DNA from: Giardia intestinalis
Lineage: Eukaryota
Reading direction: 5' to 3' (one strand)
DNA: 64,000 nt
Assembly: GCA_000002435.2 (NCBI GenBank)
Contig: CM018793.1
The notes beneath the pieces were generated by a model. The model saw only the letters and a list, made by a program, of their open reading frames with translations. It ran no database searches and was not told the DNA's origin. The position numbers were made by a program, and so were the translations under genes. Below are positions 1-64,000 of the stretch, one piece after another. Each line of letters begins with the position of its first letter. Within the stretch, counting starts at the first letter, position 1.

Positions 1-1414
1 GGGCGCCCTCAACAGCAGCCCCGGTCCTGCACAGTCTCGATCAGGGGAACGTGCCCCTCGCTCTAAGGAGCTACACGAGACCTTCCTCTGGCCACAGCAC
101 ACATGGACTCAGTCCCGTGCAGTGTTCCTCAGGGACCCTCTAGGTATGCTCCTATGCTGCGCTGGACGGAACGCGCTCACTAAGCAGCTGAAGGAGGTGC
201 CCCCTCAGTGCCTGCGCCGACGACGTACTGATCCTGCGCGACGACAACAACGAGGCAATGAGGTTGGCAAACCCACGGACTGACGATCAACACAGACAAC
301 TTAAGAGCACCGAGGGGGTAGGAGGGCTCCTTCCTGGGTGTCCGGTCTCGAGGAGCGGCTACCCACGGCCTCCAAGGAGATAGAGAGGGTAACGAAAAGG
401 TTGCAACTGTGTCAATCGCCCACCACCCAAGCCAAGCTGATCTGGATAGACTCACCACGCGACCCCTACGGATCCCTCGGAGGGCAGGCCTGCCCTCTGG
501 ACGCCCGGCTCGAGCAACAGCGGACCGAGCTCCTGGCTACGCAGGACAGCGGCAGTCGGGAGTCCACCACAAGCAGCTGCGCGGTGCTTGACACCTCGAC
601 GTGAGACGTGGCACATGGGCAGGCTGCCAGCGGGACAGCCTCGTGGTGAGCAACGCATCGTACACGAAACGTGCCCTGGTCGCTCCGATGCTTCAGATAA
701 CGCCTCTCGGAGAGCTGTGACCGGGCCAGCCTCTCCGGCTGAACGACTCATGGCTCCACGTACACTCTGCGGTACGGATGGGTGCAGACCACACCAGCCG
801 AGCCGGCACACTGCACAGGGTGTGGACCTGCGAGTGTGTACTGGCTGCTGACCACCTGGCACCACAGGTGCACTGCGGTTCATGAGCAGAAGGGCGAGCC
901 GGGCGTCTCCTCCGCGCCAACCAGGGGTCGACATGAGGGTCCACGGGCACACGCTATAATCCAGGAGGACGCATGGCGAACGCACCCCGACGGTAGGATC
1001 GATGGTCCACTCCATGAGGAGGCGAGAAGGAACCCGAGTCGGCATTCCGAGGCCATGACACATGCGATCTTCGTCGTGGAGCACTACACCCTCAAGGCCA
1101 GACCGCCACGACTTGCGACAGGGCCCTGGGGCAGCGGTACCCACCAGGCGCCAGGCAGCAGCCGGCCCCATGGAGGTTGAGCAAAGGAAGGGAGAAGTCC
1201 ATCGAAGGCGCTGTGGAAAACTAGCAACAGCACGAAAGGGAGCCAAACAACATTAAACCTCTTCTTTTCCCATCAGAGCTGGACGGAGTCTGAATTTCGA
1301 ATGTCGGATTTTGGATGGTAAACAAGGAAGGACCTATCTGATGAGGTGGCGGATCGCGCGATGGACTTACTCGGACAGCGGCTAGCAAACCAGCCTCGGT
1401 GAAACAGAGAGTAA
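1..1414. repeat. Left arm of a long perfect inverted repeat (>=1414 bp, truncated by window start); exact reverse complement of 3463..4876
   Basis: Seen directly: position x pairs with 4877-x (checked at 1-80, 601-660 and 1401-1414). All six-frame ORFs in 180..1455 have identical mirror ORFs in 3395..4697 (264, 132, 87, 85, 88, 92, 60 aa). GC-rich (~60%). Confidence 0.9.
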
Positions 1415-1750
1415 CTCTTGGAACTATCTACAATATGGGATACATGTACTGACACGGCAATCCACTTGATAGGGACGAATCCATAGGCAGTTACGGCCCA
1501 GAATAGGGTAAACTACAAGTGGATACCGTTGTTTCGTAAAGGAAAGTTTACCTAACTCCTTGGATTTTATTAACTGCTCTATCTTACACAAGTTGCGCAG
1601 GAGTCCCAGTCAGCTACAGCGTTATATAATCTACCGTGTGCTTGGAGCCAGAATTCGAAGCCATATATACACTAAGCACTGTGTGCTACAAACTAATTAT
1701 ACAGAGTAAGAAGGGTACAACCACCCAGCGGAGCATATACTCTGACTACG

Positions 1751-3370
1751 GTGAGCTATAAACAAGATAATGTGAATTATAAAATATTTACCGTCACACA
1801 CATTCCGTTTACAGCAATTAAAACAAAAATGTCTTTAGCCAAACTCGATGATGGGCGTAGCAGTCTTGAAGCTGGTGGTAGGTCGAGCGTAGAAGCCCGT
1901 CTCTTAGATGGAGAGGCTGACCTTGCATGGGCTATCGTGAATGGGCACAAAGAGATAATGAGGGTACTTTCAAAGTACGTTGGCTGGACTGACCTCATTT
2001 GTGCCGCTGCTCTTGGGAGCGTGAACAGGGTCATGGAGCACCTTGATGAGTGTGAAGAAAGGGACGTCAATGGTAGGACAGCCCTTATGTGGGCTGCTAT
2101 GAACGGGCATAAAGAGGTAGTGGAGATGTTAGTGGAGTATGGAAAGAAGATGGTTGATGACCAGGGTCATACTGCTCTGTACTACGCTCTCAAGGGTGGG
2201 TCTCTTGAGATTGCCAAAATACTTATACCTCACGAAAACCCAACCGATGAGAACGGCATCACGGCGCTCATGCGGGCTGCTACCGATAGAGACGCCGAAA
2301 TGGTGGAATTGCTTATACCACTCCAGAAGGGAATGAAGGATAAGGACGACAACACAGCGTTCGTGCATGCCCTCAAAAACAAACATACGGACATCGCTCT
2401 GCTTCTCCGCGGACATGAATCCCCCTCGTGGACTCCCTTGATGTGTGCTGCTTTCATCGGTGATGTCAAAGTAGCCAGAAGATATTTATCTAGCAAAGAT
2501 GAGAAGAATAATGATGGTAACACTGCGTTAGTACTTGCTGCGAGGGCAGGACATAGAGATATCGTAGAGCTTATTGATCCTATTGATGAGAACGGCATCA
2601 CGGCGCTCATGCGAGCTGTTGGTAGAAATGACGTGGAGGCTGTAAAAGCACTCTTACCCATCCAGAGGGGAAGAAAAACATACAAAGAGGTCACAATAAG
2701 CGGATGGTACATGCGCAAAGGAACAGCTCTGATGATGGCTGCGGCACATGGATACGCAGAAATAGTAGAACTGCTAGCAGAGCACGAAAAGGGAGAGAAA
2801 GTAGGCGGTTGGACCGCTCTCATATTCGCGGCACGGTGCAATCGTTCCAATGACCCCCTGGTGGACTATTCTAAGTGCGTTGAGCTCCTGGTAAAGCACG
2901 AGGGCGACATTTCAGGGTGGACGGATCTCATATATGCCGCTTACCGTGGCGATATTGACGCAGTCAGAAACAACCTTCATATGAAGGGAAGCCAGGATGC
3001 TGGTGGGTGGACAGCGCTTATGTATGCAGCAGCACGAGGGCACGAAGCGATTGTAGAGCTGCTCAAGCAAGAAACTCGTATGAAGAATAACGATCATCAG
3101 ACTGCCCTCATGTGGGCAGCACGCAATGATCATCCAGAGTGCGTCAGGCTCCTAATGAAGGACGAAGGCGGCATGCAAACGACCAAGGGCTGGACCGCCC
3201 TTATGAACGCAGCATATAGCAACACCGTGGAGTGTGCAAGGCTTCTTAAGGAAACCGAGAAAGATCTGAAGACAACCTGCAGCTGCCATGGTCACTCGCC
3301 TGGTACCACTGCTCTCGACATCGCTAAGAAGAAGGATCACAAAGAGATAGTAGACATCCTTTCAAGCTGA
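1751..3370 (+). CDS. Ankyrin-repeat protein, Giardia Protein 21.1 family (539 aa; real start may be the Met at 1829, MSLAKLDDG)
   Basis: Long ORF with about 12 ankyrin repeats and the recurrent G(W/R/H)TALM(W/R)AA signature typical of Giardia 21.1 proteins. Sits in the 2048-bp spacer between the inverted-repeat arms. Confidence 0.85.
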   Translation: MSYKQDNVNYKIFTVTHIPFTAIKTKMSLAKLDDGRSSLEAGGRSSVEARLLDGEADLAWAIVNGHKEIMRVLSKYVGWTDLICAAALGSVNRVMEHLDECEERDVNGRTALMWAAMNGHKEVVEMLVEYGKKMVDDQGHTALYYALKGGSLEIAKILIPHENPTDENGITALMRAATDRDAEMVELLIPLQKGMKDKDDNTAFVHALKNKHTDIALLLRGHESPSWTPLMCAAFIGDVKVARRYLSSKDEKNNDGNTALVLAARAGHRDIVELIDPIDENGITALMRAVGRNDVEAVKALLPIQRGRKTYKEVTISGWYMRKGTALMMAAAHGYAEIVELLAEHEKGEKVGGWTALIFAARCNRSNDPLVDYSKCVELLVKHEGDISGWTDLIYAAYRGDIDAVRNNLHMKGSQDAGGWTALMYAAARGHEAIVELLKQETRMKNNDHQTALMWAARNDHPECVRLLMKDEGGMQTTKGWTALMNAAYSNTVECARLLKETEKDLKTTCSCHGHSPGTTALDIAKKKDHKEIVDILSS

Positions 3371-3376
3371 TCCCAG

Positions 3377-3383
3377 AGTGAAT
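3377..3383 (+). promoter_or_regulatory. Putative Giardia poly(A) signal AGTGAAT (AGTRAAY) 7 nt after the ankyrin gene stop
   Basis: Matches the Giardia AGTRAAY consensus at the expected distance after the TGA at 3368..3370. Confidence 0.4.
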
Positions 3384-3462
3384 GACAGACCCTTTTGCTG
3401 CACTCCACGCTAGTTATGGATCGTACATTATCTCTCTTGATGTCTAGTGGTACTCTACGCGT

Positions 3463-4876
3463 TTACTCTCTGTTTCACCGAGGCTGGTTTGCTAGCCGCT
3501 GTCCGAGTAAGTCCATCGCGCGATCCGCCACCTCATCAGATAGGTCCTTCCTTGTTTACCATCCAAAATCCGACATTCGAAATTCAGACTCCGTCCAGCT
3601 CTGATGGGAAAAGAAGAGGTTTAATGTTGTTTGGCTCCCTTTCGTGCTGTTGCTAGTTTTCCACAGCGCCTTCGATGGACTTCTCCCTTCCTTTGCTCAA
3701 CCTCCATGGGGCCGGCTGCTGCCTGGCGCCTGGTGGGTACCGCTGCCCCAGGGCCCTGTCGCAAGTCGTGGCGGTCTGGCCTTGAGGGTGTAGTGCTCCA
3801 CGACGAAGATCGCATGTGTCATGGCCTCGGAATGCCGACTCGGGTTCCTTCTCGCCTCCTCATGGAGTGGACCATCGATCCTACCGTCGGGGTGCGTTCG
3901 CCATGCGTCCTCCTGGATTATAGCGTGTGCCCGTGGACCCTCATGTCGACCCCTGGTTGGCGCGGAGGAGACGCCCGGCTCGCCCTTCTGCTCATGAACC
4001 GCAGTGCACCTGTGGTGCCAGGTGGTCAGCAGCCAGTACACACTCGCAGGTCCACACCCTGTGCAGTGTGCCGGCTCGGCTGGTGTGGTCTGCACCCATC
4101 CGTACCGCAGAGTGTACGTGGAGCCATGAGTCGTTCAGCCGGAGAGGCTGGCCCGGTCACAGCTCTCCGAGAGGCGTTATCTGAAGCATCGGAGCGACCA
4201 GGGCACGTTTCGTGTACGATGCGTTGCTCACCACGAGGCTGTCCCGCTGGCAGCCTGCCCATGTGCCACGTCTCACGTCGAGGTGTCAAGCACCGCGCAG
4301 CTGCTTGTGGTGGACTCCCGACTGCCGCTGTCCTGCGTAGCCAGGAGCTCGGTCCGCTGTTGCTCGAGCCGGGCGTCCAGAGGGCAGGCCTGCCCTCCGA
4401 GGGATCCGTAGGGGTCGCGTGGTGAGTCTATCCAGATCAGCTTGGCTTGGGTGGTGGGCGATTGACACAGTTGCAACCTTTTCGTTACCCTCTCTATCTC
4501 CTTGGAGGCCGTGGGTAGCCGCTCCTCGAGACCGGACACCCAGGAAGGAGCCCTCCTACCCCCTCGGTGCTCTTAAGTTGTCTGTGTTGATCGTCAGTCC
4601 GTGGGTTTGCCAACCTCATTGCCTCGTTGTTGTCGTCGCGCAGGATCAGTACGTCGTCGGCGCAGGCACTGAGGGGGCACCTCCTTCAGCTGCTTAGTGA
4701 GCGCGTTCCGTCCAGCGCAGCATAGGAGCATACCTAGAGGGTCCCTGAGGAACACTGCACGGGACTGAGTCCATGTGTGCTGTGGCCAGAGGAAGGTCTC
4801 GTGTAGCTCCTTAGAGCGAGGGGCACGTTCCCCTGATCGAGACTGTGCAGGACCGGGGCTGCTGTTGAGGGCGCCC
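3463..4876. repeat. Right arm of the long perfect inverted repeat (reverse complement of 1..1414; may extend past 4876 because the left arm is cut by the window edge)
   Basis: Seen directly; the inner boundary is at 1414/3463, where the complementarity ends. Confidence 0.9.
3485..3518 (-). repeat. Conserved 34-nt junction element (CGATGGACTTACTCGGACAGCGGCTAGCAAACCA), inverted-repeat copies at 1359..1392 (+) and 3485..3518 (-); third diverged copy at 12313..12346
   Basis: Direct comparison: 12313..12346 reads CGATGGACTTACTCAGACTGCGGCCAGCAAACCA, i.e. 31/34 identical to the inverted-repeat copy. In both loci the element lies 55-115 nt downstream of a 21.1 ankyrin gene stop, in the same orientation relative to that gene. 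Confidence 0.6.
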
Positions 4877-6588
4877 TGTAATCGAGCGAGACCGCCTGGC
4901 TTCCTCAGTCTCGTGTGCGCATACGAGCGCATACTATATGTGCATGCAGGCCCCAGTGTCCAGTGCCTGAGACTTCAGATGGCCCGGCAGTATCTGTGAA
5001 GAGCCGTCGTGGTCGCTCCACAGGTTATGCTTGCCTCGTTCTTGGGGATGAGGACCTCCAGTACGCAGATCTAGGCGAGGTCCAGGAGACCTCGAGAACC
5101 CATGGACGGACCCCCGGGTCATCTCGTCGTCAGTTACCTTGGGAGAGATGCCCGTGCTCTCCGCTGGCTGCAGAACAGGGGGCTCGTGTCCCTCCAGGGT
5201 GCAGCCCGTACGCTACCCTGATCCCCTCTGAGGAGTCCGGGTCGAGGGGGCCCGTGGGAGAGGAGCCCCATGGGGCGGCAGCTACTCTTCGCCGGGGGTC
5301 CTTCATGCGCTCGGTGGCCTATTCTTGTTCGGAACCTTCTGGTGGGTGTTGCTCATGTAGCGGTCCACAGTGTGACGAGGTGCATCTCCTCTGCCATCTC
5401 CATCCTTTCGCGCAGTAGCACCTTGCACTTGCTGTCTGTGCCGCAGTACATTTGGACAGCTCTGGCTCCAGTGAGTTTTGTGCAGAGCGGGCAGATGCTC
5501 GTCCTGCTCATGCTTGAGTGACTGTCATCTGGTGCCGCTCAACATGGGGTGTTCTGCTTCGGCTAGATGCTTCCTGGGCGCCGTCCTAGGTTGACGCATT
5601 TAGATCAGCGAACAGGTAGGATTCCCTCGATCTGATGTCAGCCAGCGTGCTCAGAAACGCACCCAATCTCTCAGCTAAGACGTGCATCAGCTCTACACCC
5701 TTTATCAGGTGCTCATGTGTGCACATGAGGTCTCTGCTCTTGTTATGGCGTCGAGACATCTTCTTTGTGAGAGCTGCAGCATCCACAGTGTATCGGTACG
5801 AGTCGTGATCTATGCATCCCTTGGATTTGTGACTGAACCCGGGACAGCTGGTGATAGAGAGTTCCGTTTTTTCTGGGAGCACAAGACACAGAGAGAACGG
5901 ATCTGTTTCCTGCTGCATGGTAGAGGCCACCCAGTTCTATCATGCCCTGGTTATGGTAATGGCGTTCTGGTTTTCATCTTTGCTAATCCTAATCAGATGT
6001 GACTCTGGCGACGAGAACTAAGAGCTGTATCTGAAGACTTCCAAGGAGCTTGAAGGTGCTCCGGTCTAGCGTCGTCTTTACTGGAGGGGATAACAGGCAA
6101 CAGTGGTGGCCCATGTGGAACGCCTGCACTTGGACACCAGGGTTTGGTGTAGTATGATCTGAAATACTAGCCGATCACAAAGGCATGGAAGGGCAACAGG
6201 GGGCCTTCGACTGGGGCATTGCTTGACGAATGAGGCTGCGTAGAGAGGGCCCGAGGCGGGAGAGACGCTTCCAAATGTATCGCTCGAGCTCCTTACCCGT
6301 GGAAAAGCTCTTCAAACGGGAGATGCAGGGATGCCGCTCACAGCCTTTGGCGCCGTGGACAACGTAACGGAGACAAGTCGGGAGGTTCCTAGAGGCGTAG
6401 TCCCGTCGACGAAGTGGCGCGTTCGTGAGCCGTTTCTGTATTCTTTAAGCGACTCAGTTAGGGAGAGTTTTACTGATAACGTCAGCCATCTTGGGGCCCG
6501 TCACTGCAGCATGCTCTCTTCAGCAGGGAGTTTCACTGAGGCGGTGGGTGTGAGGGCCCCTCCTTTCATGCCTGTGGTACCGCTCATC

Positions 6589-8115
6589 CTACAAAGGCGC
6601 AGAGGGTCGGGTGCTGGGGTGCCCGCCTTCTTCCGTTTTCGCCAGAGATACGCGGCACCGAAGCATTGAAACTGAGTGAGAGAGGCCGTCCAGCGCGGCG
6701 GTTCGCATGAGGAATTTATTCTGACAGCATTGAAATTCTTCTACAGGGGAGACCTCCTCCACTTCCACAGGATGCCCGTGGAGAGCGGCGCAGACGGCCC
6801 CCGCTCTGTCGGCACGTGCGAGCTGGCCCCTTCGACACACACGTTCTGCGCCCTGTACGAGACAGAGGGGGCCTTGCGGTGCGTCTTCACGGCCGTGGAC
6901 AGGGTGCGCCTGTTCCTCTGCATGGCGAGCACGCAGGTGAGTTCCGGCCGTCGTGCTGGGGTCGGGGGGAAGTCGCAGAGGGACCAGGAGGGGAAGCCTC
7001 GAACGGGTTAGCACCGCATAGGACTTCCTTCCATTGCCTAAAACACGCAAGGGTGCACGCGTCCACCCACTGAGCAGGCAGATGAGGCGATGACTGATGG
7101 CAGGGTGGCCAAGACTCACTTCTGCCCTCGGCCGAGCGACACATGAAATGAAGAGCGTTTGCATCTTAAACAGATAGATATTGTGTTTTTGCGAGGCGTC
7201 TTGTCTGGGCGGTTTTGGGTTGGAGGGGCTAGAGTTATTATTTGTGCGAGGGTTGTCATGCTCTAGTGGAAGAAAGAATACAACTCGAGATATGATTGAT
7301 TCTAGAAGAGTCAACCCCAGTGAATACACATCTCCCAAAGCATCAAGAGACGTGGGTGTTACACTTTCTTGTCGGTCAAAGAGGGAACCATTAGTAGAGA
7401 GGAAATCATAGCATCTGAGCGTCGATTCAGGCGCCCTGTACACGAGGGTGCACGTTGTTCCCGTTGAAATGGGGGAGTAGTGATCGGCGGAAAGAACCTC
7501 AGGCTCAGCGTAGTTAGCAGAAGCACTTGGAGAGGAATAAACACAATACTTAGCCATCCCCAGGTCTGCAAGAAAAGCAGAGCCGTTGCCATCCAGAAGA
7601 ATGTTCGACGGCTTGACGTCTCTGTGTGCGATCCCCAGTCTGTGAAGGTTCCGAAGACAAGTAACCACAGAGTGCCAGAAGAACACCATCTGGGACAGTG
7701 TAAAGCTGCTTACTAAGTTGTACGTTCGGAACCTTTCACAGTCGTGTGGATAGAGCGGAGTGACAAGGCAGATTAGCGAAGAGCAGTTCTCGAAATGCTT
7801 CGCAAAGGGTAAGTCTTTCGTTGTATCATCGAGTCGTAATTTGAAGCTCGAGATAAGATCGATTGCAGGATTCTTAAAAGGCTGGCCGCCAGCCGTAACC
7901 TGAGCCAGGTATGCGAGTAAGGTCACTTCACGCAGCACCAGATGGTTGAAAACGCCTGAAATGCCGACAGCCTTGAGAGCAACAGGTTTGCCCGTCTCCT
8001 TATCTATCCCCTTGTAGATCGTGCCGTACGCGCCTGCTCCGAGGTACCCTGTGGGTGACCAGTCGATCGCATACCGCTCGAGGGAAGAGGGGATGGTCGG
8101 CTGTGGCTCGGTCAT
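6589..8115 (-). CDS. Ser/Thr protein kinase, NEK-like, probably a fragment or pseudogene (kinase subdomains I-IX present; C-terminal about 560 nt of the ORF looks non-coding)
   Basis: GAGAYGT glycine loop, VALK, HRDVKPSNILL, DLG, APE and DVYSLG are present, but subdomain XI is missing and the remaining ORF (6589..7150) is Arg/Pro/Ala-rich GC-rich read-through. The listed ORF start at 8217 reads through the tRNA; the start is taken as the internal Met at 8113..8115 (MTEPQPTIP). Confidence 0.5.
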   Translation of the reverse strand: MTEPQPTIPSSLERYAIDWSPTGYLGAGAYGTIYKGIDKETGKPVALKAVGISGVFNHLVLREVTLLAYLAQVTAGGQPFKNPAIDLISSFKLRLDDTTKDLPFAKHFENCSSLICLVTPLYPHDCERFRTYNLVSSFTLSQMVFFWHSVVTCLRNLHRLGIAHRDVKPSNILLDGNGSAFLADLGMAKYCVYSSPSASANYAEPEVLSADHYSPISTGTTCTLVYRAPESTLRCYDFLSTNGSLFDRQESVTPTSLDALGDVYSLGLTLLESIISRVVFFLPLEHDNPRTNNNSSPSNPKPPRQDASQKHNIYLFKMQTLFISCVARPRAEVSLGHPAISHRLICLLSGWTRAPLRVLGNGRKSYAVLTRSRLPLLVPLRLPPDPSTTAGTHLRARHAEEQAHPVHGREDAPQGPLCLVQGAERVCRRGQLARADRAGAVCAALHGHPVEVEEVSPVEEFQCCQNKFLMRTAALDGLSHSVSMLRCRVSLAKTEEGGHPSTRPSAPL

Positions 8116-8130
8116 CAAAACAAGGGAAAG

Positions 8131-8203
8131 TGCCGGGGCCGGGAATCGAACCCGGACCGATCGGACGACAACCGAGCGCGCTAGACCGTTACGCCACCCC
8201 AGC
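8131..8203 (-). tRNA. tRNA-Asp (anticodon GTC), 73 nt
   Basis: The minus-strand sequence GCTGGGGTGGCGTAACGGTCTAGCGCGCTCGGTTGTCGTCCGATCGGTCCGGGTTCGATTCCCGGCCCCGGCA folds into a cloverleaf by hand: 7-bp acceptor stem (one G-U pair), D-stem GCGT/GCGC, anticodon loop TTGTCGT (U33, GTC at 34-36), T-loop TTCGATT, T-stem CCGGG/CCCGG, discriminator A. Confidence 0.85.
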
Positions 8204-8214
8204 CAGGGAGGAAA

Positions 8215-9250
8215 CAAATTAAAGATTATATAAAATATTTGGTTTAATAGAAATTATTTGTAATAGAGTATTTGTAATTTTATTGGTTTATCCTAACTTT
8301 TTCTGACAATCGTTCACTCCCTAAAATAGACACCTTTTAGGCACTAGCATCGTAAACGGTGCAGGACATAAGATCTAACATGCGTTGAAAGTTTCATCAC
8401 ACTAAATCTTCATAACCAACAAACTGGACAAAGTTCTTTTTGGAACTATTTAACTATCTGTCCAGTGCCTTAAAAAGATTTACTCTTCATTGCTATTGCC
8501 AAATTCAGGGTAATTCTAGCATTATACTCTGTACAACTCGGTCTCTTGCCAGATAAACATATTTACTATCGGCAATAACTTTGCTAGGTTACATGTAATA
8601 TAGCGAATGTTTATCGTACAATAATTGAAATTAGGCCTGTTGTCCACAAAAGTAATTTATTCTTAAAGTTACTCATTCTCTTCTAATGGAGTACTGTGCA
8701 CACAGTTCCTCTCTACTTATAAAAAGTTGACATTTGGATGCAACAACATCTTAACCAGCCTTGTAGAAAGAATCTCTATGTATGAAGCACTTCTAAGAAA
8801 TGTATTATAGTAACAACTTAAATAACATCAGACCTGTTTTAGTGTTTACCGTTGTGTTAGTCAATATTTTTATAACCATAAACAATTCTAGAGCAATTCT
8901 CCACGACAATATACCGCAGACTTCATAAGTGGTAACTATAAATTTATTCTACAATGGCACTACTACGGTTTTAAAGAAAATTGCTTCCTCATGAAACTTA
9001 CTGACTGGTTAGAAACAAAACTATTTATCATTAATTGATAATCATTAGAACTCCAGGCAGTATCTTTCAAATAACTCCCCGTTGCTTCTAATATATAGTG
9101 AGGGAATATTTACCACTTGTAAGATTATTTGAAAAGTTCATTAAATAGCACTTCCAATATCAGCATCTCTTACATTGAATAAATTTAGATGTTATTTGAA
9201 CAGAAAATTATCTTTAAACTTACTATTAATAGTCATCATATAGTGCTAAA
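8215..9250. other. About 1 kb strongly AT-rich, ORF-free island (roughly 28-30% GC against a ~50% GC background)
   Basis: Seen directly: no ORF of 60 aa or more in any frame and no tandem periodicity visible by eye. Sharp transitions to GC-rich DNA at ~8215 (tRNA side) and ~9250-9290 (retroelement side). Confidence 0.7.
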
Positions 9251-9646
9251 AGCAATGGAGACAAGGATATCTGATAGAGGAGCGTCATGTATGAGTTTCT
9301 ATATGTGGTGCCGCTGAGGCTTGTCGCGGTGCGGTCCAGAAATCTCACGGGCAAGCCTCGCTCAGTCCCTGACCAGCTCGGAGACGAAGGTTGGCTGCGG
9401 GCGTGCACATCGATCTTTTCGAGGTTTTCTTACGGGCTCGCTGGTCTACTAGGGTGCCTCTCCCTGTTCTCCCTTCACGATTGGCGAAGCTCTGGTCTTT
9501 GTTGTCATTCTCAATACTGTCCATGTAGATCAGCAGCAGCTAACGGGGCCCTCTCCACTGGCTGGGATTCCACTCGGTTGTGTGTCCAGTCTTGCGCCCC
9601 CTTTCGGTCGTTGTCGACAGGTCCCAGGGATGGATTCATTCGGTTG

Positions 9647-10143
9647 TCAGAAGTAGGATGACAGGAGGCGGTCGCTCTGGGTGGCCAGGCTTTCGGCCCG
9701 GTCGCGTCTGATCAGCTTCGTCAGGTGCTCGTTCGCCTCTGCAGCCATGTGGGCGATGGCGAAGGCAGCCCGGACAGAGAGCTTCTCGACGTCCACGTGG
9801 AGCTCCTCGAGGTGCCTCTTGGACCTGGGGTGGAGGGATCCGTCCGTCTCATAGATGATCGGGAGCGTCCCGTCCCTGTACTTCTTGGCCTTCTCGCTGT
9901 GGTATCCATCTGGCGGGGCTGGATGACACCCACGTCCACTGCCTTGCACTTGTCGACGAGCCAGATGTCGGGCTTCTGGTTCTGGTCGCTGAGGTGGCTG
10001 TGGGTCTTGACTTCCAGCTCCGGTTGAGCTTCCCCGAGACGCGGAGGTACAGGTACGCGACGATCATGTTGTGCCTCGTGGTCGAGGGTCTGCCGTGTGG
10101 CAGCCCGGGCAGGTGCCTCTTGTCTGCGCCATGATCGAGCCAT
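9647..10143 (-). pseudogene. Restriction-enzyme-like (R2/GENIE-type) endonuclease domain remnant of the retrotransposon
   Basis: A PD-(x11)-D-V ... K-K-Y pattern is split between two frames (9721..10143 and 9647..9949). Confidence 0.5.
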
Positions 10144-11385
10144 CTCTCTCCTTCAGGGCCCTTTCCTCCTCGGTCAGCACGCCGCCGCTCTGTCCGGAAG
10201 CTGATGTGTGCGCGTGAGGAGGCGGTTGAAGTAGGTCCCCTTCCCCTGCAGTGCCTGGCCGCCCACCGACAGCTCCACCGGGTCCCTGGTCCCCTTGTTG
10301 ACGTCCGGGGAGGCCCATGCCCTCCGCAGCTCGTCGTGGCAGAGCCCCGGCATGAGCAGGCCCAGGCCGCTCTTCTCCTTCGGGTACGCCAGGAAGTCGA
10401 CCAGGCGATCGCAGCTTCTGCTGGTTAGCTTGTTGAAGCCTTGTGCGACGTCTGTCGAGCTCCTCGTAGTCCGCCTTGTCCGATGTCATCTCGACCAGGG
10501 GGGCGTAGTTCACCATCGGGACCACGCAGAGTGACAGCAGGATGAGCTTCTGGTGGGTGGTTATGGGGGCAGTCTCGGCACCTGCGATGGCCTTTGGTGC
10601 GGGACTGGCTGGAGTGGGGGACACCGGGTGGCTGAGGAAGGTCACCTCCTCGCCCGCCATGGTGGACTTGCATTTGTCGCTCCTTATCGTCAGGTCCATA
10701 GCCTGCTGTACTATTGCGCCTGCTGGGTAGGCCTCATCGTGGAGCGCCACGATGTCGTCTGCATAGGCAAGGAAGGCGATGCCTCTCTCCGTGAGGCGTC
10801 TCAGAGGCGCTCGATGGCCATGCAGAAGAGGAGCGTGCTGAGCGGGTCGTCCTGGGGGACGCCGCAGACCCCGCACTTCACGTCCTTGCTGTGCCTCAGG
10901 TCGAGGAAGTTCCTGATGTAGTCGACCAGGACCTTCGGGATGCCCGCCTCGTTCAGGGCTCTGACGACCTCTGCCCTCGGGAGCGAGTTGAAGGCCTTCT
11001 TTGTGTCGAGGGAGACGGCGTGCACCTGTCCTGCTGATGAGCTCGTGGGCCCTCCTCATGCCTACCGCGTATGCGTTCTGCATGAAGGCGATCTGTTCGC
11101 ACGAGAGGTAGTTGGCATGCTTGATCAGCCGCTTCAGCAGGACGCGGTGGAAGATGTTTGTCACCGTCTCGCCATCGCGATCGGACGGTATCCGTCGGAC
11201 TCCTTCGGGATGAGGATCGCCCGGAACTCGAACATGGCCATCACGTCGGACATCGCCTCGGGGTGGGTGGTCAGCTCGTTGTACGCCTGCGTGAGGTACT
11301 TCACGAAGTCGTCGTTCTGCTTCCTCGCTTTGAGCTGGACCGCCCGAGGCCTTCTTGTTGAGGGTCCCAACAGGGCCTTCCTCAT
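10064..11385 (-). pseudogene. Reverse transcriptase domain of the dead retrotransposon (frameshifted)
   Basis: RT motifs 0/1, A, B' and C (YADD) are spread over three overlapping ORFs in different frames, so at least two frameshifts are needed to read through. Confidence 0.75.
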
Positions 11386-12312
11386 TTCTTCTTCGGTTGC
11401 CGGCTCCAGCCCGTTGAGCTCATCGATGGAGGGTAGTCAAGGCTAACGTAGCCTTCGGGGGGACGCACGGGTGTAACGCGCTGAGGGCGGCCTTGGCTTT
11501 CTCCGGCTTGATGTCAACCATGGGCGTATCATCAAGGGCGCGGAGAGCCTTGGCAACTGCTCCGAAGCTCAGCGCGTTACTCACCCTGTTTGCTATCCGG
11601 CGCCTCGCCTTCTCGGGGTCTGGGTCTGCCTTACTCTGGGACTGCTCCGTGGTGTTGCTTGAGTCCTCCAGGCCTCCTACCAGGGCGTTCAGGCCCCTGA
11701 TTGCGGGGAGCGCGACCCCAGTCCCGGGCTGCTCGATGCTCGCGATCATGCGCGCACCCTGGTGGATGAGCATGGCAGCTGTCTGGTTCGGTATGTGGGA
11801 CGGAAGGATCGGTTTGTCGTCGCCCGGTACTCTGTGTCTGTCGTTGTTTGCTTCTCTTAGATGCTCGGTTGGTTGCTTGGCACCCTCGCACGGTAGGCCA
11901 CAGAGCCAGCGTGTGTGTCCTGCCGAGAGGGCAAACGTCTTCGGAGTGGTCTCCCAAGTAGAACCTCACGATTGCTCTCTGGGGCCCGGAGGTACGATCT
12001 TGCGTTCATGATGTGGATCGGGTCTTCGCGGGCTCTCCTTCGCCTCAGATCCAGCTGTGCACACTCCCAGTCTGGGCACACACCCGCAGAACAGCTGAGG
12101 AACGCAATAGCTCCTCCCTTCCACTACTGTGGTCATTATCATATTCCATAGCCAACCCTCGTCTCCGGACATCGCCAAAAATTGAGTGGGAATTTACTCG
12201 CGAGATTTGCGGACAGCACCCGCAGGCGAGGGCCCCAGCAGCACACCACTGGAAGCAACCGGTGGGTGGAGTAAATGATGAGCGAGGATGCCGTTCAACA
12301 TAGTGACTCGTA

Positions 12313-12346
12313 CGATGGACTTACTCAGACTGCGGCCAGCAAACCA
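12313..12346 (+). repeat. Third copy of the conserved 34-nt junction element, between the retroelement 5' end and the next ankyrin gene
   Basis: 31/34 identity with 1359..1392. Weaker flanking similarity (GTAAA and TGATGAG upstream) is tentative. Confidence 0.55.
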
Positions 12347-12397
12347 ACTTCTTTTTGAAGAGAAACGACAGATTTATTCATGAGACTACAGAGCAGT

Positions 12398-13279
12398 CTA
12401 TTGGTCATTGCAACCATTGACACTAGGTGTACTGCCCCTAAGGAGAGACGCTATCTCGAGGTATCCCCTAGAAGTAATCTTGTCAAAGAAATATTCATTA
12501 GACTTGTCTATCAGATGCCCCTCTTTTTCTAATAGAAGCTTTACCACTTCTAAGTGACCCTTTAGCGCTCTATGTTCAAGAGCAGTCATCTCATTCCTAT
12601 CCTTTACACCCCCCTCCAGATCTACTAACAATCTTGCTATTTCCACGTTCCCCATAGAAGCCGCGTTCATAAGCGCAGTCATACCTACCATGTTTTGTGC
12701 ACCACTGTCGTATCTTATTACCAACTTTGCTGTCTCTATGCAACCGCGTGTGGCTGCTCGCATAAGCCTCGTGTCGCCGAATGTATCGGTTGGCTCAAGA
12801 ATATTCACAATAATTTTGTGCCCTGCCTCCTTAGCAATCATCAGGGCCATCTTGCCTTCGCTGTCGATTAAGTTCTCCTCGTACGGAATCAGAACAGAAG
12901 CAGCCTCCGCATGGCCCTCCTGTGCGGCGATCATCAGAGCAGTACGGCTGTTCTTGTTTCTTCTCCCACATTCGTAAGGGGCAAGAATTTCAACTACCTC
13001 AGGGTGGTTGTTGTGTGCGGCGTGCATGAGTGCAGTCCAGCCGTTCTTGTCCTGGAGGCCCCTCTCTTCCTCAACAAGCAACTCGACGGGATCAGCGTGC
13101 CCCTGCTCGTCGCGCTGATCAACACCGAGTCTTTCTTCAAGCAGCATCCGGACGGTCTCTGTGTTATTCGTGTGCGCGGCACGCATCAGCCTGGGCAGCA
13201 AAAGGAGGCTGGACTGAGGGCCAGCCATATTCACTCTGTCATCGAACTGTGCAAGCCTACTCTCCAGTGCCTTAATCAT
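12398..13279 (-). CDS. Ankyrin-repeat protein, Protein 21.1 family (293 aa)
   Basis: Repeated GxTALMxAA ankyrin units. Confidence 0.85.
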   Translation of the reverse strand: MIKALESRLAQFDDRVNMAGPQSSLLLLPRLMRAAHTNNTETVRMLLEERLGVDQRDEQGHADPVELLVEEERGLQDKNGWTALMHAAHNNHPEVVEILAPYECGRRNKNSRTALMIAAQEGHAEAASVLIPYEENLIDSEGKMALMIAKEAGHKIIVNILEPTDTFGDTRLMRAATRGCIETAKLVIRYDSGAQNMVGMTALMNAASMGNVEIARLLVDLEGGVKDRNEMTALEHRALKGHLEVVKLLLEKEGHLIDKSNEYFFDKITSRGYLEIASLLRGSTPSVNGCNDQ

Positions 13280-13281
13280 AG

Positions 13282-14342
13282 CTAGATGTTCCTTACTTTG
13301 GTCTTCAAGTGCGTCGATCTAGTGGATTTAGTCTTAACATCCTCTTCCAGCAGCGCGATCCTGGCGTTAGCGCCATTCAGCGCAGCCTCCAAGGATCCGC
13401 ACTTATACTTCAGCATCACGCACTGACCCCCCAACTCACTAACTGGGATGTCGAATGTAGTGAGCGTCTCATGCAGCTCCCTGACCATCGGCCTCCTCTC
13501 TGGCTCCAGCACGAATATCCTCTCCAGAACACTCTTTATGAATCCATCAGTGAGACCGCTCAGGTCCGGCCTCCACCCGTCACGAAGACCTCTGCCGGCT
13601 CCTTGCCCCCCAAGAAGTCCGGTCTCCTCAGAGTTACTAATTCATAAATGATGACCCCGAGGCTCCATACGTCGGAGGCAGGGCTGGCCTCGTTGTGGAG
13701 GAGCACCTCGGGGGCAACGTATGCCATTATTCCTATGAGAGTGCTCCCGCATCTCAGGGCGTCCTTGCAGAGGCTGAAGTTGGCGATGACGAAGCGCTCT
13801 CCGTCTGCGCTAATAAGGACGTTGGCAGGCCTGAGGTTGCGGTGGACAAACCTCCTAGTATTTGCTCCATTGACACCGTGGAGGTAGGCGAGGGCGGCGG
13901 CAAGCTGCCTCACAATTGAGAGGATCACAGCGATAGGGACGAGGTTCTTCCTTCGCTTGTGCTCGGCGAGGAGGCGCTCAAGGGTCTTGTCGTGCCGGTC
14001 CATGACGACATAGATGAGGCCCTCGTCTTCGACTACTTGGTGGTGCTTGAGGACTCCTGGGTGGGAGAGGGTAAGGATGACGGTCAATCTTGTCTTGATG
14101 GCGTCCAGATCCCCCTTGTCCAGGCCGTCGATGAGGATCTCCTGCACAGCGAGGTCCGGAAAGTCCTTGAGGGAGTAGACTGTCACCATAGTGCTTTCAT
14201 TAAGCACATCACCTAACCGCTCATGAAGCTCCCTAGGGGTGAACGGTAAGACACTGACAGCTGTTGTTGCAGGCTCAGACGAGGAAGTGTCCATCCTGGT
14301 ATTATTTTGGTAATCTACCGTTTTGGAAACGATCCTTTCCAC
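13282..14342 (-). CDS. NEK-like pseudokinase interrupted by a frameshift (ORFs 13560..14342 and 13282..13512 belong to one kinase domain); possible pseudogene or sequencing error
   Basis: The upstream ORF carries kinase subdomains III-IX with HRN replacing HRD, ANFS replacing DFG and no glycine loop, so it is a predicted inactive kinase. The downstream ORF in another frame encodes subdomain XI (LTDGFIKSVLERIFVLEPERRPMVRELHETL). Hand translation shows both frames open across 13513..13580. Confidence 0.6.
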
Positions 14343-14599
14343 AGGAGTTTATGTCTACAAGTCTACAGCGGCCCTGTATCTGTGGGGGCTTCTGCATAGG
14401 AGATGAGAAGGCCACCTGCGCGACCGTTTCACCCACCGGCGTTCCAGCGCTGACCGAGGGTGAGAAGGCCTGCTCCCCTGACCTCTGCGGACACGGGTGG
14501 TTGTGTGCCCCACTGACAGCCAGCACTTCACCCTAGTGGCTGACCATCCCTTTGTACAGCTGAAGGGAGACTCTAGTCCCCGTCGGATGCAATCAACAG

Positions 14600-15343
14600 T
14601 TAAGCGCGTTCACTCACAAGCTTCCTGGGCTGCATCTGCAAGTATGGATCTACAATACCCTCACTCTCGAGAAAAGATGCTACCTCGGAGTTATTCCATC
14701 TATTGGCCATATGGATGGCATCTACGCCACTTATGTCCCTCTCCTTCTCCAGTAACAACTTGACACAGTCCAGATGATCATGCCTTGCTGCAAGCACGAG
14801 GGCAGTATAACCTCTGCCCTTCTGCATGCCGCCCTCAATCTTCAGGAGTAGTCTCACGACCTCGGTACGGCCAACAAGTGCCGCCCACATGAGGGCTGTC
14901 CACTCCTCACTGTCCCTCATGCCGCCCTCGCACCTCATCAGCAGCTTCACCGTCTCAACGTTTCCAAGCGCTGCGGCGACCATCAGGGCCGTCCCATCGT
15001 ATATCTCTACTCTCCCTGCCTTGACAAACCTCGCCATCATCCTTGCCTGATAAGGGATGTAGCGCTTCACCGCATCCACGTCGTTCCTCTTAGCTGCCTC
15101 CATAAGTGTGGTGACGCCGTCCTCGTCCACACTGCCTTCATCATCTGTCTGTGGAGACTCGGCGGGGCTGCTCTTACCTGCGCCCTCTTCGCTCGTGTCC
15201 TTCTCTGGCGCGAGGGGCGGGGCGCAGTCGTGCTTCTGAAGGAGTTGACCTGAATCATCCACAGACGACATTTTTATTCCATGGTCACAAAGGAAACGCG
15301 TGTACTGGTAAACTTGCGATTCACGGTATTGTTTACAGATCAT
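14600..15343 (-). CDS. Ankyrin-repeat protein, Protein 21.1 family (247 aa; alternative start MSSVDD at 15271)
   Basis: TALM-type ankyrin repeats and an acidic N-terminal region. Confidence 0.8.
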   Translation of the reverse strand: MICKQYRESQVYQYTRFLCDHGIKMSSVDDSGQLLQKHDCAPPLAPEKDTSEEGAGKSSPAESPQTDDEGSVDEDGVTTLMEAAKRNDVDAVKRYIPYQARMMARFVKAGRVEIYDGTALMVAAALGNVETVKLLMRCEGGMRDSEEWTALMWAALVGRTEVVRLLLKIEGGMQKGRGYTALVLAARHDHLDCVKLLLEKERDISGVDAIHMANRWNNSEVASFLESEGIVDPYLQMQPRKLVSERA

Positions 15344-15672
15344 CCAAGATAATTCACTTCACCGGTTATTTCCTGTGCCGTGCCCCTCTGTAGTAACAAG
15401 TTGACTGCTTAGGGGCAATGAACTCTCTGAGGCCTCTCTTCGGCAACCAGGAGCTCCCTGCTCTCGTGGGTGGAACCGACACCAGAACTAGTGCTCGTGG
15501 CGATCCAAGCAAGCCTCACTCATCCGACTGGGTCTACGTCGTCCTGTCCTGCAAGGCGTGCTTGATGGATGAATTGCGGCATCCGATCGTCACTGAGGGG
15601 GTTCCGCGGGCACGCACTGCTCGAGCATGTCTTAGAGCACCGCCTACAAGTCTATATACGGCACCAGTATGC

Positions 15673-15679
15673 GTTTACT
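15673..15679 (-). promoter_or_regulatory. Putative poly(A) signal AGTAAAC about 20 nt downstream of the VSP stop
   Basis: Minus-strand AGTAAAC matches the AGTRAAY consensus. Confidence 0.4.
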
Positions 15680-15698
15680 ACCTAAGTCACATCTAAAT

Positions 15699-16292
15699 CT
15701 ACGCTTTGCCCCGGCAGAGGAACCACCAGCAGAGGAAGCCGACGAGGCCCCCGACGACGATGACAGCGGCCACAGCGATGCCAGCTATGGCGCCCGTGGA
15801 AAGGCCGCTCTTGTTGACGCTAGAAGGCACGCACTTTTTATCATCACCTAGAACAAATCCGTCGTTACACTCTGTACACGTGCCGTCGGGACATGACTTG
15901 CAGTTAGGAAGATCGCAGCCAGCGGGCGCGTCCGCGCAAACACGCTCGTTCGCGGTGGGGCCGTACGGGCACTCGTCGTAGCATCCGCCCTTGTAGAGGC
16001 TGTGCGCGCCCGTGCATGCAGTGCACGTCCCTGCCTTATCGCTTGTACCGGCCGTGCACATGCCCGCGTCCGTCTTCGCCTTGCACTCCCCGTTCACCGG
16101 GACCTTGTCCCCTGTGCACTTGGAGCAGAAGGTCTGGCCCCCGATTTCCACGTTGCAGCTGTCGGCGGCGCAGTTTGTCGCGCCGGGGTTTGCGGCGGCG
16201 CACGGCGTTGGGTTTGTCTTTGCTTTACTTGCTGTTTGCGACGCCAAGGCCATTTGCAGGGCCAAGCTTACAAAAATAAGCTTATCGAACAT
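15699..16292 (-). CDS. vsp: Variant-specific surface protein (VSP), small (197 aa)
   Basis: N-terminal signal peptide (MFDKLIFVSLALQMALA), many CxxC motifs, a C-terminal transmembrane helix and the invariant VSP cytoplasmic tail CRGKA. Confidence 0.9.
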   Translation of the reverse strand: MFDKLIFVSLALQMALASQTASKAKTNPTPCAAANPGATNCAADSCNVEIGGQTFCSKCTGDKVPVNGECKAKTDAGMCTAGTSDKAGTCTACTGAHSLYKGGCYDECPYGPTANERVCADAPAGCDLPNCKSCPDGTCTECNDGFVLGDDKKCVPSSVNKSGLSTGAIAGIAVAAVIVVGGLVGFLCWWFLCRGKA

Positions 16293-17387
16293 TGGGCCAG
16301 CGCTCGGGCAATAGCCATTTAGAAAGCAAGTTTCTTGAGAATTACGCCATGAAATGATGAAGATGGTATGATATTTGTTGTCGATACCAGGAGTGTGGCT
16401 TTCATCGACAAAGGGTGCCTAGATCAGTGTTCAGGAGAATAATAGAGTCACGTGCTGTCATCTACAGTATTTGGTGCAGAGAGGAAAGTGGAGGAGCTCA
16501 GATGAGAGTAAGTATGTAGCTAGAGGTACGCTATTATCAGTGACTGTTTGTTATGAAAGGAATAAGCAGGCCACAGCAGAGGCTTTCCTATCAGTCCTCT
16601 ACATTAGATCCAATGTGTCGCCGGGATCTCTGGGCGGTGCCAGCATCTAGCTGATGCACGCGACCGTTGTTGTTCAGCCGCCTATCTTGCCCACAGCCCC
16701 AGACCTGTCCCTGGGTCTTAAATCATCAGTGGTTTTCCCGCTCCCAGCAGCTCTGATCTGCGGGGGTATTGTCATTAGCTAACGGTAGAGCAAAAGATGT
16801 GTCCCTCTGGGTTATCAGACTCTTATGGCGTCATCTAATTAGCTTCACCTTATGCTTTTTCACCCGACTATCTTATAGATAAGACTCTGGATTAATACCT
16901 TTTGACGTTTAAAGAGTCCCTTGAGACTCCTCTTCGATTTGCGACAGAAGGAGCCGTCATACTATGGAATCCCCTGTCCAGTATCTCCATCTCTTCGTTG
17001 CAGAAGTCCATCTGGCAAAAATAACTTACATTCATCGTCTCTGCTTGTCGACAGGCAAAGTATCTAGCTTCTATTCTGATCATTTGGTGATTAGGCCTGA
17101 TCTGACTATTTAGTATGAGTCCGTTGCAGTCGTGTTGTGATTGAGCCATTTTTATTGCTCTTTTTTGTAGAAATCCCGCGCATTGATAAACAGTATGTAT
17201 TAAGAGTTGAGATGCACTAATGGAGAGACAATTGGAATAGGTCTTTTCCCGCAGGTTGTAGCCTTAAGTTTATGGTCAATAGCTTGCCTTCTCTTCTAGA
17301 CACAGTCAAAGGTTCAACGAAGCTCTACGAAGCGCTGTCTATGAAGAAGACCCGATGTCGCAATATGAACAGCATGCCCCACTTTCA

Positions 17388-20306
17388 CTAGTGGTATGCT
17401 GACAGTAGGATTGATATCTTTGGATTATGTGAGCAGCTCGCAGCCAATCGTATGTCTTCTCGAGAGGGGTGATGTTCCAAGAGAAACATTACCACCTCCG
17501 TACTCCCCTTTGCAGCCGCATATGTTAAACAGGACCAACGCTCCACAACCCCGTTTCTTACTCGTTTGTGATAGATGCTTGATTCGAGCGGATAGAGAAG
17601 CGTCACAATATTGAGGAAATTGTGCTTGCACGCTAGCATGAGCGCAGTCAGCCCCTGAGCGGTCAGCTTGGATTCGCAAGTTGCCAGCTTAGCACAGCAG
17701 CGAAGGTTTCCTCTGCTGCTGGCAACCATGAGCGCTGTCCAGCCGTTGTGCATAGTCTCCCTCGATTCAGAATGTAAAAGAAGCTCGACAATGGCTGAGT
17801 GATTGAAGTATGCGGCAAGCATCAACGCAGTATAGCCGAAGAGCTGCTCGTGGCGCCCGGCCTCGTATCTGGAGAGAATCAGAGCGCATTCTGGAGCATT
17901 ACCGATAGACGCCATCATGAGGGCGGTCACGTTGATCAAGGTGTGCGCATTCCTGTTGCTAGGAAAGTCTTTTAACGTGTAGCATGCCTGTGGAATATTA
18001 TTCTCTAGAGTTGCTAGCTGCTCAACAAGAATGCTGTTATTCATTTGCACTGCTAGGTGCAATGCGGTATAGCGTTCACGATTGGCAGATGCACGGGTTG
18101 CCTCGTGGCTAAGCAGCCCTTTGACAGCTGCTGCTGCATTGTTCCTAACTGCTATCATCAAGGCAGTCTCTCCGCGTGCATCTACCATCAACTTCTCATC
18201 ATTGACAAGCAGCCTAACTAGTTCTACAATATCAGCCTTCGCAGCTATCATGAGCGCCGTGAGGCCATTCCTTTGAGAGATCTGTTTTTCCAGTGGTATA
18301 AGGAGCAGGATAATCTCGACGAAGGCTTGAAACAGAGATCTGAGCTTTCTAATTCTACACTCTACAACGCTGGCATCGTCTTTTATCCTGAGAGCATCTG
18401 GAAATGACACATGCTTTCCACTCAGGTTATCAAGCTGAATCACTGGTACCTTTATGCTCCCGTCAAGCTGGGTTCCGTACGTGCTCTGAGCCCGGTGCTT
18501 AGTAACTTCAGCAGGAAGCTTTTGGGCTGTGACTTGGGTTGTGCGCGGTCGCGCCATGGGAGATGTTTTAGAGCTTCCAGACCGCGAAGTCGCGCACCTT
18601 CCGCTCCTCTTTTTTGGAGAGGAGGATAGCATCGATGGTACGGTAATGCTAGGAGATATTTGCTGGCCTCCTCGTGAGCTGAAGCTGCTTTTTGGTGTTC
18701 CTACACGTGTACTAGCAGATAGAGCCGGCGTCTGTCTTGGATATCGTACCGATGTTATTGGGCGTCTAGACGAAGTGACACGTGGCCTAGAGTAGGCTGA
18801 TTCCTTTTCAGCTGTCTGTGCAAACAGGTCACCCCTACCGCAAGACTTGGTTAGGATACTAATAGACCGTGGAGATCGTGTGTTTCGTGGTGTCACAGAG
18901 CTGTGGGTCAGCGGCACTTCTGCCTCTACTATAAGGTGGCCGCTGTCAGTTGCCAAGCGATCTCTTTCTTGCAGCAGAAGCTTGATAGACTTATGAAGCG
19001 AGATTGCAGATATAACGGCCAAATGCATCGCAGTGACCCCATTCTTTGCCTGCCTCTTTGCTTGTCGTTGGATGTACTTCTCAACGAGTCGTCTCTCACC
19101 AAACGAAGCCGCTAACATCAGCTGCGTATACCCCCGCTCAGTAAGTATCTTCCCTTCAAATGGAATTAATAGCCTGGCTACTTCGCATGAACCCCGAAGA
19201 AGGGCCAGCTCCACTGCAGATTCTTTTGTGTCAGAATAGCTACCTGCTTCCTCATCAATCAGAAGTTTGGCGAGCTCCAAATTTCCATGTTTTATCGCCA
19301 ATTGTAAGGCTGTCTCTCCAGAAGTATTGCGTAATCGGCAAAGGTAGGCTAGTGACGAGCTAAGCGCTTTAGCTTCAAGGCCACTGCACTCCAGAGCGGC
19401 CTTGTGCAGCAAGGAATTTCCGGAGCAATCGGTCTTAACACCAATGATATCGTTGAGAATACTTTTGCCAAAGAGATATACTGAGCTTTTCTGAAGAGAG
19501 GAGGCCGTCAGCTTTGATAAATTGGAGGGGTGATTGAGCCTATTGACGAAATCGATGAACTGCTTTGAAAATCTTCTACTATACTTAGAGACAAACGGGA
19601 TAGTGAAGCATTGTACAGTTTTCATGTACTCAGAAAAATACTGTTTTGGTGGCGCCTGCACGGCTGGCACTTCAACTGTGACGAATAAGTAAAGAGTCTT
19701 CCCTAGTGCTGCCACAAAGTCGCTGGCCCAGGAGCTTTCAGTTGAGTAGGATGCGAGCCTCCTAGATGAGAGCATATGCACCAAATCACACTTTAGAAGA
19801 CCGTGGTCATCAAACCAGAAGCATGACGGATCAAGGTGGGGACGCATCTTGGCTGTGGTCGCAATCTTTACCAGATCCGGTCGGCACAGCTCTACGAAGC
19901 AATCGATCAACTGAGCACATATGACACTTAGCTCTCTTTCGCTATATATTGTGTAGGCCGCTACCGCTTCAAAATAGAGACTGGCCAATGATGTCAAGGG
20001 TGTTCCCCGGGAGAGCGTCAGGAGTGTGTCTGCACTGTCATCATAACTTACATATAGAACACGCCAAAACGAGAAGGAGGGTATCATTGGAAGAAGCCGA
20101 AAAAGGCTAAGAATGGCTTGCTTCTGTGCAGGCGCCACACTGCCGAGACTGATCTCCTGACTGACAAATATCGCGCCGTCCTTGTCTCGACGCAAAATGG
20201 CCCGTTTCGGACCGAGAACTGCTGTTGTCGTGAAGACATAGTCCTCCATCACATTTTTGGCATAGCTCAACACCGGTTGTTTACTTACGCTTCTCCTGAA
20301 GCTCAA
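17388..20306 (-). CDS. Large ankyrin-repeat protein, Protein 21.1 family, with a degenerate kinase-like N-terminal region (972 aa; start more likely the Met at 20249 to avoid overlap with the upstream gene)
   Basis: C-terminal about 450 aa are TALM ankyrin repeats, the middle is S/T/R-rich low complexity, and the N-terminus has faint kinase C-lobe-like motifs (PDLVKIATTAKMRPHLDPSCFWFDDHGLLKCD). Confidence 0.8.
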   Translation of the reverse strand: MSFRRSVSKQPVLSYAKNVMEDYVFTTTAVLGPKRAILRRDKDGAIFVSQEISLGSVAPAQKQAILSLFRLLPMIPSFSFWRVLYVSYDDSADTLLTLSRGTPLTSLASLYFEAVAAYTIYSERELSVICAQLIDCFVELCRPDLVKIATTAKMRPHLDPSCFWFDDHGLLKCDLVHMLSSRRLASYSTESSWASDFVAALGKTLYLFVTVEVPAVQAPPKQYFSEYMKTVQCFTIPFVSKYSRRFSKQFIDFVNRLNHPSNLSKLTASSLQKSSVYLFGKSILNDIIGVKTDCSGNSLLHKAALECSGLEAKALSSSLAYLCRLRNTSGETALQLAIKHGNLELAKLLIDEEAGSYSDTKESAVELALLRGSCEVARLLIPFEGKILTERGYTQLMLAASFGERRLVEKYIQRQAKRQAKNGVTAMHLAVISAISLHKSIKLLLQERDRLATDSGHLIVEAEVPLTHSSVTPRNTRSPRSISILTKSCGRGDLFAQTAEKESAYSRPRVTSSRRPITSVRYPRQTPALSASTRVGTPKSSFSSRGGQQISPSITVPSMLSSSPKKRSGRCATSRSGSSKTSPMARPRTTQVTAQKLPAEVTKHRAQSTYGTQLDGSIKVPVIQLDNLSGKHVSFPDALRIKDDASVVECRIRKLRSLFQAFVEIILLLIPLEKQISQRNGLTALMIAAKADIVELVRLLVNDEKLMVDARGETALMIAVRNNAAAAVKGLLSHEATRASANRERYTALHLAVQMNNSILVEQLATLENNIPQACYTLKDFPSNRNAHTLINVTALMMASIGNAPECALILSRYEAGRHEQLFGYTALMLAAYFNHSAIVELLLHSESRETMHNGWTALMVASSRGNLRCCAKLATCESKLTAQGLTALMLACKHNFLNIVTLLYPLESSIYHKRVRNGVVERWSCLTYAAAKGSTEVVMFLLEHHPSREDIRLAASCSHNPKISILLSAYH

Positions 20307-23253
20307 TGTAAAGCCTCATCTCGCGGCGAAGCGTATCTGTCTTCGCAAATGCATCTGCTGTTAGGCCGTTGGAGTGCATTATGTGCCATTCCAGAGGAAG
20401 AAGCATCCGAACACACTGCTCCCAGCCACACTGTGCCGCACACATCAGCGCTGTGTACCCACTTGTTTTTGACATCCCGGCTTCGTGGGCCATAAGAAGC
20501 TTTACACACTCAACCCGATTTCTCTGCACAGCGCTCATCAAGGCCGTCCATCCATCTGTTCGATTTAATCTTGCCTCTTTCTTCATCAGGATCTTAACGC
20601 ATTCGCTGTGACCCTCTTGGGCGGCCATCATTAGCGCAGTGAAGCCATTTTCCTTTTGCCTTCGAGACTCGTAATTCACCAAAAGAGAGACTGCCGCGAC
20701 ATTTCCAGCCTCTGCAGCAAGCATCAGAGCAGTAGCGCCCGACGATTCTGTCGATGATCCTAGTACAATCCCGTTTTCCCACACCAGAAGCGCCTTAATA
20801 ATCTGTGTGTACCCCAGGTAAGAAGCCATCATAAGTGCAGTCCACCCTCGTGCATCCTGCATCCGTGCTTCTAGCTGAAGGAGGGGAAACACACAATTTA
20901 AGTGGTTCTTCCTGCATGCGAACATGAGCGCAGTCCTACCTTTCAGGTGGTTGTCGGACGTCATTTGACACCGTGCCAAAACCATTCGAAGCAGTTGCAC
21001 TACCTCTGCATTACCTAATTCTGCCGCATACATCAAGGCTGTCTTTCCATCCTGTGCACTTCCACTCAGAAGTTCTAGTGATAGCTTTCTTTGCAGCACG
21101 TCTCCTACTTTAATGGCTTGCCTGTATTGATGAATGAAGTAATTAACTATGGAGATGTCACCTAGCATGCTTGCTTTGATTACTGGGTTAGGCGATGGCT
21201 TTACACTGTTTGCGATTGCCTCATATCTAGAAAGAATTTCTGCTATGACTGTGTGGCCGTGTGCAACTGCTACTTCATATGCACTCGTGCCGTCCCTGAG
21301 AATAAGACCGGCTTCTGTCTCTAGTAGCACACGCGCCATTAGAATACAGTTAGACTCAGCACAGAACATCAGTGCCGTCTTCCCCTCTGCTGTCCGTGCC
21401 CCGGCTTGAAAACGTAGGCACCAAGCCCGTGCAATGTCATTGGCTGCACACGCTTGCATGAGACCTGTTGAGTTCGTCCGAAATATGAGATTTAGTTCAC
21501 TGGAACTTAATCCTCGAGAGCCACGAAGCCCTGATGCGCAGGCTCTGAAGGTAGATAGTTCCTGCGACGGCGTGAACCGGGAAATTGTCAGAGGTAGAGA
21601 CATATCGATGGACGAACTGAGAATGTCGAGAGGCGACCTAAGGTCTTCTTGTACAGAAACCGAAGAGGATAAAGATGCATCTATGCTATCGTCGAGTGTA
21701 GAGGATGCCCGACTGACAGAGAGGGGGCTCACTATTACCGAGATTGTCGGCGTTTTAGATCCTGGAACCGCCCGTCCTCCCACAAACGTTGCGTTGATTG
21801 TGGATTTCTGAAACGCCCCATGCTTCCCATCCATCCAGTCATTGTATATATCTTGTATTTTGTTGTATTCAGGACATTCGTAATACGCTATCATATCTGC
21901 CCCATCATCGTTTCCGGCTGCAATGGCCAATTGAAGAGCTGTGGCGCCATTTATTTCACGTCCGTTCTCAAAGGGGAGTAGATATAAGATGAACTCATTT
22001 CTGCCCAACTCTGCAGCATACATCAGGGCGGTCTTCCCATGCTCATCCACGTGTCCTGCGTATGAGAAGTTAGCGATAAGAAGCTCCTTATCATTTGCTA
22101 TAACTGCTTCTATTAGTGGCGTGGTAGAGTTGCCCTCCAGCTGAGTTGCAACAACAAACGAGTCTGCTGCAGATACTGGCACAGATGAGCCGTCAACATC
22201 TGTGCAGGCCAGCTCCACGGTCCGTGTCGATATGCGAGACTTCAGTGGAAGTATCCGACTCAGGTTAGTTGAAAGGGTCGACCGAGGGGACATGGTGGAG
22301 GTAGCTGAGTAAATAGAGGCCCGTCCACTGTCTCTATCGCGCAGATGAGCGACAGAGCTTCTATCCCTGAGGGCCCGCATTCTGCTGTGATTAAGAAGAG
22401 TATCGTAGTCAGGCCGCAAAGATGGGTTCTGAGTGAGCATCTGATTGAGGAAATCATTCAACACATCCGAGTAACCGTACAACTTGCGGATGGGGAGAAT
22501 AGCACTCAGCATACTCTCTGAGCTGGCGGCGTCAAGTGTGTCGGAAACGAGTGCCTTCATAGTGCACATTTCGTAGAGAATGCAGCCCAAAGACCAAATA
22601 TCTGATGTTTCGTGGGCTTTCTTATCTTTTAGAATCTCTGGTGCCATATAGGCTGTTGTATAAAGGTGGTCCGCATCTCTCTTGTGCGCTTTCAGCCCAA
22701 TTTTGGTTGAACTGAGTGTCAATCGCAAGTCGGGGCTAAATGAACAGTCACACAGTTGGACCATCGAAAGGTTTTCGTCAAGGAAAAGGATATTTGTTGG
22801 CTTCAGGTTGCAATGAAGAGGCTTCAGACTGGGGGCGTCGTCTTCACGAAGTGGATAAGAGGCTAAGTCCTTCAAGATCGTTAGTAGGGAGTATGCAGTA
22901 CTCCACACCACGTCTTCTGTAAAGTATGTCTGATCTGTTTTTGCTGATTCAATTGCTGCTTGCAACGTTTTAGCCCCCAGAAAGGGGAGTACGATATACA
23001 ACACGAGAGAGTCATGGTCAACAAATGTATAGCACGGTTGCAGAATGGAGTCTATTTGCACCTGAGCTTGTAGATCTGCTTCCCTCCTGAGGAGAGAGAT
23101 GCACTGCCGAGGAATTGCATCAAGCAAATATTCCTTGATAATGTGCGTCTCTTCTGTCGCCTTGTGTCTGCACTTGAAGACAGTAGCATATGGCCCATGT
23201 CCAATGATACCCAGGATGTCGTATGCCTCCAATATTCGGGGGCTTTTCATCAA
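20281..23253 (-). CDS. NEK-family kinase (predicted pseudokinase) fused to a long ankyrin-repeat tail (990 aa)
   Basis: N-terminal kinase domain (GHGPYATV, HCNLKPTN with N in place of the catalytic D, APE, DIWSLG), followed by an S-rich linker and at least 12 TALM ankyrin repeats. Confidence 0.85.
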   Translation of the reverse strand: MMKSPRILEAYDILGIIGHGPYATVFKCRHKATEETHIIKEYLLDAIPRQCISLLRREADLQAQVQIDSILQPCYTFVDHDSLVLYIVLPFLGAKTLQAAIESAKTDQTYFTEDVVWSTAYSLLTILKDLASYPLREDDAPSLKPLHCNLKPTNILFLDENLSMVQLCDCSFSPDLRLTLSSTKIGLKAHKRDADHLYTTAYMAPEILKDKKAHETSDIWSLGCILYEMCTMKALVSDTLDAASSESMLSAILPIRKLYGYSDVLNDFLNQMLTQNPSLRPDYDTLLNHSRMRALRDRSSVAHLRDRDSGRASIYSATSTMSPRSTLSTNLSRILPLKSRISTRTVELACTDVDGSSVPVSAADSFVVATQLEGNSTTPLIEAVIANDKELLIANFSYAGHVDEHGKTALMYAAELGRNEFILYLLPFENGREINGATALQLAIAAGNDDGADMIAYYECPEYNKIQDIYNDWMDGKHGAFQKSTINATFVGGRAVPGSKTPTISVIVSPLSVSRASSTLDDSIDASLSSSVSVQEDLRSPLDILSSSIDMSLPLTISRFTPSQELSTFRACASGLRGSRGLSSSELNLIFRTNSTGLMQACAANDIARAWCLRFQAGARTAEGKTALMFCAESNCILMARVLLETEAGLILRDGTSAYEVAVAHGHTVIAEILSRYEAIANSVKPSPNPVIKASMLGDISIVNYFIHQYRQAIKVGDVLQRKLSLELLSGSAQDGKTALMYAAELGNAEVVQLLRMVLARCQMTSDNHLKGRTALMFACRKNHLNCVFPLLQLEARMQDARGWTALMMASYLGYTQIIKALLVWENGIVLGSSTESSGATALMLAAEAGNVAAVSLLVNYESRRQKENGFTALMMAAQEGHSECVKILMKKEARLNRTDGWTALMSAVQRNRVECVKLLMAHEAGMSKTSGYTALMCAAQCGWEQCVRMLLPLEWHIMHSNGLTADAFAKTDTLRREMRLYIELQEKRK

Positions 23254-23593
23254 ATGGAATGGTTTTTAGGAATTCCGTGATGTGTCTTTGAAGAGTACAG
23301 ATTCCGAATAAGGAGATGCAGCCTCACACTTTACAGTGCTCATTCCTAATATCCAGATATGGTCCTGTCGAGACAGGGAATCAGTGTTCTGACAACAGCT
23401 TCTGCACCATGGCTGTGGGCAACTTAGGCAACAAATCACCAACTTAGTGCATTCTTTTCACCTAGTACTCTCTATATGTACATGTGAAGTACATATATAA
23501 ATTTACAGAGGATTTGATAAAGGAAGAGATAGATATAAACAAGCAATACATCCTGCTCTTCACAAGCGGGCAGATGTACTAAGTAAGGCAAAG

Positions 23594-25825
23594 ATGCATT
23601 GCCGCAACTTTGAGGCGCCAAATCCGCGTAATGACAAGCCAAAAAATAATTACCTAGAAATGGCGCAGTTACCCTTTGGCTCCGCGCAGGAGTGGTTCGA
23701 TGCCGTAAAGAGACGCGACTATGACGGCGTAGTATTCAACCTTCCTGTGTACCAAACAACTACGGACAGTAACGGGGAAACGGCTCTAATGTATGCAGTG
23801 AGGAATATGGATGCAGAAATGACCCTTCTTCTTGGTCCGTTAGAATGCGGTGCAGTCAACAACATAGGCTACTCCGCTCTCATGCTGGCTGCCGAGCGAA
23901 ACTTTATGCCTGGAGTAGAGTCGCTTCTATATTATGAGAAGGATTTGCGCCTTCCAGATGGAAGAAATGCCCTCATTCTTGCTGCACAGCACAATGCTTT
24001 AGATGCGATTCATCTTCTCCGCCAAGAGCTCTGGGGGCAGACTGATTTAAAGGGACGTTCTGCATTAACTTACGCTGCTGCAAATGGATACATTGACTCC
24101 GTTAAGCTATTAGTCCAGAATACGTACAAGGAACTTGCACCAGATATCGATCAAGCAATTGTCCACGCGTCATCCAGGCGCCACGACGGCGTGGTTCAAT
24201 ATCTTAGCAAATTCAGCAAAGCGCTACAGCTCCGCTCTAGTGTTGCGAGCACAATGAATCAATCACCAACTGCGGCAGACTTCGGATATAGCAGCGGCAC
24301 TAGCCTTCTAAATTCCACTCTTCGTGATGGGGGTAGTTCGCCTCTCCAGTCATCAAAGGCCTTCAGTCCTGCAAGTACCGGTTTGACTAATACCTTTAGT
24401 GGGGGCGCGTCCATAAAGAACACACAGCTGACTAAGCAGTTTCAATCTAGTACAAAGTATGATGGACTCCTTTCATCTGAGACTATCCAGCCGTTAGAGA
24501 TACAAAATCGTCAGGCTCCTTCCCACAGCGCAACATCACTTCGTGCTCGAAACAGCAACAAGCCGCTGTCTATGGTGGAAGATAATACGATAAGGCTGCC
24601 TCAGCCAGTGCATGCGCCATCCCATCAGGCGACGACTGTTAACCCTGCTTATTTGTACAACGAAATAGATGTAACGGATCTTATGACGGCATCCTCGCCT
24701 TCAGCGCTGCCATCTCATGAAGCCACAGGGACAGCTGACAAGTCTGCAGACATCTCCAGTATCGTCAAGGGGACCTCTACCATCGCGTTAACTGGGGCTT
24801 CAAAGAAGGAAAATAGAAGTGACTGGTCTCCTTTGATGACCGCTGCAGACTCGAATCAGCTTAAGCTTGTCCAGCAGTTGATCCCGCTTCACGCAGGCAA
24901 AGAGACGAAGGATGGATTAACTGCCCTTATGATAGCAGCAAAGAAGAACCACTCGCAGATAGTTTCTGCACTGGTAGGACGGGAGGGCGGTATGAAAATG
25001 ACAAACACCTTGATAACAGCGCTAATGTTTGCTGCACAGCACAACTCCCTTGCAAGCATTAAACCTCTTGCAACGAGAGAGAGTGGAATGCGGGACTCAA
25101 ATGGAAGAACTGCTATGATGTTTGCTGCTCAGAACGGTCACGCTAAGGTAGTCCAGCAGCTGCTCAAGTTGGAGGGGAAGCTTTGCGATCAACGAGGGTG
25201 GACAGCCATGATGTATGCCGCGCAAAATGGACACCTTTCTGTTGTTAAGCTTCTTGCCAAGAGTGAGATGGGAGTTCAAGAAAATGATGGAGGGACTGCT
25301 CTTATGCTGGCTGCTGAAGAGGGCCATGCTGATATAATTCCACTTTTGGTAAAGACTGAGGGTACCCTCCGTGACAAATCTGGAGCAACGGCCTTGATGG
25401 TGGCAGCCTCTGGAGGCCATGTGGCCATCGTCAAGAGCCTTCTCCAGGCTGAGGGTGGCATGAAGAATAATGAGGGCTACACAGCTTTAATGGGATCTGC
25501 GTATAGTGGGCACTTAGGGTGCGTCCAAGCCCTCATCCCTCGCGAGGCAGGATTGACAATGGACGACGGTTGGACGGCTCTCATGTCTGCAGCACAGAAT
25601 GGACACCTAACAGTGGTAGAGCAGCTCTTGGAGCGCGAAGCTGGTAGGCAGACAAATACAGGGTGGACCGCGTTAATGTCTGCAGCACACGCAGGCTATG
25701 CCTCCATTTGTAGGATTCTTGGGCCCATGGAGAATGGATTCCGAGATAATCACGGGAAGTCGGCATTAAACTATGCCAGTGAAGGGGGTCACGCAGACGT
25801 GGTGGCAATCCTTCGCAAGATGTAG
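23594..25825 (+). CDS. Ankyrin-repeat protein, Protein 21.1 family (743 aa)
   Basis: N-terminal and C-terminal ankyrin blocks separated by an S/T-rich region; about 12 C-terminal GxTALM repeats. Confidence 0.85.
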   Translation: MHCRNFEAPNPRNDKPKNNYLEMAQLPFGSAQEWFDAVKRRDYDGVVFNLPVYQTTTDSNGETALMYAVRNMDAEMTLLLGPLECGAVNNIGYSALMLAAERNFMPGVESLLYYEKDLRLPDGRNALILAAQHNALDAIHLLRQELWGQTDLKGRSALTYAAANGYIDSVKLLVQNTYKELAPDIDQAIVHASSRRHDGVVQYLSKFSKALQLRSSVASTMNQSPTAADFGYSSGTSLLNSTLRDGGSSPLQSSKAFSPASTGLTNTFSGGASIKNTQLTKQFQSSTKYDGLLSSETIQPLEIQNRQAPSHSATSLRARNSNKPLSMVEDNTIRLPQPVHAPSHQATTVNPAYLYNEIDVTDLMTASSPSALPSHEATGTADKSADISSIVKGTSTIALTGASKKENRSDWSPLMTAADSNQLKLVQQLIPLHAGKETKDGLTALMIAAKKNHSQIVSALVGREGGMKMTNTLITALMFAAQHNSLASIKPLATRESGMRDSNGRTAMMFAAQNGHAKVVQQLLKLEGKLCDQRGWTAMMYAAQNGHLSVVKLLAKSEMGVQENDGGTALMLAAEEGHADIIPLLVKTEGTLRDKSGATALMVAASGGHVAIVKSLLQAEGGMKNNEGYTALMGSAYSGHLGCVQALIPREAGLTMDDGWTALMSAAQNGHLTVVEQLLEREAGRQTNTGWTALMSAAHAGYASICRILGPMENGFRDNHGKSALNYASEGGHADVVAILRKM

Positions 25826-25850
25826 AACCCGTGCTCTCGTAAACCTTAGA

Positions 25851-28271
25851 TTATGATCTTGTCATGAGTCGCCTTATGCTTTGCTTTAGCGCAGCACTGG
25901 CGTCCTTACATGTCGCAAGGGAAGCTGCTATAGACGTGATGTCCGGGGTAAGGGCGTCCACATCAGCAAGCCTATCTATCAGTTTGGTAAGGGCTGCTTT
26001 GATGGACGAGTGAATCCTCCAAGTAGACTCCAGCGGAGAGCGAGAGGAAGAAGAACTCCTTTTTGGAGTCCTCGCACTCTGCGTTCTGGAATAGCCGCCT
26101 TCAAAGTCCTTTTTGAGTTGGTCTAACGCATGCTTTATCTTTCTATTTGTATAAAGGCATACTTTGACCTCGGTTTGCGACATGAAACTTTTCTGAACAC
26201 ACTCTGCGTTGCGAAAAACTTTCTTCATGGAGGTTGAGACATAGTCACGGAGCTCTGCCAGAGCAGGTTGAATTTCAGTGGCTGAAGTAACCATTGACGA
26301 GTGCTCGCACGTGACGAGTGGTGATTTTTTGTTGTTGGAAGACGGAGTCTCCGATGTCTTATCGAAAGGGAGGATACTAGAGAGGGATGAGATTTTCTTT
26401 ACTGCCAGAGCAGAGTGCCTCTTGTGGCCTTCTATTTCTTCGGTCAGGAAACGCACTACAATTCTATCGGGGTGCTTTGGATCAACATCATTGTAGAGCA
26501 GCTCACTACAATTCCTTTTATCAAAAGCATGGTACACCCTAATAAGCTGCTGATAAATGTCAAGCTCGTGTTTGATTGCTTGAATAAAAGGCATGACGAT
26601 CGGAGGAAAGAGGTCGGAAAGCTCTTCTTTAGTCTCTTCTACTCTTCTGCAGAGAACACTCCTTGCGCGACAAGGAAGACCGGTAAAGTCACGTAGCTTT
26701 TTGTGCACAGCGTGAGTTACTGTCTCATTAGATTTAGGACGATTATAGAAAGTGCAGGATAGACCTGCAGGGTCACAAAGGCCCCGGCCAGTTGTATTCA
26801 TTGGTGATGTAAAGGAAAGGAACTGCTCCCAGAAAGAGACTGCATTACTGATGATGGCTAACTTCTGTTGCATATTGCTACGTCCTATCATAAACAAGCG
26901 CTCACTAAGGTGTTCTGTCTCTTGACGTATCTTCTTTAACTCTTCTCCAGCTATGATAAAGCTTCTAGTTGCCTCGATATACTCAGAAGACAAATTGCCT
27001 CCTGGACAAACACGAGCTGAATTCCCCTGACTCAAGTGAGAAGTAGAGCTTTCACAAAGGACTCCTGACAATCCTGATAAGGATGTAGCGGATGGTGTGC
27101 AGGCATTGTTTGGTTCTAAGATGGCAGAGAGAGATAGCTGATCATTGTTGTTCGATTGTCCAGGTGAGTGGAGAGACTTGAGGACGTGGAGTGCAACGGG
27201 AGGAGCGGACGAAATATCTGCATCTGCGGAGGAAGCTTGGCAAAGAGGAAGGTGAACAGGACTTTCGGATCGACTTACGCACTTACTACCGATGTCGAGA
27301 TCCAATTCAACATATGCGTTGTAAAGGTGCAAGTCCAAGAGGGCCTCGTCGGGGAGTTTCCCACCTATCTGTCTCCAGACATTCGCCTGGAGGATAGCCT
27401 TTGGAGAATGCAGCCTTGGAGTGTGTTGGGGAAACCTTACTGGTCGGTGCTGAACTCCAGAAACCCACGAAAGTTGCACAATCGTGCCATCGTTACAATT
27501 GCTTTCTGTAAGAAGCTGGACCTCGGGGTCGAGGTCTTCTACTGTCGAAACGTCCACCTTCATGCCCTGGCTCAATGCATTTTCGATGTAGCAAAATGTT
27601 GGGATGGTGCTAGTGACAATCTGTGCAAAGTAATCCTGCATGTTGCACCAGTGGGTGATCGCTTCGTCTACCTGACGTGAGTCTGTGCCTAAGTCTCCTA
27701 ATTCTGATAGTGCAGCAATGGAGTCGAAGTAGTGTGCGCTTTCGAATTGTCCGGGAGGCTCAACCAAATATATGCGGATCGCTGCAGTGGGTAAAACTAC
27801 GATGAGGCGGATAATAATGGTCGAAGTAGTGGCCTCTGCAGAGTAGGTATGGTGTGCGTACCCAATCAAGGACTTTATTGCCGGCAAGGAGACAACATGA
27901 TAAGCTTCACAATCAAGCAGGGTTGTCTCAGCTCCGGTGAAAAGACAGATCGCGCGATTGCCTTGACTGACAGAGAGGATGGATATTCCCATATCATATC
28001 TTCCTGCATATATGTCGTCCAGTCGCTTGAGCAGAGACCCCAAAAGCCGGAATATTAGAGCATCTTCTGTAAAACACATGCGCTGAAGCACCACTGGGAT
28101 GCCTCGGCGGCCTCCCTTATAGAATAGGAGAGAGGAGTCATGAAGCTGTTCAACAGCCTCCCAGATCCGCTCGAGGAGCTCTTTTAACAGCGCATACTGG
28201 CTAGATGTGACAAAGGTCAATCCACCCTGGGTGTCCTCCGATCCCAGAAGCGCGAACGTCTCGATCAGCAT
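25851..28271 (-). CDS. Hypothetical protein (806 aa)
   Basis: Long uninterrupted ORF with Giardia-like codon usage; no motif recognised with confidence. Confidence 0.6.
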   Translation of the reverse strand: MLIETFALLGSEDTQGGLTFVTSSQYALLKELLERIWEAVEQLHDSSLLFYKGGRRGIPVVLQRMCFTEDALIFRLLGSLLKRLDDIYAGRYDMGISILSVSQGNRAICLFTGAETTLLDCEAYHVVSLPAIKSLIGYAHHTYSAEATTSTIIIRLIVVLPTAAIRIYLVEPPGQFESAHYFDSIAALSELGDLGTDSRQVDEAITHWCNMQDYFAQIVTSTIPTFCYIENALSQGMKVDVSTVEDLDPEVQLLTESNCNDGTIVQLSWVSGVQHRPVRFPQHTPRLHSPKAILQANVWRQIGGKLPDEALLDLHLYNAYVELDLDIGSKCVSRSESPVHLPLCQASSADADISSAPPVALHVLKSLHSPGQSNNNDQLSLSAILEPNNACTPSATSLSGLSGVLCESSTSHLSQGNSARVCPGGNLSSEYIEATRSFIIAGEELKKIRQETEHLSERLFMIGRSNMQQKLAIISNAVSFWEQFLSFTSPMNTTGRGLCDPAGLSCTFYNRPKSNETVTHAVHKKLRDFTGLPCRARSVLCRRVEETKEELSDLFPPIVMPFIQAIKHELDIYQQLIRVYHAFDKRNCSELLYNDVDPKHPDRIVVRFLTEEIEGHKRHSALAVKKISSLSSILPFDKTSETPSSNNKKSPLVTCEHSSMVTSATEIQPALAELRDYVSTSMKKVFRNAECVQKSFMSQTEVKVCLYTNRKIKHALDQLKKDFEGGYSRTQSARTPKRSSSSSRSPLESTWRIHSSIKAALTKLIDRLADVDALTPDITSIAASLATCKDASAALKQSIRRLMTRS

Positions 28272-28346
28272 GCCTCAGTGCAAACAAAACAAATCTTAAA
28301 GAGTTCACTCAGGGAAGGGCCAACACAAGTAGTGCATGGACAGCAC

Positions 28347-29240
28347 CTAGCTGAAGTCTAGCCCCCAACCTTCAGAAGCAGGAGCATAATAGTCGCGGAG
28401 TGCAGGAAAGCTGTAGAGATCACTGGCGGAAAAACGCTTGGCAGGATTGGACGCCAGCATGAAATTCAGTATTGTGTTAAGCTGAGTACTATATCCCGCT
28501 GATGTGATGTCGATGGACTCTATAGACGAGATGGCTTCACGCTGCTTCTCCGGGTCGGTTTCCTTGCACAGCGGCCGCTGCATGCACATTGCGTAGATGG
28601 TTGCTCCAAGGGCCCAGATGTCACTTTTGTCGCTATACTGTTCCATCTTGAGGACCTCTGGCGAACAGTAGCCCAGCGTCCCAAAGATGGTGGAGTTGAT
28701 GGTTGTCTTGTCGAGAAGACGAAACGAAGCAGAGTCCACGAGTTTGCAGTACCCGTCTGCAGCGAGGAATATGTTCGCTGGCTTGATGTCCCGGTGAACC
28801 ATGCGGCCCATGTGCGAAGCCCCAGATTTGAAGGGCGTGTGATAATAACAAAGTGCTGCCATCATATGCGCCAAGACGCGCCACACAACTGACTCGGGGA
28901 TATACTTCTTATGACTGTGGTAAAAGACTATAATGTCGGCAAGGCAGCATCGCTCGTGATAGTCCATCACAAGGTAGGCCTTGTTTTCTTGCGAATCATA
29001 GAAGACATCATGGTAGCGCACAAGGTTCTGGTGCACCATAGAAGTAAGGTTCTCCAGATCAGAGTAGCTTGAAGGCTTGTACCGCTCAGGAGCTCGCTGC
29101 ATGTCAATCACCTTTAAGGCCCTTTGCTGGTCCCCCGCAAGTGTCCGGACCAGATAAACATTCCCAAATGTGCCTTCCCCAATTAGCATCTTGTCATCAA
29201 TTTCGGTGTAGGCTTTGGCATAGTCCGTGAGCTCCTTCAT
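28347..29240 (-). CDS. Ser/Thr protein kinase, NEK-like (297 aa)
   Basis: GEGTFGNV, ALKV, HRDIKPANIFL, D-S-A in place of DFG, SPE and DIWALG. Confidence 0.85.
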   Translation of the reverse strand: MKELTDYAKAYTEIDDKMLIGEGTFGNVYLVRTLAGDQQRALKVIDMQRAPERYKPSSYSDLENLTSMVHQNLVRYHDVFYDSQENKAYLVMDYHERCCLADIIVFYHSHKKYIPESVVWRVLAHMMAALCYYHTPFKSGASHMGRMVHRDIKPANIFLAADGYCKLVDSASFRLLDKTTINSTIFGTLGYCSPEVLKMEQYSDKSDIWALGATIYAMCMQRPLCKETDPEKQREAISSIESIDITSAGYSTQLNTILNFMLASNPAKRFSASDLYSFPALRDYYAPASEGWGLDFS

Positions 29241-29242
29241 GA

Positions 29243-31252
29243 TTGTCCGTTTTATATTTTTATTGTGGAAGTCAAAAAACGAAAAGCAAAAAAATCGTGC
29301 ACCGTATGTCTTCTAATCCTTTAATAGAGGCCAGAGACGCGCTTCATCGGGCCGCGGTCTTGGAACGGGAGAACGTGACCCTACGCGACGAAATTTATAG
29401 ACTGGAGAAGGTCAATCGGAACCTCATGGATCACTCGGCACAGCTTTCCCAGCAAAGCCGCTCTGACGTTCGCTATCACTCCCTTGAGACGGATTTGGCA
29501 GAAGCGAAGGACAAAATCATCAATCTGGAAGCAGAGAACACCAATCTGGTTGACGAGAAATTGCAGCTAAGACAGCAGCTGGCCCTGCTTACCGCGGATA
29601 ATGAGATACTTTCTCAGGACATCATTACTCTTTCTGCGCTTGTCAGCGAACTTGGTGGGACTCCGGGACTCTCCGCGCCGGGAATCACTTCTGTGGAAGC
29701 AGAGCCTCACACGGCCGTCTTTCAACCGTGCTCTCCAGACAATCCTTTGCCAACAGCGCCGGCAGTGAAGGCACCCCAGCTAGAGAACGAGGCTGTTGAC
29801 TTTTTCTTGCCCGAAAATCGCTTGCGCTCAGACCTTGCAGCTCCTTCGTTTTGCGAATCTAATTTTAACCGCCTGCTTGCTCTTGTCGATAGTTTGAAAA
29901 AGGATTTATTTGAGATAAGTTCCTATTGTCCTAACATAAGCAAGTTAAAGGAAATTCTTACCAATACCTCTAACGAGGAGAAGTCAAAAGCCTCCTCTGA
30001 GCTCGTTGACTCTCTAACCAGGAAAGTAGGTGACCTGGAGAATAAGCTGTGTGTCTCCGAATCGCGGGTGACGGAACTTGAGGTACTTCTTGCCGACTAT
30101 GAGAGACAGGAGGCAGCTTATGTTAGTATGGCGTCCGAGATCGAGGACACCAGGAAGACTCTTGCCGCTGCCGAAGCCAAGCTCTCTAACTATGAGGCAA
30201 TCCAGGCAGAGTGTGCCGCGCTTAGAGAGAAGGTCGCGAGCCTTGAGCAATCTCTCACTGAAAATCTCGATGCGTACAAGAACCTTGATAATGAATATCA
30301 GCTGACAACGGAGCGACTTCAGGCTATTACAGAAATTGCTGAGCGGTCAACTATGTTAGAGGAAGCGCTTCGGGACTCCGAGACAAAAGGCAGCAGAACG
30401 GCCCAGCTACTTGAACTCGCTCAGGAGGAGCTTGCCCGATACCAGTCTGGGGAGAAACGCACTCTAGATTCGGCCGAGGCAGAGATAGAAACCCTAAAGG
30501 CATCCCTGGCTGCAAAAGCCTCCCAACTGAAGGATGTGATGGAGCAGTTTGAGGGACTAATGGAGCTGAAGAAGAAACAAGACGTCAAGCTCAATGAAGT
30601 CTATGAGCTGCGCAAGCGCTTTGACTATATGCGCGAGCGGTTTGAGCCTATGCAAAAGGAGGTGGAAAAGCTCCGAAACAAAGAAAGGGAGTACAGTAGG
30701 ATTCTCTCACACTTGGATAATGGCACTAATAAGCATGACGAACGGTTCAAAGAGATCGAGGCCAGGTACAAGCAAGAAATAGCCCGTAAAGACAATCTAA
30801 TATCTACCCTCAAAGAGGAAAAGCTTAAGCTTAATGAAGAGATCATTGTTCTGCGTACCTCTATACACGTTAGGGACGAAGATGGTCGCCGCACCCGCTT
30901 GAATCTCCTCGGTGCTAGTCAGATTTCCGCAAATGCTCAGAGACTCATTGACCAAACCAACACCGGGAATCCCCCAGAAACCACAGGGGGCTCAGCAATG
31001 ATTGACAAGTCGGGAATAACTATGAATGATCTGGCCTTACAGCAACCAGCGCTGAGTGCGGGATCCGTGGTCTCTTCAGCGGGGCCATCCAGACAGATCA
31101 CCCAGAGAAGTGGGATTCTCTCCAGCTCTGCTGTGGGCTCTGTTCATCCTATGTTGCGAAGCTCCACGATAATTGGTAGCCGAGGATATGTAGGATCTGC
31201 TGCACTTAGTGGGATTGCTCGGGCACCTAGTATGAATACTCACCCGGAGTAG
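29243..31252 (+). CDS. Coiled-coil protein (669 aa; probable start at 29306, MSSNPLIEARD); paralog of 33967..35385
   Basis: Heptad-rich sequence. Shares blocks with the downstream paralog (EKVNRNLMDHSAQ vs ETVNSNLMTFTAQ; RVTELEVLLADYE vs RITELEVLLAGAE; KEREYSRILSHLD vs KEKEYSNILSSVD). Confidence 0.7.
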   Translation: MSVLYFYCGSQKTKSKKIVHRMSSNPLIEARDALHRAAVLERENVTLRDEIYRLEKVNRNLMDHSAQLSQQSRSDVRYHSLETDLAEAKDKIINLEAENTNLVDEKLQLRQQLALLTADNEILSQDIITLSALVSELGGTPGLSAPGITSVEAEPHTAVFQPCSPDNPLPTAPAVKAPQLENEAVDFFLPENRLRSDLAAPSFCESNFNRLLALVDSLKKDLFEISSYCPNISKLKEILTNTSNEEKSKASSELVDSLTRKVGDLENKLCVSESRVTELEVLLADYERQEAAYVSMASEIEDTRKTLAAAEAKLSNYEAIQAECAALREKVASLEQSLTENLDAYKNLDNEYQLTTERLQAITEIAERSTMLEEALRDSETKGSRTAQLLELAQEELARYQSGEKRTLDSAEAEIETLKASLAAKASQLKDVMEQFEGLMELKKKQDVKLNEVYELRKRFDYMRERFEPMQKEVEKLRNKEREYSRILSHLDNGTNKHDERFKEIEARYKQEIARKDNLISTLKEEKLKLNEEIIVLRTSIHVRDEDGRRTRLNLLGASQISANAQRLIDQTNTGNPPETTGGSAMIDKSGITMNDLALQQPALSAGSVVSSAGPSRQITQRSGILSSSAVGSVHPMLRSSTIIGSRGYVGSAALSGIARAPSMNTHPE

Positions 31253-31310
31253 AGCAATCCAGAGTAGAGTGGGGCGGTGTATTCTGCAGACATTATAATG
31301 AGTGAACGCG

Positions 31311-33785
31311 TCAGATGAAGATAACGTCGTCACCGTTCCTGACGATCAGCCCCTGGCTTACAAGTGTGTCCAATGCCGTGTTGAGCAACTCTGAAGATAC
31401 CGACTCCCCCGTCGAGATCTGGTCTGTCGAAAGTCCTCTGTTCATATTGGCTAGAAGCTCCAGAACAGTCACAGTCAATTGTTCTTCATTCTCCACTGAT
31501 TGTAGCTCGGCTATCCGCTGGCTCTTATACCTTATAATGGCCCTACAAAGCATATCCAAGCTAGCCGCCTCGCTAGTGCCCCCTGTCTCAGCAAAGATAT
31601 CCATGTTGATAAACCCACTTTGATCGGTCATCGCGAGATGCATGGCCCTTGTCATGAGACGTGAAACCTCTAAAATATCGTTTGCTGTTACGAAATTAGA
31701 GAAGCGAATGCGTGCACGTGCTTCTGCAAGACGTATAAGGCTCATAAGCTGCCGGGGCGTGGCGGTGATGCGTCCTGACGCAGAGTACGACCCGCTTCTC
31801 AACTGGTTGTACGACAGTAGAAGCGCATCTTGCGCCGACTTAGAAAGCACCGGAGATAGCTTTTGCGCAAAGTAGATGTATTGACGAAGGACCTGCGGGT
31901 CCCATGCATCAGGCGTAGCGGCAGCGGTGTTCTTGCTGGATAGGTGTCCGGAATGCTCTGCTTGCCCTGAGCTTATGTACATGCTTACAAGCCAACTAGC
32001 AAGCGCGCGATCGGCCTCTGTGTCGTGTCGATTGTCGAGAAGGAGATAAATGAGGTCAAACCTGCTCAACAGTGATGGGGGAAGATTTAGGTTTTGTACG
32101 ACTGTACGCTTTGGATTGTAGCAAGAGTCGATGGGATTGGCTGCAGCTAGAATAGATGTTTTGGCTGAAAGGGTAGCCAGTATCCCTGCCTTCGCAATGG
32201 AAAGTTGACCATGCTCCATTACCTCATGCAGCGAGGAGCGTACATCTTCAGAAGACTTGTCAAATTCATCAAGACAGCATATTCCGCCATCGGAGAGTAA
32301 AAGGGCGCCTGGATCCAAGTAGAACTCGTGCGTTTCAGGGTGCCGGGACACAGTTGCTGTCAGTCCAGCTTGCGAAGAACCTTTACCGCTAGTATAGACC
32401 GAACGCGGTGAAATCTTGGCTACATATTGCAACAGCTTTGACTTGGCCAGGCCGGGGTCTCCAACCAACAGAACATGTATTTGGCCTCTATATGAATCCT
32501 TCTGTACGCCTCCAAAACATTGGAGAAGAAGCCCAGTTTTGATATCAGAGTAAGCTGGCCCAAAAATGCTGGGAGCAATTGAATTGATAAGCTTCAAGAA
32601 GCGCTTGTCGCTTCCAGAATCTGTTTCTGGGATCATATCTGGGAATAAACGTGTCACGTGATTATAGTACTCAGCGTAGGACGTATTTGGATCGAGAGAT
32701 TTTAGTCTTTCGTAATCAGTTACGTCACTATCTTTCTTGGCACTTAGATAGCTATCTGTTGCAGCTGAGTCAGAGATAAATATGGATAGCAACTCTATGA
32801 CAGGTCTAAGCGCCGCGTTACACACTGCCTGAGACTGCTTCGGGCGTGTCTGTCGGAGGCGGTAAATCCCAACGACAACAACGCGGTCTCCAGGCCTAAT
32901 TCCACTTAAATCAAGATCGTAGGCGACAAAGCTGCAGGAGATTGGCGGTGTGCCCGATGTCAACTGATCTGGGGCCTCCTGTATCTTGATGACCCGTTTA
33001 TCAATAAAGGTGCACATATTGTGAACGATTTCAATGCTCTGGAGACTGTCGCAGTTAGTGCATTGTATTGGCGATATTATCTTCCCACGCTTGACACTGG
33101 CCTTCTTCACGTCCTTGCAAACAGTGCACTGGAAGCACGCCTCTACCATCTCCGGAACCCTCGAGGAGATGTTGCTAACCATCCCACTGACGGAGATCAG
33201 ACTGTCTGCATGCATGGGTCCTAGGGTTCGGAGGGACTGGCTATCGTCTTCGGGGAAGTTGACAGGGTAACAGCGAAGGTGCAAGTTGTTAGCGACTCTC
33301 GAGTAGTAACTGATTGCATTCTTGTACTGAGTGCTACTGAGGAAGACGTCTCTGGAAATATTGGGGTTTTCATCCCAGAGCCTCTTCAAATGCTCGTCAC
33401 GCATTTGCACGACAATGGAGAGCGCGACCTGGTGGAGAACTAGGTCGAAGACTTGAAACACGTCCGGAGTTGTTAGTAAGGTGGTGTAGAGCATCCGATG
33501 AGAGTCGTCAGGGCTATTGTGAAGGGTAAGTAAATCGATATCAACGCAGCTTTTCCCGCGCTCGATACGATCCTTTATGGAGGCAATAAGTTCATCTGAA
33601 GATAAAAATGAATGCATCGCCCGCTGCAGCGCAGAAAGGTCGCCCGTAAAGCCCTCTTGCAGCTCTCTTAAGTTCCTGTTGGTGGGGCGTACTGGGTCTA
33701 TGTGAGACATCATTGAAGCAGACATGTGATTCTGTGCGGAGGGTCCAAGAATAGGAGGATGAGTGGGGATCCTATCGGGTTCCAT
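31311..33785 (-). CDS. MCM-family replicative helicase (MCM2-7/8-like, 824 aa)
   Basis: C4 zinc finger (CFQCTVC...CTNC), Walker A GDPGLAKSKLL, Walker B CLDEFDK, arginine finger SRFDL, and AAANP. Confidence 0.9.
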   Translation of the reverse strand: MEPDRIPTHPPILGPSAQNHMSASMMSHIDPVRPTNRNLRELQEGFTGDLSALQRAMHSFLSSDELIASIKDRIERGKSCVDIDLLTLHNSPDDSHRMLYTTLLTTPDVFQVFDLVLHQVALSIVVQMRDEHLKRLWDENPNISRDVFLSSTQYKNAISYYSRVANNLHLRCYPVNFPEDDSQSLRTLGPMHADSLISVSGMVSNISSRVPEMVEACFQCTVCKDVKKASVKRGKIISPIQCTNCDSLQSIEIVHNMCTFIDKRVIKIQEAPDQLTSGTPPISCSFVAYDLDLSGIRPGDRVVVVGIYRLRQTRPKQSQAVCNAALRPVIELLSIFISDSAATDSYLSAKKDSDVTDYERLKSLDPNTSYAEYYNHVTRLFPDMIPETDSGSDKRFLKLINSIAPSIFGPAYSDIKTGLLLQCFGGVQKDSYRGQIHVLLVGDPGLAKSKLLQYVAKISPRSVYTSGKGSSQAGLTATVSRHPETHEFYLDPGALLLSDGGICCLDEFDKSSEDVRSSLHEVMEHGQLSIAKAGILATLSAKTSILAAANPIDSCYNPKRTVVQNLNLPPSLLSRFDLIYLLLDNRHDTEADRALASWLVSMYISSGQAEHSGHLSSKNTAAATPDAWDPQVLRQYIYFAQKLSPVLSKSAQDALLLSYNQLRSGSYSASGRITATPRQLMSLIRLAEARARIRFSNFVTANDILEVSRLMTRAMHLAMTDQSGFINMDIFAETGGTSEAASLDMLCRAIIRYKSQRIAELQSVENEEQLTVTVLELLANMNRGLSTDQISTGESVSSELLNTALDTLVSQGLIVRNGDDVIFI

Positions 33786-33966
33786 TTAACTGGGTAAGGT
33801 GCCAATTAGAATTATTAAGATCCTATCTATCTGTATCTCCTCGCTGCTCTCCCTTGCATGATAGTTGGCGGCCTCTCAGGTTCTCTCTTAGTCCCAGTAA
33901 GAGCTTGTTCTCACTGTTTGCTGGTCACCTAAATTTACACAAAGTCTCCAGCTCGCCTACAAGGAC

Positions 33967-35385
33967 TTGCTTGGTTGGCTCAGTCACTGCAGAGCCTCAC
34001 AGCACCCATGTGTATGCCTTAGTACCCATGGCCCTTGTGGTCTAGTTGCGCTGCAAATTTCAGATTGCAGAAGCAAGAAAAAAATGGATGCTAAGCGCCT
34101 GCAACAGGAGCTTTCCGGGGCCAAAACAGAAATTTCTCTTTTGAAACAGGAGTTGCAAGCAGCAAAAGATGAGATAGATCGCCTGGAAACGGTGAACTCT
34201 AACCTTATGACCTTTACGGCCCAGGCGTCAACAAAGTCTGCAGACGATGGCCCTCGTCTGACAGAACTGGAGCTACAGATTTCCGAGTTGAAAACACAAA
34301 AGGACACGGCAGAAAGTGACCTATCTAGGGTCACGGCTACCAATCTGGCGCTCCAATCGGAACTGCAGGCTTATCGACTTGATAATGAAAGCCTGCGGCG
34401 CGATGTCATTGAATTTAAACAACAGCTTAGCGCATTAGCGTCGCAAGGAGTAGGAGCAGCACAGCCCCATTCAGATGAGGTCATTGGCCTCAGACAGCAG
34501 GTATCTAGGCTTGAGCAAGCCCTAGAAAAGTACAGATTTACGTCCTCTGACCATTCTGCTTGGGAAGAGAGATGCTATCAGGCCGAGTCCCGCATCACTG
34601 AACTAGAGGTCCTTCTAGCCGGGGCAGAGAAGTACGCAAACATGTATCAGGAGACACAGCGTCTTCTTGAGCATGCGCGCGCAGAGTTAGCACGTCAGGC
34701 ATCTAGTACTGGCCAATCACCCCGGGAACTCGAAGATCTATTGTCTGAGTACAAGACAAAGCTCTTAGCTGCAAATGAGCACAACAAACGCATATCAGAG
34801 CAATATGATAAACTTCTGGAAATCAGAAACAAGCAGGACGAGCGGCTGAAAAGGATGGGAGAAGTCCAGCGGCAGAACGATACTCTCGCTATTCAGACTG
34901 ATATTCTAAATGCAGAGCTAACAAAGCTTAGACTCAAGGAGAAGGAATATAGCAACATCCTTTCATCTGTCGACTCCCACAATCTGCGAAACGATGAACG
35001 GCTTAGGGAGCTTGAACAAAGGCACCGCCTGGAATTGAGCCGCTGCGAAGAGGTGATTGCTGGCCTTCGAGAGGACAAGTCGCGTCTTGTTGAACAGATT
35101 CAGGCGCAGAGAGCAGATTTCCACATCTTTACACCAGAACGGCAGTCGCTCCCACGTGGCGGAGATAGTGGCAATTTTGATCCTCCTACCAAAGCCTCAC
35201 GCCCTATGTCTGCTCAGCTGTATCAGATGAGTGCAAGAAGTCCAAATTTAACTGGTTATCACGATGGTCCTGTGGATCAGCATGCTCTAAACGCTTCGCG
35301 GCACCGCTCACGGCCCTCGACGGCCCTCAAGGCGACGACGCAGTTACGGCTAGCTTCGCGGACCTTGCGAAACATAATGAGCTAG
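33967..35385 (+). CDS. Coiled-coil protein (472 aa; probable start at 34084, MDAKRLQQEL); paralog of 29243..31252
   Basis: See the paralog entry at 29243..31252. Confidence 0.7.
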   Translation: MLGWLSHCRASQHPCVCLSTHGPCGLVALQISDCRSKKKMDAKRLQQELSGAKTEISLLKQELQAAKDEIDRLETVNSNLMTFTAQASTKSADDGPRLTELELQISELKTQKDTAESDLSRVTATNLALQSELQAYRLDNESLRRDVIEFKQQLSALASQGVGAAQPHSDEVIGLRQQVSRLEQALEKYRFTSSDHSAWEERCYQAESRITELEVLLAGAEKYANMYQETQRLLEHARAELARQASSTGQSPRELEDLLSEYKTKLLAANEHNKRISEQYDKLLEIRNKQDERLKRMGEVQRQNDTLAIQTDILNAELTKLRLKEKEYSNILSSVDSHNLRNDERLRELEQRHRLELSRCEEVIAGLREDKSRLVEQIQAQRADFHIFTPERQSLPRGGDSGNFDPPTKASRPMSAQLYQMSARSPNLTGYHDGPVDQHALNASRHRSRPSTALKATTQLRLASRTLRNIMS

Positions 35386-35466
35386 CGTTCCACATACTGA
35401 AGTGTAAATCGAAGCCTTTTTGCTTCCTGTCGTCCTTCCACGTGGTGGGTGGGGCACTTTAAATAA

Positions 35467-38400
35467 ATGCAACTACACCCTGTATCGGCCTCTCTGTCAG
35501 GTCTCACGCTCTCTGCGTACAGCGAAGATGACATACGGAAACTAGCTACTTGCCGCGTTGTCACGGAGCAAGGACTTGATAATGTCGGCCTTCCTATCCG
35601 GGGAGGTTACTACGATCCAGCAATGGGCCCCCGGCTTTTCTACGATGTTTGTGAGACATGCGGTCTTCGGTGGAAACACTGTCCAGGACACGCAGGATAT
35701 GTTGAACTCCCGGTTTATTGCTACAATCACTTCTTCTTTCGTTATACCTTACAACTATATAAGCTTGTGTGTCATTCTTGCCACAGATTTCTTATAACGG
35801 AGTTGCAGGCGCTAACCATTGAAACAGGCCTACTTTTGTTGGATGCAGGGCTAGTGTGTGATATGCACCAGATCTTTTCCATCCTCAGAGGTACATCGCA
35901 CACTTCCCTTGCATTAACTCTGGCAAAGCTTCGACAGAAGGCGTATGACTATCTCTCACACAGCCGTCCAGTCCAGTATACGTCCTCAATCATAATGCTC
36001 AGAAATCAGCTTCAGACTTTCCTACTACAGCTCAAGCCACCAGCTGCCTGCCCTCACTGTGCATCCCCCTTTACGCAAGCAGTGAAGCGTAGTGCATTCA
36101 ACATTTACCTCATTCCTCCAAAGACTAGGCAACTTCGGTCCTCATCAAGAAAGCAGAAAAAGCAGGTACCAGCAGAGACTAAGCCGGTTGCGCAAGGCCA
36201 GGACTCCACTGAAGATAAGGAAATCTCGAAGCCAGATAAGCAGGTTGTTTTGTCTGATATGCTTTACTGTACGCCCATCATGGTGCTTAGAGAACTCAAT
36301 GCCGCTGTGGCTAAGAATCAACATCTCTTTGACCTTTTATTTGGTGAACCTATCTATCACAGCTCAGAAGCTTCAGCGGACAGGGCCGGTGCGACGACAC
36401 CAAACTACGATCCAGACTATGCCTTCATGCGCTCTGTAGCAATAAAGAATATTATAGGTGATGCTGGTTGTGAGCTGTCCTTCCCTCAATATCGAAAGAA
36501 GTTCCTTCCTAGCACATTGTTTATAAAGACTCTCCTAGTTCCGCCCAATCGCCAGCGCCCCTCACTAATGCTTAATCAAGCGTTCATAGATCATCCAATG
36601 AACACTCACCTGCTTGCGATTCTAACAATTTGCAATACCATAGAGCAGCTCAGGAGCAGTCCTGAGCTTGCTGAGTTTGTTTCAAAGCATGCCCTAGACG
36701 ATATCAACGTGCGTGCAAGCCACGTGCCATCCTCGGTAACCGATGGAATAGACGAGTTAGGAGGCATAGGAATGTTCCGCACAGATAGATATAACTTTGT
36801 CAAGGATCCAGAGCTTCTTGCCAACGGGATGGTAGAGCTATCAACTTCTCAGAAGCCTGTCCCAGAAGCGCTTGTTGAAGCTATGCTTATTCTTCAGCTG
36901 CATGTTTCGCGGTATCTAGACGGAACAGTGCTTTCAAAAACTATCTTCTCCAGCGGAATCAAGCAGTTGCTTGAGAAAAAAGAGGGTCTTTTTCGGATGA
37001 ACATTATGGGAAAGCGTGGGAACTACGCTGGCCGTTCCGTTATTGCTCCTGATGCTAATTTGGACACAGATGAGATAGGCCTGCCTGAGTACTTTGCCAA
37101 GAAGCTCACCTTCCCAGAGCCAATCAACGAGTACAATGTGGAGCTCATGGCTCGACTGATTATCAATGGCCCAACATACCCCGGTGCATCCTTGCTTATT
37201 GATGAAAGTGGGTCTCGCGTGCTTCTTACACAGCTTTCTTATGAGCAGCGAAAGGCTCTTGCACACACCCTACTCGTCGACTTCAGCAGGGAGCCAGTCG
37301 CTCCTACTGTCGAAGAATCAGAAGAAGTCCAGGCCGCCCTTGACACCAATCCGGCGCTGCAGAATATGCGGTCTTACGATCTGCGTGGAATGAAAACATC
37401 CTTTGCAGACACTCTTAAGCCCCCGAAGATTCTGTTACGACATACACTGCCGAATGACTTTGTTATCCTGAACAGGCAGCCCACACTACACAAGCACTCA
37501 ATGATTGCTTTACGCGTTCGCGTCTTACCCAGCAATGCGCAAACTCTTCGGTTTCATTTTGCTTCTTGCAAGGGTCTAAACGCGGACTTTGATGGGGACG
37601 AGTGCTGCGTCCTCAAGCCGCAGACCCATGAGGCGGCCTCAGAGTATGCCAACTTGGTCCACGCCGACGCTCATTTTATCTCTGTTACATCTGGAGAGCC
37701 TATCCGGGGTCTCATTCAAGATCACGTGATCGGGGGTATTTTTCTCTGCTCCATGGGGACGTTCCTCGATTTTGGGTCACTCTGTGAGTATATCATGGTA
37801 GCCACTGGAAGTAATAAGCTTTCAAGCTTCGAGCAGTCATCTTTGCAAAGTCGCTCAAAGGAGCAACTCTTGGGGCTAGACCTGATCTCGAAACAAACGA
37901 CCACAGAAAATGTATTTGGCTCTTTGAGTGACATGAAGTATATGGGTGTGGCAAAGAACAAGACAGTCATGCGTGCAAAGTCCGACGTTAACATTGCATT
38001 AGGCAGAAAATATGGAGCATCCAAGCTGCAATCAGAGAGACCTATCGATGTCGGTAGCTTAGTATCAAGTGCTCAGCCTGTGTCTAGACATCCAGCTTCG
38101 TTCTTCGAGGACTATCCCCTTTCTGACGCAACTTCTGTGCCACAACTCACAGACATGGGCGCATATGACGGGTTTCATACCCACCTTACACCTGCTATTA
38201 AACCATCAGCCAGGTCAGAAGAAGTCAACGCATTTTCAACTTGCAAAGTGACGGTCATTCCAGACCAGCATCTTTTCACCAAAGAGAATGAGGATTTCAT
38301 GTTCGTTCCTCAGCCAGCTATTGTCTATCCTGTTGCACGTTGGACCGGAAAGGCGGTCATCAGCTCAATGCTGCACAAGGTCTCTTGTCAACGAGAACCA

Positions 38401-41400
38401 ATAAATTACACTGGAAGCATCAAAATACCTACAGATATATGGGGTCCTTTTCGGGAGACAGAGGCAAGACTTGTCATCATAAACAACACCCTTCTAACAG
38501 GAATAGTAGACAAGCAGCATATTGCCACCGTACCGCACGGCTTAGCACATGCAGTCTTCGAGCTTTATGGACATAACAGGTGTGGATGGTTCTTAAGCAA
38601 CTTCGGACGATTGGCTACCTATGTTCTTCAGCGGCACGGGTTCACCTGTTCAGTTGAGGACATGGTATTGCGTGACACGGCTGAGAAAGCCCGCTATAAG
38701 CTGTGTGACGATGTCCTTGCCAGTGGGGCTATTCGCACGGCTGAATTTCTTTGCGAATACCTCACTTTGACAGGGTTATTAGGTAACCTTGAAGCTAGTG
38801 ATGCTAGCTTTCTCATGAAGTTTGCAGAAAAAGGATCTGTTGGCTTGAAGGCGCTATCAGAGAAGGATCGTCTTCGTATCTATAGCATTTTACGAGACTC
38901 ACTATCACTAGACACCACTATAGAGGCGCGTTTAGATAACCACATCAGCAATGAAGCCAATCTGATTACCACAAACCTCATGAAGATCTGCAGTCCATCC
39001 AATCTTACCCTAAAGATGCGCTCATCCATCTCTGGCAACAACCCATATGGAACACCTAGAATAGTAACGCCATCTAGAGCCTACCTGTGCAGCAGAAACA
39101 TGGCGTCACAGAAGTCCATCAACTGCTTGGCATATATGGTTCTCAGCGGAGCAAAGGGCTCTACCGTTAACCTCCAGATGATGACGACCTGTCTTGGTCA
39201 GCAGAACCTTGAAGGACGTCGCGTGCCGTCAACACAAACAGGAAAGACTCTTCCGTCGCACATCCCATATGAGCACTGTGAGCTTGTTCAGGGAGGGTAT
39301 GTAATTGATCGATTCCTGACGGGTATTCGTCCATCATCATTTTTCTTCCACTGCCAGGCAGGCCGTGAAGGCCTCATTGACACAGCCATTAAAACAGCCA
39401 GCTCTGGATATTTCCAGCGTGTGCTCGTCAAGAACTTGGAGGGATTGGTTGTTGCGTACGATGGTACGGTACGTCGCAGTGATAACATGCTGGTTCAACT
39501 GCTCTATGGAGGTGATGGTGTCGATACCACCAAGACCTCATACTTACAAGAATTTGAATTCATGTACCAAAATCAGAAGCTTTACATAGACCGCTTCATC
39601 CCAGATATGTTTTACGATGGTAGATATCTTTCTGATAGCGAGGCGGTTACTTCCCTTGCCAAGCAAGTGCGTCATGACATGAAGCATGGAAAGCAGCCGA
39701 CCGATAAATGGCAGGCCCTTCGCGGACTGTATGAACGTTACACAGGTGCGTCACTGCGCACTTCCTTTGAGAACCTCATTCACAATTCCAATAGGCTGGC
39801 CTCTGCTTTACGAGAACGGCACGAGGTGCACAACAGTAACCTTGCACGGTCGCATAATCTCATATCAACTTTGAACAGCAAGGCCTGCGAGCTTGTTGAG
39901 AAGTACGTTACACTCTATAAGAAGGGGCTTGATGAGGCAAACCTCGTTACTGAAACGCACATTCTTCAACCCACAAACAAGGAGCGTGACAAGCTGGTGA
40001 AATACTTAAAGGCAATATATCTTCCGGAGACCTCCAAGCACAATAAGGACACTCTTTTCGACCACATGACAATTCAGGACTTGGCAGAAATGTACACTGC
40101 GTTCCAGGAAATCCCTATTCACATGATTCTATCCCCGTACCTCTATCTAGGCTCTACTTCCCCAAGCTTCTCCAAGGCTCTTAATGAGTACATCTCTCAG
40201 AAGCAAAGCGAAAAGCAGACACAGGCGATGGGCGGCCTCAGCTTTGACTCCGCCTATTTCAAGCTCTTAGCATACACCAAGTTTATTCGCAGCCTTGTTG
40301 CTCCTGGGAGTGCTGTGGGTGTTATCGCAGCCCAAAGCACGGGCGAGCCATCCACTCAGCTAACCTTGAACACTTTCCACCTTGCTGGTCATGGAGGAGT
40401 CAATGCAACGATGGGTGTTCCAAGGCTGAGGGAGATCATCATGACACGGAACACGTCGTCCCCCATCATAACGATGTCGTTCAAGGATAAGCATCGAGTT
40501 TCTGTTCTCAAAGGAGACTCCCTCCATCACAAGACCGTCAGCCTAGGCCCTAACGAAACTATGAGGGCGTGCAAAAGCCTTCAGCAGCAATTACGAAAGA
40601 TCTATCTTCGCGACGTGCTTCGGAGCTTTGTCCTCAGAGAATGCCCTATCTCTGACGGGTCGGTACGCTACGAGCTTACCATGAAGCTGCTGACTCTTTC
40701 TGAATTGTTGCATGAATTTAATTTCAACGTGGTTGTCTTGAAGAAGCTCTTCGCCGTTGCCATTCCAAAGCATTTAGCTCGTGTGCTTACAAAGGAAGTG
40801 CTTGCGCACAAGGCGACGATCCAGAGCCTTCAAAATAAGCTCCCGTCGGACACGTCGTTTCCCGAGTATGTTGAGAAGGTAGCAGGCCCGCGGAACTCTA
40901 CTGGTAAAGAGGATAGTGACGCCCAGGAAGATACTTCTAAGGAGAATAGCAGTGTAAGTAACCCAACCGACTCCGAGCCTAACCTGGACACAGATGCCTC
41001 TGATACTACTGATTCCACCCAACATGCGCAAGAACAACACGATACTGAAGAATCTGCGCTTCACGCAGAAACAGACCCCTCACTCAACGATATAGACCAA
41101 CATAGAGGACATGAAGCGTTAAGCCTTATCGATTCTAATATTAACCTCAGCGCAAAGGCCAAGGACTTTCTAAAAGAATGGGTCTTTCCCGATATTGACA
41201 AGCTTATTGAAGTGGCACAAAAGGCCGTCAACACTACTTGCATTACTCTTAAACGCATCAGCTTCACACTAGAGGACACTGCGTTGGGCGTCTCACCAGA
41301 TCAACTGCCTCTCTCTGTCACTATTCAGTTCGTCAACAGCGACCCGAGCCATGTGATTGCGTTGGCCACCATCGAAAAAGCGATCCGCTCACTCGTGCTG

Positions 41401-41895
41401 AAGGAGGTACGTGGCATTACCAGGTGCTTCATCAGATACGAGCTTCCTGCAGATCGCTACGTCATGGACATTGAAGGTGGGAATCTGCGGGCTCTGTTTT
41501 ACCTTAGCAATCCTTTCATCAACTTCGATAATATTTATACTAACAATATCAGCCAGATCTTCGAAATTTACGGGATTGAAGCAGCAAGAAATGCTATCAT
41601 TGAGGAAATCCATCGAGTGTTCAGCACATATCACATTGAGGTCGACGAACGCCACCTTTCGTTGATAGCAGATAGTATGACCCTGTCGGGATGCGTCCGA
41701 GGGCTGAACCGTCTTGAAATGCGGCACCAAACAGAAGAACTCCTGAAGGCCAGCTTTGAGTCGGCATGCACCTCTCTTGCCGCAGGAGCACTGACCTCTG
41801 GGTTTGACTCACTGCGGGCTCCCGCCGGTGCTGTTACGGTGGGCCAATACCCCTCTCAAGGCACTGGAAGCTTCGATCTTCTGACTCAGCTATAA
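35467..41895 (+). CDS. RPA1: DNA-directed RNA polymerase I largest subunit (RPA1/A190 orthologue, 2142 aa)
   Basis: The N-terminus matches Pol I-specific clamp motifs (GGYYDPAMGP, CETCGLRWKHCPGHAGYVELPVYCYNHFFF, CHSCHRF), to be compared with the yeast A190 motifs [40 protein letters not shown] and CLFCHHF. The catalytic NADFDGDE motif is present. Confidence 0.9.
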   Translation: MQLHPVSASLSGLTLSAYSEDDIRKLATCRVVTEQGLDNVGLPIRGGYYDPAMGPRLFYDVCETCGLRWKHCPGHAGYVELPVYCYNHFFFRYTLQLYKLVCHSCHRFLITELQALTIETGLLLLDAGLVCDMHQIFSILRGTSHTSLALTLAKLRQKAYDYLSHSRPVQYTSSIIMLRNQLQTFLLQLKPPAACPHCASPFTQAVKRSAFNIYLIPPKTRQLRSSSRKQKKQVPAETKPVAQGQDSTEDKEISKPDKQVVLSDMLYCTPIMVLRELNAAVAKNQHLFDLLFGEPIYHSSEASADRAGATTPNYDPDYAFMRSVAIKNIIGDAGCELSFPQYRKKFLPSTLFIKTLLVPPNRQRPSLMLNQAFIDHPMNTHLLAILTICNTIEQLRSSPELAEFVSKHALDDINVRASHVPSSVTDGIDELGGIGMFRTDRYNFVKDPELLANGMVELSTSQKPVPEALVEAMLILQLHVSRYLDGTVLSKTIFSSGIKQLLEKKEGLFRMNIMGKRGNYAGRSVIAPDANLDTDEIGLPEYFAKKLTFPEPINEYNVELMARLIINGPTYPGASLLIDESGSRVLLTQLSYEQRKALAHTLLVDFSREPVAPTVEESEEVQAALDTNPALQNMRSYDLRGMKTSFADTLKPPKILLRHTLPNDFVILNRQPTLHKHSMIALRVRVLPSNAQTLRFHFASCKGLNADFDGDECCVLKPQTHEAASEYANLVHADAHFISVTSGEPIRGLIQDHVIGGIFLCSMGTFLDFGSLCEYIMVATGSNKLSSFEQSSLQSRSKEQLLGLDLISKQTTTENVFGSLSDMKYMGVAKNKTVMRAKSDVNIALGRKYGASKLQSERPIDVGSLVSSAQPVSRHPASFFEDYPLSDATSVPQLTDMGAYDGFHTHLTPAIKPSARSEEVNAFSTCKVTVIPDQHLFTKENEDFMFVPQPAIVYPVARWTGKAVISSMLHKVSCQREPINYTGSIKIPTDIWGPFRETEARLVIINNTLLTGIVDKQHIATVPHGLAHAVFELYGHNRCGWFLSNFGRLATYVLQRHGFTCSVEDMVLRDTAEKARYKLCDDVLASGAIRTAEFLCEYLTLTGLLGNLEASDASFLMKFAEKGSVGLKALSEKDRLRIYSILRDSLSLDTTIEARLDNHISNEANLITTNLMKICSPSNLTLKMRSSISGNNPYGTPRIVTPSRAYLCSRNMASQKSINCLAYMVLSGAKGSTVNLQMMTTCLGQQNLEGRRVPSTQTGKTLPSHIPYEHCELVQGGYVIDRFLTGIRPSSFFFHCQAGREGLIDTAIKTASSGYFQRVLVKNLEGLVVAYDGTVRRSDNMLVQLLYGGDGVDTTKTSYLQEFEFMYQNQKLYIDRFIPDMFYDGRYLSDSEAVTSLAKQVRHDMKHGKQPTDKWQALRGLYERYTGASLRTSFENLIHNSNRLASALRERHEVHNSNLARSHNLISTLNSKACELVEKYVTLYKKGLDEANLVTETHILQPTNKERDKLVKYLKAIYLPETSKHNKDTLFDHMTIQDLAEMYTAFQEIPIHMILSPYLYLGSTSPSFSKALNEYISQKQSEKQTQAMGGLSFDSAYFKLLAYTKFIRSLVAPGSAVGVIAAQSTGEPSTQLTLNTFHLAGHGGVNATMGVPRLREIIMTRNTSSPIITMSFKDKHRVSVLKGDSLHHKTVSLGPNETMRACKSLQQQLRKIYLRDVLRSFVLRECPISDGSVRYELTMKLLTLSELLHEFNFNVVVLKKLFAVAIPKHLARVLTKEVLAHKATIQSLQNKLPSDTSFPEYVEKVAGPRNSTGKEDSDAQEDTSKENSSVSNPTDSEPNLDTDASDTTDSTQHAQEQHDTEESALHAETDPSLNDIDQHRGHEALSLIDSNINLSAKAKDFLKEWVFPDIDKLIEVAQKAVNTTCITLKRISFTLEDTALGVSPDQLPLSVTIQFVNSDPSHVIALATIEKAIRSLVLKEVRGITRCFIRYELPADRYVMDIEGGNLRALFYLSNPFINFDNIYTNNISQIFEIYGIEAARNAIIEEIHRVFSTYHIEVDERHLSLIADSMTLSGCVRGLNRLEMRHQTEELLKASFESACTSLAAGALTSGFDSLRAPAGAVTVGQYPSQGTGSFDLLTQL

Positions 41896-42024
41896 AATAT
41901 CCAACGCAAACAGCCAATTATCTGTTTACAATCCAATACTAGGATATCCTACTCGATTCTTCTTTACTACAGATCCTGTGGACGCGTTTTAAGAAACAAT
42001 CTATTCTGGAGACACCGCTCGGTG

Positions 42025-44319
42025 TCACGAATCGCCAGTAAACTCGTAGCTCCCGCTGCTATTGACAAATATGTCATACTGGATCTTGCAGAATCTGTCC
42101 CAGGGAGTCTTCTCCAGGGCAGCAGTGTTCCAGGAAATGAGGTACGGATCACGCGCTTCAAAGGCCGTTAGCTTACGGAAGTTTATCATCGCATCAAAGA
42201 TGTTCCCCCTTACCTTACACCGTCGTAACTCCTGGAGCGTTACTCCATTCGAAGGAGACTTATTTTCATATGATTTTCCATCCACATACCCCACATCTTC
42301 GAGATCGTGGTCGGCATCAACGAGATAGATTGCGGTAGAAGTGGACTTTATTTGATCTACGAGCTGGCAGAAGATATCTTTACTATCCGGGGCGTCCGTG
42401 CCTGCCAGCTCCACTGCCTCCAGCTGATCGCGGTAGAAGTAGTCAAAGTCATTGAAAGATATTATCCCGTCTGCATCTAGATCACACACTTCAAACCAAA
42501 AGTTTAGCGAGGAATCCAGGTCTCTATTTTCCTCTGCTAGTATAAAGCACACAAAGTCATAGTATGTGAGGAAGTTCTCAGACGTTGCAGGCGCTCCTCC
42601 CTTCTTTCCCTTACCCAGGCCTTTCTTGCTCTTCTTCTCCTCCTGCTCAATAATGGCAGATTGCGGAATGTTCATAGTTATCTTGTCGTCCAAAATAGCA
42701 GAGGCTGTCAAGAACCTTCTACACGATCTTCTTCTATCTATCAAGAGATTGAAGGCCCGCTGGGCAGCCCTCTTATTAATAACGTTGCCTCCATATTTGC
42801 AGAATTCTTCCAATGAAATTTTCTGGTCATGATTTTCATCCAGCTCCCAAAACTTGCAATAAATCACGTAGAAGTGCTCGTAAGAAAAAAATCTCTGAAT
42901 CCGATTGATGTCTGCCTCAAACTGCGATAGCCAAAGAGCCTCCAGAAGCACACCATAGCCCGAGCGCACCGTAGTAGTGCCCAAGTTACCTATATGTAGC
43001 TTACAGAGATCGTGGGGAAATAGCACGCCCCGTCCAGCAGAGTCGAGCTCGAAAAGAATCCTGGCCGCCACCGTCTCCGCATACTTCACTTGGAACTGGG
43101 GTGTCTCAGCCAGGAACGAAAGGCCGGGGTGGAGCCGCAGCAAGATCCAAGCGACGCGCTCTAAGTCCTCCAGCGTTATGTAGTTACGATTTGGGAGCCT
43201 CAAAATGTTAAAAAGGCGTTCATGTGTTTGTTTCCCAGCCATTTCTGTGGCAAACCATGTCCGGAGGGTATCGGGCTTAATAGTGTACTTATCCAAGGTC
43301 CCCGTTTCTGGCGAGTACATCTCATTAATACAAGGGCCATACTCTATCATTTCACGGGACATCTGCTGTGGCACAGGGATTGCAGACTTTTTATACAAAT
43401 AGTTATTGTCAGCTGTTGGAGCAGCTCCATCTGTGTGAGGATCCTTGTTAATATTGCTGTAATGCGAGATCATGATCGGTACGGCGCTCCAGACGAGAAA
43501 TCCAGGTATGCCAAGCACGCTTTCGAAAAGGACGTCAGAGATTATGCGGACCTCATCACTGGCTTCTGGCTGAGCCCGGTTAAACTTATGAGCAAGCTCC
43601 ATTCCGGCAGCAACGTTAGGGTACCTGCCCGTCGTGTGAAGGTTAATTCCATTGGGGTATAGTGAAATAATAGACTCTAAAACCTGTTGCTCATGGACGT
43701 CACACTCTGATTTTCGAGAATTCTTCTTAATCCTGTCAATGAGCGCACGCCTCTCGGGTGAATCTGCATCGTCGGCGACTCCTTGCATAGACGTTGCTTT
43801 GCCCTGTCTGGGGTCTGAAGAGGCAGTTCCAGAATTCGCAAGACTGCCAGTGTGCGGAGAAGATGGTGTGCCATCCAACCTTGCGCCATCGAAGGACTTC
43901 GGGGTTGCACGGAGAGAGGGAGTCAAGGGAACCTGCACCTCAGGGAAGTGCTGCCCACCTGCCTTCCGTGCGCGCGGAGACATCATAGTCATGGAAGAAG
44001 GTCCAGAAGAAGCACTGTCCGACAAGCTGAAGCTTAAAACGGTGGCTGAATTCCGCTGAGAAGGAGAGGGAGGGGGTATGGAGGATGTGTCTTCGATGAC
44101 TAGAGTCTCTGGGTTTGATATGTCTGCGCTAAAAGTTGCTGAACTAAAGAACATATTGGTGTAGTTGGTCATTTGGGTAGAGAAACGAGAAAGAATGAGC
44201 TCTTGAGCATATTGACTTACGTCGGCCCCCAGAAGCCCCACAACCAAATCTTGGTCTGCCTGTGACGCTACTTCTGTGGAGTGGGTATCGATGGACAGGG
44301 TCATTCGTTTCGGAGGCAT
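42025..44319 (-). CDS. Protein phosphatase 2A regulatory subunit B'' (PR72/PPP2R3-like) with a long Ser-rich N-terminal extension (764 aa)
   Basis: FYVIYCKFWELDENHD, YYDFVCFILAEENRDLDSSLNFWFEVCDLDADGIISFNDFDYFYRDQ (EF-hand) and VTLQELRRCKV match the B'' family blocks (human PR72: FYIIYCKFWELDTDHD, YADFVWFLISEEDK...YWFRCMDLDGDG..FELEYFYEEQ, ITLQDLKRCKL). Confidence 0.8.
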   Translation of the reverse strand: MPPKRMTLSIDTHSTEVASQADQDLVVGLLGADVSQYAQELILSRFSTQMTNYTNMFFSSATFSADISNPETLVIEDTSSIPPPSPSQRNSATVLSFSLSDSASSGPSSMTMMSPRARKAGGQHFPEVQVPLTPSLRATPKSFDGARLDGTPSSPHTGSLANSGTASSDPRQGKATSMQGVADDADSPERRALIDRIKKNSRKSECDVHEQQVLESIISLYPNGINLHTTGRYPNVAAGMELAHKFNRAQPEASDEVRIISDVLFESVLGIPGFLVWSAVPIMISHYSNINKDPHTDGAAPTADNNYLYKKSAIPVPQQMSREMIEYGPCINEMYSPETGTLDKYTIKPDTLRTWFATEMAGKQTHERLFNILRLPNRNYITLEDLERVAWILLRLHPGLSFLAETPQFQVKYAETVAARILFELDSAGRGVLFPHDLCKLHIGNLGTTTVRSGYGVLLEALWLSQFEADINRIQRFFSYEHFYVIYCKFWELDENHDQKISLEEFCKYGGNVINKRAAQRAFNLLIDRRRSCRRFLTASAILDDKITMNIPQSAIIEQEEKKSKKGLGKGKKGGAPATSENFLTYYDFVCFILAEENRDLDSSLNFWFEVCDLDADGIISFNDFDYFYRDQLEAVELAGTDAPDSKDIFCQLVDQIKSTSTAIYLVDADHDLEDVGYVDGKSYENKSPSNGVTLQELRRCKVRGNIFDAMINFRKLTAFEARDPYLISWNTAALEKTPWDRFCKIQYDIFVNSSGSYEFTGDS

Positions 44320-44447
44320 TTAAGGACAAAAACTTTTTATCATTATAGGCATATGAAATTTACACTTACATAAGCGGCCAGGCATATGATTGTTAGAAGG
44401 CAGTGCACTGGAGAACGGGCCAGGCAAACTAGCAAACTAGTAAACCC

Positions 44448-45050
44448 TTATAGACTATTGGTAGATGAACCTGGAGCAAAGTTGGGAATGCGGTTCTTGA
44501 TCACGCTGCGAAGCTCGTTCACCTGCGCCTGTAATCGGATGTTTTGCTCACGAAGTAGTGCGTATCGCTTGGCAATGTCTTCTTGGATTTCCGCCTGTGT
44601 GGCACTCTCCACTGGCAGGGAGATGATATCAATGTACTTGAAGCCCTTGAAGTTCTCTATTATGTCTACCTTGCCCGTCAGGCCGTCGGCTCCAACAAAA
44701 AAGATGGCTATGTATTGTTTTTGCTCCCGTTGCACCGTTGTGAGGAGCTTAGCTAGATGAGAGGGGAAATCTGCATACGTGACCATGAGGTTCTGCTCTC
44801 TCCTCATTTCCTCATAATTTGCTCTATCGATGACGGCAGAAAAGTTGAAGTATATGTCCTGCTCGCTGCTCAGCTTCAAGACGCATGCAGATGGGGTTGA
44901 GATGACGCGGAAAAGTAGGTTTTCATTGAGGCCTTGCTCAGATGGCGCCTCAAGCTTGCGCAGCTGACACGTTACCTCCTTTGCAAATACCACCTTTTCC
45001 GCCGTCGGCTCGGTCATTTTTAGACAAAAGCTAAATTTACTTTTTTGCAC
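44448..45050 (-). CDS. Small protein with a SAS-6 N-terminal (head/PISA)-like domain plus a short coiled coil; candidate SAS6-like (SAS6L) protein (200 aa; start possibly at 45017)
   Basis: LLFRVISTPSACVLKLSSEQDIYFNFSAVIDRANYEEMRREQNLMVTYADFPSHLAKLL resembles the SAS-6 head region [48 protein letters not shown], and is followed by about 40 aa of coiled coil. Assignment is by inference. Confidence 0.5.
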   Translation of the reverse strand: MQKSKFSFCLKMTEPTAEKVVFAKEVTCQLRKLEAPSEQGLNENLLFRVISTPSACVLKLSSEQDIYFNFSAVIDRANYEEMRREQNLMVTYADFPSHLAKLLTTVQREQKQYIAIFFVGADGLTGKVDIIENFKGFKYIDIISLPVESATQAEIQEDIAKRYALLREQNIRLQAQVNELRSVIKNRIPNFAPGSSTNSL

Positions 45051-45070
45051 AACCCCTTCTTCTCTGGACG

Positions 45071-46210
45071 ATGGAGATAGATATTGCCTCTCACATCGCG
45101 TTGGTGGAGAAGATAGGGAAGACCACGATCTCTACCCCCATCAAACGCATCATATCCTACTCTATCGTTATTTTGATGAGGGACTATCGTCTAACCTCTG
45201 TTAAGCTTGTGGCTGTCATCAAGGCTCTCAACCAAAAGGAGTACGTTATTCTTCAGGCCGAGAGGGCATTCTTTGTAACGCAAGACGGGCACTCGTGGTC
45301 ACCGCTTCCCGTGCTAAATACTGAGGAGTCGCTCATACTCCACGCAATAGGCTATGGGATATTCTCACTCCATCCGTTTACAGGAGATCCCGCAGTTCAG
45401 TTATATAATAACTTGACTGAGAACCATCGCCTCTCTAATTTAATCTACTACGTGGAGTCCATCTCTCCCTACCCGCAGAATGCGCTCAAGCAGGCCCAGC
45501 GCTTTGCAGGGCTTTCCTCTGCCGAAGCAGAAGACTTCTCCAGCTATGAGGTTGCGCCTATAGACGACCACCAGCGACCAGACTTCAGCACAGTCAATTA
45601 TGATATGCTGAACGCATTACAGCAAGAGCATATGGATGATTGCCCGATCTCCTTTGCGGAACTGCAAAAATTCCAATTTTCCTCTGCCATTTTGAGTTCG
45701 AAAGAGGAGAACGGAGGCGTCACCAACTTTCACAAGCCCCTGCGATCAGAGGACTGGACAATAACATCGGACCCGTACAGGCGCCTTACTACCCTATCTC
45801 ACAAGTACTGGACCGGCCTCCATTCATTCCTTTACTGGAAGTCTCGTGTGTACGGATGGTTCTATTCTCCTCCTCTTGGTGCAAACTCTGCCCTATATAG
45901 GTTGCCGGACTTCATATTTATGCATGTCAAGCCCGGATTTATTTCAAAGGAGGACCTGGAGGAGCAGAGATCAAAAGCAGAACTCAAAGCAAAGTTCAAG
46001 GACGAAGAAGACCGAATACTGGCAAGTCGTGCCAGCAAGAAGGCTGCCCGCATAGAGGCACGTCGCAATGCAGAAGAACAAATCCGCCTAAGGCTTGAGC
46101 GCCGCGAGCAACGCAGACTCGAACGAGAGGCAGCCGAGGAGGCCGCACGTAAGGCAGCCGAAGAAGCCGAAGAGGCCGAAGATGGTGAAGAAAATGGTGA
46201 AGCGGAATAA
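45071..46210 (+). CDS. Hypothetical protein with an E/R/A-rich charged C-terminal tail (379 aa)
   Basis: Clean ORF. Its stop (46208..46210) lies 1 nt from the stop of the convergent helicase gene. Confidence 0.6.
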   Translation: MEIDIASHIALVEKIGKTTISTPIKRIISYSIVILMRDYRLTSVKLVAVIKALNQKEYVILQAERAFFVTQDGHSWSPLPVLNTEESLILHAIGYGIFSLHPFTGDPAVQLYNNLTENHRLSNLIYYVESISPYPQNALKQAQRFAGLSSAEAEDFSSYEVAPIDDHQRPDFSTVNYDMLNALQQEHMDDCPISFAELQKFQFSSAILSSKEENGGVTNFHKPLRSEDWTITSDPYRRLTTLSHKYWTGLHSFLYWKSRVYGWFYSPPLGANSALYRLPDFIFMHVKPGFISKEDLEEQRSKAELKAKFKDEEDRILASRASKKAARIEARRNAEEQIRLRLERREQRRLEREAAEEAARKAAEEAEEAEDGEENGEAE

Positions 46211-46211
46211 A

Positions 46212-47564
46212 CTAGTGCTTGTGGTTCTTTCCAGTGCGTCTCTGGTGCCGGAGACCAGCAGCTATGCCTGCCATGGGAGGCACACCCCCGTCTGAGTTGG
46301 GGTTGGTGTATCCAATGCTGCGAGCGGTTCTCTCTGCATGTCTAATAGCCTCCTCCACCTGCGAACGCAGCCCCGCTGCTTCACTGAAATCTGGGGTGTA
46401 AGGCTCCATTCTTATTCCAAGCATTGCCTCTATTCGTTTGAAGTTCACAACGTCGTACTGTGTCACGATCGTGAGCGCGGTTCCTCGCCGCCCCGCGCGC
46501 GCAGTACGGCCCGCTCTGTGCACATAATCTCTGGATGCCACTGGCAGGTCATAATTAATAACCAAATCGACGTTCGGTATGTCTATTCCGCGCCCGGCCA
46601 CGTCGGAGGCGAGCAGGATCTTGTGCTCCCCCTGGCGAAAGCGGTTAAGCTCCTCGAGACGCTTGTCCTGTCCCATACTGCCATGAACAACCCCGACTTC
46701 GAAACCCAGAGTGGTGAGCATTAAGGCCAGCTTTGTGACTGTGGATATCTTGGTGGCGAAAACCATGATTTGGCAAGCAGCGTGATTGTTAAGAAGAACT
46801 ACTAGCCCTAGCTGCTTTTCAGCGTGAGGCAGGACTACCATCTTGTGTGACAGGAGCTCGTTATCGACAACGGCTAGTTGGGTATTTGTACTACCATCCA
46901 CATCCGATGCAGCCTTCGTGAGAACTCCCACCTGAATGTGCACCAAGCGCGATCGGTCTGTACACTCGTTCTGCAGGGCCTGAACGGCTGATGGAAAGGT
47001 GGCAGAAAAGAGAAACGTCCGACGTCTCTGGGGGCAGTCCTTCGCAAGATTCAAAACAGCTCTTCCCATGTCCTGCTCCAGCATTTTATCGGCCTCGTCA
47101 ATGATCAAGAACCGCAAGCTTTTAAGTGAAAACCCCTCTGTGGTCGCCAGGTGATCAACTAAGCGCCCAGGAGTGCAGATTAAAACGTGTGGCTGCTGTG
47201 CAAGTGTTTTTCTCTGCTGCATTAGGTCAACACCCCCAATAACAAGGCCGGTTCGAAGACCGAAGTCCTTTCCAAGATCACGAAAGACAGAGAACGTTTG
47301 AACAGCTAGTTCCCGCGTAGGAGACAAGACCACCGTGTGAACGCCCTTTACGTTGGTTCCACGCTCAAGTAAGTCTTGAAGGGCTGGGATGGCGAACGCT
47401 CCCGTCTTGCCGCTTCCCGTTTCTGCCACCCCGACAACGTCGCAGGCCTTGTTGTGGGAGACAACGGTGAGCATCTCCTTCTGTATTGCTGTGGGTTCAA
47501 GCCAACCGATTCTTTCCAAGGCGTCCAGAAGCTCCGGACAGACGCCCAGGTCGCGAAAAAGCAT
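46212..47564 (-). CDS. DEAD-box ATP-dependent RNA helicase, Rrp3/DDX47-like (450 aa)
   Basis: Q-motif region, AETGSGKTGAF, PTRELA, TPGRL, DEAD (IIDEADKML), SAT, and HRAGRTARAGRRGTALT. The N-terminus is closest to DDX47 (LAETGSGKTGAFALPIL). Confidence 0.9.
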   Translation of the reverse strand: MLFRDLGVCPELLDALERIGWLEPTAIQKEMLTVVSHNKACDVVGVAETGSGKTGAFAIPALQDLLERGTNVKGVHTVVLSPTRELAVQTFSVFRDLGKDFGLRTGLVIGGVDLMQQRKTLAQQPHVLICTPGRLVDHLATTEGFSLKSLRFLIIDEADKMLEQDMGRAVLNLAKDCPQRRRTFLFSATFPSAVQALQNECTDRSRLVHIQVGVLTKAASDVDGSTNTQLAVVDNELLSHKMVVLPHAEKQLGLVVLLNNHAACQIMVFATKISTVTKLALMLTTLGFEVGVVHGSMGQDKRLEELNRFRQGEHKILLASDVAGRGIDIPNVDLVINYDLPVASRDYVHRAGRTARAGRRGTALTIVTQYDVVNFKRIEAMLGIRMEPYTPDFSEAAGLRSQVEEAIRHAERTARSIGYTNPNSDGGVPPMAGIAAGLRHQRRTGKNHKH

Positions 47565-47731
47565 TTATAATATTTCAAAGACGAAGGAACCAGCGTCAAT
47601 TGGAGCGATAGGCACAGCCTGACCATCGGCAGCAGGCCCACAGCATTAGTACAATGGCAGAGCATAGCATAGCCGAAAGACACTGCACAATTGAGTCCGA
47701 TAAACTTAATCCGACCTATGAACGATAAAAA

Positions 47732-48778
47732 ATGCACCCCCCTGGGTTGCTGGACGAGCCCTGTAATCTCACTGTGAATCATTTCACGAACCAGGCGCCA
47801 TGCACCCGTATGGGACAACAATATAAAACGCTTATTCTGACGCTTTCACACATCCCAAAGGACACCTACTCCAGTGAGCCCCTCAGTATCGAATTCATGA
47901 TGGGGCAAAGAGAGGTGGACTCTGTGACACAGGTAATTGAAAAAAGGATGGAAGCAGCAGCTAATCCGAGCTCAACAAGGCAGTATCCTAGCTATCATGT
48001 GTCTCAGAAGCAACGTTTCAGCGGCATGAAGCCGTGCATAGAGCAACTCAACAAGAACTTCATGTCTTCATACTACGCGGAACAGTGTGCCAGCATTCGT
48101 GCCCAGGACCATGGAGAGTTCCTGAAATATATGAGCAAACAGTTGAGCGGGAAACAAGACAAGGTACACCGGCGCATACGAAGGCTTCTGGAGATCGAGC
48201 GGGGTCAGACCCTCCTTGGGGAGTTCATTGAAGAAGCTTCCCGGTTCCCGTTCGTTGCCAACGAGGCTCTGATTGTCAATCTTAAGAGCATCCTCCAGCC
48301 GGATAGCTTTGCGTTTCCGCTTTTTCTACAAGTTAGTGAAGCTGTTCAGAGCAGAATGTGTGCACAGATTTTAGAGTTCATGCGCTCATTCTTCTTTCAG
48401 ACAATGGACCTGTCCTGGCTTCTTAATTTGGAGGACTCTATATTTGTTAAGGTAATTTTGTCAAAATTTAATAAGATTGCAGCAGAGATGATTGTGCTTT
48501 CTGTGCAGAAGTCTGCTCCCGAAGCGCTGATGATTCACGGTAGGCTAATGGAGGTCTTAAAATCCCTTTCTCCAGAGCAGTGTACAAGCTACCACACGCA
48601 AAGATTTCTCCTCCTCCTTCTTAGATCACTATCTGCCGAGTCGTCTGCCGAGGCGCGTAAATGCACTAAGGCAATTGCATCGTTTTGGCTTGATCAGCCC
48701 TACAGTACTCGCGCATCCCATCAATATCTTGAAAGCATAGACCTTGATGAGATCGTGAGGGGAGTATGCGATTCGTGA
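47732..48778 (+). CDS. Hypothetical protein (348 aa; alternative start at 47810)
   Basis: Uninterrupted ORF in a gene-dense region; no recognisable motif. Confidence 0.55.
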   Translation: MHPPGLLDEPCNLTVNHFTNQAPCTRMGQQYKTLILTLSHIPKDTYSSEPLSIEFMMGQREVDSVTQVIEKRMEAAANPSSTRQYPSYHVSQKQRFSGMKPCIEQLNKNFMSSYYAEQCASIRAQDHGEFLKYMSKQLSGKQDKVHRRIRRLLEIERGQTLLGEFIEEASRFPFVANEALIVNLKSILQPDSFAFPLFLQVSEAVQSRMCAQILEFMRSFFFQTMDLSWLLNLEDSIFVKVILSKFNKIAAEMIVLSVQKSAPEALMIHGRLMEVLKSLSPEQCTSYHTQRFLLLLLRSLSAESSAEARKCTKAIASFWLDQPYSTRASHQYLESIDLDEIVRGVCDS

Positions 48779-48872
48779 TGCTGGGGCCACCTGTGCATGT
48801 GTGGCAGCCAAGTAAAAGGTAATTTGACAAAAATTTGTGAAAAATTTACTAGAATAAAAACACAAAAAGTGG

Positions 48873-50255
48873 ATGCCGCCCAAGTTCCCGCGTCCCGACG
48901 ATCCTGTCCTCAGGAAGTACCTGGATACGAAAAATATAGACAATGTGATTTTCGACCTCTATAAGCAGGTCTGCAAAGACCGCCCCGACGACGTTCTAAG
49001 CTATTTGATCCACAAATTCGCATCGTACTCTCCTCTCGCCGCTGCCGTGCTGCAGAATCCAGATTCCTACATGGGCTCCAAAGCAAAGGTCACACGATTT
49101 GAGCAGCCGCTTCCTCCCCCAATGGAAGTTCCCAGCGATGAGACCCCAATCAAAAAAATCACTCCAAGCGTACCCTTCAAGCCTGTTGTTATGGAACCCA
49201 CCGGGAGCGCTAATTCAGCTAGTATAGAAAACTTCCAGTTAATAAACACCACCGACGGCCCTTCTGTTTCTTCCGCTGATCACAATTTTTCTATTGCCCC
49301 TGATTATAATCTGCATCTGGCCACCCCAAGCGAACAGGGCCGTGGTTCTCCTTCGAATCTAACAGCCCGTCAGAGGCGTGGGCGCCGCGCAGCCATTGCA
49401 GCTCCAGCAGAAAACCGCGAAATAGACCTGCCGGTTTTGGAGAAAACCCCCGAGGAGACTGCTCTTATTCTCAAGGCCTTGAATAGCAGCGCCCTGACAG
49501 AAACCTATAGCAGAGATGTTAAGCAGGCTCTTGCAAGCGTTCTGAAGCTCATAGATTGCCCCATGGGGACGGTGCTGATAAAGCAGGGAGACCCTGGAGA
49601 CTACTTCTACATCATGAAAACGGGGCACTGTAACATTTACAAGACCGAGAATGTTCCGCCGGAGACGGTCTCCGTCCCAGACAACACTCTAGACCCCGCT
49701 GAGTGCGTCCAGAAGCTTGGCCCACAAGTCAATGAGGTTCTGCCGGGGGTGGGCGTCGGAGACCTTGCGCTGCTCTATGGTGCACCTAGGGCTGCGACCG
49801 TCATCACGACTGTCGAATCCTCATTCTGGGCCATCCACGGCACAGACTTCAGGATTTTCATCCGCATGCAGCGCGAAGCTGAGATACAACGTTATATCGG
49901 ATTTCTCAGACACGTTGAGGTCCTGAAGCAGCTACGAGAGAACGAGCTATTCGCCTTAGCACAGGCCTGCACCCCAGAGTACTATATAGATGGTCAAGAC
50001 ATTGTCACCCAAGGAGATGAGGGCAACACGTTTTACTTCATTGAGGACGGCAGAGTTGACGTTATCGTTTCTGACCATAAAGTCGCAGAGTTGAGTTCTA
50101 ATAGTTACTTCGGTGAGGCTGCACTACTAAACAATGCACCCAGAAATGCGACCTGCCGCAGCGTGGGAGAAACAAAGGTTGCCGCCCTTGACCGCGAAAG
50201 CTTTGACAACCTTCTAGGTCCTCTCAAGTCCATTCTTGAGCGGCCTAAAGCGTGA
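48873..50255 (+). CDS. PKAr: cAMP-dependent protein kinase regulatory subunit (460 aa)
   Basis: N-terminal RIIa-type dimerisation/docking helix (DDVLSYLIHKF), pseudosubstrate RRGRRAAI, and two cNMP-binding domains (FGDLALLYGAPRAATV, FGEAALLNNAPRNATC). Confidence 0.9.
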   Translation: MPPKFPRPDDPVLRKYLDTKNIDNVIFDLYKQVCKDRPDDVLSYLIHKFASYSPLAAAVLQNPDSYMGSKAKVTRFEQPLPPPMEVPSDETPIKKITPSVPFKPVVMEPTGSANSASIENFQLINTTDGPSVSSADHNFSIAPDYNLHLATPSEQGRGSPSNLTARQRRGRRAAIAAPAENREIDLPVLEKTPEETALILKALNSSALTETYSRDVKQALASVLKLIDCPMGTVLIKQGDPGDYFYIMKTGHCNIYKTENVPPETVSVPDNTLDPAECVQKLGPQVNEVLPGVGVGDLALLYGAPRAATVITTVESSFWAIHGTDFRIFIRMQREAEIQRYIGFLRHVEVLKQLRENELFALAQACTPEYYIDGQDIVTQGDEGNTFYFIEDGRVDVIVSDHKVAELSSNSYFGEAALLNNAPRNATCRSVGETKVAALDRESFDNLLGPLKSILERPKA

Positions 50256-50309
50256 TGTCTGCAAACTTTTATAAATGGCTAATTTTATTTTTGGAGAGGA
50301 CCGGCAAAC

Positions 50310-51422
50310 ATGAGCGATGACGAGACAGCGTTCCCCCCAGAGTTTGAGCTCCAGCTGGGGAAGGCCCTTGACATTCCCGGAGAAAAGGGGGAGGAGGGGA
50401 TTCAGGTGGTGCCCGAGAAGGTCATAGGGAAGGGAAGCTTTGGGGTTGTTTACTTAGTAAAGTCATTGAAGGGAAACACTCCTCTCGCCCTTAAGCTAGT
50501 CTTACAAGATAGGCGGTATAAGAACAGGGAATTCCAAATTATGAGGACCCTTGTTCATCCGTGCATTTGCAGATTAGTGAAAGGCACCTTTATACCGTCC
50601 ATTTCGTCGCCCGATGATCTAATTCTTTACCTTCTCATGGACTATTACCCCGAAACTATTCATTCTATCTACCGTCAATACTCGCGACTCCGCCAACACG
50701 TTCCCCTTCTCATAGTTCGGCTCATTACATATCAGTTGGCACGCTCTCTCGCATACCTCCACTACCACAACATCGCACACAGAGACTGCAAACCAACGAA
50801 TGTTCTCATTGATCCCTTGACGTACAGGTGTGTCCTGTGCGACTTCGGCTCCGCCAAGCAGCTGGTGCCCCAAGAAAACAACGTAGCGTACATATGCAGT
50901 CGCTTCTATCGGGCTCCCGAGCTGGTTATTGGCAACCAGAACTATACCTGCGCGATCGACATCTGGTCCTTCGGCTGCATCATGGCAGAAATTCTCCTCG
51001 GCCAGCCCCTTTTCCCTGGTGACTCTTCCATAGACCAGCTAGTAGAAATAGTACGCGTCCTTGGCAGCCCAACAGCCGAAGAGTTCTTAGCTATGAACCC
51101 CACATTGAAGAGCGTGAAGTTCAAGGACGTCAAGCGATATCCCTTCTCCAAGATCTTTAGAAGCAAGGCCCATACAGACGCGGTTGATTTACTAACGAAG
51201 GTTCTAGTCTACGATCCAAAGAAGCGCCCCACGGCAATGGAAATCCTCGCGCATCCTTTCTACGACATCTTGCGCGATCCAGACACGCTGCTTCCCAATG
51301 GTGAGCGGCTTCCAGCATTCCTCTTCGAGTTCACAGAGGAGGAAAGGAAGGCAGCGGGCCCTGAGCTTATGGCCGTTCTAACAAAGAACAGAGAACAGTT
51401 CAACATCTTGTCAAGCCACTGA
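50310..51422 (+). CDS. GSK3: Glycogen synthase kinase 3 (GSK3) homologue (370 aa)
   Basis: Near-collinear match to GSK3 hallmarks: KVIGKGSFGVVY, LQDRRYKNREFQIM, HRDCKPTNVLID, LCDFGSAKQL, YICSRFYRAPEL, SIDQLVEIVRVLGSPT. Confidence 0.9.
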   Translation: MSDDETAFPPEFELQLGKALDIPGEKGEEGIQVVPEKVIGKGSFGVVYLVKSLKGNTPLALKLVLQDRRYKNREFQIMRTLVHPCICRLVKGTFIPSISSPDDLILYLLMDYYPETIHSIYRQYSRLRQHVPLLIVRLITYQLARSLAYLHYHNIAHRDCKPTNVLIDPLTYRCVLCDFGSAKQLVPQENNVAYICSRFYRAPELVIGNQNYTCAIDIWSFGCIMAEILLGQPLFPGDSSIDQLVEIVRVLGSPTAEEFLAMNPTLKSVKFKDVKRYPFSKIFRSKAHTDAVDLLTKVLVYDPKKRPTAMEILAHPFYDILRDPDTLLPNGERLPAFLFEFTEEERKAAGPELMAVLTKNREQFNILSSH

Positions 51423-51767
51423 GTACAGCTGCAGAAGTGTGTAGAAACCTAGATACAAGCAACATAAAAAGACCAACCATCCTGTAAGCGTCAACCGGGT
51501 GTTAGTAAATCGCCTCTAAGGGCCCCTGCTCCTGCTTCTACCTCTACTTCTCCGCCGCCTTGGCGTCTGTTGGGCACGGCGTTCGGGGCACAGACGGAGA
51601 TCTGAAGTTCACTGGAACTGTCCCTATGTCCTGCTGGGGTGTGTGGGGGGCATCTGATGACTGCTTCACGCGATCAATAGGATTTACCATTTTTGATTTT
51701 CAAATCCGGATCCAGGGTGGAATCGGTGCAAAACTCAGAGACAGACATCAATTTACTGCGAAATCAA

Positions 51768-53522
51768 TCACTTTTTCGCAAAGGAATAGGTAAACGCCCT
51801 ACCCTCCCACTTCTTAGAGCACGCAATCCTACCTGCCAAAGAGGGATATGCCCCGGGAGTGTCACAGTTAGTGACTATGTCTTCAAAGACGGCATCTGCC
51901 ATCCAAGCGGTGATGTCCTCGTGCTCTTCGTCGGCGTATGGCCCTGCAACTTCCGCTTTGGTAGTTACCCCCAGAGATTTGAGGAGTTCCGGAGCTGTCC
52001 CCTTACATGTCTTCAGCTCACTGCAACTCTTCGCAAGGCAATACTCTATATCCTTGCTGAGCTTGTTACAGACAAGGCACGCAAGCTTCCCGTCCTGGAC
52101 ACCTGGTTGGTCGAAGGCATTGATGTTCCAAAACGCGCTGAGGATCGTGACAACCCTCTCCTCGAAGGCGATCAGTTGACCAATGCAACGCTCACAGAAG
52201 CCATCTATCGTAATACAAACAAATGCACGCTCGTTTTGGTAGAGGGCCATTTCAGTTCCCTTGACGAAGGCCAAGAGCTGCCTCCCCATCGACCCTGCAG
52301 CCTCATCAGGATAGTCTGCGGCACGCTTGCGGCAGCGGATCATTTGCACAGCTGCATCCGAGCACCCCTTCTGAATTTGCTGCATGAAGGCATGTTGCTC
52401 ACCAGTGCCCGTGCCCCCGAGAATAGTGAGTCCTGTCTTCAGTGGCAGAGCCTCCCTAGTGTAGTTCTTCCCGAGGGATTCCATGAAGAGCTGTTGGCAG
52501 TAGTGACTGAGGTGCTTGAGAGGGTCTGAATAGGCCAAGAGGATGAGATTGAATGGGGTAGACTTGTCCTTCAGCATCCAATCCAACAGCGTTGCATAGG
52601 CAATTGCCGGATTATGCATGGGGTTCTCCCGGTGGGAACGCGTGAGCTTGTCCATTTCCGACATTCCAATCAGAAAGCTTTCGAAGTCCACGCCGGCGAA
52701 TGCAGCGGGAACCATCCCCACCGCACTGCACACAGACGTCCTTCCCCCAGTGGCTTCGTTCATGTGGAAGGTTTCGCGGAACTGCTGTTCGTTTGCCTGC
52801 TTGTCGAGTTTCGAACCCTCAGTGGTGACTGCGACGAAGCTATGGCCGGGCTTTGGGACTCGCAAGTCCTTCAGCAGGGTTAGGTATGTTGCACAGTTGG
52901 TGGCTGTCTCCGCAGTTCCACCGCTCTTCGAGATTACAACCATAAGCGTGCGCTCAAGCTTTTTGGCTGCCTTGGCGGCATCAACCACCCTCGTGCCCTG
53001 CGAAAGAATGGCTCCCTCCGTAACAAGTTCGATAACCTGTGCGAAGCTTGCAGGATCGGTGTTGGCGACAAAGTGCGCTGTCGGCATCCCCCTTGCTCGG
53101 AGAGCCATGTTGAAGTCGTCACCGTACTTTGCCGTAAGCAGGAGGTAGGGGCCAAGGTAAGAGCCGCCGATGCCGTTGTAGATGACATGGTCGTAGTCCT
53201 TGGCGTCAATGCACTTCTTAGCAAAAGCCTTCACGGTGTTCCAGAGAGCAATCGACTTCGCGAGAGAACGGCCTTTTACCTCGCATTCCATCCTAAGATT
53301 GTAGTGATCCACGGGCCTGTCTTCCGACTCCGTTGGGTGCTTAGTAACATTAACATTTTCAAGCTTCTCAATCCTATCCATGAGATCGAAGGCTGCAGCG
53401 TGAGCTTGCTTGTAAAGCGTTCCCTGCGCTCGCGCATTAAACCCGCGGAACCCGCCAAACTCCAACGCAAAGGAGGTGCGATCGTCGTAGAGTTTGTAGC
53501 CGCGGAAGTGCCTTTCCTGCAT
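51768..53522 (-). CDS. GPI: Glucose-6-phosphate isomerase (bacterial/cyanobacterial type) with a Cys-containing C-terminal extension (584 aa)
   Basis: NGIGGSYLGP, ISKSGGTAET, and the PGI signatures TGGRTSVCSAVG and NAFDQPGVQDGK. About 60 extra residues follow the conserved C-terminus. Confidence 0.9.
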   Translation of the reverse strand: MQERHFRGYKLYDDRTSFALEFGGFRGFNARAQGTLYKQAHAAAFDLMDRIEKLENVNVTKHPTESEDRPVDHYNLRMECEVKGRSLAKSIALWNTVKAFAKKCIDAKDYDHVIYNGIGGSYLGPYLLLTAKYGDDFNMALRARGMPTAHFVANTDPASFAQVIELVTEGAILSQGTRVVDAAKAAKKLERTLMVVISKSGGTAETATNCATYLTLLKDLRVPKPGHSFVAVTTEGSKLDKQANEQQFRETFHMNEATGGRTSVCSAVGMVPAAFAGVDFESFLIGMSEMDKLTRSHRENPMHNPAIAYATLLDWMLKDKSTPFNLILLAYSDPLKHLSHYCQQLFMESLGKNYTREALPLKTGLTILGGTGTGEQHAFMQQIQKGCSDAAVQMIRCRKRAADYPDEAAGSMGRQLLAFVKGTEMALYQNERAFVCITIDGFCERCIGQLIAFEERVVTILSAFWNINAFDQPGVQDGKLACLVCNKLSKDIEYCLAKSCSELKTCKGTAPELLKSLGVTTKAEVAGPYADEEHEDITAWMADAVFEDIVTNCDTPGAYPSLAGRIACSKKWEGRAFTYSFAKK

Positions 53523-53802
53523 CCTAGAAGATTTAAATTTAGGAAGGCCCTGTAATGTAAAGGTCTACTGGTTCAAAATTATATACTGTTTATCTGATTA
53601 ACATCTCAGTAGCTTAGGATGGGTTCTCCCCAGCAGTTATCAGCAGCTAATCCGTGAAATCCGGAAAATCCCAGACTAGTGGTTCTATGGAATTTCCGAA
53701 ATTTGACTTCGTGGCTTAAATTATATTGCAATTATACTTAAATTTACAATTTTTGGGAGGCAAAATAAATTATGCGCAGAAAATTTCATCTCTTCCCAGT
53801 GC

Positions 53803-56800
53803 TTGATGGAGCTGCGCAGTGTTGAGGAGTGGTTCAAAGCCATCGATGACAAGGATATGGAGCGCATAATGTACAATATGAGCAACTTTCACCGCGTGAC
53901 AAACAACGAGGGAAATACGGCCTTGATTCTGGCCGCGGGCCGCAATGAGCCAGAGATAGTCTCTCTCCTTGCGCAGCTAGAGTACGGCATGCGCAATAAA
54001 CACGGATATACGGCGCTTATGGCTGCGGCTATGTACGATTCCGACGAATGTTGCAGAATTTTGCTTCCACTCGAGCAGGATCTTCGACTGCGCGACGGAG
54101 GAACGGCGATTATGGTTGCTGCAGCTGTCGGCTCTGTCAATGCCTTCAATGTTCTGTTCCCTGCCATGGGGGATTCCATCGACACAGCTGGGCGTGGAGT
54201 TCTTTCGGTGGCTGCCAGTGCCGGCCAATTAGAAATCGTAAAGCAAATATTACCGCCGAATGGAAATTACCGCACACAGAAATTGCCCCACGATATGCGG
54301 GCTGCGATTCAGGTAGCCACTGCGAACAGACATGACGATGTTTCTAGCTATCTCCACCAAATTCTGACGGACAATGGTACACTGGACTCGACTGTCAATC
54401 CACTGACTTCGAGGATGAAGAGCTTGCGCGAGCTGTCGCACTCTAATCCTGGTTTGGCTACAATGGGATACACGATGCCCTCGGTAACAGGCACCTACAA
54501 CCCCAACGATCTCTCTCTAAGCACCCGTGGCTTCCAAGACACTGTTCAGTGCGAGCACGATCCCGATGAAATATGTAGTCACTGTCTCAAGAAGTACAAT
54601 AACTTAAAGAGCGCCACGCCCAAGCCGAACATTACCGCACAAGAGGATGTTGCGAATGCGCTCACGACACCTACCCGATCCTTATCACAGACAAGATCGG
54701 GTTCGCGTGCCCTGTCAGCTCGTTCATCGTCACCCCACAGCATCCTTGGTACCACGCGATCCGGGATTGGTGGGGGAAACTATTCTAACTACGACAATTA
54801 CCTGCATAACACTAAATCACAGCTATTCCAGGACCATGTGGCGAGCATGCGCGCTGCCAGCATACGGGCATCTAGTGTAGAGCGCACCAGCCGTGCATCT
54901 AAGGTTGACACTCCCTCTAGAATCGCCCAGGGAGAGGCCTCTAGACGCTCCCAGGTCAATAGATACCCAAAATCTGCAAAAGCAGCCAAAATGCCCTTTA
55001 ATTCAGACTTTATTGCCGCGCTCCAAGACAACCGGATTCCAGATATACAAAACGAGAGCCCATATAATCCCGTAAAGTCCAAGTCACGATCGAGCTCTAA
55101 CTATTCTGCCCATGGAACAAGGAGTATGGGATCCACCACGGCCTCTTCCCTCTCCACGGGCCCTGTTGGGATTACCACAGATGTTGGAAAGGACTCCTTC
55201 CCCCATGTCAAGAGCACTTATATAGACGACCTACCAGGGAAGAAGTCCTATAAGCATGTCGCCAGCAAGGTTGACAGCGGTATTGGGAACAACATGATGC
55301 CGTACGACCTGCGCAACGCTAGCTCCTACCGTACGGGCACAAAATCAGATTTATCCCCTTCGGTTGATACTACAACAACACACCTTAGTCCTGAAACATG
55401 CGACGACGAGCCTCCCCACGACGGCAACAGTTTGGAATCTAATGGCTACGCTCACTCAACATTGTTATCATCTACCATAGATCCAGAGAAAAGTGCTATC
55501 CCTGCAACGAAGTCTGTGACTAGCTCCTCAACGAAATCGTCTGTTTACCGTGACCGAACAACATCTCGTAGCCGTAGCAGGTCACCTACCTCTCCATCCC
55601 TGACTAGGGCGTTAGCAGAGAGCACAGCCACAAGCAGCATTCGAGCTTCAAATGTACAGTCTAGAGTGTCTCGAACAAAGAACCAGAGCCTCTCTGCCTC
55701 ATTTTCAGCCACTAACCTGACAAATTGGCAGCAAGACCAGTTAACGAAATCTACAATTGAAGCAAGCATCCGGCAGCGGCAAGCTAACAAGTCTCCATAC
55801 ACTCCACGCAGCCTACGTGACGTCAAGTCCACCGGGTACACCAAGTCCCCCACCCAGGGGGTCACCCCTCCTCAATTCTATGTTCGACCCGTTAATCGCT
55901 TCGAGAGTGACAAAACGCTAGTTACTATAGAGCAACCGTACAAGGACGTCGTTGAGGACTCTTCTGCCACCGATAAGGACCAGCAGCTGAATAGACTCTC
56001 GAGACCTCGATCGGTCACGAAGCTCGTTCGCCGCCCCCTACATATGCTGAAACAGGAAAGCAATCTTATGGATGATCTACGTAAGACACTTGTCAAGACG
56101 CTTCACGATCGATCGCTTGAGGCTAAGAAGTCGCATGTACACTCAACGACAGGGCCGAAGATCCCTGGCGAGGCTCTTTATGACACACTCAACCGTGACC
56201 CATCTATGTATGCAACCGATGTACTCTCCGAAGAGAGGCAGTATCTAGATATCCCCTACACTTATGAGGAAGGCCGGCGTCTACTTGCCCAGTATCCGGA
56301 GAACCCTGCATACTGCCAGGACGAAATTCTAGATCACAAGGAGCCGGACCTAACCATTTCAGACACATCTACTGATCTGATGCGCAAGTTGTGTGCAGGA
56401 GAATGGTCTTCCCAAGAACAGCAGGACCAGACGCCCACTGGAAAAGCGAAACGCAAGAAAGGGGCAGATATGGGGACATCAAAGAGGATTTCAGATCTGT
56501 CTGAGGCAGGGCGCCAAGCCAACGATGGATCTACGGCCCTAATGTTTGCAGCCAAGTATAACAATGTGGATGCTGTAGGAAAGTTACTAGATTCAGAGGG
56601 AGGGCTAACTATGCGATCTGGACACACCGCGCTCATGATTGCGTGCATATACGGCGGTCTCGATGCTGCATTAATGCTAGCAGAAAAGGAGCGTTGCATC
56701 CAAACGCGCGATAAGTGGACTGCTCTGATGTTGTGCGCGAAGTACAACAGATACGAGGTGGCTACTGAGCTCGTCCCTCACGAATGTAGGTTGCAAAACA

Positions 56801-57561
56801 ACATGGGAAACACAGCGCTCATCCTTGCAGCATACACTGGCTCACTTCCGTTTGCAACACTCCTTAGTAGTTATGAAAAAGGCATCAAGAACAAGGTCGG
56901 ACGAACTGCCCTGATGACTGCGGTTAACTTTAACCACATGGAGATTGTCAATCTGCTCATTGATGCAGAAGCTGGAGCACAGGATAACGAGGGGACCTCC
57001 GCGCTTATGATAGCCGCACAGCAGAATAAGGTAGATATCGTTCATCTATTGGCGCCCAGAGAAGCTAAGTTAAGGGGAAGCATGCAGCGAACAGCAATGA
57101 TGATAGCTACTAGGTCAGCTTGTAGCCGGATTGTTTCAGAGCTTTCTGACCTAGAGAGCGGACTCCAAGACTCTGATGGATGGACAGCTTTAATAATTGC
57201 GGCGCTCATGAATAATATCTCTATAGTTGAGATTCTCCGCGAGAAGGAATCAGGGCTACACACCAACAAGGGCTGGACGGCTCTTATGCTCGCCAGCAGG
57301 TGCGGGTACATTGAAGTTGTGAATCTCTTGGTCCACAAGGAGGCCGGTATCCAGATGGAGAACGGGTGGTGTGCTATCATGAGTGCTGCAATCAACGGAC
57401 ATACAGATATAGTCAAGCTACTGTTCCCCTACGAGGGCCACTTAAAGGATAATAAAGGAAACACTCCTATGTCTATTGCCTTCAAACGCGGCTATACTGA
57501 GCTCTACAATGTGCTCAACGAACTTAGTTTGAAAAAAGATGCCCCGTGGAGGCCTATTTAA
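53803..57561 (+). CDS. Large ankyrin-repeat protein, Protein 21.1 family (1252 aa)
   Basis: N-terminal ankyrin block, about 600 aa of S/T-rich low complexity, and a C-terminal block of at least 13 TALM ankyrin repeats. Confidence 0.85.
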   Translation: MMELRSVEEWFKAIDDKDMERIMYNMSNFHRVTNNEGNTALILAAGRNEPEIVSLLAQLEYGMRNKHGYTALMAAAMYDSDECCRILLPLEQDLRLRDGGTAIMVAAAVGSVNAFNVLFPAMGDSIDTAGRGVLSVAASAGQLEIVKQILPPNGNYRTQKLPHDMRAAIQVATANRHDDVSSYLHQILTDNGTLDSTVNPLTSRMKSLRELSHSNPGLATMGYTMPSVTGTYNPNDLSLSTRGFQDTVQCEHDPDEICSHCLKKYNNLKSATPKPNITAQEDVANALTTPTRSLSQTRSGSRALSARSSSPHSILGTTRSGIGGGNYSNYDNYLHNTKSQLFQDHVASMRAASIRASSVERTSRASKVDTPSRIAQGEASRRSQVNRYPKSAKAAKMPFNSDFIAALQDNRIPDIQNESPYNPVKSKSRSSSNYSAHGTRSMGSTTASSLSTGPVGITTDVGKDSFPHVKSTYIDDLPGKKSYKHVASKVDSGIGNNMMPYDLRNASSYRTGTKSDLSPSVDTTTTHLSPETCDDEPPHDGNSLESNGYAHSTLLSSTIDPEKSAIPATKSVTSSSTKSSVYRDRTTSRSRSRSPTSPSLTRALAESTATSSIRASNVQSRVSRTKNQSLSASFSATNLTNWQQDQLTKSTIEASIRQRQANKSPYTPRSLRDVKSTGYTKSPTQGVTPPQFYVRPVNRFESDKTLVTIEQPYKDVVEDSSATDKDQQLNRLSRPRSVTKLVRRPLHMLKQESNLMDDLRKTLVKTLHDRSLEAKKSHVHSTTGPKIPGEALYDTLNRDPSMYATDVLSEERQYLDIPYTYEEGRRLLAQYPENPAYCQDEILDHKEPDLTISDTSTDLMRKLCAGEWSSQEQQDQTPTGKAKRKKGADMGTSKRISDLSEAGRQANDGSTALMFAAKYNNVDAVGKLLDSEGGLTMRSGHTALMIACIYGGLDAALMLAEKERCIQTRDKWTALMLCAKYNRYEVATELVPHECRLQNNMGNTALILAAYTGSLPFATLLSSYEKGIKNKVGRTALMTAVNFNHMEIVNLLIDAEAGAQDNEGTSALMIAAQQNKVDIVHLLAPREAKLRGSMQRTAMMIATRSACSRIVSELSDLESGLQDSDGWTALIIAALMNNISIVEILREKESGLHTNKGWTALMLASRCGYIEVVNLLVHKEAGIQMENGWCAIMSAAINGHTDIVKLLFPYEGHLKDNKGNTPMSIAFKRGYTELYNVLNELSLKKDAPWRPI

Positions 57562-57567
57562 GCTTTT

Positions 57568-57574
57568 AGTGAAT
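57568..57574 (+). promoter_or_regulatory. Putative poly(A) signal AGTGAAT 7 nt after the stop
   Basis: Matches the AGTRAAY consensus. Confidence 0.4.
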
Positions 57575-57651
57575 GAAGTGATGTAACTGTTTCAAGATGA
57601 AAAGTCTTTGTTATTCAGCCATTCCAAAAATAGTTACACCAACCCGTATAG

Positions 57652-59163
57652 ATGCTATTGCTACTGCTAGTTTCCGTGGCTTTGGCATGTTATACTAGAA
57701 CCCCCTTCACTGAGGAACCCAGTCATGGAATGGGGGTACGCTTCACCCAGCGTGGATTGGAGAAGTTTTGTCAGAAAGGTTATGCTATTATTCCTGATAT
57801 CATTGCTGCGATGTCTCCCTTCCAAATCCCAGAAATAACCGTCGGAACCCTTAAGTTTATCCTCTCCAACGTGAAGCCCCGCGCAGTGCGTGTTTCAACC
57901 ATGAAGGTCTACTTGCAAGATAACAACTTTGTCAAGATGGAGGCCCGGGACGGACTCATGCAGCTCTCGATGCGACTCGAGGCAACCATCACCGGGATCA
58001 CCGGGACCGTCGACTGCACCTTCACCCTCAAGGACTTCGGGGCAGACATCTCCCTGAGGCTCGGGGATGACTCCACCTGTCCCTACCACTTTGGGCTCTC
58101 CGAGATATCGAACGTCGTGTACTCGTCTGGGCTCGACATCGATGCCATCGGACTCGACACAGGCGGATCTGTCCTTGCAACTGCCATCCAGGGCATGGCG
58201 CCCACGTTGGAGACCTTAATAAAGGACACCGTACTGCAGTTCCTTATGGACACCATCTTTAAGTCGATAAAGCAGTCGATGCTGAACTTGCCGTTAGTTC
58301 ACCAGCTACGTGACTACTTCACCGACCAGCGCTACATCAACGGGATAAATGTCATCGACAAGAAAATTGTAACCAATCAAGGCGGGCTTACAATGATTGC
58401 TGATGAAATAAGCTTTACGCCTATACTCTCCTATCCAGTTGGAATTTCATCTCCTCCTCCAAAGGCAGTCTACACCGACAGGGACTATGAGCTCTACTTT
58501 GACAGAGAGTCTTTTAACTCTTACTTATACATCTGGCATACGAAGTATGACAAGTTCAAGGCAGACGGTCTCACTGTCCCGTACAGCACCATCAGGGCGC
58601 AAAACATACCCGGCCTTGCAGAGGCCCTTGTGGAGGCCGGACTACTAAGCAGTGTTAGCGATCTTGGACTCGGGGTCACTCTGGCTCTGTCGGTCAGCCC
58701 CTCCAAGGACACTGCTCCCCACATACCGTGGATCGGGGCGGCTGCACTACCGGTCAACCTCACGGGGGCACTTTCTGTGACGGCCAGTAAGAGTTCCACC
58801 TCTGCTTCTAAACTGTTGGTTAGTGCAGAAGGCAATGTGCTCTTCTCTGCTCGACCTCGACTGAGAAAGCACACGTATGGGTTTAACAACGACCAAGCCC
58901 GTGCATACTTGGAACTCACTGAGCTAGCTAATATCACCATAACTAAGGAGGATAGAGAAGGCATGCATGAGTCCGAGCCCCTGCTGAAGTATCTAGTTCT
59001 AAACAAGTACTTCCCTTTCGTCAACGGCATTCTCATTGACCCAGGAGTATGCCTCATGAACGGGAACTTCATTGATCTTGCTAGCGTCAATCCTGTTCAG
59101 TTGTGCGATGAGGACAGGGTGCTTTTCGTCGCCGATATCGAGAAGAATCACTACTTTGCCTGA
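57652..59163 (+). CDS. Secreted protein with a BPI/LBP/CETP-like (TULIP) N-terminal lipid-binding domain (503 aa)
   Basis: Signal peptide MLLLLLVSVALA. After it, GMGVRFTQRGLEKFCQKGYAI and the following beta-rich pattern parallel the BPI N-domain (GVVVRISQKGLDYASQQG...). Functional call by inference. Confidence 0.6.
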   Translation: MLLLLLVSVALACYTRTPFTEEPSHGMGVRFTQRGLEKFCQKGYAIIPDIIAAMSPFQIPEITVGTLKFILSNVKPRAVRVSTMKVYLQDNNFVKMEARDGLMQLSMRLEATITGITGTVDCTFTLKDFGADISLRLGDDSTCPYHFGLSEISNVVYSSGLDIDAIGLDTGGSVLATAIQGMAPTLETLIKDTVLQFLMDTIFKSIKQSMLNLPLVHQLRDYFTDQRYINGINVIDKKIVTNQGGLTMIADEISFTPILSYPVGISSPPPKAVYTDRDYELYFDRESFNSYLYIWHTKYDKFKADGLTVPYSTIRAQNIPGLAEALVEAGLLSSVSDLGLGVTLALSVSPSKDTAPHIPWIGAAALPVNLTGALSVTASKSSTSASKLLVSAEGNVLFSARPRLRKHTYGFNNDQARAYLELTELANITITKEDREGMHESEPLLKYLVLNKYFPFVNGILIDPGVCLMNGNFIDLASVNPVQLCDEDRVLFVADIEKNHYFA

Positions 59164-59313
59164 CATCTATCACTTACAGGAGTCTCACGTTTGCCTTAAG
59201 ACAGCTGTCTCTAGTGGAGATAGTATGAATCTAGCAGTGCTTGTTCACTGCTGTGGTTTAATATTGATTATGAAACTACGTTGTTTATAGCAACAGGCAT
59301 GCGATAATTAATA

Positions 59314-61374
59314 TTATATATCGCTTAATTCTGTAGCAATATATAACGTTATGTTTGCTGCTTTAACAGCAATTGTAAATATGATTTCATTGGGAAATGA
59401 GTATGCCAGCAAGCTCTTTGGACTGAGTACTAACTGGTTCGGCTGTTCGCTAACAGAGTGAGAGCTATGAACGATGGAGTATGATCCATATTGATTGAGA
59501 CGCGCTCGATGAATGCCGTACCCAAGTCTTAGATACCGTTTGAGCTCCAAAGCAACCAAGCTAGTATCCTGTGGGGGTGGGCAACTACCTAATTCTGGGC
59601 ACCGAGCAAGAAGAGCTCTAGACAGCTGCTCCACCAGATCGCTGCAGTACTGCATGAGGTGGTGGGGAACGCCATGTACATGACACCAGTCTGCCTTGTA
59701 TTCTGCTTTTAGATAGGAATTGTAGAGGACTAGAAATGCTAGGTGGTCACTTCGAAGAGGCTGTACAATCGCTTTTTCACTAGCGCTCCACTGGATAGAA
59801 ATGTCTGTGTTAATGAAGGTCTCAATGCACGAGATGATGACAATCAACTCCTTGTATACACTCAGTGCCAATGCATTATTGTGCCTGGCATCTAAAATGA
59901 CTTCTGCCAGCATGCGACCGTGTTGAAACATGACCGAAAACTCAAACGTCAGAGCACCAGCTTCTGTCAGATTACCATTGGCATCGACTATAGAGAGGGC
60001 ATAGAGCTCATCATAGGCTGCCGCGAGGTTGCATAGAGAAGGTGGCGAAAGAAATGGAAAGGTTCGGAGCTTAAATCCATTGGCAGTCAACCACAGTAAA
60101 AGGCTTTCACTGCGAGCCCGGCAGATTTCTGCCTCAGTCGCTGCAGGCATTTGAAGGTACATATTCCTTGTGTATAGCCTATAGCATTGACCTGGCCCCT
60201 CACGGCCCGCTCTGCCCTTTCGCTGATCAGCCTGTTCACGGGAGCACAAGCACGTTTCCAAGGCCGTCATGTGTAGTGCTGGGTAGTAGCGGGAGACGCG
60301 AGATAGCCCCAAATCAATGACAATGCGTATTCCCGGAATCGTAAGCGATGTTTCCGCTATGTTTGTTGCCAGGACAATTTTCCTTTTGCAATCTACAGGC
60401 TTTTGCAGATTGGTTTTAAAGTGTAAACAACTATTTTGCTCTGTCAGTGGAAGAAATGAGTGCAACTTGAATAAGGCCACCGATTCCCTGCCTCTGCCAA
60501 CAGATCCTTGGTCCATAGACAATCGTGGGTCCTCCAATTCTTTGGTGATCAGCTTAAAAGCTTTGTTGATTTCTGCTTGCCCAGGAAGGAAGACAAGTAC
60601 CCCAGCAGTTAACGGCTCGGTCTCATGCAAGTGCCTGACAAGCCGAGCCAAAACACTGAATTGGTCAGGGGCCAATAGGGTACTGTTAAGGCTATCAATG
60701 TAATTGACGCGTATTTGATGTAATCTGCCTGGGATGTGTACGCGCAGCATGGACTGGCCTCCGAAGAAACGACGAAAAGTCTTATAGCATGCAGTGGCAG
60801 ACATGAGAACAAGCTTTGTGCGCTGAAAAAGACTGGGGCGTGTTGCAAACAACCCACATATAAGATCTAGAGACACTGATCGCTCATGGACCTCGTCAAG
60901 TATCAACACCCCTATAGAGGACAGGAAGGCACCTCCTGGACGCACCCAATTGAGTAGAATCCCTTCTGTGACGTACAAGATGCGAGTGTACCGGGACCGA
61001 CACTGACTGAGTCGAACCTCGTATCCTACAGTGTGTCCCAGGTTCTCACCCATCATAGCAGCAACGTACCGCGCTAAGGATACGGCGGCAATGCGGCGGG
61101 GCTGGACCACAACGACCAATGATTGGGGCGAGTTGCTTAGATTGCCTCGAACTTTGACAATATCGGCCAGATGAGTACTGAGGAGTTGAGGAATCCGAGT
61201 GGATTTTCCAGAACCTGTCTCTGCGTGAATAAAGGTTATATCGTTGCTCATGATAGAGCTTAAGATGGAAGTAAAATATAACTCTACAGGAAGTGAGGGA
61301 GGAGAAGCCTCCTGACCCTCCAGTCTCTTTCGACAAGGCTCCTGGAGAGCCGGCCGAGAGTGTTTCTCTACCAT
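59314..61374 (-). CDS. DEAH-box ATP-dependent RNA helicase (686 aa)
   Basis: ETGSGKSTRIPQ, ILDEVHERS, SATA, FLPGQAEI, ATNIAETSLTIPGI, QRKGRAGR. Confidence 0.9.
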   Translation of the reverse strand: MVEKHSRPALQEPCRKRLEGQEASPPSLPVELYFTSILSSIMSNDITFIHAETGSGKSTRIPQLLSTHLADIVKVRGNLSNSPQSLVVVVQPRRIAAVSLARYVAAMMGENLGHTVGYEVRLSQCRSRYTRILYVTEGILLNWVRPGGAFLSSIGVLILDEVHERSVSLDLICGLFATRPSLFQRTKLVLMSATACYKTFRRFFGGQSMLRVHIPGRLHQIRVNYIDSLNSTLLAPDQFSVLARLVRHLHETEPLTAGVLVFLPGQAEINKAFKLITKELEDPRLSMDQGSVGRGRESVALFKLHSFLPLTEQNSCLHFKTNLQKPVDCKRKIVLATNIAETSLTIPGIRIVIDLGLSRVSRYYPALHMTALETCLCSREQADQRKGRAGREGPGQCYRLYTRNMYLQMPAATEAEICRARSESLLLWLTANGFKLRTFPFLSPPSLCNLAAAYDELYALSIVDANGNLTEAGALTFEFSVMFQHGRMLAEVILDARHNNALALSVYKELIVIISCIETFINTDISIQWSASEKAIVQPLRSDHLAFLVLYNSYLKAEYKADWCHVHGVPHHLMQYCSDLVEQLSRALLARCPELGSCPPPQDTSLVALELKRYLRLGYGIHRARLNQYGSYSIVHSSHSVSEQPNQLVLSPKSLLAYSFPNEIIFTIAVKAANITLYIATELSDI

Positions 61375-61401
61375 TTAAATACTTTAAATAATTCAGGAAC
61401 A

Positions 61402-61971
61402 ATGCCTCGCATAGAGCATTGCTCATTCTGCTCCAAGCCGGTGTACCCAGGCAAGGGGATATGCTTTGTGAGAAATGACAGCAGGGTTTTCCGCTTCTGC
61501 ACAAGCAAGTGCCACAGGAATTTTAAGATGAAGCGTAACCCTAGAAAGGTTCGCTGGACAAAGACGTATCGTTTACTGCACAACAAGGACATGGCCACCG
61601 ACACCACGTATGACTTTGAGAGAAGACGGAACCGAGCCGTTAAATATGATCGTAACCTTTGGGAGAAGGCCGTGCATGTGATAGACCGTGTAACGGAGAT
61701 TCAATACGCCAGGACAAAGCGTCATATCAACAGCAGGAAGCGTGAACACGCACTTAAGATGCTCGCGACTAAAAGTGCCCAGAAGCATGGATTCAGCGCA
61801 ACAATGGACTTCAACTCGGTAGACCCGCTTCAGATGGCTGCGGTGGAGAAGGTGAGAATGAAGAAGAAGATCAAGGAGCGTCCATATCGCCCTATTCTCC
61901 GCCAAAAGGAGATCGAGGCGCGTGAGCGATTGAAGGCGGTCGTAGATAGCGAGGTTAAACAGCCGGTATGA
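61402..61971 (+). CDS. RLP24: Ribosome biogenesis protein RLP24 (L24e-like, 189 aa; the ORF track begins at 61360 but the conserved protein starts at MPRIEHCSFCS)
   Basis: IEHCSFCSKPVYPGKGICFVRNDSRVFRFCTSKCHRNFKMKRNPRKVRWTK and FERRRNRAVKYDRNLW match the RLP24/L24e N-terminal zinc-binding and TRASH-like region. Confidence 0.85.
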   Translation: MPRIEHCSFCSKPVYPGKGICFVRNDSRVFRFCTSKCHRNFKMKRNPRKVRWTKTYRLLHNKDMATDTTYDFERRRNRAVKYDRNLWEKAVHVIDRVTEIQYARTKRHINSRKREHALKMLATKSAQKHGFSATMDFNSVDPLQMAAVEKVRMKKKIKERPYRPILRQKEIEARERLKAVVDSEVKQPV

Positions 61972-61998
61972 CTTCCCTTCTTATCACACAGAAACCCG

Positions 61999-62005
61999 AG
62001 TAAAC
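61999..62005 (+). promoter_or_regulatory. Putative poly(A) signal AGTAAAC about 28 nt after the RLP24 stop
   Basis: Matches the AGTRAAY consensus. Confidence 0.4.
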
Positions 62006-62098
62006 ACAATAATATAGTTCTATATAGTGCTTGATAGCGCCTGAGTTGGTGATTCTGGGCACAGGCGTTGATCTGGGATCTTAAAATTTCTTCTTTCC

Positions 62099-63643
62099 TT
62101 GGGCTTTCTACTGGGCTTGATGCCTCCCAAAGAGTCAGTCAAGCCGAAGAAGAAGCCTGAACCGCCACCACCGCAGTATTTTGATGATCGAGGAGCCCCA
62201 TGTGACTTTGAGAAGTGGATGGGCAATCTCAAGAAGAAGTATATCATGTTCTGCAAAGCCAATAATGAGTCTCCACCGATGTCCCAGCTGCTGGCCAAAA
62301 TCAAAGCTGCGCTGGAAGAGGAAAAGGAGTTCACCACTCTCGGGCTCAGTGGCTTAGACATCAACGGGGCTCACATACTACCCCTGGTTCAGTTTATGCA
62401 GGTCTATGGAAAAATCCAGCGACTTGCTTTTTGGAACACCAATCTTGGAAATGATGGCTTAACCTCGCTGTCTTCCCTTTTGCCTGGAAATAAAGTTCTT
62501 AAGCATCTCACGATATCTAATTCTAACGTTACCGAAGAGGGATATGGAGCGTTGTTCCATGCACTCCCTTATTCAGCTCTCTCGACCCTAAGTTTTGAGC
62601 ATTCTCCCATGAACTCTGCGGTGCTTTCACGCCTGGGGGTAGCTATTGAGAAGTGTACCAGTCTGGCGCGGCAACAAGCAAGTGCAGCTATCGAAGAGTC
62701 TCTAGCACTCTATCTTGCAGAACAGGAGAAACTAAAGGCAGAGGCAGAAGCCAAAAAGGGTAAGAAGGGTAAGAAAGGAAAAAAAGGGAAAAAGGGCGGC
62801 AAGGGAAAGAAGGGGAAAGCGCTCCTTACTCACGAGAAGCCCATCAGCGAGGTGTTTAACGAATTCTTCACACTGAGGGAATTGAATCTAGGATATTGCG
62901 GAATAGATCCATTACTAGCCCCCTCTCTTAGCATCTTAGTCGAGAAAAGTTGCAAATTTATCCCCACACTGATACTGAGAGGCAATCCCTTTGGTGCGTT
63001 TGGTTTGGGTGAGATAGGGGCAGGCCTTTGTCGCGCAGCAATAGACCTAAGTCAAGACGAGGCATCACTGGCCTCCTTGACTGCTGCCCAGCCATGCAAT
63101 ACTGCATCGGGGAACCTGCCACCATCTGCATCAAAAGAATCAGTACAATCAGAGAAGCCTGAGAGTGCTGCCGATCAACCAGTTACTCAGGTCGAAAACA
63201 CGGGTGACGAGGGCCTGGAAGCTAAGCCTCCGATAGTAGAAGCACCAGTCGAAGATGTATACGTTCCCCTTGAGCCTATTGGCTGCCCTTTAATCCAGCT
63301 TCAGGTCTTGGATCTTTCCAATTGCTCTATCTACGAAGCGCTCCCAGACTCCTATGCAAGCTTTGGGGACGGGGTCATTGCATGCGCAAATCTATCAACA
63401 GTTCATCTTAAGGACAATCTTTTTACAGATGCAGAGCTCCAATGGATGAGCCCCGGGCTTCTTCTGCAGCGAAGCCTTATTGTATGTACTCTTCCAACAA
63501 CCCTATCCAAAGAACGCGTTGCAGAACACTATCTTGTATTCAAGGAGCATAAAAAAATCCTTGATGAAGACGCCAAGCGGCGTAAAGGAAAGAAAGGGAA
63601 AAAAGGCAAGAAAGGCAAGAAGGGGACTAAGGGCAAGAAGTAA
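62099..63643 (+). CDS. Leucine-rich-repeat (RNI-like) protein with two Lys/Gly-rich KGKKG repeat tracts (514 aa)
   Basis: LRR units (LGLSGLDINGAHILPL, LTISNSNVTEEGYGALFHAL, LDLSNCSIYEAL). (KGKKG)n tracts at about 62757..62820 and 63583..63640. Confidence 0.7.
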   Translation: MGFLLGLMPPKESVKPKKKPEPPPPQYFDDRGAPCDFEKWMGNLKKKYIMFCKANNESPPMSQLLAKIKAALEEEKEFTTLGLSGLDINGAHILPLVQFMQVYGKIQRLAFWNTNLGNDGLTSLSSLLPGNKVLKHLTISNSNVTEEGYGALFHALPYSALSTLSFEHSPMNSAVLSRLGVAIEKCTSLARQQASAAIEESLALYLAEQEKLKAEAEAKKGKKGKKGKKGKKGGKGKKGKALLTHEKPISEVFNEFFTLRELNLGYCGIDPLLAPSLSILVEKSCKFIPTLILRGNPFGAFGLGEIGAGLCRAAIDLSQDEASLASLTAAQPCNTASGNLPPSASKESVQSEKPESAADQPVTQVENTGDEGLEAKPPIVEAPVEDVYVPLEPIGCPLIQLQVLDLSNCSIYEALPDSYASFGDGVIACANLSTVHLKDNLFTDAELQWMSPGLLLQRSLIVCTLPTTLSKERVAEHYLVFKEHKKILDEDAKRRKGKKGKKGKKGKKGTKGKK

Positions 63644-63716
63644 ATATGTAGTAGCGCAGCGGCGTCCTACGTTTTTACGGAGCAGTGCCTGTGCATCCTC
63701 GCAGCGGCGATTAAAA

Positions 63717-64000
63717 AATGAATTACTCTCAATACACTGCCTTAAACGAGGACGCAGTATCAGAATTATTTAAGCGAAGGCTTGAAGAGCTACAGAGGAG
63801 TTGCAGGCGCAGCTACCGGCAACCTATTGTCGGCCATAGACAGCTGGATATGTATCAACTGTTCAGGGCTGTGCAGGCCCGGGGAGGAGCCAAGAATGTC
63901 ACACAGTGGAAGGAAATAGGTAAGAAGCTGGGTCTTCCAGCCAGTGTCACCAATGCTGGGTATACTCTTCGTACCAAGTATGAGTCGTATATTCTTCCAT
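63717..64000 (+). CDS. ARID/BRIGHT-domain protein, 5' part only (runs off the window end)
   Basis: ATG at 63717, then IVGHRQLDMYQLFRAVQARGGAKNVTQWKEIGKKLGLPASVTNAGYTLRTKYESYILP, which fits the ARID consensus (LDL..LY..V...GG...V...W.......TSA...L...Y..YL). Open to position 64000. Confidence 0.6.

Follow-up and report, generated by a model that had tools for sequence, protein, structure and literature searches.

Inverted pairs of nucleotide-identical sequence are well documented in Giardia WB, whose duplicated share of the genome is 6.9% according to the literature on this isolate. WB carries 19–20 identical inverted VSP pairs, mostly 2513–3301 bp apart, some with a reverse transcriptase (RT) remnant or a NEK gene between the copies (Xu et al. 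2020, PMC7000408; bioRxiv 10.1101/2022.03.07.483299). In G. muris, the copies of identical VSP pairs are separated by NEK, ankyrin-repeat or zinc-finger (pseudo)genes (PMC7641422). Additionally, inversions and inverted duplications have been predicted from nanopore reads as intra-isolate variants (PMC7048089).

We analysed 64,000 nt (the window) of the 4.02-Mb reference contig of Giardia WB (assemblage AI), and found at its start a pair of this kind whose arms contain no credible gene. A repeat finder reported a single inverted pair in the window, consisting of two arms of 1414 nt with 100% complementarity (Table 1). Base-by-base comparison of the arms gave 0 mismatches and no inward extension, leaving a spacer of 2048 nt, and a search of the window for further copies of the arm found none besides these two. 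By comparison, the longest exact inverted match in dinucleotide shuffles of the window (n = 10) was 15–18 nt. G+C content is 61% in the arm, 48% in the spacer and 51% in the window as a whole. These data confirm the exact inverted repeat described in the original prediction; the mirror-image ORFs that it listed for the two arms are a trivial consequence.

Table 1 Features of the inverted repeat and its spacer (positions within the window)
Feature	Position	Strand	Basis
Left arm, clipped at the window edge	1..1414	.	Exact reverse complement of 3463–4876
Spacer, unique, 2048 bp	1415..3462	.	Complementarity stops at the arm ends; both ends joined to an arm in independent contigs
Right arm, portion mirrored within the window	3463..4876	.	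Base check; Logan contig L008 equals 3463–4429 exactly
Right-arm continuation, mirror outside the window	4877..5521	.	Duplicated 83-aa ORF; outer end possibly near 5724, where L012 stops
ARP-1 (Ankyrin repeat protein 1; earlier name Protein 21.1), 513 aa, KAE8305392.1 / XP_001708889.1	1829..3370	+	Exact protein match; Pfam ankyrin families
Poly(A) signal (AGTGAA) for the ankyrin gene	3377..3382	+	Read from the sequence; 7 nt past the stop codon
3′ end of a polyadenylated transcript originating in the left arm, inward direction	1771..1785	+	L010: 25-T head, then reverse complement of the window up to 1784
33-nt module, present at the inner end of both arms	3486..3518 (mirror 1359–1391)	+	Third copy at 12313–12345 (−)
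Conserved non-coding core of U	3795..4440 (mirror 437–1082)	+	Comparison with DH contig L009

The locus resembles the WB VSP pairs in several respects. It lies in the same genome, its copies are nucleotide-identical, inverted and on one chromosome, and its surroundings are likewise family-rich and synteny-breaking. The unique interval is a few kilobases in both cases (2.5–3.3 kb for most VSP pairs, 2.05 kb here), and is occupied by a NEK gene, an RT remnant or a pseudogene there and by ARP-1 here. However, the arms of the published WB pairs carry a VSP or other cysteine-rich gene, whereas those described here are non-coding and carry neither. The G. muris pairs also place an ankyrin-repeat gene between two identical inverted copies, but in another species and, again, with VSP genes as arms. 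Given the pairs documented in WB and G. muris, the novelty for Giardia that had been proposed for such a structure is not supported. The ARP-1 pair itself does not appear in the accessible portions of the published tables of WB identical pairs.

The repeat extends beyond the window. The ATG-initiated ORF at 5270–5521 encodes an 83-aa protein, GL50803_134402 (XP_001708887.1), that has two entries in the 2007 WB proteome, EP00701_P005063 and EP00701_P005066, which flank the ankyrin gene (EP00701_P005065). This bracketing places a mirror image of 5270–5521 to the left of window position 1, so that neither arm can be shorter than 2059 bp and the left arm runs at least 645 bp further left; that the repeat might be longer had been suspected in the original prediction. 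Position 4876 is not a natural boundary, since L012, a contig from another isolate, is colinear with the window across 4876|4877, from 4422 to its end at 5724.

The original prediction asked that a palindromic assembly artefact be excluded. In a fold-back or chimeric assembly, only one arm would be real, and the other would stem from long reads that are palindromic or from chimeras formed in amplification. Zero divergence and clipping at the window edge do resemble such artefacts, and one published AI assembly was built from MDA-amplified DNA (PMC12216428). However, both junctions are present in independent data. Three independent Logan assemblies of SRA runs contain the left junction: L010 covers window positions 558–1784, L014 covers 1372–2646, and L015 begins exactly at 1385, which is the junction minus 30 nt and the overlap expected if these contigs are k = 31 unitigs that meet at a branch. 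A fourth contig, L008, begins precisely at the inner end of the arm, marking this position as a repeat boundary. The right junction is contiguous in a 454 assembly of isolate DH (contig L013 / AHGT01000146), at ~95% identity. Moreover, the duplicated GL50803_134402 shows that both arms stood next to the ankyrin gene as early as the Sanger-based annotation of WB from 2007, ahead of the long-read assembly, and a palindrome caused by a missed adapter would come without a 2-kb unique loop. We conclude that the fold-back explanation is largely refuted, and we regard it as very improbable.

The spacer contains a complete and self-contained ankyrin gene, in agreement with the original prediction. Its ORF matches Pfam Ank_2 (E = 4e-84), an A-rich tract lies immediately upstream of the ATG, and the A/T-rich start region, the whole ORF and the AGTGAA motif are all within the spacer; AGUGAA is the commonest poly(A) signal in Giardia (PMC3610916). 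Transcription from the left arm enters the spacer and stops ~45 nt short of the ankyrin ATG. In two SRA runs the ORF is frameshifted, C4 replacing C5 at 2421–2425, such that ARP-1 looks dispensable. Sequence differences are also seen in L014, where the left arm has two small changes in its final 20 nt; identity of the arms may be imperfect in some lines.

We found the arms to be non-coding. A Pfam search of six frames of 3463–6600 detected no VSP or other domain in the arm, an Rfam search of the arm returned nothing at E ≤ 1, and in the re-annotation the ankyrin gene and the neighbouring kinase gene have consecutive accessions (KAE8305392 and KAE8305393), with nothing in between. Instead of genes, the arms carry a transcribed unit of ~1.2 kb, hereafter U, which is found after NEK/ankyrin paralogues at other places as well. 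Its core is 93% identical to contig L009 of isolate DH, as compared with 65–75% for the flanks. The 45 substitutions between the two core sequences are distributed 15/19/11 over codon positions and accompanied by a 1-nt indel, indicating a lack of codon periodicity and hence a non-coding sequence. Together with the absence of Pfam and Rfam matches, this bears out the earlier view that the arm ORFs are spurious. The core is transcribed, as shown by L007, which reads outward; L010 reads inward, and both strands of the arm are therefore represented in polyadenylated transcripts.

U is a family, with copies in DH contigs L009 and L013, a further copy in L007 that is identical over 3569–4429, and a stub consisting of the 33-nt module alone. 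This module has three matches where 0 are expected, and its third copy is just downstream of another ankyrin ORF. Homology to the DH paralogue begins at the module, directly after the IFT20 gene. The core of U is unusually conserved and folds better than shuffled sequence on one strand (z = −3.3, against −0.6 on the other; 20 shuffles only); no compensatory pairs were seen in the fold, a comparison limited to two sequences. The arms or U may have some role.

The multiple copies of U, its discrete inner boundary and its polyadenylated transcripts raise the possibility that the arms are two opposite insertions of a mobile element, either U itself or a fragment of a retroelement, in a composite-transposon-like arrangement. 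U in DH has weak terminal inverted similarity (~150 nt at 64%), and the remains of a dead reverse transcriptase are found 5 kb away. However, six-frame Pfam searches found no transposase, RT or endonuclease domain in the arms, which in this respect differ from the Giardia non-LTR retrotransposons (GilM/GilT/GilD, Genie), and the sharp junctions show no sign of a target-site duplication. In addition, identity between the arms goes on for at least 1.1 kb, from 4430 to 5521 or beyond, past the part common to other U copies, and a fixed place downstream of paralogous NEK/ARP genes, such as U has, is more readily explained by segmental duplication than by transposition. We consider insertion of mobile elements unlikely. 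The presence of both arm strands in polyadenylated RNA would also suit a repeat that serves as a source of dsRNA, in which arm transcription, by read-through or in both directions, feeds the Giardia Dicer/Argonaute pathway. Giardia endo-siRNAs reportedly derive from a few genomic regions and from retroposons. That Giardia makes endo-siRNAs is reported in work cited in PMC11080815. However, the inward transcript is polyadenylated at ~1785, precluding a run-through hairpin, and antisense transcription is pervasive and normal in Giardia (PMC3610916). A dsRNA source is a decidedly improbable account of the repeat.

An inverted repeat that brackets a gene, with arm-derived transcription ending so close to the ATG, is reminiscent of programmed invertible cassettes, in which the spacer would be inverted site-specifically or under regulation and thereby switch the ankyrin gene's expression, in the manner of Hin, Fim and FLP systems. 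In bacterial switches (Hin, Fim, shufflons), inverted repeats similarly bracket a DNA segment, but these are short repeats of tens of base pairs, acted on by a dedicated recombinase, and the segment parts a promoter or coding portion from its partner; the ARP-1 locus has none of these attributes, no recombinase being encoded among the ORFs scanned in the first 29 kb, and its arms are kilobases long. It also resembles flip-flop repeats (plastid inverted repeats, the yeast 2-micron FLP/FRT system and herpesvirus segments), which are likewise long, perfect and usable for both inversion and homogenisation. In contrast to those, the ARP-1 repeat is chromosomal, lacks an FLP-like recombinase among the scanned ORFs, has isomers that are hypothetical, and has arms free of genes that could account for the structure through dosage or a role in replication. 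With start region, ORF and poly(A) signal all enclosed by the spacer and identical sequence on both flanks, inversion would alter no promoter-gene relationship, and the gene would have the same local context in either isomer. We searched for a recombinase domain among the ORFs of the first 29 kb, namely every ORF of 250 aa or more other than 452–1246 (−), the mirror of the scanned arm ORF 3631–4425, and several shorter ORFs, as well as six frames of 3463–6600 and three minus-strand frames of 9300–12100. No such domain was found; the matches were ankyrin, kinase, VSP and RT only. The frameshifts that make the gene appear dispensable also argue against a switch. The original prediction held that dispersal of the arm sequence elsewhere, with a single fixed spacer orientation, would count against a cassette, and dispersal is seen in part, at least one further copy existing of the arm's inner 967 bp. 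We conclude that nothing suggests a gene-switch function and that flipping would change nothing obvious; a programmed cassette has, in our judgement, almost no likelihood, and the expression cassette originally envisaged is not borne out. Because the arms are perfect, both spacer isomers would yield the same junction sequences.

We consider it quite probable that the ARP-1 repeat is a genuine, passive inverted segmental duplication belonging to the known class of identical inverted duplicates in WB. It would comprise two identical non-coding copies, each of at least 2.06 kb, on either side of a unique 2048-bp segment with one self-contained ARP-1 gene. At its inner end, each arm has a copy of U, which normally lies just downstream of NEK/ankyrin paralogues, followed by GC-rich, geneless sequence. 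Identity of the arms could stem from a recent duplication or rearrangement that juxtaposed the copies, or from gene conversion that keeps U copies homogeneous; recent duplication or conversion had been put forward to explain the zero divergence, and this is the sensible reading. Consistent with conversion, the inner ends of the perfect repeat are 12–23 nt from the onset of homology to the U paralogues, an offset that would be expected if conversion stopped where homology stops. Through ordinary homologous recombination, with no dedicated recombinase, the two arms could invert the spacer, and this would leave ARP-1 expression unchanged. A more active picture, in which the ARP-1 cassette flips both ways in the tetraploid WB population by arm recombination and the arms, transcribed on both strands, are also a source of dsRNA/siRNA or a transcriptional insulator for ARP-1, seems to us rather far-fetched; if true, it would make the locus a functional module and not genomic debris.

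The ARP-1 repeat brings to light no novel form of gene control. It shows that identical inverted duplications in Giardia extend beyond VSP genes, and that non-coding DNA downstream of NEK/ankyrin paralogues can form them too. Together with a rearrangement between WB and DH whose breakpoints lie in ankyrin repeats, the repeat illustrates how ectopic recombination reshuffles and erodes the large ARP/NEK families. The locus also offers a convenient, well-defined site for determining rates of mitotic inversion and gene conversion in an organism that is tetraploid and binucleate and has a still-debated sexual cycle. The surrounding region is decaying, rearranged and synteny-breaking, and is rich in ARP, NEK, VSP and retroelement remnants. 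A single VSP lies nearby, at 15699–16292, and a frameshifted match to RVT_1 (E = 1.8e-8) lies outside the repeat, on the minus strand at ~10.6–11.2 kb.

Positions 1–1414 and 3463–4876 were returned by a repeat finder as the only inverted pair, with the same result for the first 12 kb and for the whole window; these arms are fully complementary (100%) and lie 2048 nt apart. Base-by-base comparison of the arms revealed no mismatches and no inward extension, and the longest exact inverted match in 10 dinucleotide shuffles of the window was 15–18 nt, which excludes a chance origin for a repeat of 1414 nt. The direct comparison agrees with the original prediction that the inverted repeat is exact. 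The G+C content is 61% in the arms, 48% in the spacer (1415–3462) and 51% in the window. We looked for telomere repeats and notable tandem repeats and found none, and the DH and GS_B contigs contained no strong inverted repeats. The length of the spacer is 2^11 nt, which we take to be a coincidence, since both of its junctions are confirmed by independent contigs.

Assembly data from other sources bear on whether the structure is real and how far it extends. The left junction (1414|1415) was found in three independent run assemblies (see table). We take these Logan contigs to be k = 31 unitigs, in which case a 30-nt overlap is expected where unitigs meet at a branch. A further run contig, L008 (SRR3602119), corresponds to 3463–4429 without mismatch, and its first base is the first base of the arm. 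The right junction (3462|3463) is unbroken in the 454 assembly from DH (AII; WB is AI), in which AHGT01000146 5579–6864 aligns with window 3038–4325 at 94.8%. Consistent with both arms being present in the WB genome, an 83-aa ORF at 5270–5521, which is GL50803_134402 (XP_001708887.1), appears in the WB proteome under two entry numbers, P005063 and P005066; the ankyrin gene of the spacer is P005065 and the kinase gene is P005062. Judging from other genes in the window, entry numbers run in genome order. The two entries therefore bracket the ankyrin gene, placing the mirror of 5270–5521 beyond that gene and outside the window, which sets a minimum of 2059 bp for each arm. The duplicated ORF also indicates that both arms were already in the 2007 Sanger-based assembly. 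Moreover, the contig L012, which comes from a more distantly related isolate, shows colinearity with window 4422–5724 through position 4876, so what looks like an outer end there is a mere mirror of the window edge; the arms may in fact end near 5724. We conclude that non-coding DNA has indeed been duplicated in inverted orientation, and that the repeat extends further than is visible in the window, as had been suspected. The palindromic assembly artefact that the original prediction wished to see excluded, whether a fold-back or an amplification chimera, is effectively ruled out by the independently assembled junctions and by the 2007 assembly.

Annotated genes, copies of unit U and contigs spanning the left junction (positions refer to the window)
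Feature	Position	Strand	Details
ARP-1 (Ankyrin repeat protein 1), 513 aa	1829–3370	+	Exact match, KAE8305392.1 / XP_001708889.1 (WB clone C6)
Kinase	6589–8115	-	KAE8305393.1, exact match to WB clone C6
ARP-1	14600–15271	-	KAE8305394.1, exact match to WB clone C6
VSP	15699–16292	-	KAE8305395.1, exact match to WB clone C6
Hypothetical protein	45071–46210	+	KAE8305407.1 (GL50803_009121), exact match to WB clone C6
U stub, 33 nt	12313–12345	-	Just 3′ of a different ankyrin ORF within the window
U copy, AHGT01000107 (DH)			Flanked by an IFT20-like gene and an ARP-NEK pair
U copy, AHGT01000146 (DH)			DH orthologue of the WB locus
Further U copy, L007 (run contig)			Identical to arm 3569–4429 (861 bp), then DH-type 3′ end to poly(A) tail
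L010 (SRR9222559)	558–1784		Spans left junction
L014 (SRR26411002)	1372–2646		Spans left junction
L015 (SRR22286255)	Begins exactly at 1385		30 nt inside left arm; spans left junction

The spacer gene, ARP-1, is an ORF with many ankyrin repeats. Promoters in Giardia are short A/T-rich elements adjoining the start codon, and an A-rich tract lies directly upstream of the ARP-1 ATG. Seven nt past the stop is AGTGAA, the poly(A) signal most often found in Giardia (PMC3610916). Given the A-rich tract before the ATG and AGTGAA after the stop, ARP-1 is complete within the spacer and forms a self-contained gene. We rejected the idea of a strain-specific gene or of a source other than WB, which came from a homology search in which no listed match exceeded 67% identity, as the protein corresponds to ARP-1 as annotated in WB; that search missed the identity because the 90% cluster of ARP-1 is represented by a 210-aa fragment. 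At 2421–2425 the reference has C5 and two run assemblies (L014 and L015) have C4, which breaks the ARP-1 frame, and a third ARP-1 fragment (P0132) carries a different frameshift. On the basis of these frameshifts, ARP-1 looks dispensable in some lines.

No Pfam family matched any frame of 3463–6600 (X-masked frames), and Rfam yielded nothing for the arms either at the gathering threshold or at E ≤ 1. Arm ORFs have protein relatives solely among Giardia ‘hypothetical’ ORFs, and the consecutive accessions KAE8305392.1–KAE8305395.1 indicate that the current annotation puts nothing in the arms or the GC-rich flank. The inner end of each arm is occupied by U, a transcribed non-coding unit of ~1.2 kb, and this inner part is multi-copy (see table). 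We rejected AHGT01000107 as the DH orthologue of the locus, a reading that would have placed the window in assemblage B, since it is a paralogous locus and the orthologue is AHGT01000146. The core of U at 3795–4440 (mirror 437–1082; 646 nt) is 93% identical to AHGT01000107 10183–10829, and the flanks are 65–75% identical. Relative to this DH paralogue, the core has 45 substitutions (15/19/11 by codon position) and one 1-nt indel, indicating that it is not coding. Together with the lack of Pfam and Rfam matches, the absence of a codon pattern supports the earlier suspicion that the arm ORFs are spurious. The fold z-score of the core, from only 20 shuffles, was -3.3 for one strand and -0.6 for the opposite one; the consensus fold had no compensatory pairs, two sequences being too few for covariation to be detectable. 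An old conversion tract could account for the conservation of the core, and so could a functional RNA. The arm is transcribed on both strands: L007 runs outward, and L010 runs inward over the left junction and is polyadenylated at ~1785. Bidirectional transcription is normal in Giardia (PMC3610916). L008 ends at 4429, the exact position at which the U copy in L007 diverges.

A 33-nt module, GGTTTGCTRGCCGCWGTCYGAGTAAGTCCATCG, occurs at 1359–1391, 3486–3518 and 12313–12345. It lies just 3′ of unrelated genes, namely the spacer ARP-1, another ankyrin ORF and, in a diverged form, IFT20 in DH, and may be a shared 3′-end or terminator element. Metagenome scans with the module and with the U core gave no matches.

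The DH orthologue AHGT01000146 matches the window from 18113 down to 13044 at 90%, jumps to 2585, and then runs upward to 4325. This jump indicates that WB and DH differ by a rearrangement with breakpoints (2585 and 12834) inside ankyrin repeats; at the DH join (contig positions 5056–5600), the NEK ankyrin domain is fused to the 3′ half of the spacer ARP-1 gene. Judged from the alignment, the rearrangement would most simply be an inversion of roughly 2585–12834, and the arms, in an order like that of DH, would form direct repeats ~9 kb apart. We conclude that recombination has given the locus different shapes in AI and AII; the pattern resembles an exchange of C-termini among members of the ARP/NEK families through ectopic recombination.

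Identical inverted duplicates have precedents in Giardia. WB has 19 identical VSP pairs, 12 convergent and 7 divergent and mostly 2.5–3.3 kb apart, with a reverse-transcriptase remnant between the copies in four and a NEK gene in one, and 6.9% of the WB genome is duplicated (Xu et al., PMC7000408). A later preprint gives 20 VSP pairs and reports some NEK and ankyrin proteins among the duplicated genes (bioRxiv 10.1101/2022.03.07.483299). In G. muris, seven VSP pairs are identical and inverted, the copies being separated by (pseudo)genes of the NEK, ARP or zinc-finger type (PMC7641422), and nanopore data predict 162 inversions and two inverted duplications within the WB isolate (PMC7048089). 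The ARP-1 locus is alike in architecture, although the VSP arms that define those pairs are missing. It is a further case of the known identical inverted duplicates, not a VSP pair, and the claim that such a structure would be new for Giardia is not supported, since VSP pairs in WB and G. muris share it. As for an invertible expression cassette, recombination between the arms could invert the spacer, and with perfect arms the two isomers would look alike in short contigs. Since the flanks are identical and ARP-1 has its own signals inside the spacer, a flip would have no obvious regulatory consequence. The locus lacks the defining features of programmed invertible switches, with no recombinase domain among the ORFs scanned in the first 29 kb. 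The original observation was correct and well supported; its interpretation as a cassette was over-ambitious.

We favour a model in which the arms would be two members of a U-containing segmental duplication family, brought head to head. Divergence of the right arm is 5% when compared with the DH orthologue and 0% when compared with the left arm, and the third copy shows no difference along 861 bp, which suggests that arm identity stems from a recent event or from continuing gene conversion. The inner limits of the perfect repeat fall within 12–23 nt of where U paralogues begin to resemble each other, and would fit gene conversion bounded by homology.

The first ~16 kb of the window have patchy composition and decaying gene-family members, with dense core genes from ~17 kb onward. 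The likeness of the kinase to its GS_B relative ends at 7148, beyond which the sequence is GC-rich; the last ~185 residues (6589–7148, minus strand) are Arg/Pro/Ala-rich and the Pfam kinase match is partial. It may be a truncated gene with junk fused to it. At 8130–9300, a tRNA-Asp(GTC) adjoins the kinase start and is followed by a ~1-kb tract of only 30–34% G+C, unusual for the Giardia genome, in which no tandem repeats were found. At 9300–12100 (minus strand) is a frameshifted reverse-transcriptase remnant, with an RVT_1 match over two frames and YADD in ORF 10064–11164; the remnant lies ~5 kb away from the repeat and represents a dead non-LTR retroelement. A NEK gene at 12398–14342 (minus strand) is split into a kinase ORF (13560–14342) and an ankyrin ORF (12398–13279), and has been dropped from the current WB annotation. 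The two ORFs are continuous in DH at the WB break, with the DH ORF itself broken further downstream, and the gene is probably a pseudogene. The VSP is very short (197 aa), has a CRGKA tail and also matches a BmKX toxin-like Pfam domain.

What the first reader, a model, noticed from the sequence alone, without database searches (positions are those of the whole stretch)
8215..9250. 1-kb AT-rich, ORF-free island, anomalous for Giardia base composition
- Roughly 28-30% GC against a ~50% GC genome.
- No ORF of 60 aa or more in six frames, and no obvious tandem repeat.
- Wedged between tRNA-Asp and the 3' end of the dead retrotransposon, with sharp composition boundaries.
- Possible identities:
  - the decayed long 3' UTR of the retroelement;
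  - a foreign or horizontally acquired fragment;
  - a replication-origin or centromere-like or matrix-attachment region.
- Such AT islands are rare in Giardia.
Basis: seen in the sequence. Interest (0 to 1): 0.55.

Follow-up and report, generated by a model that had tools for sequence, protein, structure and literature searches.

The report
Long AT-rich spacer beside Giardia tRNA
A real 1.1-kb stretch of gene-free, AT-rich DNA lies just upstream of a tRNA gene in a heavily rearranged part of a Giardia chromosome; it is not the tail of the neighbouring dead retrotransposon and looks like ordinary Giardia spacer DNA that is unusually long, although a role as a chromosome landmark such as a centromere could not be tested.

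Summary
Window 8204-9307 (1,104 bp) is 31.5% GC against 50.6% for the window. It has no coding signal, no repeats and no RNA-family match. GC jumps from 64% to 21% at the tRNA edge and from 32% to 66% at the GilD edge.

The retroelement-UTR reading is refuted. Two other GilD copies are 3.1-kb units ending in about 213-bp terminal inverted repeats, with no AT-rich tail and no similarity to the island. The window copy simply lacks the last ~32 bp of its 3' repeat where it meets the island.

The island belongs with tRNA(GTC). An independent short-read contig carries 813 bp of the island, the tRNA and the kinase 5' part with zero mismatches. The kinase fragment beyond the tRNA is a truncated duplicate of an intact gene that elsewhere follows a tRNA-His and GC-rich DNA. 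Both ends of the island-plus-tRNA block are therefore rearrangement junctions.

The island's dinucleotide signature matches native Giardia intergenic DNA, and no foreign match was found.

Best reading: an unusually long native non-coding spacer, the 5' flank of a tRNA gene, in a gene-poor junkyard. A centromere or origin role is untested, and Giardia centromeres are still unidentified. Interest is low to moderate.

The parts
8204..9307 (.). AT-rich, ORF-free island (1,104 bp, 31.5% GC): non-coding spacer forming the 5' flank of the tRNA(GTC) gene
8130..8203 (-). tRNA gene with anticodon GTC (Asp). It forms a good cloverleaf, and the TTTT Pol III terminator abuts the kinase ATG. Its body is 81% identical to the tRNA-His(GTG) found at the intact kinase locus.
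8211..8240 (-). Proximal upstream element AAATATTTTATATAATCTTTAATTTGTTTC at -8 to -37 of the tRNA. It is TATA-like. 22 of 30 bases are shared, at nearly the same distance (7 vs 9 nt before the tRNA), with the tRNA-His flank of a divergent isolate (L002).
   Evidence: marginal: score 16 vs shuffles 12+-1.6
8403..8482 (+). Nested imperfect palindrome or hairpin inside the island. RNA fold z = -4.1 on the plus strand and -2.4 on the minus strand. Significance unknown.
9308..12278 (-). Dead GilD-type non-LTR retrotransposon copy (61% GC). It is 85-86% identical to two DH-isolate copies over 12278->9435.
9308..9396 (-). Degraded, internally deleted 3' terminal inverted repeat of the GilD copy. The terminal ~32 bp are missing, so the GilD/island junction is a truncation breakpoint.
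12056..12278 (-). 5' terminal inverted repeat of the GilD copy
10064..11164 (-). Longest remaining RT ORF of the GilD copy (YADD motif)
7199..8115 (-). 5' two-thirds of a CMGC/CDK kinase: a duplicate of the intact gene P0033 that lies elsewhere on the same chromosome. Only 1 aa differs in the first 312.
6589..7198 (-). Unrelated GC-rich tail fused in frame to the truncated kinase (annotated protein P0001, 508 aa). The breakpoint lies at about 7146-7198.

Best explanation
The island is native Giardia non-coding DNA: the 5'-flanking spacer of a Pol III-transcribed tRNA(GTC) gene. It sits in a gene-poor, rearrangement-prone stretch holding a dead GilD element, VSP-like, NEK and ankyrin genes, and a truncated gene duplicate.

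Shown: it is not part of GilD. Its composition is that of unconstrained Giardia spacer DNA, AT-rich and CpG-depleted. It stands out for two reasons. It is about three times longer than any other spacer sampled. It is also clamped between two very GC-rich objects, the tRNA and the truncated inverted repeat of GilD. Both ends of the island-plus-tRNA block are junctions made by rearrangement. One is a truncation junction with GilD at 9307/9308. The other lies at the 3' end of the tRNA, where a copy of the tRNA-His/kinase locus was joined, plausibly by recombination within the 3' halves that the two tRNAs nearly share.

Inferred function: the first ~40 bp supply the TATA-like upstream element of the tRNA gene. 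The rest probably has no dedicated function. It would be expected to behave as nucleosome-poor DNA that fires promiscuous, bidirectional 'sterile' Pol II transcripts, as AT-rich patches do in Giardia.
For: Not GilD: the complete GilD in L008 is 3,132 bp, bounded by 213-bp inverted repeats that are 93.9% identical. Its 3' flank is 44-56% GC for about 700 bp and is unrelated to the island. Homology of the window copy to L007 and L008 stops at 9435, followed by a degraded repeat reaching 9308.

Linked to the tRNA: contig L009, from an independent read set, carries 813 bp of the island, tRNA(GTC) and the kinase 5' part with 0 mismatches over 9016->7199.

The kinase is a duplicate: WB has an intact 545-aa copy (P0033) and this 508-aa fusion (P0001), both listed with a longest contig of 4,018,654 bp, so apparently on the same contig. 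At the intact locus in DH, two further assemblage-A-like contigs (L011, L012), P15 and two more divergent lineages, the kinase follows a tRNA-His and there is no island. Homology to the window ends at the tRNA. Against the DH intact locus, the window differs at 14 of 73 positions in the tRNA and 18 of ~915 in the kinase.

Native signature: CpG rho is 0.53, against 0.58-0.60 in window intergenic DNA, 0.80 in coding DNA and 0.84 in GilD. The dinucleotide distance to the intergenic pool is 0.070, equal to the sampling noise for 1.1-kb pieces, 0.069.

Non-coding and unstructured overall. There is no Rfam hit and no Giardia ncRNA 3'-processing motif (motif from PMC3510501).

Literature: AT-rich patches in Giardia act as degenerate, bidirectional cryptic promoters (PMC1885649). 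GilD copies lie in gene-poor regions next to VSP genes and are disrupted by microhomology-mediated deletions (PMC2861651).
Against: The island is an outlier even among spacers. Other gaps in the window are 25-345 bp, apart from one 1,095-bp gap at 45% GC (16293-17387), and pool to about 42% GC. The published mean intergenic length is 477 bp (PMC7000408). Why a compact genome keeps 1.1 kb of unconstrained DNA is unexplained.

Its presence or absence at the tRNA(GTC) locus of other assemblages could not be checked, so conservation is unknown. One 80-nt hairpin folds better than all 200 shuffles. 'No dedicated function' is an inference from negative results. L009 may be a collapsed contig of the two near-identical kinase copies, so it proves the island-tRNA-kinase junction but not a separate locus.
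Confidence: 0.55

Rival explanations
1. The island is the fully decayed relic of something that once stood upstream of the tRNA, either a lost gene or an unknown mobile element other than GilD. It has since drifted to Giardia's AT-rich mutational equilibrium. This concerns origin and is compatible with the spacer having no function today.
For: The length, 1.1 kb, is gene-sized. The region is full of decaying pieces: dead GilD, a truncated kinase and a split NEK ORF. The dinucleotide signature is that of long-resident non-coding DNA.
Against: No residual coding signal remains. Stop density equals the random expectation, and the longest open stretch is shorter than in shuffles. The six-frame translations gave no credible Pfam match; the only match was DUF7137 at E = 0.054, below its curated cut-off. 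There are no terminal repeats or target duplications. Transition-collapsed comparison found no homology to 150 kb of Giardia DNA.
Confidence: 0.18
2. The island is a cis-acting chromosomal element defined by composition: a small low-GC regional centromere of the diatom or Cyanidioschyzon type, or a replication origin or scaffold attachment site.
For: It meets the compositional rule reported for diatom centromeres: <33% GC over >=500 bp, no repeats, in a ~47% GC genome (bioRxiv 10.1101/096016). Here the lowest 500 bp is 29.4% GC, and the island is unique in 64 kb. It lies in a gene-poor, retroelement-bearing region next to a tRNA gene. Giardia centromeres are still unidentified (PMC12669663).
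Against: Only composition supports it. The island-plus-tRNA block is bounded by rearrangement junctions, one of which looks recent or recently homogenised, which is not expected of an essential, stable element. The number of such islands per chromosome is unknown, and a random 64-kb window has only about a 3% chance of holding one of five centromeres.
Confidence: 0.06
3. The island is horizontally acquired or otherwise foreign DNA from an AT-rich donor.
For: Its GC is 19 points below the window mean, with sharp edges. It is absent from the tRNA-kinase locus of other isolates.
Against: The dinucleotide signature is indistinguishable from native intergenic DNA. There were no blastn hits in plasmids or phages. 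Two long k-mers gave no exact match in bacterial and archaeal genomes, one also tested in viral contigs and metagenomes gave none, and a tRNA(GTC) probe found nothing in metagenomes. There is no coding relic. The sharp edges are explained by the GC-rich tRNA and the GilD repeat.
Confidence: 0.05
4. The island is the decayed long 3' UTR of the adjacent GilD/GENIE retroelement.
For: It lies directly 3' of the element on the element's strand. A review states that Giardia non-LTR elements have unusually long 3' UTRs (PMC5537684).
Against: Two other copies end in a GC-rich inverted repeat of their own 5' end. The complete one has no AT-rich tail, and neither shows similarity to the island. The window copy keeps a degraded version of that repeat, so the element ends at 9308. 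The island travels with the tRNA in L009.
Confidence: 0.02
5. The island is an assembly artefact or a mis-joined contaminant.
For: The window holds a suspicious 100%-identical 1.4-kb inverted repeat nearby, so local assembly quality deserves a check.
Against: An independent short-read assembly (Logan SRR9222557) reproduces the island-tRNA-kinase junction base for base over 1,818 bp. No bacterial, archaeal or viral exact matches were found.
Confidence: 0.01

Closest known systems
Giardia AT-rich intergenic/promoter spacers (degenerate TATA/Inr-like AT patches; Teodorovic et al. 2007, PMC1885649)
   Same: Both are non-coding, AT-rich and CpG-depleted with the same dinucleotide signature. Both sit directly upstream of a gene start, here a tRNA. 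A TATA-like block lies at about -30.
   Different: Length is 1,104 bp, against 25-345 bp for all but one of the other spacers in the window and a genome mean of 477 bp. GC is 31.5% against about 42% pooled. The gene served is a Pol III gene. No transcription data are available.
GilD / GENIE-2 dead non-LTR retrotransposon of Giardia (Arkhipova & Morrison 2001; Burke et al. 2002, recalled from memory; PMC2861651 for context)
   Same: The island is the immediate neighbour of a GilD copy. The junction looks like the deletions that typify GilD copies.
   Different: The island shares no sequence with GilD copies. It lies outside the element's terminal inverted repeats and has the opposite base composition (31% vs 61% GC).
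Low-GC regional centromeres of diatoms, Cyanidioschyzon merolae and Plasmodium (bioRxiv 10.1101/096016)
   Same: A short, unique, repeat-free tract of <33% GC in a genome of about 47-50% GC.
   Different: There is no evidence of cenH3 binding or of one island per chromosome. The flanks here are rearrangement junctions.
tRNA-gene-associated retroelement landing zones (Dictyostelium TRE, yeast Ty1/Ty3; recalled from memory)
   Same: A retroelement lies upstream of a tRNA gene.
   Different: GilD is 1.1 kb from the tRNA, not tens of bp. The two other GilD copies examined have no tRNA within the ~9-10 kb of sequence held around them. The GilD end at the island is truncated, not an insertion junction.

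Membership tests
GilD/GENIE-2 retrotransposon (as its 3' UTR) | Sequence homologous to the same part of other copies of the element | tested here: not met
   Homology to L007 and L008 ends at window 9435, or 9308 counting the degraded repeat. Neither blastn nor the transition-collapsed comparison matched the island.
GilD/GENIE-2 retrotransposon (as its 3' UTR) | Lies inside the unit bounded by the element's terminal inverted repeats | tested here: not met
   The L008 unit is 8543-11674 with 213-bp inverted repeats. The window's 3' repeat remnant is 9396-9308, so the island starts outside it.
Giardia intergenic spacer / AT-rich promoter region | No coding capacity | tested here: met
   Stop density is random and there is no credible Pfam match.
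Giardia intergenic spacer / AT-rich promoter region | Base and dinucleotide composition of native intergenic DNA | tested here: met
   CpG rho is 0.53 vs 0.58-0.60. The distance of 0.070 equals sampling noise. GC is at the low end of the spacer range, 0.19-0.50.
Giardia intergenic spacer / AT-rich promoter region | Typical length (tens to a few hundred bp) | tested here: not met
   1,104 bp against 25-345 bp for all but one other gap in the window and a genome mean of 477 bp (PMC7000408).
Giardia intergenic spacer / AT-rich promoter region | Initiates transcription | not testable with these tools
   No RNA data. This is inferred from PMC1885649 only.
Low-GC regional centromere (diatom type) | >=500 bp at <33% GC, without repeats | tested here: met
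   The lowest 500 bp is 29.4% GC and there are no repeats. The criterion comes from 10.1101/096016.
Low-GC regional centromere (diatom type) | One such region per chromosome | not testable with these tools
   Only 64 kb of the chromosome is available, and the WB genome could not be fetched.
Low-GC regional centromere (diatom type) | Bound by centromeric histone cenH3 | not testable with these tools
   Needs ChIP. Giardia centromeres are unidentified (PMC12669663).
Horizontally acquired DNA | Similarity to sequences of another organism | tested here: not met
   No hits in plasmids, phages, bacterial or archaeal genomes, viral contigs or metagenomes. Other eukaryotic genomes could not be searched.
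Horizontally acquired DNA | Oligonucleotide signature foreign to the host | tested here: not met
   The signature equals native intergenic DNA.
Giardia small non-coding RNA gene (sno/snRNA type) | Rfam family match, or the conserved 12-nt 3'-end processing motif | tested here: not met
   The only Rfam matches were to the tRNA itself. Neither HCMTTYHHTHAA nor CCTTYNHTHAA occurs in 8204-9307.
Giardia small non-coding RNA gene (sno/snRNA type) | Thermodynamically unusual, conserved secondary structure | tested here: inconclusive
   Mean z over 50 windows is -0.18. One hairpin at 8403-8482 reaches z = -4.1. No diverged homologues exist to test covariation.
Satellite / tandem repeat | Head-to-tail repeated units | tested here: not met
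   TRF found none at minimum score 30.

The most novel reading that the evidence does not exclude
The island is one of a handful of short low-GC tracts, one per chromosome, that mark the still-unidentified centromeres of Giardia. These would be specified by composition rather than sequence, as in diatoms and Cyanidioschyzon, and would sit in gene-poor, GilD- and VSP-rich chromatin next to a tRNA gene.
Probability: 0.04. Interest if true: 0.85.

Novelty: new member of a known kind. Interest (0 to 1): 0.3.

Why it matters
As it stands, the result mainly corrects an annotation-level guess. The AT island is not the tail of GilD, and GilD copies end in inverted repeats.

It also documents a small mosaic showing how Giardia's variable regions are built. 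The pieces are a truncated retroelement, a tRNA with its spacer, and a truncated gene duplicate joined at a tRNA gene.

The island would matter far more if it proved to be one of five such tracts. Giardia centromeres and origins are undefined, and a simple whole-genome GC scan plus cenH3 ChIP would settle the question.

Tried and rejected
Negative searches on the island:
- Second copy in the window by self-blast: none.
- Rfam at relaxed and gathering thresholds: only the tRNA.
- Six-frame translations with stops masked, against Pfam: one sub-threshold chance hit, DUF7137.
- blastn against plasmids and phages: no match.
- Exact k-mer scans with two island probes and one tRNA(GTC) probe, across metagenomes, bacterial and archaeal genomes and viral contigs: no match.
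- RIP-like origin from GilD or neighbouring DNA, tested by purine/pyrimidine-collapsed alignment to 150 kb: no better than shuffles.
- Direct, inverted and tandem repeats: nothing beyond chance.
- Yeast ACS-like motif: none. A/T runs are not enriched over shuffles.
- Giardia ncRNA 3'-processing motif: absent.
- A box C/D-like pattern near 9240 on the minus strand, seen by eye, was dismissed. It gave no Rfam hit, and its AT-rich guide region is unlikely to pair with what I recall as very GC-rich Giardia rRNA.
- Homology between the island and the tRNA-upstream regions of other lineages: none, except a marginal 30-nt proximal motif.

Attempts to fetch the same locus from other genomes:
- The WB record is not retrievable.
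- The A2-like contigs anchored on the 953-aa neighbour gene stop at window 14343, short of the island.

Full report
**Where we are.** The window is Giardia intestinalis WB. The kinase ORF at 6589-8115 is 100% identical to a WB protein (P0001). An ORF at 15699-16292 ends in the VSP signature CRGKA.

**Observation.**
- The island is real. The best AT-scoring segment is 8212-9304 at 31.1% GC, and its score is five times that of the next segment. The window as a whole is 50.6% GC, and no other 1-kb stretch falls below 43.7%.
- From junction to junction it spans 8204-9307, which is 1,104 bp at 31.5% GC. GC steps from 64% to 21% at the tRNA edge and from 32% to 66% at the other edge.
- It carries no ORF of 60 aa or more. 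Its stop-codon density equals the random expectation, and its longest open stretch is shorter than in shuffles.
- It has no tandem or dispersed repeats, no second copy in the window and no RNA-family match.
- In about 67 kb of other G. duodenalis DNA fetched here, nothing comparable occurs.

**The retroelement.**
- The GC-rich block to the right is a dead RT-bearing element on the minus strand, with a YADD motif and a weak RVT_1 match. Its closest proteins are Giardia 'reverse transcriptase' fragments.
- I fetched two other copies from the DH isolate. They align to window 12278->9435 at 85-86% identity.
- The complete copy, L008 8543-11674, is 3,132 bp long. It ends in a 213-bp inverted copy of its own 5' end, 93.9% identical.
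- Its 3' flank is 44-56% GC for about 700 bp and is unrelated to the island.
- The window copy keeps a degraded, internally deleted version of that 3' repeat at 9396-9308, but lacks the last ~32 bp.
- So the element ends at 9308 and the island lies outside it. The junction is a truncation of the kind reported for GilD copies (PMC2861651). The '3' UTR of the retroelement' reading is refuted.

**What the island travels with.**
- An independent short-read contig, L009 from Logan SRR9222557, holds 813 bp of the island, the tRNA(GTC) and the kinase. It shows zero mismatches to the window over 9016->7199. The island is therefore not an assembly artefact, and it is joined to the tRNA.

**The other side is also a junction.**
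- WB has two copies of this kinase: an intact 545-aa CMGC/CDK gene (P0033) and the 508-aa fusion in the window (P0001). Both are listed with a longest contig of 4,018,654 bp, so they appear to lie on the same contig.
- The two copies differ by one residue in the first 312, then diverge completely. At the DNA level the break lies at about 7146-7198.
- At the intact locus, the kinase is preceded by a tRNA-His(GTG) and followed by an SNF2 gene. This holds in DH, two further assemblage-A-like contigs (L011, L012), P15 and two more divergent lineages. In DH and P15 the DNA upstream of the tRNA is GC-rich. Homology to the window ends at or just upstream of the 5' end of the tRNA (8204; 8240 in L002).
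- Against the DH intact locus, the window differs at 18 of ~915 kinase positions but at 14 of 73 tRNA positions. The tRNA differences include three compensated stem pairs and the anticodon.
- Identity therefore collapses at the tRNA. The two tRNAs share an identical T-arm and an almost identical 3' acceptor strand, a plausible substrate for the joining event.
- An alternative remains open: an older duplication, homogenised by gene conversion, with the tRNA converted or anticodon-shifted.

**Native or foreign?**
- The island's dinucleotide signature matches the pooled intergenic DNA of the window. CpG rho is 0.53 against 0.58-0.60, while coding DNA shows 0.80 and GilD 0.84. The overall distance of 0.070 equals the sampling noise for 1.1-kb pieces.
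- Nothing similar exists in plasmids or phages. Two long k-mers have no exact match in bacterial and archaeal genomes, and one of them none in viral contigs or metagenomes.
- The purine/pyrimidine-collapsed comparison shows it is not a transition-mutated copy of GilD or nearby DNA.
- Recent foreign origin is therefore unlikely.

**Is it a gene for an RNA?**
- There is no Rfam hit, and the 12-nt 3'-processing motif that marks Giardia sno/snRNA genes (PMC3510501) is absent.
- The mean folding z-score is -0.18.
- One 80-nt nested hairpin at 8403-8482 does fold better than all 200 shuffles, with z = -4.1. No diverged homologue exists to test it.

**How unusual is it?**
- Other spacers in the window are 25-345 bp, apart from one 1,095-bp gap at 45% GC (16293-17387), and range from 19 to 50% GC, about 42% pooled. 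The published mean intergenic length is 477 bp (PMC7000408).
- The island has ordinary spacer chemistry but sits at the low end for GC and is about three times longer than any other comparably AT-rich spacer sampled.

**Most likely explanation (confidence about 0.55).**
- The island is a long native non-coding spacer, the 5' flank of tRNA(GTC), left in a gene-poor region that has been repeatedly cut and pasted.
- Its first ~40 bp hold a TATA-like block. A divergent isolate's tRNA-His flank carries a similar block at nearly the same distance (marginal).
- The rest is expected, by inference from PMC1885649, to act as a cryptic bidirectional promoter zone rather than a dedicated element.

**What remains open.**
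- The island meets the compositional rule for diatom-type centromeres, <33% GC over >=500 bp with no repeats (bioRxiv 10.1101/096016).
- Giardia centromeres are unidentified (PMC12669663).
- I could not count such islands per chromosome, see ChIP data, or retrieve the tRNA(GTC) locus of other genomes, because the contigs end short of it. I give this reading about 4-6%.

**Verdict.** The feature is best filed as an unusually long member of a known kind, AT-rich Giardia spacer DNA. The surrounding mosaic is the more informative result.

Noticed in passing
window 8130-8203 (minus) vs L010 9914-9985, L001 9914-9986: In WB the duplicated kinase fragment is preceded by a tRNA with anticodon GTC (Asp). 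The intact kinase in every other isolate examined is preceded by tRNA-His(GTG). The two tRNAs are 59/73 identical. They share the T-arm, the acceptor stem (one compensated pair) and discriminator A73. The D-stem has two compensated pair changes. This is either recombination between two tRNA genes or an anticodon-shifted tRNA-His copy.
   Followed up: partly
window 6589-8115 (minus): The annotated 508-aa 'kinase' P0001 is a truncated duplicate of the intact 545-aa CMGC/CDK gene P0033, which appears to lie on the same chromosome. From about residue 313-324 it is fused to an unrelated GC-rich reading frame, so it is probably a pseudogene.
   Followed up: yes
window 8115-8131: The kinase start codon lies 15 nt after the tRNA 3' end, and the TTTT Pol III terminator directly abuts the ATG. 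The Pol II promoter of the kinase must therefore overlap the tRNA gene. The same layout is seen at the intact locus in DH and P15.
   Followed up: no
window 1-1414 and 3463-4876: A 1,414-bp inverted repeat, 100% identical and 61% GC, flanks an ankyrin (protein 21.1-like) ORF at 1751-3370. A 76%-identical relative of the repeat lies in DH contig L007 5600-6402, between VSP and NEK genes. It is either a very recent inverted duplication of an unknown repeat family or an assembly artefact.
   Followed up: partly
L008 8543-11674; L007 9193-12292; window 9308-12278: GilD copies are bounded by terminal inverted repeats of about 213 bp (93.9% identical in L008, termini GTTTACTCCACCCACCGG...). This is an odd architecture for a non-LTR retrotransposon.
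   Followed up: partly
window 8403-8482: An 80-nt nested hairpin inside the island has an RNA fold z-score of -4.1 on the plus strand (0 of 200 shuffles as stable) and -2.4 on the minus strand.
   Followed up: partly
window 57565-57576 (minus) and 63770-63780 (minus): Matches to the Giardia ncRNA 3'-end processing motif (PMC3510501) fall in AT-rich DNA between or just outside the predicted ORFs, so small RNA genes may lie there. CCTTYNHTHAA occurs 8 times in the window against 2.4 expected.
   Followed up: no
window 12398-14342 (minus); L013/L014: A NEK-type kinase ORF (13560-14342) and an ankyrin ORF (12398-13279) look like one gene split by a stop or frameshift. Two A2-like metagenome contigs are collinear with window 30249->14343 at ~98% identity, and one of them ends exactly at 14343.
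   Followed up: no
L003 161-744 (also L004, L006): A divergent Giardia lineage (kinase 65% identical, locus 35.5% GC overall) has a 585-bp spacer of 19-31% GC directly upstream of its tRNA-His at the syntenic site. It shows no detectable similarity to the WB island.
   Followed up: partly
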